A program made the position numbers and the translations under genes. The notes beneath the pieces are model-generated. The model did not search any database. It saw nothing but the letters and a program-made list of their open reading frames with translations, and was not told the DNA's origin. Positions 1 through 64,000 of a stretch of DNA of 64,000 nucleotides are shown here, piece after piece. The stretch lies in assembly GCF_006345805.1 (NCBI RefSeq), contig NC_043000.1, positions 53,010,001-53,074,000 on the forward strand, in the 5' to 3' direction. Source of the DNA: Octopus sinensis (lineage: Eukaryota). How positions within the stretch are numbered: position 1 is the first letter of the stretch; each line of letters starts with the position of its first letter.

Positions 1-613
1 GTAAACCCTTCTTGATCATTCCTAGTGCTCCTACGATCACTGGTATTGTAACCGCATTGAGATGCCACATTTTCTCAATTTCAATGAGCAGGTCTTTATA
101 TTTTCTGAGCTTGTCAAACTCTTTCGCCGAGATATTATGATCACAGGGGATGCTCATGTCGATCAGTAAGCAAACGTTATTGTTTTGGTCTTTCACAACA
201 ATATCCGGTCTATTGGCTTTGATGGTTCGGTCTGTATGTACTGGAAAGTCCCACAGCATCGTTACATTTTCTCCTTCAGTTACAGCTTTAGGGTGGTGAT
301 TATACCACTTGTCGGCAGTTTTGATATTGTAATACCGACTTATTAGCCAGTGTAGATATTGGTCAACTCTGTCATGTCTTGATTTATACTCCACTGGTGC
401 TAAAACTTTACATCCAGAGATTAGGTGGTCCACTGTTTCAATCATGTCGTTGCAGAATCGGCATTTTGGATCTGATCCATTTTTCATCACATTGGCCTGG
501 TAGTTCCAGGTTAATAAGTTTTGATCTTGAGCAGCCAGGATGAAGCCTTCGCTCTCTGCTTTTAGCCCAGAGCTCCGTAGCCACTGATGGGTTTGCTTCT
601 GGTCAACGTCAGC
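1..613 (-). mobile_element. 5'-truncated RLE-type (R4/Dong-like) non-LTR retrotransposon, C-terminal part of the ORF; runs off the window start
   Basis: Manual minus-strand translation is open for ~200 aa: ...AESEGFILAAQDQ...PKCRFCNDMIETVDHLISGC (CCHC knuckle)...RHD...LWDFPVHTDRTIKANRPDIVVKD...LIDMSIP...KYKDL...IPVIVGALG (PD-(D/E)xK restriction-like endonuclease). The 5' junction abuts (TAA)n. Confidence 0.93.

Positions 614-672
<59 letters not shown>
614..672. repeat. (ATT/TAA)n microsatellite
   Basis: Direct reading. Confidence 0.98.
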
Positions 673-675
<3 letters not shown>

Positions 676-765
676 TAGTTTTATTTTGATAGCGTGCTTT
701 CACTTCACTACCGAGCGCAGCTCTGTGTGCCTTGGGTATGTGCTGTGATTTGTTGTGATGCTCTG
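673..765 (-). mobile_element. Probable 3'-UTR-only stub of an R4/Dong-like element between two (TAA)n arrays
   Basis: 93-bp complex sequence. On the minus strand it ends ...AAAATAAAACTACTG followed directly by (AAT)n, in the same orientation as the flanking R4-like pieces. Confidence 0.55.
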
Positions 766-836
<71 letters not shown>

Positions 837-917
837 CATTATATTTATTGTTTTTGTTCTCCTATTATTATTATTGTTATTATTATTATTATTATTATTA
901 TATTATTATTATTATTA

Positions 918-969
<52 letters not shown>

Positions 970-974
970 CATTG

Positions 975-1027
<53 letters not shown>

Positions 1028-1075
1028 GTATTATTATTATTATTAGTATTATATTTATTGTTCTTATTATTATTA
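766..1075. repeat. Long imperfect (ATT/TAA)n microsatellite
   Basis: Direct reading; source of the poly-I/poly-Y/poly-L spurious ORFs. Confidence 0.98.
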
Positions 1076-2640
1076 TTTCTGCAGCTGTACTAAACTAGGT
1101 TTTTTTTCTATTTCCTTTATTTATGACTTCAAATTTTAGGGATAGTTTCCAATGCACATACAACTACTGGGATATATTTTGTCCGCAGGTTCCATTGCTT
1201 CTGTAATTCAGTAGCTAGGCCCTGTTATTTACTATTTTTCTATAACTTCTCACAATAAAGTTTTCATCATTTGGGAATGTAATGTATATTATCTAGCACT
1301 TTCTATTCTCTATTCAATCAGGCCAAAATGATACATTCACTCACTCTGTGAGTGAAGCTTTCTTTTGATTTGCATAGTCTACATTGTGAATCTGCTTGGT
1401 TTTTTTACTATTTTGCCTTCTTACCCTATTAGTCCTCAATGTTTGATCTTGTGCTGCTACTAACAACATTTCTATCTCCCTCTTCAGTGTTCTTTGCTGC
1501 AAATATATCCATGTATCACTACAACTATTTCCTGCAACTAACGTAGGGAATGTAACATGCAACGCCTTCTCCTGCCAATCAGATAATTTCGGCATATTTT
1601 ATAATTCATTAATGCCCTAGGTAGTCTTAGAACCGGCTGCTTTTCACTCACTACTTCTTCCCTCACTTTATTTAACCATATTGAATCTTTATTATGATGG
1701 ACTGGCTCTTCCCAAATATTACTCTAAAACTTTCTAGCTTCTTCTACATTACATTTCTCATCTTCAGTACTTAGTTCTCCACTATTTATTTGGTTATAAA
1801 ATCTGTTGTCTGTCTCAAATAATCTATTCTGTTGATACTGATCTATTATTTTCTGCTTTCTGATGAGCGTGCCTGCTACTGCTGTGATGCGCTGTTTCAA
1901 CACTTCTATGACTGTCCCAAATCCTTTGTCTTTGACTAAGTATCTTTTCTCGAGGCAAGATATTCATCTTGCATTTCCTAAACGCTCAGAGGCTTGCATT
2001 CTACTTAAATCATAAATTTTTAAAGTCTTCACTTTAGTTTGTAATCTACTTTTCAACATTAGCATTTTTCTTATCTTTCTTGTGGAATATCTAATTTGCT
2101 AGTAACTACTACCCCTCTTGCATAGATCAATAAGTTAGGTTATATATATTTGTAGTATCTCTCTTACTGAGAACAGAATCTACTCTCCTAGTCATATCAA
2201 TTTGGTTTGGTGCCTTTCAAATTTCTGTTGGTGCCTTTCAATGCAGTTGGTGCCTTTCAAGCTTCCGTTGGTTCCTTTCAATGTTGTTGGAACCTTTCCT
2301 GCAACTCATTTAACATATTCTAATTTTCTACACTTAAATTACTTAAGGTGCTGGTGCCAGTTGTCCCTTCCTTATTGGTAGCGCTATTATTATTTTTCTT
2401 TACATTCTCCATTGAATTGAGCTGTATCTTTTATGTTGTTGTTTGTCTTTCCTATTGTCTGGTCTTTTCTTTCCAGTTCTTTTGTGATCTCTTCCACCTG
2501 CAATACTGTTACTCACTTTCTTCTCCTAGAGGCATTTCGTGATCTACAAATCTCTCTTCAGTCAATTTAAACATACCATTCTCAATCCAAATTGTTAACG
2601 ACCGTTTGCTTTCTCTAGGCCTTTCTCTTTGGTTCACTTT
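1076..2640 (-). mobile_element. Decayed, internally deleted R4/Dong-like LINE
   Basis: ORF 1341-1595 reads WQEKALH...TW..LQ..TLKRE.E.LLVAAQDQTLRTN, the same region as in the element at 1-613. The C-terminal ...KPSLVQLQK lies at ~1080-1110 and an N-terminal EVLKQRITAVA-like block at ~1870-1910. No RT motifs were seen between them. Confidence 0.8.
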
Positions 2641-2663
2641 CTAAGTAGCACTGCATCACTATC

Positions 2664-2892
2664 CGGTGAGCTGGCAGAATCATTAGCACGCCGGGCGAAA
2701 TGCGTAGCCGTATTTCGTCTGCTGTTACGTTCTGAGTTCAAATTCTGCCCAGGTCGACTTTGCCTTTCATCCCTTCGGGATCGATAAAACAAGTACCAGT
2801 TACGCACTGGGGTCGATGTAATCGACTTGGTCCGTTTGTCTGTCCTTGTTTGTCCCCTCTGTGTTTAGCCCCTTGTGGGTAGTAAAGAAATA
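2664..2892 (+). mobile_element. tRNA-related SINE, family 1 (tail type A)
   Basis: GAGCTGGCAGAA...GAGTTCAAATT (B-box-like)...GGTCGACTTTGCCTTTCATCC...; five or more near-identical copies in the window. Confidence 0.9.
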
Positions 2893-5800
2893 TATCCTGA
2901 TTTTTTCGCCGGTTCAATTTCTCCTCCTTACTCTATTATTTAATGATGCGGTATTAGGATAAGAGCTGTGGTCAGTCTGATCTTTACGGAACCATAGCCG
3001 AGCTAGAGGTCTTCCTTTAAAAGGTCCAGCTTCATTTTTGCTGTTACAGAGTTTCTCCGGAATGTCCTGTCATCCATAAACTGAGAAAAATTACTACTAC
3101 TACTAGTACTACTACTTTAATTTTTATTATTATCGTCATTATTATTTTGTTGCTTTTATAATTAATATTGTTATTATTAACGTACCGAACGAAATGCATA
3201 TCAGCATTTCTTGAAGTTGTTTACCTACTGAGTTCGAAGGCCGCTTATATCAAGGTAGCCTTTATTTTTTCGACATCTGTAAGAAATACCAAGCCGGTAC
3301 TAGACGCGAAGTAAACAATTGGGTATTTCCCGGTCGTCATACTGTCCATATGCCAAATTTTGAAACTAAAATTATTATTAAGTCGGTGCACTTTTGGAGT
3401 TGTTAACTTTCGGATAAGATGAAGAATATCATTGTATTAGTTATCTGCCATAAGTTCAAATCCCGTGCATGTCAACTCTGCATACCATCTGTTCCAGGTC
3501 CACAATATAAGCACTAATTACTTCAGTTCATGTAACCAACTGAAACCTTCCAAAAGTTAGGTATTTCACGTATCTTTCAAACAATTAAGGCTATTTTTTC
3601 GGTTCTTATTTCTATTATACTTAAAAACATTCACTGAACTACATTGTTCAATAAAATTATGTATTTTTTCTTGGGTCATTAAGTGCTATTTCGTACTTGC
3701 CTCTATCTAGAAATCAAAGCAAAGAACTATTGTCTCCTTTAAATTTTACTTTTGTGACCTAGACATCGATGTTTTGAAACTGACTTATTTTCCATTACAT
3801 TTCAGGCAGGAACAGCGCTGATTTGCCGAAGCATAAATATCGTCACCGAGCAGAATGAATATTCTGCTGAATACCACGTTTTGCTTGTCAGTTGCTTGAT
3901 CCTAACTACTAATGCTTGTCCTCTAGTGGTTAACAATATAGGTATCTTTGATCATGAACAGGAGTAGTGGGGGAGCATCACAGTCATGTGTTGAGAAGGA
4001 TTCTTTGGGATTTGAATAAATGAAACAAAAGCAAAATATGAAGGAATTTTTTACCATTTTTAATACATTTTAGGGGTAAAAAAAAAAAAATAACAGTTTC
4101 TACCCAACGACATAGTATTACACAGTGTTATTACATTACAATTCATATATGTATTATTATCTCATTTGGAAACAACTTTTATTTTCCTCCAGCATATATC
4201 GTTGAATTAATATCCAGCATATTTTAATGCAAATCAAAATTTAGCATGTTTTATTGGCAATAAGCATTTAATTTTCGAGAAAGTTCATAATATTAAAATA
4301 GAAAATTGATTTAATTTTTTCTTTTGTTATTTTCCTTCCTTTTTAAATAATATGATGTAATTATATTATTTGTGAAAATTGACCTGATTTGTTAATTTAC
4401 ATAATTTTTTTATAACAAAGCAAAGTCTCCGTAGTTAATCATTGTAAATAGTACCGTGTCTTGTAAACTCATGTTACTAACCGCTTCCGAACAATTTTTC
4501 ATTTTTATTAAAATAATTTTCAACTTCATTGAACAAATTTGATTTATGTGACTGTATAATAAATTATGTTTTATTTCATTAAAATTTAAGCAAACAACGT
4601 TTTCTAATTTCATTACTTTCTTAAAGTATCGATATCTATATTTTTTGATTAAATAATCAGCTGGACAAAATATCGTTATATTTAACAAATTTATTAAAAC
4701 AAATTTTCATATTTCTTAAATTTATAAATGGAAATATATTGAATTCGCAATATACGTAATAATTCTGCGTTCTCGATAGAAAAGCAACACTGAATTACTG
4801 AGACACATTATAAGGATGTCCTATTTCCACATTTATTTCAAACTCATTACCCTAATGGCTTTTTGAGACACCTGGAAAAAATATTTTCATTAAAATATCG
4901 GAACCATAAATGCTTTATGAAAGTTTGTTTCATTTATAATGCTGGTAAAATTGCTAATCCTTAAATGTAAGCTAGGTATTTGAAAATATTAAGCTGTACA
5001 TGTGACACTACATAGAATATATGAGAAGTTTCAATACTGGCATTAGTTTGGTAATTTGTAAGAACCAGCCTAATTGTTGTCCTCGCTACATTGTAGACTT
5101 CTGTGCAAGAATTTATGGCGGCATGTTTACTTACCCTTTTATCTTTTACTTGAAACTCATTAGATGATGTGATGTTTCCTTCAAATTTGAATAGATGAGA
5201 AAATTAACTCTATGGTACTGCACATCTAAACAACATTGCGGTAAATGTGATATTTTACGTTATTCATAATTTATATATTACAGAGCACACAATCATACAA
5301 TTTAGAAATCACCATAATTTTAAAATTATAAAGATTTGCAACTTATATAAAAATAAACATTTAGAGATATTTTTTCGTATAAAACATATTTTCAATAGAT
5401 GACAGTTATTTTCACGAACAGTTTTCCTAACATCATAATAACTCTGCCCTCACCGACTCCTTATTCATGCATAAAGCCTTTAGTTTACAGTAACAGTAGC
5501 AAGAATAACTACCCAGTCCAGGTAGTCAACATCGCTAAAAATATTTCAAAGTTACCGATTTGAAAATATAGTCCGACTACAATCAGTTGTATTTATGCAT
5601 AAATTAATACTATCATACTTCACACGTAAAAGTTATATGTCCAATTATGATATTTTAATATTTTGTTGGCATGTTTTCAGAGACTGTAACACTGTTTTAC
5701 ATTTTATGTGCGTTCTTTATTTCCAAATCTATATTTTGGAAATACGATATTGTTAATGATAATACTGTTAATAAAAATTAAACGGTTAAGAACCAGTATT

Positions 5801-8383
5801 CTACAATTATCGTCTACATTATATACCAACACCAATCTATTAAACGTAACTAGTCACATATACTTGTGATTTGACAATGCATTCATTATGTTCCTTTTAA
5901 TTATAGTAAAGTTTCGGTAAAAAAAGCATTGAAAAACAGCAGACAATAATAGTTTCCAAGTATCTTATAAAAATCTAAAGAAAGAATAATTATAGACTGT
6001 TTCGATATTTGTTCGTTTGAAAGCGAATGGAAATAAAGGACAAATGTATTATTCTAGCCTTTGACATATTTACAATGAAGATATTTATTTTTGCGAATTT
6101 AATCAGATTGTATGGCATACTGATGGACAAAACATGTACTAACCAACTAAGTAGTGATGTATTCAATGAGGAGGTATCTGTCTAGACCTACACAAATACA
6201 GTGATAATTACCTATCAAAGAGTAGATTCCGACGTTTTATTCTGTTAACATTCGATAGTTAATTCATGCCATTCTGTTTCGAATGCGACATTTGACTTTT
6301 AACCAGACTGAATGCTTCTTTTGAGAAACAATTGGTAGTTTTATATTGATTTTGTGTATATTTTATTTATTTTCATTTTACGATTATAAATTTAAACAAA
6401 TTTCTTAATGTTTCAAACAATAGACTGTCATTACACTGCATATAATATCAACAAAAAAGAACGAGAAAAAAACAACTGAAACACGAAAGCAATTATTAAA
6501 GATGAATTGATAAAATATTTGTGTGCAGTAAATCTTAATTCATTTTTATAAAACGTGATTAGCAATGTTATTTGACCTTTCTCTGCATTGCCAACTACTG
6601 TAGCAGGTCTGAAAGCCATCTGCGAAATAATACTTTTTTGACCAAACGAGCAGACTACTATTAATTGAAACCGAAGTAAATGAAAATATAGAGTATGCAA
6701 AATAAATCTACTGATATGAAATAAAGTGAAGATTAGAAACAAAGTTCTGGTTTATCTGAAAATAAGTGATAAATCACGTAATAATTCTATAGGTTGAATA
6801 TACGCTCAAAAAATGAATAAATATTTTAGAAAAATGAACACGTTAAGGGAAAGTTCGAATCTGATATTATGCAGAATATTATGAGGTGAAAGAAAAATTT
6901 TTGAGAAAATATTCAATTAACAATTGACAAACAGCAGAAAATACAATAAGGTGAAAGGTACGAATGACATGTAGTCTGGAACAGATAAATGTCAATTGGA
7001 ACGCTATAAGAACTGCTTGAAATAGATAGATTATGAAAGGGATTTGGGGTTATAAATAGAAAAGTAGCGTGTAGACTGGAGTGAGAAAGACAGAGGAGAT
7101 AGAAATATGACAATTATTAGCAAAACTCTTTCATACCAACTATAATAAAGTAACATTTTACTAGATGAAATTCTTTCACCAAAGTGAAACGTTGTTTCTT
7201 CATTCATCATTCTATTTGCCTCTTCATAGAAGAGGTAAATAGAAACGAAAACACGGATTTGCAATGCTTTCGGTGCATATTACCAGTATATATTTCCTCA
7301 GAAGATATGGAAATAGTTTAATGTGTATAGAGTATTATGGTAATAACATTCATGGCCGTAAAACTAATAGCTAATAATTTCTTTCTTATAGTTCCATTCA
7401 TTCACACTTTCGAAGCATTTCGATTATTATATTCATTACTATTAATGTATTAATTTCAGATGTCAATATTTGGGATCTTGAAGTATGTGATTCTTCATTT
7501 TCTCAACATTTTCTCTCGGTTTGGAAAGAGAATGCTATCACCTGTATAAACTTTTCCTTTTCTTCTCACATCTGTAGAGCATAAGATTTTGCCTAGAAGT
7601 AACAATCTAACTTTATAATGCTAATGATCGTTGAGCTTCCAGCATATTGTAAAACGATAAGCAGGAAAATACATTGAAAAATGTTTGTTACGAATGCAGT
7701 TATAAAACTGAAAATTACAGTAAAATAACACGCAGTTATGAAAATTTAGATATATACAAGAGAGAGAACCTATACAAAGGAATGACATAAACCTTCCTTA
7801 TCACAACTAGATTTATCATTGATATTAGAATTAGCGTTTATATTTCGTAAGAGATACACATACGTGTAATATATTCAGCATAATTCAAAAGGATGAAAGT
7901 ATTTAAATGTGACAAAACAAGCTGTAAATGAAGGTCATATATTGAACGGAATGCCTGATTATTCTGAACAACAAAACTAAAACAGGTTTCATCATGAACA
8001 CCTTTATGAACACGGTGGGTAATGGGAAAATGTATTAATTTTCTACTGCTGTTCTCAACTTAAAATAAATATATATATATATATATATATATATTTCGCA
8101 GAATATATCTCTATACCTATTTAATAATATTCAATATACTTTTTAAATAGTTATTATTCACAATTCAAATATATAGCAAGCTAAAATAAAATCGTTAAAC
8201 TTCCGACCAGAAGCTTATGTTTATGCAAGATATGTAAAGCATATAGCTTTATTGTCGATGTTAAGAAAACACTGCTGATAAATACTACATTAAAAATACA
8301 TGTGATACCATTATAAAAATCTCCGTCCTTCTTATATTCACAGAAATATCTATCCTAACTGTGCCTAATATATAGTTAGGCAG

Positions 8384-8439
<56 letters not shown>

Positions 8440-11400
8440 TAATATGACTAATTAAACATTTTATGTAGACATTTCCTTTTGTTTTTGTATCGCATTTAAT
8501 GGCAAAATTGACATTTTCGCTAAAATATGAATGTTTGTGAAAACACTTGAGTTCATAGAAAATTTCTGAGAGCCTTTCTGATCTCAGCTCCATAATAGGT
8601 AGAACTAATTGTAAGAGTCAGAGCAACTGACAGAAATTTTTGAGAATAAATATGAAATGTCCTAGTCGTCTAAACATACCTATCCACTGAAGACACCAAA
8701 GGAAGTACGTAAAAGAGAAACGTACATTGGTTTAGATAATTATTTAAAATTACTCTGTACGCATATTGAATTTTAGGATTTACTGCACTAATTACTTGTG
8801 ATTGAATTGGTAAATGAAGGCAGGAAAAATTAATTCATTTCCGAATTAATATTGATTTCACTAAATTTTGCTTTCCGTAAAAGCAACGGCATCTATGCAG
8901 AAATAATAGTATGTAGCATAATATATATATTATTGCCGCAATCATCTTCAAAATCTAACCACATTTTGTATATCAACAGATATGTCTGATGTGCACATTG
9001 CTGCATATAATCATGCAGTATGTAATAAAATAGCATAAAACAATTTACACATGGATGATATGCTTTTTTCGTAATATTGATAGCAATTAGATTAAATGTC
9101 GACATGGTTTCGTGATTACGAAATTTGATTTGAAATGATGTAGTTCCAAGATCGATACCACCGCTTCAAAAGTGTTTGGTATATGAGAATCCGATATTTC
9201 ACAGAACACAATTTGATTTCTATTGCTCTCCCCCTGTCTATCTTAATCCTCTTAAATATGTATATATATATACATACACACACACATATATATTTATACA
9301 TTGTGCAATGGTTTCTTTGATCAGTGATTAATTGGGACAAAACAATAAGTTCAACAGAAGCAGTCCAGGTGTGTGCGTGTGTGTGTGTGTAATATTCACT
9401 ATGTTGTTCCGTAAATGAAATATAATAATGTAAAGTAATTTGATTATCTACAGTTTCTATTACATATATCCTTTAGTCACAATCAAACTCTGATTGAGTG
9501 GACCCCATAATCAAAGGTATTCGATCTATGATAATTGTTTCATTCTTCTAAATGTAAACAATTAAAATAGTAGAGATTGATTTGGATATTACTGTTATCA
9601 GGTAGTGTAATTACGTAGATGATTCTTTGTTAATACAATGCATTCTTTTCTACCTTATATAACAATAAGATATGCAATTTCTTAATCAAGAATAATGAAG
9701 TTTTATTATATCACTTTCTTTAGATACTCTACATTTATCATAGCAATTAAAAAACAAAAATCAATATGATGTCTTTTTACAAAGGAACACGAAATTGTTC
9801 GCTATCACAAAATTAAGAAAGAATATTTTGTATTGGCAAGAACATATAGGAAATTGTTATCTCCAATAATGATCCTATTTTTCTTTTAATTTAAGCATTC
9901 ATGTATGCTGGAAATGGTAAAATACGGCCCAAATAGCAAGCACTATTGGATGAGTTGCCATCATTTTCAATGCTATTGAAGTTAAACTTGCTGTTCAGTA
10001 TGACAATGAGACTGTAATATATTATTTAAACTATTGTCCTTGGTTGTTCTGACGTTTTTCACTTGAGTCTTACATCCACAAGGCACTGGAAATATATACT
10101 CCAAAACTATTTCTTTTTAACATACGAGGCTCACCAGCCTTTGACCATACAACGCTCATTTGCACATTATGTGCAAAAGTACTCCCAGTCACCGAAATCC
10201 AATGAGAATACCAGCTTTTATTACCCTTAAACATTTGTCTTCCAAATTATTCAATCTTACCTCTTCTTTCGATAATTTCTTTTCATCAGGGTTATATCCT
10301 GACCATTTAATGCCCGTTTAAGTTTATTTCAGAAGAGATAGTGCTGCCGTTTAGAACAATCCGTTTTAACACGACCGTTTCTGTTTCATTTTCTGTCTCA
10401 TATATCTACACAGTGTGTTTTCACTCTCGACAAATCTGATGAAAGCATTCGTGTTTCCCACAAAATCTTCCCATAATATTATGCTTTTGTCTCATTGCTG
10501 CAATGCAATGTCTCTAAATGTGTTTATTTTCTACTAGGGAAATCGTATACTTTGATAGTATTATTTATTTCCTTATATTGAAATTTAGAAATTCATTTAT
10601 TGAATATTGGTAAAGTGTACACGGTTACTCTACTTGCTGGAAATACGGGCAAAAATCTTCCCACTTATGTGAATCCAAATTTCATAAAAGCTAAAGGACA
10701 GATTTTACAATGCCGGTTAATGTTTTCAAAAAATTTAAATGCTTACGGATGAAATCCATTTGTTCGTAGAATGTCTCGAGAAAAGATACCCATGTGATAT
10801 AACGGAAGGTTGCACCTCCAGAAGATAATATATAGAGTAAGCTCAAAGAGGAAAAACAGTCTAAATTAGAGATGGGCATATAATAACATTTTTGAGAAGA
10901 TGAGAAACATGTGGATATTCATCGACATTCGATACAAACTTTTCAGAGATCGTGAGGTACTCAGGGGAAACGGAATGAAGGGTATCGAGAGAAAGAGATA
11001 ATGACGGCTTGAGGAGTTGGGGAAAATCGTAACTAAATACATGTGGAAAATTTTGATTTCAGTACTTTTCTGTTGAAATCTGAATTAATATTGAGAAGAA
11101 AATGTTAAATCTTTTCACTGAATTGTGGTATTTTCTACTCATGGAATATCTCAAAACGAAGCAAAATGTATTTACGTTAGAGTGTATTATACAATTTATA
11201 TTATAGTTTATCAAACCATTTGAATGTGCTAAGCAGAATGCGTTTGCCGAGTAAATGCTAATTCTTTCTCTCAAAATAATAAGATAAAGTTATATTTCGG
11301 AATGGTCATTACAAATTACAGAAGCTACACACATAATAGAAGATAAACCTAACCTGAATAGGAAACTGGAATGGAACACTAGCACCCACCACAACATATG

Positions 11401-12221
11401 ACGGTAGAGGATCCCCATATGCTGGTTACAATATAAACAAAACCGAAAACATAATAAATAAGATACACAGATATATAAACAAATAGAAATAAATAACTAT
11501 ATAAGTATTTTTGTTTAATTTAAAATATTTTTTGATTTATTATTATTATTACTAGTATTGTAGTTATACATACTTACAAGCATACGTAATAATAATAATA
11601 AGTGGATGTAAACACATGAACAAAATAAGAATAAACAAAAACAACAATAAAAACAAATTACACGAATGTATATAAACAGAAGATACAAATATTACAGGCA
11701 TCCCCCCAAACACACTAACTAAACATAGACGCACATAGAGATATAAGCATGCGCAAATGAAGACATACAATAGAAATACAAAATGGCTGACGGTTAGTAA
11801 GGAGAGACACAAATAAGAAAGAAGTAAACAAAGGACCACTGATGCGGTCTCAGGAGTGTGACGAAAGAACTCTGGCCGAAATAAGATTAAGATTAATGTA
11901 AAAAAATAAATAACACTGAAGCAAAATAACACCAAATATATAGTGCGTGTGTTTTCATTGGCTAAACTGGCAAAATGACCATTCCGAAATATAACAATAT
12001 CTGTTTCAACACACGACTTCACATAAAAAATCTTGCAAAACAAATATATAAACATAATAAGATAAAGATTATGTTTGTAAATTACATTAGCATTACGCTC
12101 AATAGTTGTCGGATACCCTGCGAATTTAGAGCAGTTAATTCAAATCACCAAGCAATAGTATGCCCAAAGTGTGAAGCAGTGAAGGGCCAATTACTCCCGC
12201 ATACACACACACACACACACA

Positions 12222-12294
<73 letters not shown>

Positions 12295-12822
12295 TGTGTG
12301 TGTGTGTGTATCAGCATGTGTAAATATGTCTTCTTCATGAATTCTGAAATGGAATACAATTTCAAAGAACACGAAACATTATGTTCGTATGATACGGATA
12401 AATTACTTCACCTCCATGAATAAGCCCATCCTTGCCACATATACCCTGAATAATCATACAGATTATCGACTAAAAATGGTCCAGTAGATTAACAAGTTTA
12501 TACTTTATGAAAAAGATTGAAAATTCACGATTTAATTGCATTCAACAAAGGTTTCAGTCGAAATCTTTAAACTATTACTCATTAAATTATTACATCAGAT
12601 ACGTAATTAATTAATTTAAATTCAATTCGAAACGTTACATACCCAGATCATCAGTAGGACTACGACTGTAAGGAGCTGTTACAGGCTTTAATATATACTT
12701 AATATAAGTATTTATATTAATTAACTTGGCGTAGTCTGTAAAAATAAATGAATAATCAAGGATGTTTTGCCGTCTTCATTGTACTAATTGACGATAAAAT
12801 CGATAAAATATATAAATGCGAG

Positions 12823-12866
<44 letters not shown>

Positions 12867-13405
12867 ATGTATATATATACATACACATATACATAAATAT
12901 ATACATACATATACATATATAAATATATATATATTTATGTATGTATGTATGTATGTATGTATATATATATATATATATTATGCATAAATATTACACTCAC
13001 ATATACATATATAACACATATGCTATGCTTAAAGAAACACACATACATATATATATACACAGTGGTATGTAATTATATATGTATGCGCGTTTAGGATATG
13101 TGCGTGTGTGTGTTTCTATATATCAGAGAGCGAGGATAAAGAAGTAAACACACAAAAGGCTAACGATTAATGTTGTTTCTCTAAACATCTATAGAAATTT
13201 TTTCCCTAAAGATTAGGAAGCGATATGAAAGATGTTATTTATGGCAACGATGATACTTTTTTATATTTTATTGTTGGCAATATTGTCATCTTTTACAAAA
13301 GTCCTGTTTTCAATCTCTCAGAAATTTCCTTCACTATGAATACTACCACGCACAACTCTCTGTATATGTGTAGATATTACAGAGCATATATCTACATACG
13401 TAAAT

Positions 13406-13437
<32 letters not shown>

Positions 13438-13634
13438 GTAAGCATATATAAATATATAAATATGTATATACATATATATACCTATACGCGCTTGTATGTA
13501 CTTATATCCGCACAAAATATTATCACACATGTACACGGGCAAACATCACGCACACACTAAAAAAATCACACGCGTGCATTTATATATCCACATATAAATA
13601 GAATTATTTAAAATTGTAGGTCTATAGCTAGTTT

Positions 13635-13690
<56 letters not shown>

Positions 13691-15461
13691 ATATATATAG
13701 ATAGATATAGATATAGATATAGATATATATAGATATATATATATATAGATAGATATAGATATAGATATATATAGATATATATATATAGATAGATATATAT
13801 ATGCGCATATTTTTCATGTATTACAATATATATAACATAAGAATACATTAAAATAGATTGATATTTTCGTATATTCTTATGTCACATATATTATACACGC
13901 ACGTACAAACACACGCACGCGTTTTCTTGCGTATATATATATGTATATATCTATGTGTGTGTGTATAAATTACATATGTATATGTGTGTAAATATGTCGT
14001 TATGTATCTATATATCTCCATACATACATATATATATATACATATATATATATGTGTATGTGTATGTTTGTATAGGCGTATGTATATTTGTATATATGTG
14101 TTTGTATTAGTATCAGTGCGTATCTAATAGTCATCCTTGTTTTATCGGAGATTTTGTTCATATTTTTATAGGTACCTTTGTGTTTTCATATTGTCGATTT
14201 GCATTGTTTTCCCTTTCTTTTTCTTTTAACCCAAATTGTATTTGCGCAAAATAAAACACACAAAAGTTTCAACATCAGACGAAGATAAAAAACAAAAGTT
14301 AAACAACAAATAGAATAAATACATAAAATAAAGCTTAGAACTTTAGCTTAGGAATGATAATAGAGACAATGAAGGAAATATGAGAGAAAAAAATCAATTA
14401 AACATTTAGATGCATTCATATTCAAATTATCCAATTAGCCTTTTTTTTCTTCAGATAATACTGTATAGTAAGCAATAAATTTATAGATATTTACATTTCT
14501 CCTTTCTCATAAACTAAAATATTTCACAAATCACCGCCCTATACATTCAGTCTTTTCAAGCTCACTCACTCGATGTTCATCATCTATCTCTCATTGACTT
14601 TCTTCTACCACTTCTCCTTGTCTTTTCTTCTTTTTCCTTCACATATCTTCATTTTCATTTTCTATGAAGGTATAACCCTCGTGTCTTTTATCTTTACAAT
14701 CGCAGCCGTTTCTTTGAACTATTTCTTTTAATAAAATCTTGCTTTTATTGGAGCAACATATTAGTTATGTGATTGTTTGCGTGTTTATATGCGAATCTGT
14801 ATAATAAACACATACACATATATATGTATATGTGCGTCTATGTAAGTATGTATACATAGATATAGCGCTGCTTTCATACGAAAATAAACAAAAGTCTAAA
14901 ACGCACACACACACGTGTTCGTTTAGATCAATATGTATACATCTGGGTGTAAGAAAATACTTGACTTTGTATGGGCATCGCATACGTATTTGACCACGAG
15001 TTCATATTTGTATATATATATATGAATTTTTGTTTGGCTGCTTATGCAAATGTATGTCTATTTGATGTCCAAACTCACGCAATGAGACATAGTGAGGCAC
15101 AGTTGTAGAAGTTTTAGCTGAAAAATATGCTGTTACTCTGAGTTTCAGTGCAGACTTTCGTGCTTTGATAAATTATTTGAAAGTAGACAACAATAACTTC
15201 AACTCATTATGAGATTCCAATTCATTCGTTTTAATAAATAATATTCTCCTTTCATATCTGCTGAGTATATATTCTTATATACTATTACCCAAACCCACCA
15301 AAAAAGAAATCACTCGTATTTTCTGGATTTTTCGTTAGATGGATACTTTGTATTAGACTACATTGTAAATGATTAATATGTGCAATGATAGCCAAGTCCA
15401 TAGGAGGAGCTTATTGAGTTAACCACACTATTCTCTGAAACCATATCATATACTAACCATG

Positions 15462-15499
<38 letters not shown>

Positions 15500-15654
15500 A
15501 TATATGTATGTGTTTGTGTATAAATGACAAAAGTATAAATGATTATCTTATGAGCTTCATTATTTTACAGTTGTTTCTATCATAAGACGGAGCGGACTCG
15601 TAATTCCTAAGCGAATTATATATGTAGTATGCATGTATGTATTAGATCTATCTA

Positions 15655-15691
15655 GCTATCAATCTATCTATCTATCTATCTATCTATCTAT

Positions 15692-15728
<37 letters not shown>

Positions 15729-15740
15729 TATATATATATA
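15655..15740. repeat. Compound (TCTA)n-(TC)n-(TA)n microsatellite
   Basis: Direct reading. Confidence 0.95.
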
Positions 15741-15958
15741 TAATAATAAATATTAGGGAATAAATCCAAACTTACAGGGAAAAATCAGATTTAGGATTGA
15801 ATCCAAATTTATAGTAAAATATGATATTATATTAAATTAGAGATAAAACCACTAATAGGCAAATCATACAATGAAAAACTTAAGCCAATACATATGATTA
15901 TTTAGTTTATATTATTTAAAAATATAACAAAATTATTTAAAAAATATAATTAATATAA

Positions 15959-16022
15959 CACTACGATCGTTTCATGGCTGTTAATTTCTTTAAATTTTCG
16001 AGTTACAGTCATTCATCAGGTG
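15959..16022 (-). ncRNA. Type I hammerhead ribozyme motif (mirror copy)
   Basis: Reverse complement reads cacCTGATGAatgactgt...acagccatGAAACGATCGTAgtg, identical in the core to the plus-strand copy. Confidence 0.75.
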
Positions 16023-16055
16023 ATTTAAATATTTAACTTGGCGAGTTAAATAAAC

Positions 16056-16119
16056 CACCTGATGAATGACTGTAACTCGAAAATTTAAAGAAATTAACAG
16101 CCATGAAACGATCGTAGTG
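16056..16119 (+). ncRNA. Type I hammerhead ribozyme motif
   Basis: cac-CTGATGA-[ATGACTGT...ACAGCCAT, stem II 7/8 bp]-GAAAC-GATC-GTA-gtg. The core is intact, stem III is the palindrome ACGATCGT, the cleavage triplet is GUA, and stem I is CAC/GTG. Confidence 0.75.
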
Positions 16120-16497
16120 TTATATGAATTATATTTTTTAAATAATTTTGTTATATATTTAAATAATATAAATTAAATAATCTTATGTATTGGCTTAAGT
16201 TTTTCATTGTATGATTTGCCTAATAGTGGTTTTATCTCTAATTTAATATAATATATATATATGTCTTTAAAGTAGGACTGGATCTCTTCCTGTCAGGTGT
16301 ACCGGATGAACCAACTTCACGGCAGGAGGTGCAGATGAGGGCAGCTGCATCGAACTCTCTCATGCACCAAATGGCAGTTGCTAAAACGCATTCGTGAGGT
16401 AAACTCATGTAGCAAACCAAATGGCGGTGCCCCAGCATGGCCACAGCTCATGAGCTGAAACTGGAAAAATCAAAATCAATATATATATATATATATA

Positions 16498-17692
16498 CAG
16501 TGTGTCCCTAAAACATGTTTAGCAGCTGATAACTCATTTGATGTTTTTTTTATTTCCCGATGAAACTCATTGGAAATAGTGAAGGCTGTCAGACTAAACT
16601 TTGAACACAGTAAATTCATTCTAAAATGTTTCTTGAAGTTTAAAAACGCAGTTGAAGTGCAAATGCAGCTTAAGGAGGAGTCTCAAACAGATCTACCAAT
16701 GCGACTCATCATCACTCGTATTAGATATAAGTTTGAAGCCGATGGAACTGTTCAGATTGTCCACGAGAAGCATTTCGGAAGACCACGAAACGAATCACCA
16801 ACGTCTGTCCAAGAAAATCTTTGCGGTAAGTGAGTCAAGCGGTAGGTATTCCAAAATCCTGTGTCCAACGCATTTTGAAGCGTTGTCAATGGAAAAGTTA
16901 CGTTCCAAAATTAGTCCATGCTATTAAAGACGATGATGTAGACCAAAGATTGCAATATTGCCAGTGGTATTTGCCACGATGTCTAGACGATGCACACTTT
17001 CCAACAAAGATTGTGTGGATTTGATGAGGCCACATTCAAATTAAATGGTTCAGTTAACCGCCACAGTTGCACCTACTGGGGACCTGAGAATCTGCATGTT
17101 ATGGTGGAACACCATGTTAATTTACCAGGAGTTACAGTATGGTGGGGCTTACCATCAAGAGGGTTAATTGGACCATTCTTTTTATGATAATGTGACTGGT
17201 CCCGTTTACTTGAACCTGCTGCAACAGTTTGTCATGCCAATCATTAAAGGAGGCTTTGAAGATGAGCAGTTATATTTTCATCAAGATAGGGCACACCAAC
17301 ACTACCATCGCTATGAGATGAGATCCTGCCAAACAGGTGGATTGGACGAAGAGGTTTCGTTGAATACCCTCAGCGTTCACCAGACCACACACCACTAAAC
17401 TTCTTTATGGGGATATAAAATGCTATGAAACCTGCAACGGTCGCTGATTTCAGGAGCACACATTGAACAAGAATACACACAAATACCAAACATATTGTTT
17501 CGTGATATTTGCGATTTAATTGCTTTGCGTTGTCAGCAGTGCCTGGAACAGGACGGACGTCAGTATGAAATCGGGCATTGACAAAACAATAAAATAATGT
17601 CTATACATTCTATTAAATTTTGAAAATGAAATTTGTTTTAATAAATACCTACTTTAAAATTATTTATAATGTGTATAATCTTTTGGGATACC

Positions 17693-17695
<3 letters not shown>
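16498..17695 (+). mobile_element. Full-length but degenerate Tc1/mariner element (motifs resemble the DD41D/rosa group) inserted in (TA)n
   Basis: Imperfect TIRs CAGTGTGTCCCTAAAA and TTTTGGGATACCCTG, each flanked by TA. Frameshifted transposase: N-terminal HTH (KFEADGTV...GRPR), [21 protein letters not shown]...GLIGPFF, FHQD, and RWIGRRG..EYP.RSP. Confidence 0.9.
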
Positions 17696-17730
<35 letters not shown>

Positions 17731-20304
17731 TATATATGCATGTATATGTGTATATATATATATGTATTATATAAATTATATATAGTGTTTGCACGTATTT
17801 TAGCGCATGTATGATCTTGCGTGTGCGTTTAATATTTTCTACATATATTTATTGCTGTATTTTCAACATTTACGTCGAAATATATTTCATCCCTTCTTTA
17901 CTTACACGGTTCTGACATTCCATATAATCCTCAACTATTTATCGTTGATTCTCTATTTATATATGAATTATATCCCGTTTACGTTTCAAATATTTTTGAT
18001 CATATCAATCTCTCACTCTATATATTTTTCTTTTACCTGTTGCTACAGAAATATTATAGGTATATTCAATTCTGCGAACAAGCGCTGATTTGTCATTTAC
18101 GTAGTTTCTGTTTAATATCTCTTTAATAAAGTCCGTCCAGCTCTCTCCATCTAATACACACACATACGCGCACACACGTACGTATATATCTTCTTTTCAT
18201 TTTCGTATCTATTTATCAGCATTTATCTATATTTTTATATATATGTATAAGCACATAAGAACACACAGAAAAGCACACATACTCGCGCAAGGCACGTGCA
18301 CAGAGACACACGCGCACACACGTACACATGAAGATATGTATGTGTTTGTATGTATACATTTGTATAGTTATGAATGGTTAGTGACGATAAATCTTTCGTA
18401 ACGCTGAAGAATGGATTTAGATTGGAAACAAACTCTCTTCCATCATTGTTTCGATTCATTGCTTCTAAATAATAAATATATCTAGATGAAGCACAGATCT
18501 TGTACTGGTCATCCTGTATTGGTCATCTTGACATTTCTGTCTATGACATGCAATGCACACGTCAAGGAAAGCTGAAAACGTCCCTAAAACATACATTGAA
18601 AACACTTAGCTTCGTGTCATTTGTATTGGAAAATGCGAGAAGCAATGATTACTATTCCATCAAGGAAGATTTGTCTTTCTAGAATGTCCATTCAGGAGAT
18701 AACTATCGAAATCACCTGCCAGGAATTGGGATTAGTAGATTTTACCAGCCGCACGAAGACAATTTACAGAGTCGATGAATATCCTCTGCAGTGTCGTAGG
18801 CTTCTTTCTTGATCCGATACAGACTGATGTTGCATGTCGTAGGATTAGATTTGCTGTTAATCCTCACAGTCTTTACGTAGGAAGTCACTCCAATTCAGAT
18901 TTTATCTGTTTTGGAGGAAGAACAAATATTTTTGTTTGTTGCAATCTGATATATTAATTGTTTTTTATACATATACCTCACGTATCTTTTTAATATATTA
19001 TTCTTTGCAGTGTTTCACACAACAGAAGCCTGAAATCTTCCATCAAAATTTTGATAGCTTTCATGTTGCAAATAAAGCGATGTTGCTGTATATTGGTGAA
19101 GTATTGTTTGTTTGAAATAGTTGTTTGAAATTGCTGTTCTGTGTGTAAGCGTATTAGAAGCGGAAATATTATAAAAGAATTGACCAAGATTTTGTAGTGT
19201 GAAACTGGATGTAAACAAGAAGTGAACGTTGAGGATATTTACGGTGGTAATGTTTACGATGCCCTAATTGTTTACAAGAGGAGTAAAAAGGAATCCATAA
19301 GGTTGATGGAGATCGTTTTGGCAAGAGCTCAGAATGATAGGCTCTGTTCCGGAGGCAGGAAAACTTAAAGGCCATATGATAGGCAAAGGCATTCTTTGCA
19401 AACTGGATTGCAATTTTGCAGTAGGTGCGCTGCTAAGTTACATCCAGTTTTGGGGAGCGTGCGAAATTCTCCAAGCATCGTGGGTCTTGATTTTTTTTGT
19501 CTGAACAGCTGGGCACAAATGTGAGTAACAGGGTGATGTTATTTGAATATTTCAAAGCCTGATTAATACAGTATCAGAATAGTGTATTCCGGCGTGTGAC
19601 GCCCTGTGAAAGTGCTCCTTATTTTAAGTGCATGTATGAATAGCAGTATTTGCAGGTGGTTATTATCGTTGTAGTCATTAAGTTTACACATTCATACATA
19701 TAATGTAATTTGAACTTTGTTAGTATTGTCTTCACTGGTTTACATACATCTAGGTTATTACTGAAAACGAATTTAAATTACTATTTCCATAGTATATAAT
19801 TATTCTTAGAATATGGTCTTGCATCAGGGATTTTGAGTTGTTTATTTATGTTCTATGTTTTGTATGCATTTGATTAGCTTTATTTATGTTTTTAATAGAT
19901 GCATATTATGTATTAAATATAACATAAAATATCTTATAAGATAATGCAGTGTTATATACCTTCTTCGCAGATATAATGTATTCGTTCATAGGATCTTTCT
20001 ATTAGAGGGCATTTCATTTATACCAAAATTTTCATATGAAATGAAACTCAGTATAACCTAAAGTTATAATTGATTTTCTACAAAATTAGATGCTTAATGT
20101 ATGTACAAATACATACATACATGCATACATGTAAGCTCAGTGAAAATGCTGTTACATACAGTTATATATGATATATATGTTATTATATATGTTACATATA
20201 TACAAAGAAAACACACATGCATCTGTATTAGTATATATATATATATAGACACATACATACATACATATATATATATACAATATAAATGCATACGCACATT
20301 CGTA

Positions 20305-20392
20305 CACGTACATACATACATACATACATACATACATACATACATACATACATACATACATACATACATACATACATACATACATACATACG
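20305..20392. repeat. (TACA)n microsatellite
   Basis: Direct reading. Confidence 0.97.
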
Positions 20393-22073
20393 GATATACA
20401 TACGTATGCATATATGTATATATATAATCTTACTACATCCGTATGCATGCATGTGCGTGTGTCTGCATTTTTTCTTGCATATTTATTTTTTGCAACATCA
20501 ATAAATATTCAGACGATGTATAAGCAATCTTAAAGCTATTGTGAGCATTAGATTTGTGCAGCAAACTTGTGGGAGTGTAGACTATTATGTTCAATATGAC
20601 ATTAATAATTCCCCTGAACATTCTGTATCATATGCTATCGAATGCAAACATTAAGCTAAAGTGACGAATGTAGAATTAAACATCGTTAACAAAGACAACA
20701 CACCGCCTATGAACTTATGATTGCTAGTGTCATTTATTTCTCTCCGTAAACATTAACCCGTTTCCAGTCAACTTACGTATATTGGAGAATGTATTCTTAA
20801 ACTGTCCTCATATTTATTATAGGAGTTGCATAATTCAATAGCGTTGATATTTTGTTGGTATATAAACTACTTGCGAAAAATATAGTGATTGTATGTATTT
20901 ATGTGTGGCAGTAGTGGTAGTCTGTTGTCAATGGAAATATATAATAATATTATGTAAATATAAGCTACTATTCTCACGGAAAGTTTATCGATATATCCAC
21001 TAGGGTAATCTCACCGCACTTAGTTTATCAACAAAAGATTTAATGACATTATTATTCTATGTATGCATCAATATATGCGCATGGGAAGAGTTATATCAAA
21101 GTTATGAATGAAACATTCCCTGGAATATTATCATAAAATGTTATAAATATAAAAACATGTGTAAGTCTTATCAGATTTATGTTATGAATGTAACTGATAG
21201 AAATAGTATTATCTCATAAATATTTTCTTACATAGAAATCACCCTTGCCTTAAGTGAAAAAGAAACGGTATTTTATCACGGTCATATTTTTTGTCAGTTT
21301 TTGTTCATATCACCAGTGCCGAAAGAGAGAAGATTCCAAATACAAACCTGAAATGCAACATTGGCTAGTGTTTTCTCTAAGAGTACAAAATGCGTATCAT
21401 CTGAAGACTCACATAAAATAGTTTCACATGAATTTCATGAAAACTGATAGAATACTTGGTGCCAGACGCCAATAAGAATATATAAAATAACTGAATAATT
21501 CATTGTGAACCGCACTTTCATGGTATTATCTCATAAATATCATAAATGAAGCACCAAAAGTTGTAAGATTAGCATCGTGCAGAGGTTATGAAGAGCACTT
21601 TTTATATTGATACGATGTAATTAGAACTTTTAGTGGAATAAAATTATATGATTATATGTAGATTATTTAAATAAAATTTTGCGTATAATCACGTAGGAAA
21701 AGACTACCATCAAAATATCTTTATACACTTCTAAAATTAATAATATTTTCTTACCTATAACCAATCGGAAATTATTTTGATATTATATAGCTTTTCAGAT
21801 AAAACGATATAACATTTGTAATTTCTGACATAGGGGCATACACGTGTATGTATTTACAGATGTATTCTTATATGTAAGTGTGTATACATTTAAGTATATG
21901 CCATATATGTATGCTTACATACATATATCACATGGAAAAATACTTGAAAATAATAAACTTCTCAATTTACATATTCAAACAGGTTTACCAGTATGTTACA
22001 GCTACTTAAAAAAAAAAAAAATTCAGCACATTTCCAAGCGGAATTGATGGTTCTTGTTTTGTGGTCAGGCATC

Positions 22074-22290
22074 AAGACGGCTAGCTGACAGAAATGTTAG
22101 CACGCCGGGCGAAATGCTTAGTGGTATTTCGTTTGTCTTTACGTTCTTATTTCAAATGTCATCGGGGTCGACTTTGCTTTTGATACTTTCGGGGTCGATA
22201 AACTAAATACAAGTTGGATACTGGGGTAGATCTAATCGACTGGCTCCCTCCCCCAGATTTTTGGGCCTTGTCCCTAGAGTAGAAAATATT
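22074..22290 (+). mobile_element. SINE family 1 (tail type B)
   Basis: Homologous to 2664-2892 through ...TAATCGACT, then a different tail: CTCCCCCAGATTTTTGGGCCTTGTCCCTAGAGTAGAAAA. Confidence 0.88.
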
Positions 22291-23650
22291 TCTTGTCATA
22301 CATTTTCCTCAACGGAAGAATTCCTGCAGGTGAGAAGGAGATGAAAAATGAAAGTAGTGACTCGGCGTCGATTGAGATGAAACATTGTTGTTGGGAACGG
22401 AGCATTACAGAACGTTTGGGTTCTGCATTAATGTGTCATTATATAATGTGTTATGATATGGGCGCTAACCTTAGGGACAGGTCGATGGTTACAGACCTTT
22501 TTAAAGAAACAGAAATTTTGTATAATATGGATAAACTATCGAAAGCCGTAAAATTGAGGTAGCTTCTAGTATACTGTATATAGCTGAAAAGCAAAAAGCA
22601 CGGAAAGTTTCCTATAGCGGTGGTGTAATTGCTAAATCTTGGTCTTTGTGTATTTGCTTGTCGTCGGTAGAAAGTATACTCTATCAACCGTATGCTTAGA
22701 GAGAATTCGCTTCTGCTGATGCAATTGAACAATGATCAACACATTGTGTGATGTTAAAAATGGAACAAATATATTTGATTGAGTTAAAATCGAATTCATA
22801 TGATTTCATGTTGAAAATCTAAAAACATTTTTGAGGTAATATTCTATTTTATTCTATAATTTGTAACCAAGCATCGTGAAGGCTGTTGAAAAAAAGCGCC
22901 TTCTCAGTTGCTCGATTTAATCGTTGATTTGTTACATTCGAATGTTATTTAACAGGATAATATAAATGGTCACGAAATTAGCTGCAAAAGTATGTACAAT
23001 AGGAAACTAATTTAGCTAGTTTCATAGCGAAGTGCATTTCAAATATTATCCAAAATAAATACTGAAAATGTTTTATTTTTTAATCTGAAGATGTTAAATA
23101 TTCTAATGATTCAGTAAAAACGGTTATATCACGATTAAATGTAACGCATTTAGTGATTATAGTTTGGTGCTTTATAAAGCAAAGTCTAATAAACATAATA
23201 GATTTCCTCGAAACATTATTCGCGTATGCGAAACGGATTCTAATAATCAAGTTATTAACATACTAAGTTGGGCAAGCAATGCATTACCAAACTAAATAAA
23301 TAATGCTATTTCATTTTCACTATAAATTCTAACCTCTAATTCGCCAGAAAGGACTCCATCATTTAAAATTTATATTTCAAATAAAGTACACCGGAGTTGC
23401 TAATTTCCGGCAATGAAAATTTGAAATAACTGAATTCACAGTCTACAGAATTCGTTGATGAAAGTTGATATATGTATTTGCAAGGTAGGTTAATATATGA
23501 ACAGTATACATAGAAATATGTGTAATATATGTACATTTAAATAAATATCGTTAATTAACTTCAACAAATGATTATTCACTTAACATAATAAGAAAACTTT
23601 CATAAGTAATTATTCTGTTTTTAGAAAACTTTAAAAATATTTATTTCAGC

Positions 23651-23790
23651 TTGAATTCCGCCGAGGTCGATTTTGCTCCTCATCCTTTTGGGGTCGATAA
23701 ATTAAGTACCAGTTGCGTACTGAGGTCGATCGAATCGACTGGTCCTCAACCCCCAAACTTTGGGCGTTGTGCCTAGATTAGAAAAGAATA
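23651..23790 (+). mobile_element. 5'-truncated SINE family 1 (tail type B)
   Basis: AATTCCGCCGAGGTCGA...GGGGTCGATAAATTAAGTACCAG...TTGTGCCTAGATTAGAAAAG. Confidence 0.85.
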
Positions 23791-24229
23791 ATCTCACCTT
23801 GAAATAGATACACAAACATTTTGATATAATATGTGGTTTGGAAAGTAAAATGATTTTATTATTAGATTTTGTTTATGCATCATACTGCGTAATTTAGAAT
23901 ACATTGAAACATGTATGTAAGCATTTAAGCTCTGGAGATTGAGATTAAGTGGAAAGTGCTCATGTTCTCTTCATTAATCAGCACGCTGATTTGGAATTTT
24001 GTAACAGATCAGTTTCGGAGTTGATGAATTCTGAAAGCTTTCTTACTACAACTCTGACATCAATAGAAATAACAAAGTTAATTGCAGTGCGTGTGTGGCC
24101 TATATATTTGTTTGAATACACACACACACACACACGCGTATAAGTATATATAAACATGCGCAAAAACATGCATATATCTACATACATATATATGAATAAG
24201 ACAGACGCACAAACATATTCACACATAAG

Positions 24230-24420
24230 CGTCTATCTATCTTTCTATCTATCTATCTGTGTGTATACATATGTGTATGTGTGTACTATGTATATATTTA
24301 TAGATAGAAAGATATATAGAAAGAAAGAAAGATGGATATATAGATAGATGGATAGATAGATAGAAAGATAGATAGATAGATAGATAAAGAGAAAGAGATA
24401 TAGACAGATATGTAGATAGA
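24230..24420. repeat. (TCTA)n / (GATA)n compound microsatellite tract
   Basis: Direct reading. Confidence 0.9.
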
Positions 24421-24519
24421 TTCGTACTAAAAAGCGTGGAATAAAATATGTGTAGGCACAAAGACATATTACACGTTCACGTATTCTCGATAGTGGGAAG
24501 GCCTTGTTAAATATGCTAC

Positions 24520-25555
24520 TGTTATGGTTCGGCTAGTGCAGTATTTCTTGACCCACTTTGTGGGAGTGGCGCCTGCAAGTCTGGAGTAAAAAGCTTACAG
24601 CCCTTTGTTTACTGGAAGAGTAATGGCTTTTGGAGGGACCTTTGGCCTTGTGCCGGTTGATTAGGGGTCAGAGAGATGTGAGGGCTCAGGAAGACAGATT
24701 AAGGGATCTGAGAGCTGTTGTGAGAGAATGACAGGGACAGCGTCGATAAAGATAGGGACATAGGACCAGGCGGGATAGAGAGAGTATAAGGCTAAGGGAC
24801 AGATTGAGGGTAGTGATATAGGGACAGTCGGTATTCGGTCGTCAAGGCGGACAGTCGGATTTTGGTCGTCATGGCAAGCGGTTGGGATGCAGGAGCTTGG
24901 CAAGTTGGAGTTAGCAGTACAGAGAGATATATATACAGAGGAATAGGCGGCTGTTGGAGAGGAACTACAATATGGGACACTGGCTATTCTAGTAGGAACT
25001 AAAGGTATTTAATTATGTATTGATACGTGTTACGATGTAAAGAGACTGTAAAAGAAAAAAAGAGAAAGAAGAAAGAGAGAGAAAAAGAAGGACTCTGATG
25101 TAGTCGTTAAAGACTTTGAACTGTAACGTGAATTGTTGTGATACGAACATTGTATAATGAAAATTGAACTGTTAGGCCTGTAATGTCCTTGAACTGTATA
25201 TGACTTGTTGATGTGTTTTGAAATAGAACTGTGTCTTCGGACGTGTATTCTTTAATTGCTGTTGTTATTGAACTTGTGTTGTTACCGGACGGTTATATTG
25301 TATCTGCAACTTTAAATGCTTTGATGTTGTAACAATTGATTGTCATAAACTAGTTGTTAAATGTAAGCCAGTTGTGCCTTGCCTCTTTGTGTCTCTTTCG
25401 GTTGCCTCTGTATCTCACTGTGCTGTTGCTGCTGTTGTTGTTGTGTCTCTCTCTCCTCTCCTCTCCGAGTTTCCGTAGCCTATTCGCTGCATCGAACGGG
25501 CCTGTGCGTGAGGGATTCCGTAACAGTTCGAATCGGAGGTCCCCCCCTCGTAACA
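24520..25555. mobile_element. Probable solo LTR (Gypsy-like), 1036 bp
   Basis: Begins TGTTATG and ends CGTAACA (6/7 terminal inverted match). Flanked by a perfect 4-bp duplication CTAC (24516-24519 and 25556-25559). GC-richer than its flanks, with repeated GGGACA motifs. Confidence 0.6.
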
Positions 25556-25827
25556 CTACGTTTATATATATATTTTTAATGTTGCTTCGGGGAACTCTGA
25601 ATAATTTCAGTTTCACAAAATTTTACGTATACCGTCGACCTTACTGTTTGCTAGCGTTCCATATGACAACATTTGTTTTAATGGGGCTATGAATGAAGGA
25701 TTCATTCTCCGTGTCACATGACGTTCAAAACCGGATACATACATCTCACCAGCCATTTGTGCATCGAAATTTTTTCACGCATTCGAGTTTAGCAGGACGT
25801 TGTACATTCATATAATGTCATTTTGTG

Positions 25828-25842
25828 GTAGTAGTAGTAGTA

Positions 25843-25885
<43 letters not shown>
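25828..25885. repeat. (TAG)n microsatellite
   Basis: Direct reading. Confidence 0.97.
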
Positions 25886-26499
25886 TACTAGTTAGAAATT
25901 CAAACATTTACATCTCACAGTAACACTAATACCCAAAGGTGAGAATTTCTAATCATATTAGCCTCATAATTAACAGAATATTAAAAAGCAAATTTGTATT
26001 AGTCTCGACATTAACAATTAATGTTTAAAGACAAAGCCTGATACCATAACGAGGTCCTTAGTATTCCAACATCATTTTAATGCTCAGATAGAGTTATTAG
26101 ATGTCACAACGGCAATCAACACATTATAGACAAAACAGCTGTGAAAAACTAAAGGTGAAACGTCTGTTTTTGCCATGTGTGTTTATGTGTGTATATGCGG
26201 TGATTGTGTGTTGGCACTGTTTCATTGAACGCAGAGAGTTCTGAGGACTAAATTCTCTTTATTCGGCTGTAATATTCCTTAGTAACACTTGTTTTGCTAT
26301 AGGTGCCATTATGAGATATGTTTTCATCCACACTTAGTTACCTGTAACATTCCTCTTCTGATGCAGGAGAAACGGTCAAATTATTGATTGAGATGCCATT
26401 AGTCTGGTATATAATTTTTCCCTATTTTCACAACCATATAACATTTATCCTGACCAACCCTATTTCCACTTGAGAATGTTGTAACTAGGCCAAGGCTTC

Positions 26500-27800
26500 T
26501 TTCATCATATGCATATTCTTTGCATAACGTTTTATGTCATCCACAATACGGGTAATCTCCGTATTTCTGTTTCCTTCGGAATCAGTGAGATATCTTTCAG
26601 ACTACCTTAAAATGAATTACAAGGGGTTTAGAGTAAGGAAAAAGAGAGGGGACAGAGAGGCTGTCCCCTTGGAATATGCCTTTGCGATATTGTATTCTAT
26701 CAGGGATAATACAGTCACTCTTTGTGTCTAATTTCAAGGTGGTTGCCCACGATGAAGTCATGTCAGCTATAGCTTTGACTATGCTCACTGGAACTTTAGC
26801 AAATTGAAGGGCTTTTGGCATCCATGACTAGGGAACCGAGTCAAACCTTTCTTGTAGTCTAGCCAGATTGAAGCTAGGTACCTCCTAAGCTCTTGCACAA
26901 TTGACATGACACTTTTGTTGATTAATAATTGCTTGGCACATCCCCAGACTCCCTATTTCCCAGCTACTTGTTCTGCTGTAATGATGTTATTCGTTTCACA
27001 ATGGTCCCGGAGGAAGAGATTTAAACATGTTGTATATATGTTATACATTAATTTCTGGTCGGTAGTTTTTTGCCATGTGGGTGGTTCTTCATTTGGGGAT
27101 TAATTTTCTCTCTGCCAGAGCTTGCCACTGTGAAATGCTTTTCCCAATGGGAGCTTGCTAATAGAGATTGATAAGATATGGTCGGTTGAAGGTTAGATTC
27201 TTGTACCAATATCCGACAATCAAATCTCTTCTAGGTGCTTTTCCATCGTTGAGTTTCTGAATTATAGTTGCAAGCGTTTCAGCATCAAATTTGTATGTCT
27301 TGTGTGTAACGGAGGAGCAATAACTTCTTCGGATTTCTTCCAGTCACATCTTGGTTAAACTCCTCTTCACTCCAGATTTTCTTCCAGAAGGAGTCTATGT
27401 CTTCTCCTGAAGTAGCTTCTGTGATTTTCACTACTCCTCCCCTCAGGTCTCTGTCTCTGCCTGGTTCCGCTAATTTATTTATTTATTTCGTTTTGTTTAA
27501 TGTTTGTTCTCTCGGATATTCTCTTCTGGTGTCGGAGCTTTTCACTGACAGTTTTTAGATACTGCTTGAGGGTATGCAAATGTCCTCATTTTGCTGTAGC
27601 CAGACATAATTTATATCTCCTTTAACCTCTGTTGGTGGGACGTATGCTGATTGCTTGATTGCACACAGTGAGCTTTATTACATGACTGAGGGTCTTCCGT
27701 AAACCAGTTATCGTTTACTCTGTCTTCTAAGCCCATGACGGTACTTTCTTTGTTGCTTCGGTTATGTTTACTTCTTGAATGTCATTACTGTACGGTTTTG
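26500..27800 (-). mobile_element. Decayed RLE-type LINE: N-terminal region and RT fragment
   Basis: Minus strand gives a WLDYKK.FDSVP.SW-like motif, RKGIFQGDSLSV (ORF 26597-26821) and a ..VDDIKRYAKN (YxDD-equivalent) segment. Confidence 0.85.
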
Positions 27801-27829
27801 CAGTAGTAACGACAGTATATTGAACAGGC

Positions 27830-28430
27830 GTTATTCAGTCCGTATATGGGTTCCTCACACTGCTGTAAATGCTTATCACCAATTTCTATGTCTGTATATG
27901 TGCTGATGTTTATGTTTTATTTTATGTACATATTCTCTTGCATATAGTTACATATCTAGACATGCTCATATGTATTTCAATGATAAACTACTGGAAAGCT
28001 TTACAAATCTTTACAGTTCCAGTGATCGATTGCATCTGTATTCTTCGAAAGCTTTCTCTTTTCTGGATTTGAGAAGCCTAATTTCTCAAGACTGGTATTT
28101 ATATAGTGTGTTACATATTCCAGTACTAAAACAATTGCAAGTATAAACCTGAACTAGTAATATGGATAGAGTAACTGCAGATTTCTCAATAGTTCAGCAT
28201 AGGTATTCTCAACATACGCCGGGCAGCTAATTTCCAAAACTGTACACAGTTTCCCTTCTCTATCCCAAATCATTATATCAGAACTCTTGTGCTTACATTT
28301 TATTAAGGTTTTCACTGGAATATTCGACCAGTATTCCTTTTTTATTGAGTGGCAATAGATTCAGCCATACTGCGGATTATTATTTCTTTGTCCTCGGGGT
28401 TATCATTAAGACGAATTTCCTTATAGAGTG
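27830..28430 (-). mobile_element. Decayed RLE-type LINE: endonuclease C-terminus and 3' UTR
   Basis: Manual translation: EYWSNIPVKT.IKCKH..SDIMIWDREGKLCTVLEISCPA...YAELLRNLQLLYP...LEKLGF...QSITGTVKICKAF*. Confidence 0.8.
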
Positions 28431-28519
28431 TCCTAGCACTCTAACATGGCGTAATCGAAAAGAAAAATTACGTCAGTTTTTTCAGAGGAAATTTTTGAAT
28501 AAGATATATGTTACAGGCA

Positions 28520-28700
28520 AATAACCAATTTTCTTTCTGACACATGGACAAAAGTAAAGCTAAAAAAGTTGGCTTGCCGTATATTTAATCGGAAGAACAA
28601 CTACACACCATACACAATCAACTGGAACATCGTGGAGAAAGATACGCCATATGTAAATTAGTCAATGTGATGCAAGGTTTGATCGCGCGCTTTTTATTTA
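28520..28700 (+). mobile_element. Short Penelope-like GIY-YIG C-terminal relic
   Basis: ...RKNNYTPYTINWNIVEKDTPY resembles the PLE 'LK...Y.I.W.I..KA.PY' segment. Confidence 0.4.
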
Positions 28701-29204
28701 GATCCAATAATATCACTGCAATACTTAATTCCAGGTTAAAATTTATAGCAATTCGAGCAGCTGTCTCCTAGACTTTGGGCTCTGACTAGTAGAATTATTC
28801 TGCATTAGCTAGATTGATTACTATGGCTTTACGGGCAAAGGGTACGGAACTCTTAATTATTTCTTTTCTTTATTTTTCCTTTTTTATGCAGATTTATTCT
28901 GTTGTTCCAGCTTCCCATCTTCCTGTTTTAATATCGTGTTTTCTCAAAGACCAGTTTCATACACCGGAGAGAAAGAGAGAGAAAGACAGACAGACACACA
29001 CACACACAGAAAAAGAGACAAACAGACAGAATGTAATATTGGTAATATGATTTTATTAAGAAAAGCTCGTTATCTGCGGCTTTAGAATTTCTTTTCTCTT
29101 TAGAATTCTCCTTAAGTGTCAATCGTAAGTAATGATTAAGTAGAAGTTACTACGGGATATTTTGTTGAATATTCAATCTGTTCATTATTACGAATATATG
29201 TATG

Positions 29205-29250
<46 letters not shown>

Positions 29251-30127
29251 TGTGTGAGTGTGTGTTTGTGTGCGTGCGTGTATCTGTTTGTGTGAGTGTG
29301 TGCGTGTGTGTAATTTTTTCCACACCTAGGCACCCTTGTAGACGCACACTCACCCGCACACTTCAAAAGAGACATTAAGTATACACATCAAAAACATATA
29401 CACATATATTATGTCTATTATCAATTCAAAAATCCAAACACTGACAAACAATGTGTATATGAATAAATAAAAATAATTTTAATACACGATAGTTTTTGAG
29501 CTACAATAACTGCAAGTTACACACTAAAAAGTAAACAAACTATAACAGCAAGAAATTATCATTAAGTTTTAATATGAAGCAAAAGAAAAATTGAGAAATG
29601 TATTTTTATTATATTTATATTCCACGTTATGTTTTGTGAAAAATTTCAAAACATCAGAAAAGAATATGCACGTTGTTTAAAAGTGATGCTGAGATAAATG
29701 GAACATTCAATAATGTGTATTCATCCATCATAGTAAGAAGCGGAGATAAAGAAGTATTGATAAACATTCAATATATGTAGAGAGTTTTCCTTATCTATTT
29801 CTTCGTTGATTTCATTAATTAGTATCTTTATATATTATCACATTTGTCTTTCTTTTAAAAGCTTTTTTTCTTTTCCATTTTCCATTTACTCTGAATTGTC
29901 TGCAGGTGCATTTTCGACATACATGAAACACGTGCAAATAAACATATAAATACGAACGTATGCAGATGCTAATTCAACTACTGTACGAGACATGCACACA
30001 CATACACACACACACACATGCATATACACATACGCGCACACTCAGACATAAAAAATGCATGCACACACACACAAACAAACATACAGACATGCACAAACGC
30101 ACACACATACACAAACACACTCTCTCG

Positions 30128-30162
<35 letters not shown>

Positions 30163-30450
30163 ACACATACACATACGAATACACAGCCATGTAAATAAAT
30201 GCAATTATAGTTAGAAAACCACTTCAAAAAAGAAGTAGAGACTGAAAATTATATTCATAGACACCAGAGCACTTCACTTGAATATTCCATAGAAAATGAA
30301 GCGAATATCCGAGACGCAAGAGTAAACTATTGAGAATGATTGTGGATTGTGGTATGTTTGTGGATACTGTATATATTCATACACATACACACACACATGT
30401 ATGTATATGTATACATATATATGTATGTATGTATATATATAATATATATA

Positions 30451-30535
<85 letters not shown>

Positions 30536-32236
30536 TGTAGCGACGGACGCAGAATTATTACAAAAACGTAATATTTACATTCAACTTCACATGGATACCT
30601 TGTGAGGACACCGAATACTGCGTTCTTAGTCTCCAATATAGTAAGTTTGTTGCATAAAAACATACTCATGAATCAAAGGAGACGAAATTCCTCTGCCATG
30701 AGCTTTTGTACAGATGTGTCAATGATAGGAATGTCTTGTTTAGCAGAGACTTACCAAACACACTCGACACATGCGTTCATTTCCTCATGGATTTATTTGT
30801 GCTTTTCCAACTACGCCGGATATATTAAAAGATACATAAGAGAGATGATAAAATGTAAGAATTGTCCATAGCTGGTAGAATGAAAAAAAGACCTTGCAGA
30901 GTGCCGATCCCATTCTGTAAACAGCGTATGCATCTGCTCAAAAAAAGGGCAGGCATCACTCAATCCCAGGTTTTGGACGAAAGTTAACTTCACCCTGTGA
31001 AATGTTGTGTTGTTCGTCCTACAGGATAATTGCTAATTGCGAAAATACCCTGCTATAAGAACGTTACAAATTACACAAGAGAAGACATTAAGTATTGAGT
31101 AAAATCCAATCCAGTTTTCTTAGTTGCCCGATTTTCCAGAAACGTTAAAAAATCCATGTTTTCTGCATTTTTATAATGTATTGCCACTAAAATATTGCTT
31201 CATGTCTACAATTAACATTTGATCAGTGCATACACACGCAAACACACACATACACACACACACAAAGGTACATATATACATATATATTATACTTCTTAAC
31301 AGAGTGTAAGAATTAATATAATTATAGTTATTAAGGTAAATGTAAGCGTGTGGCTAAATAATATGCGTATGCATGTTGTATGTATGTATGAATGCACTCA
31401 TATGCATGTATGCATCTACATATATATATGCGTATGTGTGAGTGTGTGTATGTAATATTTGTTTATGCGTGTGTATATGTATAAATGTGTATGCCTATTT
31501 ATAGATAGACAGACAGGCAGACAGACAGACAGAAAGATAGATAGATCGATAGATAGATAGACATGTAATAAAGTAATCATTCTCGTGCTACTAAGGCTGA
31601 GACTGTTCTAAGTGTGATTAGTGTATATTTTTGCGATGCCTTCCAACTACAATAAAATTTATATTGCAGAAATCTCTTTTATCAACATTTCTATGGCGCT
31701 CATCTGATAGATACGGTTGTCTTTGAGGCGATCAAAATATTCCGAGCGTTTACACGGTTTTTACTGCATTGAAATCTCCTAATGCAAAGATAGATTTTCC
31801 CAACGTGCCCCTAGGCGAGGATATTATGATTCTTTCGCACATTGCCTGAAATATCTTGATAATCTAACAAAATAGGTTTGCCTAAAATATCTTGGTAATC
31901 TAAAAAAATGGGTTCTCTATATATATGGTTTACTCCTTAGGCAAAAAAAAAATGAAGAGGTTTACGATATAAAATTTCCCGAAACAAGCATAAACGTTTC
32001 CAGCATATCTTAATAAATATATACATATCCTCTTTTTGGAATTAGACATGTATAAAACTCACTTTTTGACTACATAATACATCCGTTACGAAAGACAGCT
32101 GATACCCTCCCGATTGGTAATAATGATGTGTGTGTATATTAAATATATATATATATATATGAGTTTTGGAAGAGGTCGTGTATGTATGTATGTATATATG
32201 TATGTGTATGCATGTATATATATATATATATATATA

Positions 32237-33098
32237 TGAGGTCTGATCTTTAAGTATCTGGATTTTTTACCATAGTAACGAAGGTGAACTACGCCGAGTG
32301 AAGCCACTTGCCACAGATTGGCCTTGGCCTCTATTGTGCATGCGCACTAAATTTTAATGTTGTAGATCACTTCTGCTGTTTACAGCAGTGCTTGGAAAGA
32401 GCGCGTGGAGCGTCTGATCATCGCATTGACCATGACAAGGAAAATTGCCATTGTGATACCTGCTGAAAGGCCCGCACAAAGTTGGAGAAAGTGTATGGAG
32501 AGGAGTATTTGAGCCACACACAAGTGTAGAAGTAGTGCAGACGTTTCCAAAATGGCTGAAAACATGTAGATGTTGACGAACTTTCTAGGAGACCCGCGAC
32601 CAGCACAACTGAGAAAGACATTGCAAATGTGCGTGCAGTTGTGCGGGGAAATCGTCGAATTACCATCTGTGCGTTATCAGAAGATGTGTAGATTAGTGAG
32701 GTTTCAATTCAGTCCATTATCAGTGAAGATTTGGGCATGAGACGAGTGTCTGCCAAGTTTGTGCCAAAACTGCTTTGAATTGACGAAAAAGACACTTGGG
32801 TTTCAGTTGCACAAGATCTCCTTGATTGTGTAGGCTTTTTGGCAGGCATCGCGAAGCTTTTGGCAAAAGTTAATGCAGATTCTCTGCTCAATTTTCTCTG
32901 TCATTGTCAATGCGAAAATCACGCGCTACACGCATTCCTTCCAAGTACTGCTGTAAACAGCGGAAGTGAGGTAGAACGGTGAACATTTGTGCTCATGCAC
33001 AACAGAGCATAAGACCAATGCGTGCCAAGTGGCCTCATTCTGCATGTTTAAGCTTCGAAACTATGACAACAATCCGATTACCTTTTGATCAGACCACG
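32237..33098. mobile_element. Non-autonomous mariner derivative made of two inverted 5' ends
   Basis: TIRs (C/T)GAGGTCTGATC.. and ..GATCAGACCACG, with TA on both sides. 32370-32450 is the reverse complement of ~32890-32970. The plus strand has the transposase N-terminal HTH (RPATSTTEKDIANVRAVVRGNRRIT...EDLGMRRVSAKFVPKLL). The minus strand at ~32830-32910 has MTEKIEQRICINFCQKL. Confidence 0.85.
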
Positions 33099-34399
33099 TA
33101 TATATATATATATATTAATAGCAAGTAATATATATTAATAGAAATGTACAGTATTATATATCTATTACGTCCTATCATGGGAATCAATTTCGCATTAGGT
33201 GTTCAACGCAGTGTTAGGTGACAGTTTGATTATGTAACTCTGCGCTCTTCATAAAACGCAACTTGTATGGAAAATACAGGTAAATAAATAACTGATATAT
33301 AAAATATAATAATACATCCTTCAAATAAATCTTTCAAATATAGTTCCTCTAATATCCAGAAAAGACAGATAATTCCGATAAGGTGATACCTCTTATACTA
33401 CTCCATTTGGAAAGCAATGTTTATAGGGAGATAATCAAATCTGTAAAGAAAAGGAATGAAAGAGGTTATCATGTACTACGGCTGTTTCTAAATCACAGAC
33501 ATTGTATCATAGTTAGCATTGAGAATGTCTTGTAGTCCTAAGTTGTGCTTTTTCTTCGGGTACATAAATATTTATGCGAAAATATTCCTCTGTACTGGAG
33601 AATGGAAAAGAAAACCTGGCTAGCGCAAAGAATGAAAAGAATTGAGAAGGAGAAGGATTCAGCACAGAATCAATGACAAGTCCTACCCACCGATTTTCAT
33701 AGCAAGATAGATAAGTGTGTTGTCTCATTTACGTAACAACATACCTATTGTTGTGCCTACAATAACTGCATTTCATATCAGTGCAGCTAATGTTCAAATA
33801 TTGAATTCACGGAAATATGTATGTATACGAGAAAAAGAAAACAATATATTTTGCTTCTATATACAAAGCTTAGTTTTGGTATTTGTTCATTGATAACTTT
33901 TCCGGGATGCAAGCTTATTGCAGCCATTTGCGTACCTGTTTCGCATAATTTACTCATCGACTCTTATTTAATATTATGGTATATCTTTATATATATAAAA
34001 TCCGAAGATGTTCGAGGTGGATGTGTTCAATCTTCTTCACAATGTCTTTAATATATATTTATGTCGGTAGAATGTGAAGTTATATAGTACAACCACATAA
34101 ACTTCTATACTTTTCTAAAACAAAAGTGTTCATATATACATTACGCTACAGCGGTTATCTGGCAGAAGCGTTCGAATATCGATCAAAATACTTAGCGTTA
34201 TTCTTCCGGTTGTTTTATAACCTGAGTTCAAATTCAGATGAAATCGCCTTTGACTAATATCCTCGTGGAGTTTATAATATAAGAACCAGTTGAGAATCGA
34301 GGTTTATGTAATTTGCTATTCGCTTCGCCTAATGCCTAAGGCTGACAAAGATAGACGCATGGAATCTCAACAAATGAGGTTTAATTTTCAACATAATAT

Positions 34400-35446
34400 C
34401 ATTTGCCGTTCACACATACTTTTCCTATCCTTGTTGCATTACTTGGATCTCATTGTTAAAGGCGCTTTCAACCTGTTTGGTCAGTGCGATACTGGTTCCA
34501 AGCCAAAAGTTTTTCATGGGTAACCGATGATATTTAGAGTGGGGGTAAATCGGGAGAACAGGGATGATGATCAACCAGATCAAAGCAATAGTTGCATGCA
34601 GCGGCCATCGAAACCAAACGTTGTGTGCAGGAGTGTTGTCCTGATGAAACAAGGTCCTTTTCGTCAGTTTACCGTGGCGTTTTGTCTTGATAGTCTTTGG
34701 TAGCAAGTTGGCATAGTACTCTCCATTGATGATGTAGCATTTTTGAAGAGGTGTTTCTACTGCATAGCAAATCTCTTTGTCACTAGCTCAATGTAATGAA
34801 CCTAATACTTATCCTGGCTTAGCAACCGTTCAAGGAAAGCAACTGGATCTGCTTCAAACCGTGTTAGATTTTCACGTGATGGATCATTCCAGTGCGCTTT
34901 TAATCAACAGTCAAAAGACATGGGCAGCCACTGAGCAGCAACCTTCGTTATACCTGATTCATAGTGTAGAATATTCTAAGCTCAATCAACGACCGTTTTA
35001 TTTATAGTCCCTTTCTAATGACCCATCACTTGTGGTGAACATGATGAATGGTTCTCTCACTGGTGCCAGCGGTAGGACGTCCAGCTTTTGAGTCATTTTC
35101 AAGACTCCCCCTTCCCCACCCCTAAATTCTCCTGCGTACCTTTGCACCGTTGGTAAAACTAGAGCGTCACCCCCCAATATAGCAACAATGTGAGGATTAA
35201 TATCCTTGCGAGCTACGACATTTTCTTGCAGGTATTTGATGACACTGATGCCAAATTTTGTCGATTTTCAAGAGAAGTCTATACCAGTTAAATTTGAAGA
35301 CTTATTTGAAGAGAGACATATCAGTTTACTAGCAATAAAACAATGGCATTATTGAGGACAGGAGTTGGAATTTAATAGCAGCAATACTTCAAAGCACTAG
35401 CATCACTATTTCATAGTCAACCTATCAACTTTCCAGTCCAATATTG
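34400..35446 (-). mobile_element. Decayed mariner (DD34D-type) element
   Basis: Relics include DKIWH..VIKYLQ, GESLENDSKAGRP and LFHQDNTPAH (ORF 34425-34706); a TIR-like end followed by TA at ~35417-35448. Confidence 0.82.
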
Positions 35447-37137
35447 TATAGTAGCACAAAAATAATAACTTCATAATGAATTAAATTTTACCTTGAATGT
35501 TACATGTTTTTAGACACTAACATGTATTCTCATTTTATGCTGCCTCTTGAATTCTTCATATAAATGTGAACAACGCAGATAGAGATGTCATATGACTTCA
35601 GATTTATACTTGTCACTTCTGTTTCTAATATGATAGTCAGTATAATGATTTCTTTATCAGAACTTTAATGCTTCTCTCTAATGACCAATTCTGGAGCTTG
35701 AAAATTTGTTCATGTGATATACCTATGTTCCAGATTCTTATATTCAATGTTTACTTTCAGACATACCGTATATGATACAGATGTATTTCTACCTAGATGG
35801 TAAATGTTACTTTCAGTTCCTTACTCACACATAAAAGCATAGAGACCTACATGCGGATATACAAACGCAATCAAATGTAGTTAACACTTGTAATGCAATT
35901 AGTTTCTATACTTTGTTTCTCAACGGGTGTAGATATACAGATATATTCAAACACATACTTACATTTATACAGGCATATATCAGATAAATGAGACGTTAAT
36001 GTATAATATAGATTTAACTGAAGGATTAAAATATTCGTATTTAAATCACGCACTCGTACTTTTACTTTCACCCTATCAAGTGACAAACTAGTACTCCTAC
36101 ATTCGTACAAATGTATGTAAGTATGTATGTATGTATGTATATGTACTTCAGGATAGTCATACATAAATGTGTCTATATATATACATAGATACATACTTAT
36201 ATATATATATATATGTATGTATGTATATATGTGTATATACATGCGTATCTATCTATATATTATATACATATATATGTGTGCGTGTGTTTACGTTTGTATG
36301 TGTGAGTGTTGGTTTGCATTTGTGTGTTTGCGTGTGTGTATGTGTGTGTGAGTGAGTGTGAGAGCGAGATAGGGAAATATTAAATGGAATATATATATTG
36401 GCGGTTTACTTCACCAGGAGTTCTCTAAACGCTAGCTAACAATGTCTATAGAGATAGATAGCTTTCATAAGAGGAACTCTTCTATACGACATGAAGTACC
36501 AGGGGATAATATATGAGTCATAGACTATAATATAGTGGGTCGAAGAAAAGTGGTTGCGATTTCATATATTTCTACATTCCAAGCGTTTCAACAAGATGTT
36601 ACTATTTTTTCGCTAAATATATTTTAGACAATGAATTAAGTATGGGCATTCTCAGATCTCTTTCCTGCAAACACTACATTCAAAGAACTATGTCAAATAC
36701 TTATGTTTTGTTAATTCATACTTCAGTTCAGACAGGCTGCTGCTAAGTTTGGTTTAGCTTAGATACTATAGATCCTCATTAGAGGCTTCCTTCATTCCTA
36801 AAGATGATCTTTTAAAGCGTTGGTGTTAAATGCAGTTACAGGATATCATGAGAATAAGCAATTGTAGGATTTATTACTGTTAACTTACCGCCAGCGAATG
36901 CATGCCCAAGGCATGCAGGCCCAAACCACCAGATTTATCTTTTATTGAGCATAATATATAAGAATTCTCGATCTATGAGATGGAAAATTCAAGTTAGAGA
37001 AATCGCTTAGATGCACACAGTATATCCAGTTAATACTTTCTGTACAATAAATATAACAGGTACGTTAATAGAGTTTTTCCCTTTTAGAGCCACCAGTCAT
37101 ATGCACGTAGTACTCACATGTACTAGCTTCTCTATGC

Positions 37138-37185
<48 letters not shown>

Positions 37186-37268
37186 CAAAAACTATCCGAC
37201 GAACGGGAACGCGAAACTCAGAGCAACAGGTTTTGTTGAATTTGCTGCTTGTTGAATCTGCTGCTTTA

Positions 37269-37341
<73 letters not shown>

Positions 37342-37344
<3 letters not shown>

Positions 37345-37714
37345 AATGAAATCAAAAACAGAACACAAAGGATGTCGTGGTACACGTGTTTCAAGACTCT
37401 ATGTTGACTGGTGATACAGTAAGGACAGATTTTCGAAATCCACTGATCCCTTACACGCTTATACAGTTACGAAATTTTACAAATACACTTTCTCAGGGAA
37501 ATATGATATACCTATTATAATGGGTAATACTACATGTACTTTTCATATTTTTTATAGCGTGATGTAACTCTTTGAAATAACAATGTATGCGGCTGAAGAG
37601 AGCTTTAAACCATATTTTATATCTATTATACACTGATGTAAGAACAGGTCGTTTATAAAGCTTGAAACACGTGTACCACGACATCCTTTGTGTTCTGTTT
37701 TTGATTTCATTTGA
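37342..37714. mobile_element. 373-bp element with perfect 54-bp terminal inverted repeats, TA-flanked (MITE-like)
   Basis: 37342-37395 (TCAAATGAAATCAAAAACAGAACACAAAGGATGTCGTGGTACACGTGTTTCAAG) is the exact reverse complement of 37661-37714; inserted at the edge of a (TA)n array. Confidence 0.88.
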
Positions 37715-37790
37715 TATATTCTCTCACCTCTGCCACTATCTGGCGTATACAGGTGCTTACACTTATCAAGTATTCACCCTAAATTTGCAG

Positions 37791-37821
<31 letters not shown>

Positions 37822-37839
37822 TATATATGTACATATATG

Positions 37840-37886
<47 letters not shown>

Positions 37887-38722
37887 TTAATATACAAAAA
37901 TCTGATGAATAGAGAACTTAAAATTGTGTGACTTGAATAATTCGGCCATAATTTCCATTTGGAAAGTGGAAGATATGACGTAATTAAATAAATTAAGTAC
38001 CTAGTTTATTTTTCTTGCACACAACGCAAGGCATCGCGCATATATAACGTGTAAAGAGTAATATACAATATATCCAGTATACAATATATCCAAGTAAAAG
38101 TCATTTAAAATTTCCGACTTCTCTGTCTCTTGATGTTGGTGATTTTGTGAAAAAAAAAAGAATACCTCATTGACCAAAAGTAATTACTATAATGATAACA
38201 TATAATAAATATGGTAAGTGATCAATTTTATTTGATTGAGTTGAAGTTTTCAACGAAATATCGAATGAACATTTTACTACGTACAAAATTTTATTCAGGG
38301 AATAATATGCATATATTTGTACACCAAAGATTTAATAACAAAGTTAATAAATGTTCATATCTCACATGTATCCCTATAGCAATAAATTCCATTTTAAGTA
38401 TACACGTTGAATGTCCTCAAATCAATTATCAGAATAATCAATTACTAAAAGACAACGATTTTCAAATACTCATTTACTTCCAGATATATAGCCTTCATTT
38501 ATATTTAAATATTTGCTTTCATCTTTTACTTTGCTGCCTTTTTTTATTCGCCTCCATGACGTAGAGTTTTCATTTATGTTTAATAATTTTGTGTTCAAAT
38601 TAATCTGCCAAATGCATTCACGTTGTTTTAAATTAATCATGTATTATGTCATAGCTTTGGCATTTCGATAGCATGCGTGTACTTTTAGAATTACATTGTA
38701 TACTCATTAATATTACAAGGTC

Positions 38723-39127
38723 AAGGCAGTGAGCTGGCAGAAACGTTAGCACATCAGGCAAAATTCATAGCGGTATTTCGTCTGTCGCGACGTTCTGAGT
38801 TCAAATTCCGCCGAGGTCGACTTTGCCTTTCATCCTTTCGGGGTCGATTAAATAATTACCAGTTACGCACTGGAGTCAATATAATCGACTTAATCCGTGT
38901 GTCTGTCCTTGTTTGTCCCCTCTGTGTTTAGCCCTTTGTGGGTAGTAAAGAAAGAGGTATTTCGTCTGTTTTTACGTTCTGAGTTCAAATTCCGTCGAGG
39001 TCCACTTTGTCCTTCATCCTTTCGGGATCGATAAATTAACTACCATTTGCGTACTGGAGTCAACCTAATCGACTGACCCACACCCCCAACGAAATTTCGG
39101 GCCTTGTGCTTTAAGTAGAAAAGATTA
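38723..39127 (+). mobile_element. SINE family 1 dimer (full tail-A copy followed by 5'-truncated tail-B copy)
   Basis: Monomer 1 at 38723-38955 ends GTAAAGAAAGA. Monomer 2 at 38956-39127 restarts at GGTATTTCGTCTG and ends GGCCTTGTGCTTTAAGTAGAAAAG. Confidence 0.88.
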
Positions 39128-40059
39128 ATGTTAATATGGCCGTTCTGGCTCGTTTGAGTATAAAGCGGTTATTACCTATACTTGGACCAGAAATGCTAAA
39201 GGGTTAAGGTGTTATGTTTTCTTTCCTTAGAAATGTTTGCATATTTTAATCGATGCCCTCAAAATTCAGTATATGAATATCAGATGAAAAACCATAATAT
39301 GATTGTCAAAAATATGTAACAATATACAAAATAACGTTATTGTTAAGTCTCACAAATATTAGACTCTCTTCTACCGTTACACTCATTGGGTAGCGACTAT
39401 TGCGGGGCACACAATTGAAGAAATTCAGAAGATGTAAAAAGGGAGGCAGCTCGATACACATTTGTAAAAGCACATATATCGCAAGACGTGTTGTGGTCGT
39501 GCGTACATAATCTCACATACAACCTCACTGTTTTACACGTTAGTGTGCATATGCATACTGCAACATGCGCACACAATCACATATGCATGTTCATATGTTT
39601 ATTTTGCTATAGCTTGTGTCAATATCTAACATGTATATATGTGTGTGTATGTGTGTGTGTGCGTACGTGTGTCTGTGTGTGTATGTGTGTGCGTATGGGT
39701 GAGAGTGCCTTTGTGAGTACGAGTGTGTGTGTGAACGTGTATGTGTGTGTGTTTGCGTGTGTGTATGTGTGTCTTAAGAAATTATTTAGACTCAGTTAAA
39801 TTACGTACTTAGTTGAGGTATTATCCGCACAGTTCGAAGTAAATGTGAATAGAATCAAATAATTACCAGGATTTCAGGCATTAATAGAATACGACTGTTT
39901 CAAGCAACTCCATTTAAGTGAGCAATGTCAGCATTACATCAATTTATGTTCAGTGACATCCTCAGTTGCAAAAGATATGGATTTTCAGCACACAAGATAT
40001 ATCAATATAATATTTCTCAAATATTTTATCAGAGCTAGAAGACGAAAGAATTCCATGCT

Positions 40060-40933
40060 AACATTGTAACTTTACTAAAGGACGGTACTCCGTGAGCATC
40101 TGAATTCTGGAGGGGAAGAGAGAGCTTTGAAGTTGACGCAAGGTCCGCATATCCTGCCCCTTCCACCATCGAGGTAAACATTGAATGTGTTCACCACGCG
40201 GTGGTGAATGACAGGAACCTGACTGTAAATCAAATAGCCATTGTAATTAGCATGTTACGTGAGAGAGTTGAGAATATCCTCTTGGAAGTTTCAAAATCCA
40301 CGAAGATTTTTCATCAGTTTGAGTCAGACACAGAGAGAAAATCCATGCTGTTGAAACATCCCTCCTCCCTTTCTCTAAAGAAGGCCGAGGATGTTTCATT
40401 TGCAAGGAAGGTGATGGGCTCGGTATTTTGTGATGCAAAAGACAAATTGTTTATTGACTATCCTCAAAAATGCCACAGTTTCAATGGAGAGCATTATTTC
40501 AACTTACTGTGACCGGAATGAGTTTCATAACCAAATGCGCAGGAAAACTGAGGAAAGAGATCTTGTTTCATCAGGATGATACCCCAGCACAAAAGTCCTT
40601 TGTTTCAAAAGCAGCTGTGATTGACTATGGCTTTGAACAAGCTGAATTCATCCCAATCCTCCTGGTTTGGTGGCCTCTGATTATTATCTGTTCTCCAAAC
40701 GGAAGAAACACTTGACTGGGAACAAATTTCGAATTGACAATGACGACATATCTGCAACTGAAGATTGTTATGACCAACAGGAGGAAAGCTTCTTCAACAA
40801 TGGCCTTCAAGCACTGCCACACTATGGAAAATGACTGTGAACTGCAAGGAGGAAATTGTTAAAAATAAACGTCATCTGGTCAGATTCAATTCGATTATCC
40901 TGGTCAGTCAATGAACGTTTACACCTACGCTCG
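40060..40933 (+). mobile_element. Decayed mariner, same family as 34400-35446
   Basis: GRESFEVDARS...VHHAVVNDRNLTVNQIA, KVMGSVFCDAK..LFIDY, LFHQDDTPA; degenerate right TIR ending ...CTCG. Confidence 0.82.
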
Positions 40934-40964
40934 TGTATACATTTATACTTACATACATACATAA

Positions 40965-40997
<33 letters not shown>

Positions 40998-41594
40998 GGT
41001 GTGTGTGTGTGCGTGTGTGTGTGTGTATGTGTGTGTGCGTGTGTGTGTGTGTGCGCGTGATTATGTGTATGATTTAACAAGTTTTTGTCCTTTAATGTTC
41101 CAGGCCATTTCTAATTTAATAATTGTCTTGAAGTCGTGTTTTAGGACATCATACCCCACTCGTGTTGTTGATTACCCGTATGCTAGATGTATACGAATAT
41201 TAATGGTTTGGTCTTTCTGGGATAGTTTTTTCCAGTAAATGTTTGAATGTTATGCGGTTTTATTTTTCTTTGAATTTCTTGTTAAATAATGTAGTAACAT
41301 TTGTGTTGCAATTTTGTGTTCTGAGCTCGATATCTATTGGCGGCCGAGGCCCGTGTACCAGTCATATTATGATGGGTGTTGGTGGTATATTCTTTATATT
41401 ATAATAGTTATATCCACTCAAATAAGCACTGGAAAGAATAATTTTAAACTTTTAAAGTGATCTCAATCATGAAGCCTCGTCATGGCCTGCAATAATACTA
41501 AAAATGCATTGTCTCGTGTAAGGAAACTGCAGCGTGTAGTACTATTCAAGGTGGGACTGACAAACATAGAGGAAGGAAAGATGATGATATTCTT

Positions 41595-41797
41595 TATTCT
41601 TTACTCGTTTCTGTCATTTGACTTCGGCCATGCTGGATCACCGCCTTTAGTCAAGCATATCGTCCCCAGGACTTATTCTTTATAAGCCTAGTACTTATTC
41701 TATCGGTCTCGTTAGTCGAACCGATAAGTTACGGGGACGTAAACATACCAGCATCGGTTGTCAAGTGATGTTGGTGGGGACAAACACAGACACAAAC

Positions 41798-41854
<57 letters not shown>

Positions 41855-42012
41855 TACGACGGGATTCTTTCCGTTTCCGTCCACCAAATCCACTCACAAG
41901 GCTTTGGTCGGCCCGAGGATATAGAAGAAGACACTTGCTCAAGGTGCCACGCAGTGGGACTGAACCCAGAAACATTTGGTTGGTAAGCAAACTACTTACC
42001 ACATAACCACTC
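41595..42012 (-). mobile_element. tRNA-derived SINE family 2 (OR1/OR2 CORE-SINE-like) with internal (TA)n; uninterrupted copy
   Basis: Minus strand begins GAGTGGTTATGTGGTAAGTAGTTTGC...GGGTTCAGTCCCA (A/B boxes), then CCTTGAGCAAGTGTCTTC...; homologous to the split copy at 52925-57489. Confidence 0.88.
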
Positions 42013-42252
42013 TTCAAACTAGGAACTTTATAGGAACCATGAGGATATTTTGTGCACCATATCTATTTTATTATTGCACTGTAGTTTTTCTTTTACTATG
42101 TTGTCTGCAGTGGCAGTTATGTTTCTAGAAACTTTAGAGAGGATCTGGCTGTTTAGGTAACAGTCTTTACTAAAATTGATGAGCTCAAATATTTCTTTTC
42201 CACCTCTTATTCTTATTTGGCCATTAAATCACAGCATATAGATAATATAAGT

Positions 42253-42572
42253 GAGGGCGCGTGGCTTAGTGGTTAGGGCATTCGGCTCATGATCGTAAGG
42301 TTGTGAGTTCGATTCCCGGCGACGCGTTGTGTCCTCGAGCAAGACACTTTATTTCACGTTGCTCCAGTCCACTCAGCTGGCAAAAATGAGTTGTACTTGT
42401 ATTTCAAAGGGTCAGCCTTGTCACTCTCTGTGTCACGCTGATTATCCCCGAGAACTACGTTAAGGGTACACGTGTCTGTGGAATGCTCAGCCATTTGCAC
42501 GTTAATTTCACGAGCAAGCTGTTCCGTTGATCGTATCAGCTGGGACCCTCGTCGTCGTAACCGGCGGAGTCT
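42253..42572 (+). mobile_element. tRNA-derived SINE family 3
   Basis: GGCGCGTGGCTTAGTGGTTAGGGC (A box)...GAGTTCGATTCCC (B box), followed by TTGTGTCCTCGAGCAAGACACTT (V/Meta-like central motif) and a long body. Confidence 0.85.
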
Positions 42573-42916
42573 TTTATAGATAATATAGAACCTCATGTCC
42601 GTGATCGTATCTATCCACAATTTAAATATTAAAAAGGAGATACAACCGAACGAATAAACACAACTATGCATATGGCAAGATAAATGTCATATATTGAAAA
42701 CCATACGCACATACTTCGACAATTTAAAAGAACATGGAATTTACAGTCAATATATATCTGATTATTGTATTCTTTGACATGAAACTCAGGGACATACCCA
42801 AATGTTTAATATAACATAAACACCCACCCATCTATAGACTCACAAATATATATACATTTAACAATTTTGTATGCATACATGTATATGTATATGTATATGT
42901 ATATATATATATATAT

Positions 42917-42948
<32 letters not shown>

Positions 42949-43276
42949 AAAGGGGCAGGCAACAGGTTGCTTGGCCGCATACTGAAGAAATTAGAAATAA
43001 CAGTCATAGACTGTTTATTTCTATTTTCTATTTATTTATATACAGTATATATATATACTGAACTTTATAGAAGTTCCTACAGTTAATGGTTATATTTACA
43101 TGCCGAAATCTACCTGTAAATATTGTTGGGTTTTTTAAAAACCACTAAAGAAATAATTTACTCTTATTATTATATTATTATATTACAGGTGGTCCTATTA
43201 AGTTAGTCATGGCCTGGGCCAATAATGGCCGAAACCTATCAAAGTATCAAAGTATATATATATATATTATATATAT

Positions 43277-43320
<44 letters not shown>

Positions 43321-43865
43321 CATGTATGTATGTATATCTGTAATATAATATGTGACAATTATTCGGTTGCCAGTTTCGGATGTCGGGGCGGAAACCTCTG
43401 GTATCTCGTCAGTTATAGATATATATATCTTATTTTGGATTTGTATTATTATTTAATGATCATTAATTGGACTTTAAGGTTTGATTACTTTCTGTACGTT
43501 TCTGTATATTTACCTGTATGGGTTTAACTGCAGTGGGATATATGCCTTAATCAATTACTTAATTGAACCAAACTTACTTTAAAATGAACGTATATAATAG
43601 AGTACATATTTATATTTATATATATACTGGGTGGGGAATGGGTGTGACTATGAGTATGGTTAACAGCAAGCCTTTATGCATATTTTCTGACCATTACATA
43701 TATCAGTACTAGTATATTTTTCCTGAATTGGGAATATAAGAATTGATAAATTTAGTTCTATACATAGACCTGGCGATGCGAAACGGATTGTAGAAATGCA
43801 CAAATACATAGGTCTTTTAGTAATATACATATATTTGAATGTGTACGGGACATATATGACCCTGT

Positions 43866-44220
43866 AGTAATAAAGCTTTGTAGATATAACTAGTTAAGCT
43901 GGTTAATTTCCGAGCGATTGTGTGTGTAAGTAGGTATTTAAAATGCTTTTTATATACGTATATATTATTGTCTCTGTCTGAGTGTGTGTTTATATATATG
44001 TGTGTGTAAGTGCGTCGGTTCCTGTTGGTTGAAGTCTATAATAGTAAAGCTTTATAAGTATAAATAGATATGCTGGATTCATTTGTGAGACATTTTGTGA
44101 GCCTATTCTTATCTGGAATGAATTTTATATACGTATATATTATAGCCATTCTGTCTGGGTGGTGTCGGTCTGCATATGTGTCTGTGTATGTGTACCTGTT
44201 TCTGTTGGTTTACGTCTATA
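43866..44220. repeat. Degenerate tandem duplication, period ~175-180 bp
   Basis: Anchors TAAAGCTTT...GCTGG, TTTTATATACGTATATATTAT and CTGTTGGTT..GTCTATA each occur twice, in register. Confidence 0.6.
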
Positions 44221-44289
44221 CGTGTGTCAAATGAAGTCTTGTGAAAATGTATATATATATATGTATATTTTGCGTGAGTATGAGAATAA

Positions 44290-44620
44290 AAAGTAATTTC
44301 GTGATCATCGATGAAAGCTTAGGAGAGCTAGATAAGAGATTTTCAGAGCAAAACGACAGAATTTATTCGTTCTTGCCAAGACTTCGACCAATGACGAGGC
44401 ATTTTGGTGCTTTAAAACCTTTGTGCAATTTAGTTAATTGCGATAAATCAACCTTGGTCTCTTAAATTCCTGTGGCTAAAACATACATTTCCTAACAAAA
44501 TATGATGACACTGCTGGATACTTATGGATCTTTACTTATCGTAAAAGATGCCTTTCCAAATGTTTATCTAATGTATGGTGCAGAATTAACATTTGGATCT
44601 AGCATTGCCACATGTGAGTT
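44290..44620 (+). mobile_element. hAT transposase C-terminal (dimerisation domain) relic
   Basis: IIDESLGELDKRFSEQN ... KDAFPNVYLMY.AELTFGSSIATCE matches the hAT 'FP....L.......SA.CER' pattern; in-frame stops present. Confidence 0.65.
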
Positions 44621-46281
44621 ATGCAGCATAATGTAAACCTTGTTAAATGCTCGAGACAGTGAAATGATTATAAATGATTAGAGTTTATTTAAAGTAATCT
44701 TTAGTCATTAGATAATTTCAAATGGTGTAGATAAAATATATTAATTGATAGCTCTGAAGAAGCCGTTTTACTTCATAGATTATTGGGGATATTTTCTTTC
44801 TAAAATATGCAGAAACTTATGTTGGATATTATTTATTATTGTCTATATATTATAGATGTCTGAATAAATAAATAATTTCCGTAACATTTTCCATTTCTAC
44901 ATTGATCATATATATATATATTTATATGTACTACATGTTTGTTTATGTATATGTATGCATATGTACACATGTGTACAAGTACTTATATTTATCTATATAC
45001 GTGTGTGTGTCTGTGTGTGTCTCTGTGTGTGTGTGTGTGTATGTGTGTGTGTTAGCGTGTGCATGAGTGCATGTATGAATCCATGCAAGTGTGTATACAC
45101 CTCTACATAGATCTCAATGTTTTTTCAGGAGTTATTCGTGCATGAAATAATACAGATCACTCACAAAGTTTGACTGACAGTTGTAAGCAAGTAGCCAATC
45201 AGTGGCAGGCATAAAATATGTTCCATGTAGTGGTTCTCACAAGCTGGTTTGTACGCATACTATAGCACACAAAATGTTTTTGTTATAGTACTGTTATTAT
45301 GCTTCAAATTATCTCTGAATGGAACTATATGATATTCTTCTCGAAGTTATTTTATTAAACATGTATTCATGTATATCATTAGTATGCGAGCTTTGGTGAA
45401 AATTACCTGCTAATTACAGAACAGAAGCAACTATATAAATACTTACATGTTGATTAAAATCTAAATAAGTTTATTTCTTTATATACATTCGGCACTGATG
45501 ATATAGAATGTAGTATTCTTTGCAGCTTACGTGCTTGCTAAATGACTACTGTACACATCCTATAGTGATATAAATTCTACATTATTCAGTTTTACAAAAT
45601 GTACCTTGTTACTTTGTATTTAACAGACAAATCGATATTATTTTATTGATTCGAGTACATTTCTAGTTTTCGTTATTTCTACAATAATTTTCGCGTATAC
45701 AATTACTCTAAATATAATTTCTTCGTCTAAATTTCAAATTTTTAATTCTCGCGAATAGTGGCAACATAATAAAATTTGGAAACACATATTAATAAAGTTT
45801 TACAGAAATAACATGAAAGAAGCCGTTATGAAATGCAAACTATTTACTGTGATATTAAACAAAATGAAGATTTTGAAAGTATGGATTTAGTTTCCAGGCT
45901 ATTATTTTTATGTTTCTCTTTTACAGCGAAATAAATAATGATTATTAGCGGATGAACTGAAAACACTTAATATGAAGTCGAATACACAGTTTATCTATTT
46001 TAGGTGCTCAAATTTATTGCATGAAATAAATACCAAAATGATTGATCTTCTAAGTCTTTAATGCAAACCGTTTAATCTTACGTTATTATGCTACCGGTAT
46101 CAATCAATTAACGATGTAAATATCACACTCTTTGAAGATTCGGAGAAAATAAAATGTTTATTAATGTATGTGCATACTTGGTTACCCAAGACTTGCAAAC
46201 AATGACTGGATGAGATAATTTAGTCTTGAAATATTTACGTTTAAGTAACTGGGGATAAGAACGGATTTGCTAGTTTGAAAA

Positions 46282-46365
<84 letters not shown>

Positions 46366-46749
46366 ATGTGACCATGCAAGTAGATTTGTCCCAGTGAATT
46401 ATCAGACCAGCTGTCAAATAAAACACTGCTCGAATTAATATCAAGGTTATAATTTAGATCTTAATATATGCATTCAATGATTAAAGTTATATGAGCATTA
46501 CAGATATCGACCTTGATTTATAATATTTATAGTTTAATATTTTATGACATAAACGGAGACGCAAAGTTTATGAGTTCACATTAATACGTTGAATCTGCAA
46601 TATTCATTTGTTAATTTTGAATTAATATAGAGCATGACGTAAGTATAAAATATATATTTCGGGCATGAAGTTACACCACAATAATAGCGCTGCCCCGGAA
46701 TTTAACAACTCAAGGCAACGTATGTCATATCTATATCTATATCTATATC

Positions 46750-46793
<44 letters not shown>

Positions 46794-48269
46794 ATATATA
46801 TGTATGGCGGACTGGACTGGGTCTAAAAGTAGTGGTGGCCAGGAGACTAAGGGGGCCCAGCTGTAACTACAATGCTATCATTTATAACGATGAGAGAAGC
46901 CTTTTCGTTATAAAAAAATAATAAAATTGTAAATATTTTCGAACGAAAAGATGTGTGATTTAAGTGAGATTTAGCTTTTGTTTCTAGCACATTCCACGAC
47001 TACTTTCCTGGTTTCTTTGTCCCTGTCATATGTATTGATGTCTTCAATACCTTTCTTCCCGTTAGCACATTTTATGGAATGGTGATGTGGAAGTAACAAA
47101 TACGTGGTACGTTACTGGGATGTAAGCAACGAGAAAAATTGCAATCCCCACCCCATCAACCAAGCATGGTTCTGTGTTTGCTTGGGTGTGTGTGTATGTG
47201 TGTGCAAGAAAGCACATATTTACTGACAGAAAGCATGCTATTAAAATAAATCATCTTTTAGATACCTTTTTTAAAGCCTTGTGGACAAATTCCAGCGCTG
47301 ATCTTCTCAGGTCTCCAATATTTCAAAATTATAAACAGAGACAATGGTGTGAAAACATCAGAAGTTTCCAGGTTTTTTTATTTAATAACAATAATCTGCT
47401 TACAAGAAGAAAATATTGAGACACATCATTACATGTGACAGTGACAAAGGCAGTCATAGGATGTGCTAGAAACTACAGCTAAATCTCCTTCAAATCAGAC
47501 ACCTTTTCTTATGAAAATAATTAATTAATTTTTTTACGGAAAAAGGCTTCTCACATTATTTTTAAGTTCGTATTACAAAAACAAAAATGGTCCATATCGG
47601 TCCGGATGTGGTTCAGGGGAGGAAGAGACGGAGGTGAGAAAACTTACGCTGTGATTAAAAAGAAATTCATTAAATCACCGTCACAGCGGAGAAAATCCAA
47701 CATCTGCGTGTTTTGATACGAAACTCCGCCATTATTTAAATTATTCGTTACTCATATTGCCCAAATTAAGTTATCTATTGAGAATAGAAACTTACCAAAT
47801 TAAACATTAGCGTGGGAAGAAAATTGACATGAAATCCAACAGAGAAATATGTACTAATTGCTATGCACCAAATAGTATCCAGATATTCTCTTAGCAACCT
47901 CAATTACAATCGGGTCGAAGTTGAAGAAAATTTTCTTGAAAGAAAAGTGCCTGTCACCTGATTGTGATTCAAAAATCTCTCTCAACTTCAAAAAACAACT
48001 ATGCTGACCAATTTTTACTCCCGAAGATGATGCAACAGAACAAGTGATGCAATACTTACAATGTAATAGTTTCAAACAGGTAGAGAGAAAATTCCATTAT
48101 TCAAGCAGTATGGTATACATATAAGATAATTTTTTTATGCAGAATGGTATACATATAAGTAATGGAACTGCAGAAACAGTATCCCTCCATATCTCTGTTT
48201 TGTGTTTTCTGTTTGTGTTTTCATGTTTGGATTAACTTTATACACACACACGCACACACACACACATAT

Positions 48270-48530
48270 ATACATATCACCATGACCGTGACCGACCAGG
48301 CTATCAGATGTTGTTACATATCGCTGGTCTCAATGCGCTTCGCATTGTTTTAGCCTTCAAATGACGACACCCCGCTGGCTTATCGAGCAGGCCAACAGTA
48401 GAAAGAATGAGAGAAAGTTGTGGCGAAAGAGTACAGCAGGGATCGTCTCCCCCCCCCCTGCCGGAGTCTCGTGGAGATTTAGGTGTTTTCGCTCAATAAA
48501 CACTCACAACGCCCGGTCTGGGAATATATA
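48270..48530 (-). mobile_element. Fragment of a further SINE-like repeat
   Basis: GC-richer complex segment ending ...GCTCAATAAACACTCACAACGCCCGGTCTGGGAAT; recognised by resemblance only. Confidence 0.4.
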
Positions 48531-49159
48531 TATATATACACATATACCCTCACAGTTATCATCTTTCGTCTTCCTTTTCATGCAAAAAGTCTCTTTCTCT
48601 CACTTCTATCCTGTTTAGGCTACACACCAAATACCAAATGTATGTAAATACTTGTCTCGTCTAGTATTTAAACTTTGTTGACAGCCTACGTTGACGATGT
48701 TTACTGAGGGTTTGTTTTTGTTTTTCTTCCGCAGCAAAAAGTTATAACTTAGGCATGTCGTTGTTTGCTATTAATGTTTACATTATTTTTCGAGGATTAA
48801 TTGATTTACCGATAAAATTTAATCGATTTCGAAATGCAATATCCATTGTACCAATCTATTTGTTATTCTTATTAAATTATTGTCCAACTGAATCTCACTT
48901 CACCATTTAAAACTGTCCCCTGAATATCTGCTTCTGTTTGGTCATAGGTTACATGAATCTCGGGATAACGATCCGTATTCTAGTCCTCTGCAATAGCTTT
49001 CTATTTTTTAATCTAAGACTGGTATTCAACTATCTTCTCTACCTAGTTTTGCACTAAATGTATCCACTGAAGTAAAAGTCGATCACATATAATATCTCTA
49101 CCGTTATTTTAGGTCAAGTCATCTGGAATTTTTCATGCAACTTTTACTATATTTGATCC

Positions 49160-49482
49160 CGATTTTCGGTCATGACTGACAAAAGTATTGCACATAGGAA
49201 GTTGCCCTTCCAGACACAAGTCCGGGCAAGGTTGTTTATGGAAGACCAGTAGTCGCCCATGCATACCCCCTCTCTCCACGCCACCAGTGTTATCCAAGGG
49301 AAAGGCAAAAAGCCGATACAGCTTAGCACCTGTAACGTCGCAACTCATTTCAACAGCGGAGGGAACTGAAGAAACGTGAAATGAAGTATTTTGCTCAATA
49401 ACACAACACGCAGCCCAGTCTAGGATTCGAACTCACCACCTCACAATCATAAGCTCGACGCTCTGAGCCATGCGCCTTCACA
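49160..49482 (-). mobile_element. tRNA-derived SINE sharing its head with family 3 but with a different body
   Basis: Minus strand: GAAGGCGCATGGCTCAG...GAGTTCGAATCC...GTTGTGTTATTGAGCAAAATACTT...AAATGAGTTG, then diverges from 42253-42572. Confidence 0.75.
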
Positions 49483-51346
49483 GATAACGGAAAACATATG
49501 TAAATCAATATCTTTTCGCCTATGCAAACCTCATGTTGTGGAAATGAAAATTGTCCATGTTCGACTATTTTCCTTTTTAATGTAGAATTGAGATAGGGGC
49601 TACACAACATCTTATAATTTCTTTAAGGAACATGCAAAGTTTTGTCGAAAAGCTTCTTTTTGCAACTTAGCTTACCTTAGTTTGTATAATACTTCGGAGG
49701 TACGGTTTTATGTTGGAATTTGTAATAGTTTGTCACGTGCAGCTGCTGTAAAATTAAATATGATTGAATTTGTCGAAGAGACAAATTCGTCTACTGCAGC
49801 AAGAGGAATCTGTGTTTCAGAAAAACTGGTGAAAAACTGGAATTAGCTATCAAACAAAATTCAAAGAATTCTAAGTAGTAAACATTTTAACTGGAGACTA
49901 AATTGTAAATTAGTGATGTTTTAGAGTTCAGCCCTCCCAACGTATGCTCATTAAAAAGTAAACAAATGTGGAATATTGGATTATAAAACAAGTGCTGGAT
50001 GTTATTTTCATTATTTACAATTGACGGATATTTGTTCTCATCTTGATATTAATACAAGGTTCGGCTGATATACCCTCCAGTCTTCATCAGGTGTCTTGGG
50101 GGAAATTTCGAACCTGGGTTCTCATTCCTAAGTTATTTTTCGATGGTACACTAAATTCATAAGATTTTACATTTCGACATAGAAATTACATCACATGAAG
50201 TCTGTGGTAAAATACAACATATTTACCAGAATGTTTATCAGAGGTCTTCATAAAGGAGGCTACAATTTATAATAGAGTTGGGACACAGAAGAAATTCTTA
50301 TTTCAGTTGACATACCAGAGAATCGAATTGTAATGCAAAAAGGAGTTTTAAAAAATTCTCACTGGAGAGAATCAATGGTGAGAAGGTAAGTAGGATTGGT
50401 TAAAGTTTGTGTAGGTGAGAGTATTAAGTTAAAAGGTATGTGTTTATTTAGATAAAACCTCTGCCAAATAAGAAATTTCAAAACGGAATTGTAATCTATG
50501 AGCTTCCCAAATACTGGATGGATGAAGGTAGATGAAAATAGATATAAGTAGTTGAACGACGTGCTTGACAGGAAAACAATTTTTTCCTTTAGGACCAATT
50601 TTTGTATGCGTAACTAAAGCATACTCCTTCATTATTTCTGCCGTCCTTATTTTCTCTTTGTATTAATTTATACAATTTTAAGCAGTAGAAAATTTAATAA
50701 CAGTAAAATTACAACAAAGAAGTTCAGCCCATATGAAGAAGAAAAACAATTCCAGTGGAGAAGATTTTTGTTTGCGTGTTTCAAGGTCTTTTATGAGACT
50801 TTCAGCTTGAATGAATATATTAGAAATAAAATTTCGCACAGATAATTTCATGCGTGATGAATATGCTTATTTTAAACGTGAATATGAGTATAATATTGTA
50901 AAAAATTCGTGATGCAAAGCACGTTTACCAGTTGGGTTTAAAAGCCCATTTAGGTCTGTAAGTATCAGTCATGTGCATATTATTATGGAAATTAGTGGCA
51001 ATATAAATTGATTTCAGTAAACTAGTTATTTGATCTTGATGAAGACTAGTAAAGGGTCAATCGCAAATATTCAACGTGATGTTGTGTTTGTTTTCATTTA
51101 ATATAACGTGTCTCGATGCGTAAAATTTATATTGTGACTGCAATCAATTGATTTTTTTCTGTTAGAAACCATTTACAATTTTGTCGCTGCGAATTTGGAT
51201 TCTTGTGTGAATATCAATTCTTAATAGTACTCACGGCCTCGTAAATATGACCTAAAGAAATTTTCAAAATTCAGCTTTTTCCACACGTATACTTTCGACT
51301 AAGTTTCTCTGAAATATATATGCACTTTTGCAAACACAGACATACA

Positions 51347-51391
<45 letters not shown>

Positions 51392-52328
51392 TTACTTATG
51401 AGGTTTCCAAACGATTTTTATTTGTGTCCTTGTGTAGCCTGATTCTGAGGCATTGGTTTTATCCGGGGGATTGCTTGCTGTGAATGCTTCTTTATCTCCC
51501 AGGAACGCCCCAAGGAAGTTCTATTATTCTCATTTTGGAATAATCTGCTATGTACATATATATGTTTATGATTTCAGATAAACGTAGATATTGTGGTCTA
51601 AGTAAATGGTGGCCTTTGTGTTTCGCAGAATCTGAATGGAAGACTGCATTTTCTCATTTATTCTTTCAAGGCAGTGTTCTGTATTCATCATGGCCACACA
51701 TGTGAATGACTGTATGGATACTTTATAGATATATTTAAAATTAGTGAATGAAATTGTATCTATCGTGGGTGTTCTGTATAATATTCTTTTGGTGATCATG
51801 TACCAACTTAACTTGTCTTAAAATATTGACATAAATCTTATAAAATAGGCTAGAAATAATAAGAAAGTAAGATGCTTGTGATACAACGTCGACAATCTTC
51901 TAGAGAAAACGTTTATTGTGACTACCCCACTAAATATAAACAAGTTCATAAGCGCCAGTTAGCGCTTAACGATTCAATATTTCAGACAAAAGTTTTCATA
52001 GGATCATATGTAGCAATCGGATCTACATTGTAATGAAGAAATGAACACTAAAATAAAATGCAAAACAATGGAAGTAGTACACCACTGGTGATTCAGGGGC
52101 GGGAGGCTTGTGCAAAAAAAAACTCTATCAATCAAAAGTTTTAAAGAAGAAACCGCTTGTATCATACATACCATAAAAGAGGGAAGCTAGCAAAAGTATA
52201 AGCGACTAATGTCGGTTAATTATCCAGAACAAAAACGAGTACTACAGCAGCACCACAAGTCCACGGAGAAAAATAACTCTTACTGCAATGTAAATGTAAA
52301 TGTATATATTTCCGCGTGTGTGTGAGTG

Positions 52329-52433
<105 letters not shown>

Positions 52434-52596
52434 AGAGTTTACGAAGAAAACAAAAGACGAAGACAGGTGCTGTACAAAGCAAACAGTATAACGCTCCGGA
52501 ATAGCAAACGTCTTTCACGTTTCGAGCCTACGTTCTTCTACAGAAAGGTACTCAGAAAAAACAAGGAGAGGAAAAAAATGTGTGTAGTGGCTAACG

Positions 52597-52661
<65 letters not shown>

Positions 52662-52924
52662 GTATATATATATGTATGTATAAAGTTATATTTTTCCTAT
52701 GAAATATATAGATTACTTAGAAGTGCTCAAGTCGAACCTGAAACGTTGACAGGTGAAATAAAAATATTTAAAAGTATAAAGTTAAAATTAGGAACACCAA
52801 TATCAACACTTATTTGTGCGGATTTGATGAAGATAAAATTCGTTACAAATTTAAAATATATCGATATACTGAACATAGAATAATATAGGAATATTAAAAA
52901 AATATATGGATCCTTTTATTCCGT

Positions 52925-53296
52925 TATTCTTTTACTTGTTCCAGTCATTTGACAGTGGCCATGCTGGAGTGCCGCCTTCAGTCGAGCAAATGGACCCCAC
53001 GACTTATTCTTTGTAAGCCTAGTACTTATTCTAACAATCTGTTTTGCCGAACCGCTAAGTTACGGGGACGTAAACACACCAGTATAGGTTGTCAAGCGAT
53101 GGTCGGGAGCAAATACGGACACACAAATGCATACACACACGCACGCATAATTATATGATGGGATTTTTTCAGTTTCCATCTGCCACATCCTGTCACAAGG
53201 GTTCTGTCGGTCCGAGTCTATAGTAGAAGACACTCGCCCAAAGTGACAGGTAGTGGGACTGAACCCAGAAACATGTGGTTTGTTAGCAAGCTACTT
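52925..53296 (-). mobile_element. SINE family 2, body and 3' part (split by the insertions)
   Basis: Collinear with 41595-41997; stops abruptly at ...GTTAGCAAGCTACTT. Confidence 0.88.
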
Positions 53297-55450
53297 TATT
53301 TCAAAACATTTGCCATAAAGGCAGTACACAGATTAAGTTAACTTTGCGGGCTGGACGAGGACATTAATGAAGTGAATGATAATGAAAGAAAGATGATAAG
53401 GATGGGAGAAGACAAAAAGCGCCCGCCGACTTTCGCTTCTCTAAAACATTGTTCTTTTTAAAGATAAACACAAAACGAGGTATTAAACCTCTTACAATTT
53501 TTCAATTTTTGGACTTAGCAGTCCATTACTAATAATAGCAGTTCAATAATTACATATCGTCCTCGAAATAGCTTGTGCCCGCGTCCTCCACCATCAACCA
53601 CGCCTCCCTCAGAACGTAATCAAGTTCCGAGTTTGCGTCGCCCGGGACCAAGTTATAATCTTCATTGAGCTCCTTTAGCCCAACCGTCACGTCGAACGCC
53701 ACGGCCTCCACAGCTACCTGCGGAGGCCATTCTGGGTCCTGTGTGAAGGCTAAAGGTGCTCCCTTGTGGTGCTCTTTCATCACCTTTTCAATTTCACCTC
53801 CTCTATAGAAGAGGACCAATAGTTCTTTCGTTGGCGGCACAGTTCCCGCCAACGGTATTCCTTCTCTTGTCGGTGGCACAACCCCAACCGACGTAGTTCC
53901 GGGACATTCCGGTGCTGTGTCACTGACAGCCGGCAATGTCCCGTTTTTCTTCCTCTTTTTCTTTTTTTTCCCTTTTCAACTGAGGGAGGGTACATCTCCT
54001 CCGTGGCCGGAAGATTCGCCTTCCTCTCCTCATCCCTATTATCCTTTGGTGAGCACCCATTGTTGCTCACCTTCCTCTTTCGGCCTCTGTTTGAGGAGTC
54101 CTCTGCTTTCTCGGCCGTTATCATTCCCTCTTCTAGAGGGGTTTTACTTAACTGTTCCGGGATCCTATTTTGTTCCCGGGGACAGTTCTTCTTTATGTGG
54201 CCGGACTCCAAGCACCGATGACACTTAGGGGGGTGACCCTCAAGCATCACCGGGTACCTGCACCCGGCCATTTTCAAAAAATCTGGAAGAACCAGATTGG
54301 CTGATTGGGTCCACAGGGTCAAAATTGCTTTTGACCCAACCCAAGCAGCCGCAGGAAGAACTTTTACATTAAGGAGCTTAGTTTCGCTGCCACCCAGACC
54401 CCGGCGGATAGTCTCCTCTATCCACTCGGCTTCTATGTCGGGTGGCAGTCCGCAAATCCAAGCTTTCATCAATTTCTTTTTTTTTGTACGTGGGCAGGAA
54501 TAAGATTCCCTTACCCTCCAGGGGTTTGCTAGCAAATTTGCAAGCCTCTTCAGGGGTGTCAAATAGCAACCACACCGTTGCATATTTGACACCCCTGGAA
54601 ATGAATTCAATTGTTGGCAAATACTCTTCCAACTCCTTTTCAATTGCCGTCTTTTCGAATAGGGCGATGGTGTCGAGTGCCTGGGAGTAGGTTCTCAACG
54701 CCACCGTCCTATCTTCACAATCTTTTAACCACTTTGTTATTTTTCATTGCCATGTTTTTTTTAAATATATTCAAATTAAACTCAAAAAGCAAGAAGAAAA
54801 AAGTTCAAAAATCCAAATAAAATTTGATAGATTTAAAAAAAAACAAAAAGGAGAAAGCACAACAGAAGGGAAGAATTCAACGGAAAGTCGCAATAAAGAA
54901 AAAAAAAACAAAAGGGGGGTTAAAATGAAGTTCAAAAGAAAGTTAATAAACAGAAAAAACACAGCAAAAATATTCTGGCCTTGCGGTACTCCCGGCCTGG
55001 GTTGAACCTGGAACGCCGCAACTGCAACACAACCTCCACAAAAATGGGTCCGAAAGGTAATCCAATAGTGGCTTATTTTTATAATTTTCTTGCGAAGTAC
55101 TCTGACAAGGGAATAAATTCAACAAACCCAAACACAGCACTGGCTACCGCAAACGGTAATTTTAACAGCAACTGTATTGAATTCCGAGGATACGCCCCTC
55201 CACTGTTTTTTTTTTTTTTCAATGAACACAAAAACGGCAGCCGCCGAGAGCAGGCGAAATTGTCTCAGAGTTGGACACAACTTACTGAAATAATAATTGG
55301 CACGCAATAAATTATGCCCAACTCACAATAAACAAAATCACTTACCTCGACAACTTTCCGTTTTTGGTCTTTTTTCTTTAATTGGACGGAGCTGGTTGAC
55401 TCGCGTCCACTCTGGCTGAACAGGAAGCAACTGACTAACTGCGCATGTGC
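53297..55450 (-). mobile_element. Element A: ORF1-only non-LTR retroelement (Tx1/L1-like), 2154 bp, 15-bp TSD
   Basis: Flanked by GTTAGCAAGCTACTT at 53282-53296 and 55451-55465. Layout is 5' UTR, one gag-like ORF and a 3' UTR homologous to element B. No RT or APE sequence. Confidence 0.8.
53550..54753 (-). pseudogene. ORF1-like protein of element A (~400 aa reconstructed across three single-base homopolymer frameshifts)
   Basis: Joins track ORFs 54378-54704, 53780-54643 and 53550-53936. Contains RRM-like WLLFDTPEEA and WICGLPPDI, the CX2CX4HX4C knuckle CHRCLESGHIKKNC, and a basic K/R patch. Confidence 0.8.
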
Positions 55451-55465
55451 GTTAGCAAGCTACTT

Positions 55466-57458
55466 TATTTCAACAATTTTGCCACTAGGGCAGCACACAG
55501 AGTAGCTACGGGCTGGACAAAGACATTAATGGATGATGGTGGTGGTGGATGAAGATGGTGATGGGAGAAGTCAAAAAGCGCCCGCCGACTTTCGCTTCTC
55601 TAAAACAATGTTCTTTTTTTTTCCAATAATTTTACAAAATTTTCCAAAATTTTTAAAAAATTCAAAAATTTCAAAAAAATTCCAAATTTTACAATTTACA
55701 ATTTCAGAAGTTTTTCCAGAGCAATAAACCTCTATCACAATATAACCCAAATACAGGTTCACGTTACCCGACCGATGAACGCTCTTGCTTTAATGACGCA
55801 ATCGTTCTTCGTCAGGCCCCCGCATATAGGTATAACTTGCAAGAGATCCTCCGGGAAAGAATTCTCGATCCTGCACATATCATTTTCGAGTAGGACCTCC
55901 GCAGCCAGCTGCGAAGGCCACTCGGGATACTCCATGCAGGACCGAAGTCCCTCCCATTGGTTTCTCTTCCTCATCTTACCTATTTCATTCTCTAATGTAC
56001 CTCCTTTGTAGAAGAGGACTACATAATATTTCTCCGGCCCCACAACCGCCGGAGGACACATGGGAGACGCCATCTGCGTGTTACAATCCGCTGGAGGCGT
56101 CCCGTTTCTTTTCTTTCTTTTTTTCTTTTTACCCTGGGCCACGGGAGGTTGAGGTTCCGGCGTTGCACACGCCGGGTCCACTCTTTCTCCCGTAGCTTCC
56201 GGGTCTTTTAGTGGGTCACCATTGTTTCCCACTTTTCGTTTTCTCGTTGAGGAAGTCACCGCTTCCTCGTTCTGTTTCTCTCCCTCCATTGGTGGGGCAG
56301 GGAGAGGCTCTGATATCAACTGCTCCAGGATCCTACTCTGGTCCCTGGGGCAGTTCTTCTTAATGTGGCCGGTCTCCAAACACAGGTGACACTTGGGGGG
56401 CGTCCCTCAAGCATCACCGGATACTTGGACCCGGCCATCCTCAAAAAGTCCGGCAAAACCAGACTCTTGGCTGACTGGGTCCATAGAGTCAAAGTAGCCT
56501 TTAACCCCTCCCAATCAGCCGCAGGCTGCATTCTTACGTTCAGGATCTTGGCGCTACCACCACTCAGACCCCGGCGGATAGAATCTTCCACCCACTCGGG
56601 CTCAAAGCCGGGTGGCAGGCCGCAGACCCATAATCTTATTAATTTTTCTCCCTTGTAGCTTGGGAGAAACAAAATCTCTTCGCCCTCAATGGGCTTGCTT
56701 GCGAAATTGCAAGCTGCTTCAGGGGAGTCAAACAGCAACCAAATCGTTGCGTATTTGGCTCCCCGTTGAATGTATTTAACGGCTGGCATATAGTCTGCCA
56801 GCTCGTTCATAATAGTGGCTTTCGGAAAAACCATTATGGTGTTGAGTGACTTTGAATAAGTTCTCAACACCACGGTTTTGTCCTCCAGCTCCTTCAGGTA
56901 ACTCTTCGGAGGTGTTAACTCCCATATGGTTAACTCCTTTGCCATAACAAAAGTCCAATAAGAAAAAAACACAATGACAGAACAGAAAGACAGAGCAGAG
57001 AAAAGGACGAAGGAGGACAGTTCAAATAATGGCAACACAGTTCTGCAACTGGTAATCCTCACGAAACAGGGTACTCCAGTTGCAGCACACTTGGTTCTCC
57101 GTGGTAAATCCAAGCACAATTGGTTCTCCGTGGTAAATCCAAGCGAACAAATTAATTTTTGAGGAGGGGCTATGCCTCTCAAAACACACAATTCTCACTA
57201 AAAGGTGAGACAATAAATATGCCAACAGGCAGAACAAATACATCCGAAGCAAAGTGAAGCCTATTACGCGCAGAAAAATGTTAACACTAATTAACATTAA
57301 TGCCAAAAAAGTATTAACGGCAAGCAATAAACCTCACTATGCTTCCAAAAATATCCAAAATGTCCTACCTGTTGCCGTAAAATGTTCAATAATTCACGTT
57401 AACACGTGACATTTGCCGGAGCAGCAAAAAAACACGTCTGAACAGGTCAGAGGTGAGA
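55466..57458 (-). mobile_element. Element B: ORF1-only non-LTR retroelement, 1993 bp, 9-bp TSD
   Basis: Flanked by AAGCTACTT at 55457-55465 and 57459-57467; same architecture as element A. Confidence 0.8.
55759..56945 (-). pseudogene. ORF1-like protein of element B (~395 aa; one frameshift in a G6 run at ~56395-56400)
   Basis: MAKELTIWE...WLLFDSPEAA...WVCGLPPGF...EGRPP/KCHLCLETGHIKKNCP...GKKKKRKKRN...VLFYKGG...PEWPSQ. Confidence 0.82.
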
Positions 57459-57489
57459 AAGCTACTTACCACACAGCCACTCCTACGTC
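57459..57489 (-). mobile_element. SINE family 2, 5' head (A-box part) of the split copy
   Basis: AAGCTACTTACCACACAGCCACTCC continues the SINE exactly as in the intact copy (AAACTACTTACCACATAACCACTC, 41989-42012). Confidence 0.85.
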
Positions 57490-57967
57490 TATAATACATA
57501 TGAGTGTAGAAACATAGAGGTAATATAGTAAAATACAAGAATATAGATGAGAACGCTCTCAGAATATTTGAAAAGATAATGGAAAGTTAATAATTGACGT
57601 CTAATAAGTTTCGGGTTACAATTTCAAATGATAATATTCCGACGGCCGTTTCTGGGGTTCATTCTTCTGGGTAAAAACTTAATCTTGAAAAAGTTAAATG
57701 CATTCAGTGCATTGCCAAGGTAGGAAGAATCACAAGCTCATATAAAGGAACAGTTATATGTATGCAAATAATGGTGGTCTTTATGAGGGCTGATGGGACA
57801 AAAACTACGTTACTTACATAATATATTGAAATGTATATTCAGCAATATATTGTTATAAGTAATAAGATATTAAATTGTGCGACAGAAATTACTAAGGCTA
57901 ATTATTGACTTATAGAATCTCATGACAGTTAGAGTAATATCTGTGATTACACGAATAAATAGTGTAG

Positions 57968-58165
57968 GAAACGTTAGCACGCCAGGCAAAATACTTAGCG
58001 GCATTTCGTCTGTCTTTACGTTCTGATTTCAAATTCCGCCGAGGTCGAGTTTGCCTTGCATCCTTTCGGGGTCAATAAATTAATTACCAGTTGTCTACTG
58101 GTGTGGATCTAATAGACTGACGCCCTCCCCCAAAATTTCGGAGCACGTGCCTAGAGTAGAAAATA
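57968..58165 (+). mobile_element. SINE family 1 (tail type B)
   Basis: GAAACGTTAGCACGCCAGGCAAAAT...AAATTCCGCCGAGGTCGA...CCTAGAGTAGAAAA. Confidence 0.88.
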
Positions 58166-58179
58166 ATATAGTAGAATTA

Positions 58180-59195
58180 TATAGACAAAGGATAGTGTAG
58201 GATTCTTTTACGCCAGTTCTACATCTTCCCATATTCGTATTGTAGAGGAGGGGGCATCGATAATAGACTAAGACAGTGTGTAATTAGTATTTTTTAATTT
58301 TAGATCATGTATATACGTGGCTAGTGTTGTTGCAATTTTGTATTTTAGCTTATTGAAATAATCTAAATGTGTTCTATACGGGCTCTTAAAATCTATGGTG
58401 CTTCCTATATATACTCGTGTCATTTGTCACGCTGCATTTATAAATTACATTTCTACGTAATGAGAATCCAGTGAATGGGCATAATTCAGGAACCGTACAA
58501 CTACATGGTTTTGCACACCTGTCCATAGTTTTACTCGAATATATTAAGGTTGATTACGGTTGGCCTGCATTAATTTGGGATTGATTACGTTTAGATTTAG
58601 ATAGAATTCCTTTTTTTGCTTTATTTGCGTTATTTAGACTTATTCGAACCTTATGATGATTTAAGGTTTTTGTCGGTTGAAGTTAGAGTTGATTTCTATT
58701 TATGGATGCAATAATAAATCCCGAATTAGTTGTGGTAGAGTAAGATAATTTTATAGAGGTTTTGTTACAAATGGGGTAATATTTGTGGTGTTTAGGTAAA
58801 TTTAATTTTAGAATCTTAATGAATAATCTTGGTAAATTATTGACTCTGGGAGAGAAGTTAGAGGGGGGAACTAAATTATTTCTCATTTTCTAGATTCAGT
58901 CTGTGTTACTACATCAGAATGTTTTGGTGAATAGGGTTTATATTTGTTACGATTACCGAAAGGTGTGTTATCCAGTTTAGTATAGTTAGCAAAATATTTT
59001 TTTATTATACGTTTATAATTTGAGGAAGAATTCGTTTTAATAAATTAAGGATTAATGTCAAAGGAGAGGTTAGTCATTTGCTTTTGAGTCTGGTTTCAGG
59101 AATGTAAAAAAAATATGATTTTGAAAGCCGCTTAATTTTAGGGCTTGATTATAGAATGGAGTTTGTGCATTAAAGATTTCCTCGCTTGCCTATAG
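58180..59195 (-). mobile_element. Decayed Penelope-like element: post-RT linker and GIY-YIG endonuclease
   Basis: Manual translation: PFYNQALKLSGF; PP.NFSPRVN.....HHKYYPICNKTSIKLSYSTT; PCSCTVPELCP...NVIYKCSV / VYIGST.DFK..Y..H...TTLATYIHDLK.KN.NY.L..SII. Confidence 0.8.
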
Positions 59196-59651
59196 GTTCA
59201 GGAATATATATATATATACACACATACATACACACTCACTCACACACACAGGGATGAAAGAGTGTCGTAAAGAAGGTATCCGCAATTTTATTTCGTCTAA
59301 GATTTAACAAATTTACCTTAAACTGATGCTAGAAGTCTGAAAGAGCATTCGAAGTGCGAATACTTTTGGGACTGAGTGTTAAACAAATCCTCGCACATGC
59401 TATAAAACCATCAACTGCCGACGAATTGAGGGTAGCCACTAGAGCTGCGCCAAAAAACACAGAAGGAAATGCTTCTTCGTATTTGTAACCCTACTGATTC
59501 CTTTTATGAGCTGTACTAATAGTAGAAAGAGTATCAATTTGAATACAAGCGTTTAAGGAAAATTAGATTCTGCTTGTAGATTCTTTCACATTTTGAAAAT
59601 GAAAATGCTTCATAATCGTTCAATAGGTTTGTACATTTTTTAAGGAAACGC

Positions 59652-59654
<3 letters not shown>

Positions 59655-59742
<88 letters not shown>

Positions 59743-59752
59743 CTACACATAC

Positions 59753-59813
<61 letters not shown>

Positions 59814-59930
59814 TATACACACATACGTATATATATATATAATATATATATATACATATATATATACACATCTATATGCATATATATATATTTGTATATA
59901 TATATACGTATGAATGTATGTGAACATATA
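59655..59930. repeat. Long imperfect (TA)n tract; similar tracts at ~8387, 13635, 30435, 37270, 51350 and 52328
   Basis: Direct reading. Confidence 0.97.
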
Positions 59931-62762
59931 TGTATATAGTGTGTGTATGTGTGTATATGTGAATATGTATACTCACATAGACATCATACACATGTATTTT
60001 GAACTTATTCATGAATTATAATTCGCCAACGAATTAAATGTAATCGCTGCAGTATATATTTTACTCGTAAATACAAATATACAAGAAATTATTTCAAAAG
60101 TATGACTAATATACGCGTGGGCGAATGTGTGTATGATACATACGCACGAACGAAAAAAAGGCAGTCAAGCAAAAGCTCGCTCATAATAAATTAGCAACTT
60201 GAACGTTCTCTATGATTTACACTTTTGTCGTTTTCTACGATTGTTTTCTATTTAACATTGAAACATACTTTACGGAGCACAAAAGAAATGGTTCATAAAT
60301 TTAAAATATATTGATTTATTACAACAATGCATTAAACATAATTAAACCTCTTGGAAGTGTACTTATATAACGGAAATTTGAAAGTAATATTTTGCAGCTA
60401 GTTCTGTGATGGTTTCCTTTTTTACTTACTTTTATATTATTTTTCATCTTGCATTTTGCAATATTATTGGAAATAGAGTTTCTATATCAATATGCGTATG
60501 AAAGAAGAGCTGTTTCCATTAAAAAGATTATTAGACCAACTAGTCAAAAAATTCATTCCAAGAAAGAGGAAAAAGAATTATTTCTTAGTCAAAAATTGTT
60601 TATTACTGTTTCCTTACAGAAACTAATCTACCGAAGATTTCTTCTTCTTTCCTTCCAGCATTTCATGTTTCAGTCGAAGGAACGTAACAACGGTGTTGAA
60701 CTGAATGATGCGTAAATCTGTCGAGGATTTTTGAAGGAACTTTCAGTTCTTAAAATTTATGTCTAATATATGAAACACGTTACTATATACAATCATTTTA
60801 TCAATAATGGTAATATAACTGTACATATTATGGATTTCTTTTATGTGCATAGAAGTGTTTCTGATGGAACGAAACTATTAAATCTCTATTTCGTTAAGAT
60901 AAAAATAAATATTAGAAACTCGTTGTATGTTTTAATTATAAAATTGCATTTTGCTGTATTATTTTATTATATAAGTACATTTTGCTACTGTTTTATTTGT
61001 TTTCAGCTTACTCTTGGTTATACCAATGTGACCGGCTTATGTTATCTCCCAGGCGCAATATATTTAAGAATACACAATATTCTATATTCCTTTTTTGATG
61101 TAATATTGCGTGGGTAACAGAAAATTGATTGCTGTTACTTGCAGGCAACAACACCACTAACACTAAGGGTTGTATGAGATATAGAACCCAATGTTAGGTT
61201 TGTGTCAGTATGAACGGGGAATTTCTTACTCACACGTAAAAGAAAACTGAGGGAAGACATGTATAGAAGGATTATGAACTATGTTGTTTCCAGCGATAAA
61301 TTTGTGGTAGAGCAAATGTATTAACATAGATGAATTTTAACCGTGTGACTAACTTTTGTATAATACTATATAGTAAAATAGACGTATGCTTACATATGTA
61401 CCCATATACGTTTTTGTTTTGGTTCGTATGTGTGTATATACTTACAGGGTTTTCGGATTAACTATGACAATATTTAATGTCTCCTCTCTCCTGTTAGAGC
61501 TTGGTGCTTTGCTGAACACAAATTGGCCTTAGAGAGCATAAAGATTAACGTTGTAGTTAAGAAAAATTTACCTGGCAAGAAGGTTTGGAAGCCATCTGAT
61601 TATTAGAAATGTATTAACTGTAACAGAAGGATCTGTGCCGTGTATGAAAATGCTGACATCATGACTGCTTGTCAATGCACTGCGAACACTATAATGACTG
61701 TAAGATATGACAAGGACAGCTGTAACTGAAGCTATGTAGGGTAGAGCAGGAAAGGACACAACATGCGTTCTCACTGTGTCCACGCGCAGGAATCCATCCG
61801 CAACTGCGCCAGAAGGTGATGGAATATCTGTGCAAGATAATACAGAATTTGGTATGAGACTCGGGTGTTGGATTCCTCAGCATGGAATACGATCTGAATG
61901 ACAACCTTCAGTTCCACTCATACAAGAGGCCCAAGGAACAAATTCTGAGAGCCAAAGTCAAGAAGAACTGCTTAGTACTGGCAAAATAACTCCTCATTAA
62001 GCTGTGATAATATGTTGAGTTCGCGATTCGTTTCTGCTCAAAAGAACTTCTACCAGAACCACCAGCACACTACGTTTGCCTACAATCCATGTGATGTACG
62101 ATGAATCATAAGAACCAAGTTCCCTGAAACTGTAATGGACTTTGACTATACCCACAATAGTGACGGCTATACGAAGACAGCTATGCGAAGCTGTTGAAGA
62201 TTATGGTCAAACAGAGGCTGGAAGATGTGGCAATACATGTACCAGCAGGAATCGGCTCCTTGCCATACCACTGGAAAGAGTCAGAAATAGGTTATCGGAG
62301 AATGTTTACGACTTCACCAGGCACAATTTCTGGTCTCTTAATTTCCCATTTGTACTCCCATGGTTTAATATGTATCAGGTGCTGTTGAGACAGCAACCGC
62401 ATTACCTTCAATACCGAAGCTGAATTGTAGGTCAACGTCAGGGAGTTGTTTGAAGATCCTCCCAGCGCAACAGTATTGAACACATGCACCAGATTCCTGA
62501 GCCGTATTGAGGCTTTGCGAAAAGCTGACGGTGACTACTGGGGTAATCACAGCCATAATTTTTTTAATTTTTGGATTTTTTAAAATATTCATAATTTTGG
62601 ATGGGATATTGCATTTAATTTTCCTTTTATTCAGACTACCAAATTTAGCCCGAACGGCCTTTACATATATACAGGTACACATGATTTTGTTTGTGTATCT
62701 TTATATAGTACAATTTAAAATTTAAATTATGCGTCAGATAATCAGTTTGAGAACTTCGTGTG

Positions 62763-62982
62763 TACGAGGAAGTTTTGAAAATTTCCAGGCTTTAAGTGTA
62801 TCGTTAAAGGTTTTGTTGAAGGCCCAACATTTCGAGTTCTTATACAGCGCTTAGAAAACTGAAGGGCTGCTGCAATAACAGTGTGAATCTGAGAGGGTAT
62901 TATGTTGAATAAAATCGTAATTAACTGATCCGCCTGTACTTTCTTTTAATGAAAGCTAGAAACTTTTCAGTACCACTTCATG
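62763..62982. mobile_element. Short mariner-type MITE; a related degenerate copy lies at ~63675-63855
   Basis: Left end TACGAGGAAGTTTTGAAAATTTCCAGGCTT; right end AAAGCTAGAAACTTTTCAGTACCACTTCA; the internal TATGTTGAATAAAAT..TAA..AACTGATCC block is shared with the second copy. Confidence 0.55.
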
Positions 62983-64000
62983 AACATGTATTGCTCCAGT
63001 GTAGACTGCCTGTTATTACTTTCGAACCCATATTTAAGTATGAGACAAGCTGAGTTCATATAAAAATATAATACAAAGCAAAGTATCTGATGCATTCTTT
63101 ATAATTCTTTACCGATATTTCCTTTTGTGCTACTGAATGGATATTTGGTGTTTCTTGCAGAGGAGTGATTACATAGAAGCCCGATTATAACTCCATTAAC
63201 GCCCTGTTTCCGAGTAACAAATCTTTATGCGGTATTAATATCACTACTATTTGAATGTATAAGATTTCAAGTCTCTAAACAATGGCTACTGCACCGAGAG
63301 CTACAGTCTATATTCCTGAAATATGTGAAACAGTAATTTTTGCCAGTGTCGAAAGATTGGATTCGTTAATAGCATTCAGTAGGTTGTAAATTTTTGTTAT
63401 TTCACTATATGATGCATTTATTGGTTGCAAAATGATTTGTAGTATTACTACGTAATACTAAATTATTTAACATGTAACTTATCCTGAGTTTTTATTAAGC
63501 AACATATCAAAATAGGGTACGATTCGTCGTGTGACGGATAATTTTGGAAGAATATTGTTGCCACAATGGGTAATATCAGGAAATATGTTAGATATGCAAT
63601 CGTAATGTAACTTTTATCAAATGTCTTGGTACTTATCCAAAATGATGAGTAATAATTTCCCAAAGAATAATATACTCACAGATACTGAAAAGTTTCTGGC
63701 GTTAAGGATATCGCAAAAGGCTCTTCGAGTTCGCTTTCATACACTGCAGTATGTGTATGAATCTGAGCGGGGAATATGTTGAACAAAATTATAATCAACT
63801 GATCCTCGTGCATTTTTTTTTACACAGAGCCAGGAATATTTCAATTCCCCATCGCATATTACTCTGAAATTTAATCGTCTCTCCTACATTACCCCCACCC
63901 CCTGTTTATTTTACCTCACTCTATGTGTGTAGCATTATTTTACTCCTTGCTTGGCACCGTGCATATTATGTACATTAATTTTATGTTAATTCTCTCTTTA

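Follow-up and report, generated by a model that had tools for sequence, protein, structure and literature searches.

HeT-A, which occupies Drosophila telomeres, is a non-LTR element of the Jockey clade that encodes only Gag/ORF1, with CCHC knuckles, and has no reverse transcriptase (RT). It is target-specific, inserts at chromosome ends in head-to-tail arrays and has been co-opted for a host function; its RT is thought to be borrowed from TART/TAHRE, and its Gag contributes to targeting. The HAL1 elements of mammals are non-autonomous, keep ORF1 only, use ORF2p in trans and have originated repeatedly (PMC5753468). Their ORF1 is Type II (Transposase_22), they end in a poly(A) tail and they insert without specificity. 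In the Khazina and Weichenrieder classification, the Type I ORF1p of plant L1 and animal Tx1-type elements has at least one RRM and a CCHC knuckle (PMC5203782).

Tx1-clade elements insert in other transposons, and their non-autonomous dependants use the partner's target and form tandems 'sandwiching a TSD' (PMC4494074). The Tx1-Mar LINEs and SINEU-3 of crocodilians, like Tx1L/Tx1D in Xenopus, are L1-group systems with a fixed site in another transposon family, and the TSD is ~16 bp (PMC4494074). In these systems, DNA transposons serve as the targets, and the dependants are SINE-like RNAs that encode no protein. In Octopus vulgaris, 13 L1-Tx1 families have been recently active (PMC13282606). 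We analysed a 64,000-nt stretch of Octopus sinensis DNA (the window), in which two ORF1-only elements, A and B, interrupt one SINE.

Two elements at one position of a SINE

The features of the locus are as follows.

41600..42012, minus strand: intact SINE of the same family as the host, with an empty target between 41997 and 41998
52930..53281, minus strand: host SINE 3' body, downstream of the insertion site; the joined flanks are 81-82% identical to the intact copy
53282..53296, minus strand: target copy 1, GTTAGCAAGCTACTT (sense AAGTAGCTTGCTAAC), SINE sequence adjoining the 3' end of A
53297..55450, minus strand: element A, ORF1-only, 2154 bp (3' UTR 53297-53549, ORF1 53550-54753, 5' UTR 54754-55450)
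53392..53459, minus strand: conserved block in the 3' UTR of A; over 68 nt it has 91% identity to B (core 53/55)
53550..54753, minus strand: ORF1 of A, with two RRM-like modules, a CCHC knuckle (54182-54226), a K/R-rich linker and a C-terminal extension
55451..55465, minus strand: target copy 2, GTTAGCAAGCTACTT, between the 5' end of A and the 3' end of B
55466..57458, minus strand: element B, ORF1-only, 1993 bp (3' UTR 55466-55758, ORF1 55759-56945, 5' UTR 56946-57458)
55551..55618, minus strand: conserved 3'-UTR block of B, counterpart of 53392..53459 in A
55759..56945, minus strand: ORF1 of B, architecture as in A, CCHC knuckle 56350-56394
57459..57467, minus strand: target copy 3, AAGCTACTT (sense AAGTAGCTT), the 9-bp duplication at the 5' end of B
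57468..57500, minus strand: host SINE 5' head; its A-box-like TGGCTGTGTGG stops 1 nt short of the insertion point

The host SINE is ~400 bp long, with a tRNA-like head and an internal CA/TA microsatellite, and its family occurred 29 times in 43.6 kb of an O. vulgaris locus (L011). The 15-mer GTTAGCAAGCTACTT had exactly two occurrences in the window, at 53282 and 55451; AAGCTACTT was found at 53288, 55457 and 57459, and CTACTTTATTTCAA at 53291 and 55460. The only other SINE of this family in the window, at 41600-42012, reads ...AAACTACTT|ACCAC... at the empty site. A preliminary description of this DNA had placed inserts splitting one SINE at 53282-57467, with TSDs of 15 and 9 bp, and had taken a SINE at 41989-42012 as the empty site. 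We recovered the same coordinates with the 15-bp target copy sandwiched between the inserts, exact repeats at 53282/55451 and 57459, and the empty target at 41997/41998.

Insertion was site- and orientation-specific, in sense; it directly followed the A box in the tRNA-like head of an abundant SINE (GTGTGGT^AAGTAGCTTGCT). Including two further copies described below (C and D), 4/4 insertions into this repeated target were at one SINE position and in one orientation, in three different SINE copies and at least two species. The 3' junctions of A, B and D fell on the identical SINE base (n = 3), and the 5' junctions of A, B, C and D all fell within 6 nt (n = 4). The first-strand junction was thus constant, with a variable second-strand offset of 9, at least 12, or 15 bp. 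Target-like sites were empty in 17 of 20 cases in 190 kb of sampled DNA. Each insertion puts 2 kb between the A and B boxes of its SINE copy.

Neither LTRs or TIRs nor a poly(A) tail were found on A or B, and the conserved 3'-UTR block of A is predicted to form a 14-bp hairpin (GAGAAGCGAAAG...CTTTTTG.CTTCTC). A, B and D each have a single AATAAA, made of four bases from the end of the element and two from the start of the target; because it spans the junction, the exact 3' boundary is uncertain to within a few bases. At the other end, B and D open with TCTCACC, 7 nt similar to the 7 nt that come next in the SINE (GCTTACC); the 5' boundary of B could therefore sit 7 nt further in.

At the DNA level, A and B could be aligned only over ~490 bp of the ORF core (77% identity) and 115 bp of the 3' UTR (83%). 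Their proteins were 50% identical over 343 aa and 66% in the core, close to the ~65% counted by hand in the preliminary description, and among the subfamilies A, B/D and C dS was 0.8-0.94. The two elements inserted independently, as had been proposed; a DNA-level tandem duplication is excluded by the 77% core identity and the mostly unalignable UTRs. ORF1 of A is broken by three frameshifts, at ~54704-54726 and in two A-runs (54467-54494 and 53938-53977), and that of B by a single frameshift in a C-run (56385-56408); B has diverged ~5% from its sister copy D. A is older than B, or at least more decayed.

The ORF1 protein and the missing enzymes

The protein of A and B is a LINE ORF1 of Type I, with two RRMs and a CCHC knuckle. 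An AF2 model of B residues 1-210, built on a 29-sequence alignment, had a pLDDT of 89 and contained two beta-alpha-beta-beta-alpha-beta modules. Its best Foldseek matches were tandem-RRM proteins (Raver1, IMP3 RRM12, Prp24, UP1, Hrp1 and Npl3), with E values from 2e-4 and a probability of 1.0; TM scores were low (0.28-0.39), as expected with two mobile domains. The Pfam families RRM_1, DUF4283 and Transposase_22 gave no match to the A/B protein. The CX2CX4HX4C knuckle that follows the RRMs was read directly, as KCHRCLESGHIKKNC in A and KCHLCLETGHIKKNC in B; Pfam zf-CCHC scored 17.1 and 15.3 bits, respectively, under the 20.8 cut-off, and was matched by 12/29 family members. The predicted tandem RRM fold and the two knuckles bear out the RRM-like plus CX2CX4HX4C protein first described.

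A conserved C-terminal region of ~90 aa (LVLFY.GG...PEWP.Q) was seen in the A/B protein in addition to the parts described earlier. This extension gave an hhalign probability of 0.3 against the C-terminal domain of autonomous ORF1s, and negative scores against an APE profile.

A profile search returned 70 matches, and those whose source was looked up were mostly octopod. In Argonauta (L003), an ORF1 at 10001-11584 is followed from 11623 by an ORF2 with Exo_endo_phos, RVT_1 and zf-RVT. Homologues also lie directly upstream of an ORF2 with Exo_endo_phos, zf-RVT and a decayed RT region identified by tblastn (L002), directly upstream of ORF2 copies recognised by tblastn (L012), and before the start of an APE (L004). 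The top solved-structure match of the relatives' ORF2 was human L1 ORF2p (4e-42, full length). The host gene and the LTR gag, which the preliminary description had named as competing identities, can both be set aside: the protein has the RRM-RRM-CCHC fold, and its homologues are ORF1s that precede APE-RT ORF2s.

Purifying selection on ORF1 was evident at the codon level. The dN/dS comparison between copies, envisaged earlier as a check, gave ~0.2 between subfamilies (0.20-0.23 over 183 core codons). Between B and D, whole-ORF dN/dS was 0.42, with synonymous changes in excess (p = 0.03); the ORF differed by 2.2% and the UTRs by an estimated ~7%.

ORF2, endonuclease and RT were absent from A, B and D; C has lost its 3' part and is not informative. 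A Pfam search of A and B returned nothing except the sub-threshold zf-CCHC, tblastn of octopod ORF2 against the window gave no match, and none of the other window ORFs of at least 130 aa resembled an RT or endonuclease. The absence of both enzymes, claimed in the preliminary description, therefore persisted through all three approaches, and the internal deletion of ORF2-bearing copies that it had weighed found no example among A, B and D, with the 3' part of C lost. Entirely without ORF2, A, B and D can be no more than derivatives and do not count as autonomous members of the Tx1 clade.

Further copies and autonomous relatives

Copy D, from O. vulgaris (L011), belongs to the B type, is complete at 2.0 kb and occupies another copy of the SINE. 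Over the whole length (1997 alignment columns) it matches B at 95.5% identity, and it has an intact ORF of 378 aa and a TSD of 9 bp, as at B. At two unrelated loci, B and D begin with the same TCTCACC, stop at the same 3' end and lack ORF2, so it was the 2-kb unit that transposed. Copy C (L001, O. sinensis) is a broken copy at another locus, with the same 5' junction and orientation in another SINE copy and its 3' part lost. Random flanks had been considered at the outset; C and D instead occupy the same position, in the same orientation, of further copies of this SINE. C carries the protein-coding gene annotation LOC115225585, a SAM-domain gene model has part of the D ORF as its first exon, and P0002 is a gene model that borrows a C-terminal exon of D. 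The family sample comprised four copies, reached via protein databases and not by a genome census.

A second, distant ORF1-only element, E, was found in O. vulgaris. It measures 1737 bp, is flanked by a 10-bp TSD without mismatches, encodes 379 aa in an uninterrupted ORF and has a tail of the type seen in A and B. ORF1-only derivatives recur in this octopod group, as the A/B/C/D clade and as E.

The autonomous octopod relatives and A/B have a common tail motif, GCCCTTGTGGC.AATA..GAAAT. The L002 relative sits in an (ATT)n microsatellite, and the L012 relatives form a head-to-tail array of three, full-length. These relatives combine L1-superfamily features with target-specific behaviour, and 'Tx1-like' is a putative label for them; a homology search gave only unnamed relatives and no named Tx1 reference. 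No autonomous element with the A/B target or 3'-UTR block was found. The nearest ORF1s that carry an ORF2 were only 20-29% identical to the B ORF1 core, so the partner of A and B is hypothetical.

Origin of the pair and comparison with known systems

We consider it probable (roughly 0.75) that A and B inserted independently, as members of a non-autonomous, ORF1-only, SINE-site-specific family derived from an octopod L1-superfamily (Tx1-like) LINE lineage. The earlier interpretation, an ORF1-retaining, target-specific non-autonomous family in a SINE, gains support from C and D at the same site. The transposing unit is ~2 kb long, with a 5' UTR, one Type I ORF1 and a 3' UTR of 250-290 nt. Its ORF1p combines two RRMs and a single CCHC knuckle with a basic linker and a C-terminal extension specific to the clade; its 3' UTR contains the conserved hairpin block and ends, without poly(A), in a tail typical of the lineage (GCC.T..TGGCAAA...GAAATA). 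Having neither endonuclease nor RT, the unit must be copied by target-primed reverse transcription (TPRT) with ORF2p in trans, which a related autonomous LINE may supply, and ORF1p probably coats its own RNA in cis; we infer this trans-mobilisation, together with the identity of the partner and the factor that recognises the target. Since insertion leaves the target duplicated, another element can insert beside the first, and a head-to-tail pair with a target copy between them results.

It is doubtful, and put forward here tentatively, that A, B, C and D represent an old ORF1-only lineage that sustains itself and whose target specificity is carried by the element and not by its partner's endonuclease. 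The protein would then have been selected through deep subfamily divergence (dS ~0.9). Because the sole AATAAA spans the element/target junction, every transcript should end inside SINE sequence; that end could guide priming by base-pairing with any SINE head, and the clade-specific ORF1p extension might assist. If true, a LINE parasite would have acquired an RNA-guided way of its own to use a SINE as a safe haven.

Alternatively, A, B and D might be recurrent by-products of unseen autonomous masters, one per subfamily, whose internally deleted or spliced RNA without ORF2 was retrotransposed in cis-proximity, like spliced L1 copies. Such derivatives do arise repeatedly, as E exemplifies separately and as the several origins of HAL1 in mammals suggest (PMC5753468), and the purifying selection between subfamilies could date from autonomous masters. 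In L004 and L012, the ORF2 start codon directly follows AAG|GTAAGT, which resembles a consensus 5' splice site; the L003 version, AAAG|GTAGGT, is weaker, and E keeps such a motif just past its ORF1 stop. A, B and D, however, have no GTAAGT remnant or exon-junction signature past theirs. Moreover, the C-terminal extension and the near-identical 55-nt 3'-UTR block are common to A, B and D and absent from the sampled autonomous relatives. Among 1.84 billion representative proteins, no ORF1 more than ~29% identical to the A/B core was linked to an ORF2, and the only close relative besides P0002 was copy C, although the absence of masters is weak evidence because genome annotation masks repeats. 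We regard an origin as by-products as unlikely.

The tandem itself could have formed in one TPRT event, had the RT switched from A RNA to the 3' end of a B RNA carrying read-through SINE sequence (AAGUAGCUUGCUAAC) from its donor locus, with the 9-bp AAGTAGCTT as the composite TSD. Switching in LINE retrotransposition is documented (PMC4494074), the AATAAA over the junction in A, B and D implies transcripts ending in the downstream SINE, and the outer repeats of the composite fit a 9-bp TSD. Sequence alone fits both this and sequential insertion. The three frameshifts of A against one in B hint at different ages, small as these numbers are; TSD-sandwiching tandems are expected from repeated site-specific insertion and were described so for SINEU-3 (PMC4494074), and the full-length L012 relatives show the same array habit. 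A single event is, in our judgement, quite improbable. Hardly credible is a host or domesticated RRM-CCHC gene with LINE-copied processed pseudogenes, or a pair made by DNA tandem duplication. The annotation of C as LOC115225585 and the intact D ORF, partly used as a gene-model first exon, would suit a host gene, but all four copies sit at a single insertion site, tails are LINE-type without poly(A), TSDs vary, the subfamilies are three and deep, and the homologues are ORF1s of APE-RT LINEs. Both versions are effectively refuted by the A/B divergence, the ORF1-ORF2 linkage and the flanks of C and D, and duplication additionally by the core identity and UTRs given above.

As insertions of an ORF1-only family, A and B offer a natural test of the role of ORF1p, in which an enzyme-free element keeps ORF1 under purifying selection and depends on a foreign ORF2p. 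The parasitism is layered: a LINE derivative uses LINE enzymes and lands only inside a SINE, itself a LINE exploiter. Whether the specificity of site-specific LINEs lies in the endonuclease, the RNA 3' end or ORF1p is a question for which the intact D of O. vulgaris is usable. There is also a consequence for annotation: octopus genomes at present list such elements as normal genes (LOC115225585) or let them supply the opening exon of a SAM-domain gene model.

The octopus family is akin to known kinds, namely HAL1, HeT-A and Tx1-Mar/SINEU-3, and forms no new category. Its ORF1p resembles Type I ORF1p, from which it differs in giving no Pfam RRM/DUF4283 match and in its extra C-terminal extension without detectable relatives. 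HAL1-type families are recognised by several copies with a common ORF2-less structure and termini; B and D have both and A has the same architecture, in a small sample. With no Transposase_22 and no poly(A), A and B work like HAL1 and stand outside the HAL1 family, from which they are set apart by a Type I ORF1 (RRM-RRM-CCHC), a specific non-poly(A) tail and site-specific insertion. Unlike HeT-A, the octopus family has an internal target sequence, and no host function is suggested. Relative to Tx1-Mar/SINEU-3, the partner is hypothetical, the dependant encodes a selected ORF1p and the target is the head of a SINE.

Paired insertions at one base of a SINE head

Two ORF1-only elements, A and B, split one SINE. 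The SINE and both elements have the minus strand as their sense strand; read that way, the SINE head is followed in turn by AAGTAGCTT, B (1993 bp), AAGTAGCTTGCTAAC, A (2154 bp), AAGTAGCTTGCTAAC and the SINE body. Across the 64-kb window, the 15-mer GTTAGCAAGCTACTT has exactly two occurrences (53282 and 55451), and its last nine bases were found again at 57459. The SINE rebuilt from the joined flanks was approximately 400 bp and aligned at 81–82% to the copy at 41600-42012, the window's only other family member, which is uninterrupted at the matching position (41997/41998). The preliminary description, which placed both inserts at one base of a SINE head and the empty site in an intact SINE, was borne out on both counts. 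By direct sequence reading, the insertion point is 1 nt past an A-box-like TGGCTGTGTGG and ~30 nt ahead of a B-box-like GGTTCAGTCC. A tRNA scan found no tRNA, and an Rfam match (mir-155-like, E = 0.054) was judged to be due to chance. A different tRNA-like SINE head (GCGTGGCTTAGTGGTTAGGGCATTCGGCTCATGATCG) begins at 42262-42300, ~250 bp from the intact SINE. Long 'ORFs' at 694-1098 and 52326-52883 are artefacts of (ATT)n-like and (TA/TATA)n microsatellite or low-complexity runs, not genes.

Features of the octopus elements and their relatives
Window 53297-55450, minus strand: element A
Window 55466-57458, minus strand: element B
Window 53550-53830 (A) and 55759-56030 (B), minus strand: C-terminal extension of the encoded protein
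Window 55436-55447, minus strand (first 12 nt of A), and L001:9491-9500 (C, a related O. sinensis copy): GCACATGCGCAG / GTGCATGCG motif
L011:6001-37579, O. vulgaris OX597833.1: gene model P0002, overlapping copy D; equivalent window site ~55975-55990, minus strand
L013:7916-9652, O. vulgaris OX597833.1: element E, 1737 bp, ORF1-only, no ORF2
L012:9325-9345 (O. vulgaris), L004:1845-1860 (Logan contig), L003:11570-11600 (Argonauta), L013:9150-9160 (E): splice-site-like motif
L002:9700-9790 and 15345-15375 (O. sinensis): (ATT)n flanks of a LINE

DNA alignment of A with B was restricted to ~490 bp of the ORF (77%) and 115 bp of the 3' UTR (83%); the 5' UTRs and the remaining 3' UTR were unalignable. 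Their conceptual proteins were 50% identical across 343 residues and 66% in the core, where ~65% had been counted previously. Both ORFs are broken by frameshifts, three in A and one in B. LTRs and terminal inverted repeats are missing from both elements. This restricted alignment argues for two independent insertions, as had been proposed, and a DNA duplication was excluded.

Two further copies, C and D, were both reached via the only two close relatives in the protein database (P0001 and P0002); two more homology searches for close protein relatives returned nothing else. C, annotated as LOC115225585, has inserted, in matching orientation, into the head of a different copy of this SINE, with the 5' junction GGTAAGTAGCTTGCT|TCCTGTGCATGCG, and has lost its 3' third. 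D, a complete B-type copy from O. vulgaris with an intact ORF of 378 codons, was 95.5% identical to B across 1997 alignment columns. It shares with B the first bases TCTCACC, the last bases ...TTGAAATA and the 9-bp duplication AAGTAGCTT. The SINE copy around D differs from the window's in both its sequence and its outer flanks. The 3' junctions fell at the identical base (n = 3), the 5' junctions within 6 nt of each other (n = 4), and a single orientation was seen throughout, while 17 of 20 target-like sites were empty (190 kb sampled). Thus, insertion is site-specific and not due to chance, and the target specificity first proposed from A and B extends to other SINE copies. B and D have common termini, lack ORF2 and lie at unrelated loci, so the transposing unit is the 2-kb ORF1-only element. 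A metagenome scan with the 19-nt 3' junction gave eight chance matches, in which similarity did not extend further.

Several other features were seen in these copies. D was found through P0002 ('repeat and SAM domain-containing 1A'), a gene model that borrows its first exon from D: it starts inside the element, its first 27 residues are D's C-terminal extension, and it exits at ATAG|GTAAGA, a consensus donor also present in B. Either P0002 has been mis-annotated, or it is a genuine chimeric transcript driven by the element. The GCACATGCGCAG / GTGCATGCG motif at the 5' ends of A and C resembles an NRF1-type palindrome and may belong to an internal promoter. A GT-AG-like donor lies ~100 nt from the 5' end in each of the 5' UTRs of A, B and C, and the 5' UTR of B has a 29-bp tandem duplication (57084-57141, 97% identical) of which D has one unit. 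Alignment of the 5' ends to the SINE beyond the TSD was unconvincing save for 7 nt in B and D.

The encoded protein and its autonomous relatives

Pfam searches found only a sub-threshold zinc knuckle in the A and B proteins and only zf-CCHC in 29 relatives. A profile of A, B and C recovered 70 relatives from 1.84 billion representative proteins; those with a source look-up were mostly octopod (O. bimaculoides, O. vulgaris, O. sinensis and Argonauta hians), and only C was close, the others being 20–29% identical to the ORF1 core of B. Structure prediction from a 3-sequence alignment was unusable (pLDDT 33), and was redone with 29 sequences. The resulting AlphaFold model (pLDDT 89) had two beta-alpha-beta-beta-alpha-beta modules plus the knuckle, and its Foldseek matches were tandem-RRM proteins. 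This predicted fold is the Type I ORF1p architecture known from plant L1 and animal Tx1-type LINEs (PMC5203782).

Genomic context settled the identity of the protein as LINE ORF1, as the preliminary description had held, and a host gene was excluded. At the Argonauta locus L003, an ORF2 with Exo_endo_phos, RVT_1 and zf-RVT domains begins 39 nt after the ORF1 homologue, and human L1 ORF2p was its best solved-structure match (4e-42, full length). The same layout was found in O. sinensis (L002) and O. vulgaris (L012), and in the Logan contig L004 the beginning of an APE comes after ORF1. No ORF2 similarity was detected in the window, nor in the surroundings of C, D and E, in agreement with the original reading that the inserts lack RT and endonuclease. 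The A, B, C and D proteins also carry a C-terminal extension of ~90 aa (LVLFY.GG...PEWP.Q.A.E), with no relatives in the profile search (matches end at approximately profile position 300), Pfam, autonomous ORF1 C-termini or APE. Its relation to the C-terminal domain of autonomous ORF1s was not detectable (hhalign probability 0.3), and an APE N-terminal relic, an idea prompted by weak BLAST matches (VLFYKG/VLFRKG), was rejected on negative scores with a lineage-specific APE HMM.

The autonomous relatives have no poly(A) and end in GCCCTTGTGGC.AATA.AGAAAT; the tail of A, B and D is GCC.T..TGGCAAA..T.TTGAAATA. The L002 relative (CM016872.1), with decayed ORF1 and ORF2, has (ATT)n repeats on both flanks, an insertion that looks like microsatellite-specific targeting. 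L012 (OX597840.1, 2400-17026) holds three full-length ORF1+ORF2 LINEs of a related family head-to-tail, with a unit of ~5.28 kb and junctions ...GGGTAAATAAAATAAAACAC|TGATAAGGACG, and L003 has a clean 16-bp TSD. No autonomous relative occupied the SINE target among L002, L003, L012 and a LINE fragment in L001. The octopod lineage behaves as a target-specific LINE group, exactly matching the pattern reported for the Tx1 clade, whose targets include microsatellites, small RNA genes and other transposons and whose non-autonomous dependants (SINEU-3) use the partner's target (PMC4494074). Thirteen recently active L1-Tx1 families have been reported in O. vulgaris (PMC13282606). Our ORF2 homology search for a named Tx1 relative returned no informative names, and putative Tx1 membership is argued from behaviour, the type of ORF1 and L1-superfamily features of the ORF2, not from phylogeny.

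E is a second, unrelated ORF1-only derivative, so such derivatives recur. It has a perfect 10-bp TSD (GCTGGGTTCG), an intact 379-aa ORF1 (P0011) of a distant subfamily, the lineage tail, and a 3' UTR packed with tandem repeats of the TTGTAAAG type. In L012 and L004, a 5' splice-site-like consensus (AAG|GTAAGT) directly precedes the ORF2 ATG, and a weaker AAAG|GTAGGT lies in the same gap in L003; candidate roles of this motif could be splicing, U1 binding or re-initiation. E retains ACG|GTAAGT right after its ORF1 stop and therefore looks like a simple ORF2 deletion. No GGTAAGT-type remnant was found in A, B or D.

Selection, mobilisation and rival explanations

Between the A, B/D and C subfamilies, dN/dS was 0.20–0.23 and dS 0.8–0.94 (183 core codons). 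As post-insertion decay can only raise dN/dS, purifying selection clearly acted on the ORF during the divergence of the subfamilies. B and D differ by 2.2% in the ORF and by an estimated ~7% in the UTRs (dN/dS 0.42; synonymous excess, P = 0.03). For the C-terminal extension, dN/dS was also 0.42 (A v B, 43 alignable codons).

A 55-nt 3'-UTR block, in which A and B agree at 53 of 55 positions, has a predicted 14-bp hairpin (three sequences, two of them nearly identical). So well conserved a block, adjoining an ORF of 77% identity, suggests a cis-acting RNA element; the simplest candidate is the recognition site of a partner RT. A, B and D each have a single AATAAA in their 3' part, composed of the four final bases of the element and the first two of the target; in E and the autonomous relatives it lies 7–13 nt inside the element. 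Transcripts of the A/B/D type should consequently extend into SINE sequence, and the 3' boundary could be drawn a few bases further right. At the next SINE, such read-through transcripts could base-pair with the nicked target, a behaviour known from other site-specific LINEs. The first-strand junction is constant and the second-strand offset varies (9, at least 12 and 15 bp), the usual TPRT signature with a specific first nick. The element would be mobilised in trans, and each insertion would regenerate the target, which would explain two independent copies in one SINE.

The main rival, which we consider unlikely, is that copies like A, B and D are recurrent by-products of unseen autonomous masters and not a self-sustaining lineage. 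E illustrates that recurrence. A narrower alternative derives the A-B pair from a single TPRT event with template switching, and we regard this origin as more doubtful still. The account we favour, at a probability of approximately 75%, is of a site-specific, non-autonomous family that has kept only ORF1, derives from an octopod L1/Tx1-like LINE lineage, is mobilised in trans and has left two independent copies in one SINE.

Comparison with known systems

In the literature searched, we met no account of a family of this sort from cephalopods. Evidence that the specificity resides in the element's own RNA or in its ORF1p would make the family more interesting. The family resembles HAL1 in being ORF1-only, but the Transposase_22 ORF1 and poly(A) tail that define HAL1 are both missing from the octopus elements. 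With Tx1-Mar/SINEU-3 it shares transposon-targeted insertion, a common target and TSD-sandwich tandems; unlike SINEU-3, the octopus dependant encodes a protein. HeT-A is likewise Gag-only, target-specific and arrayed. Thus, the octopus family is a variant on these known kinds.
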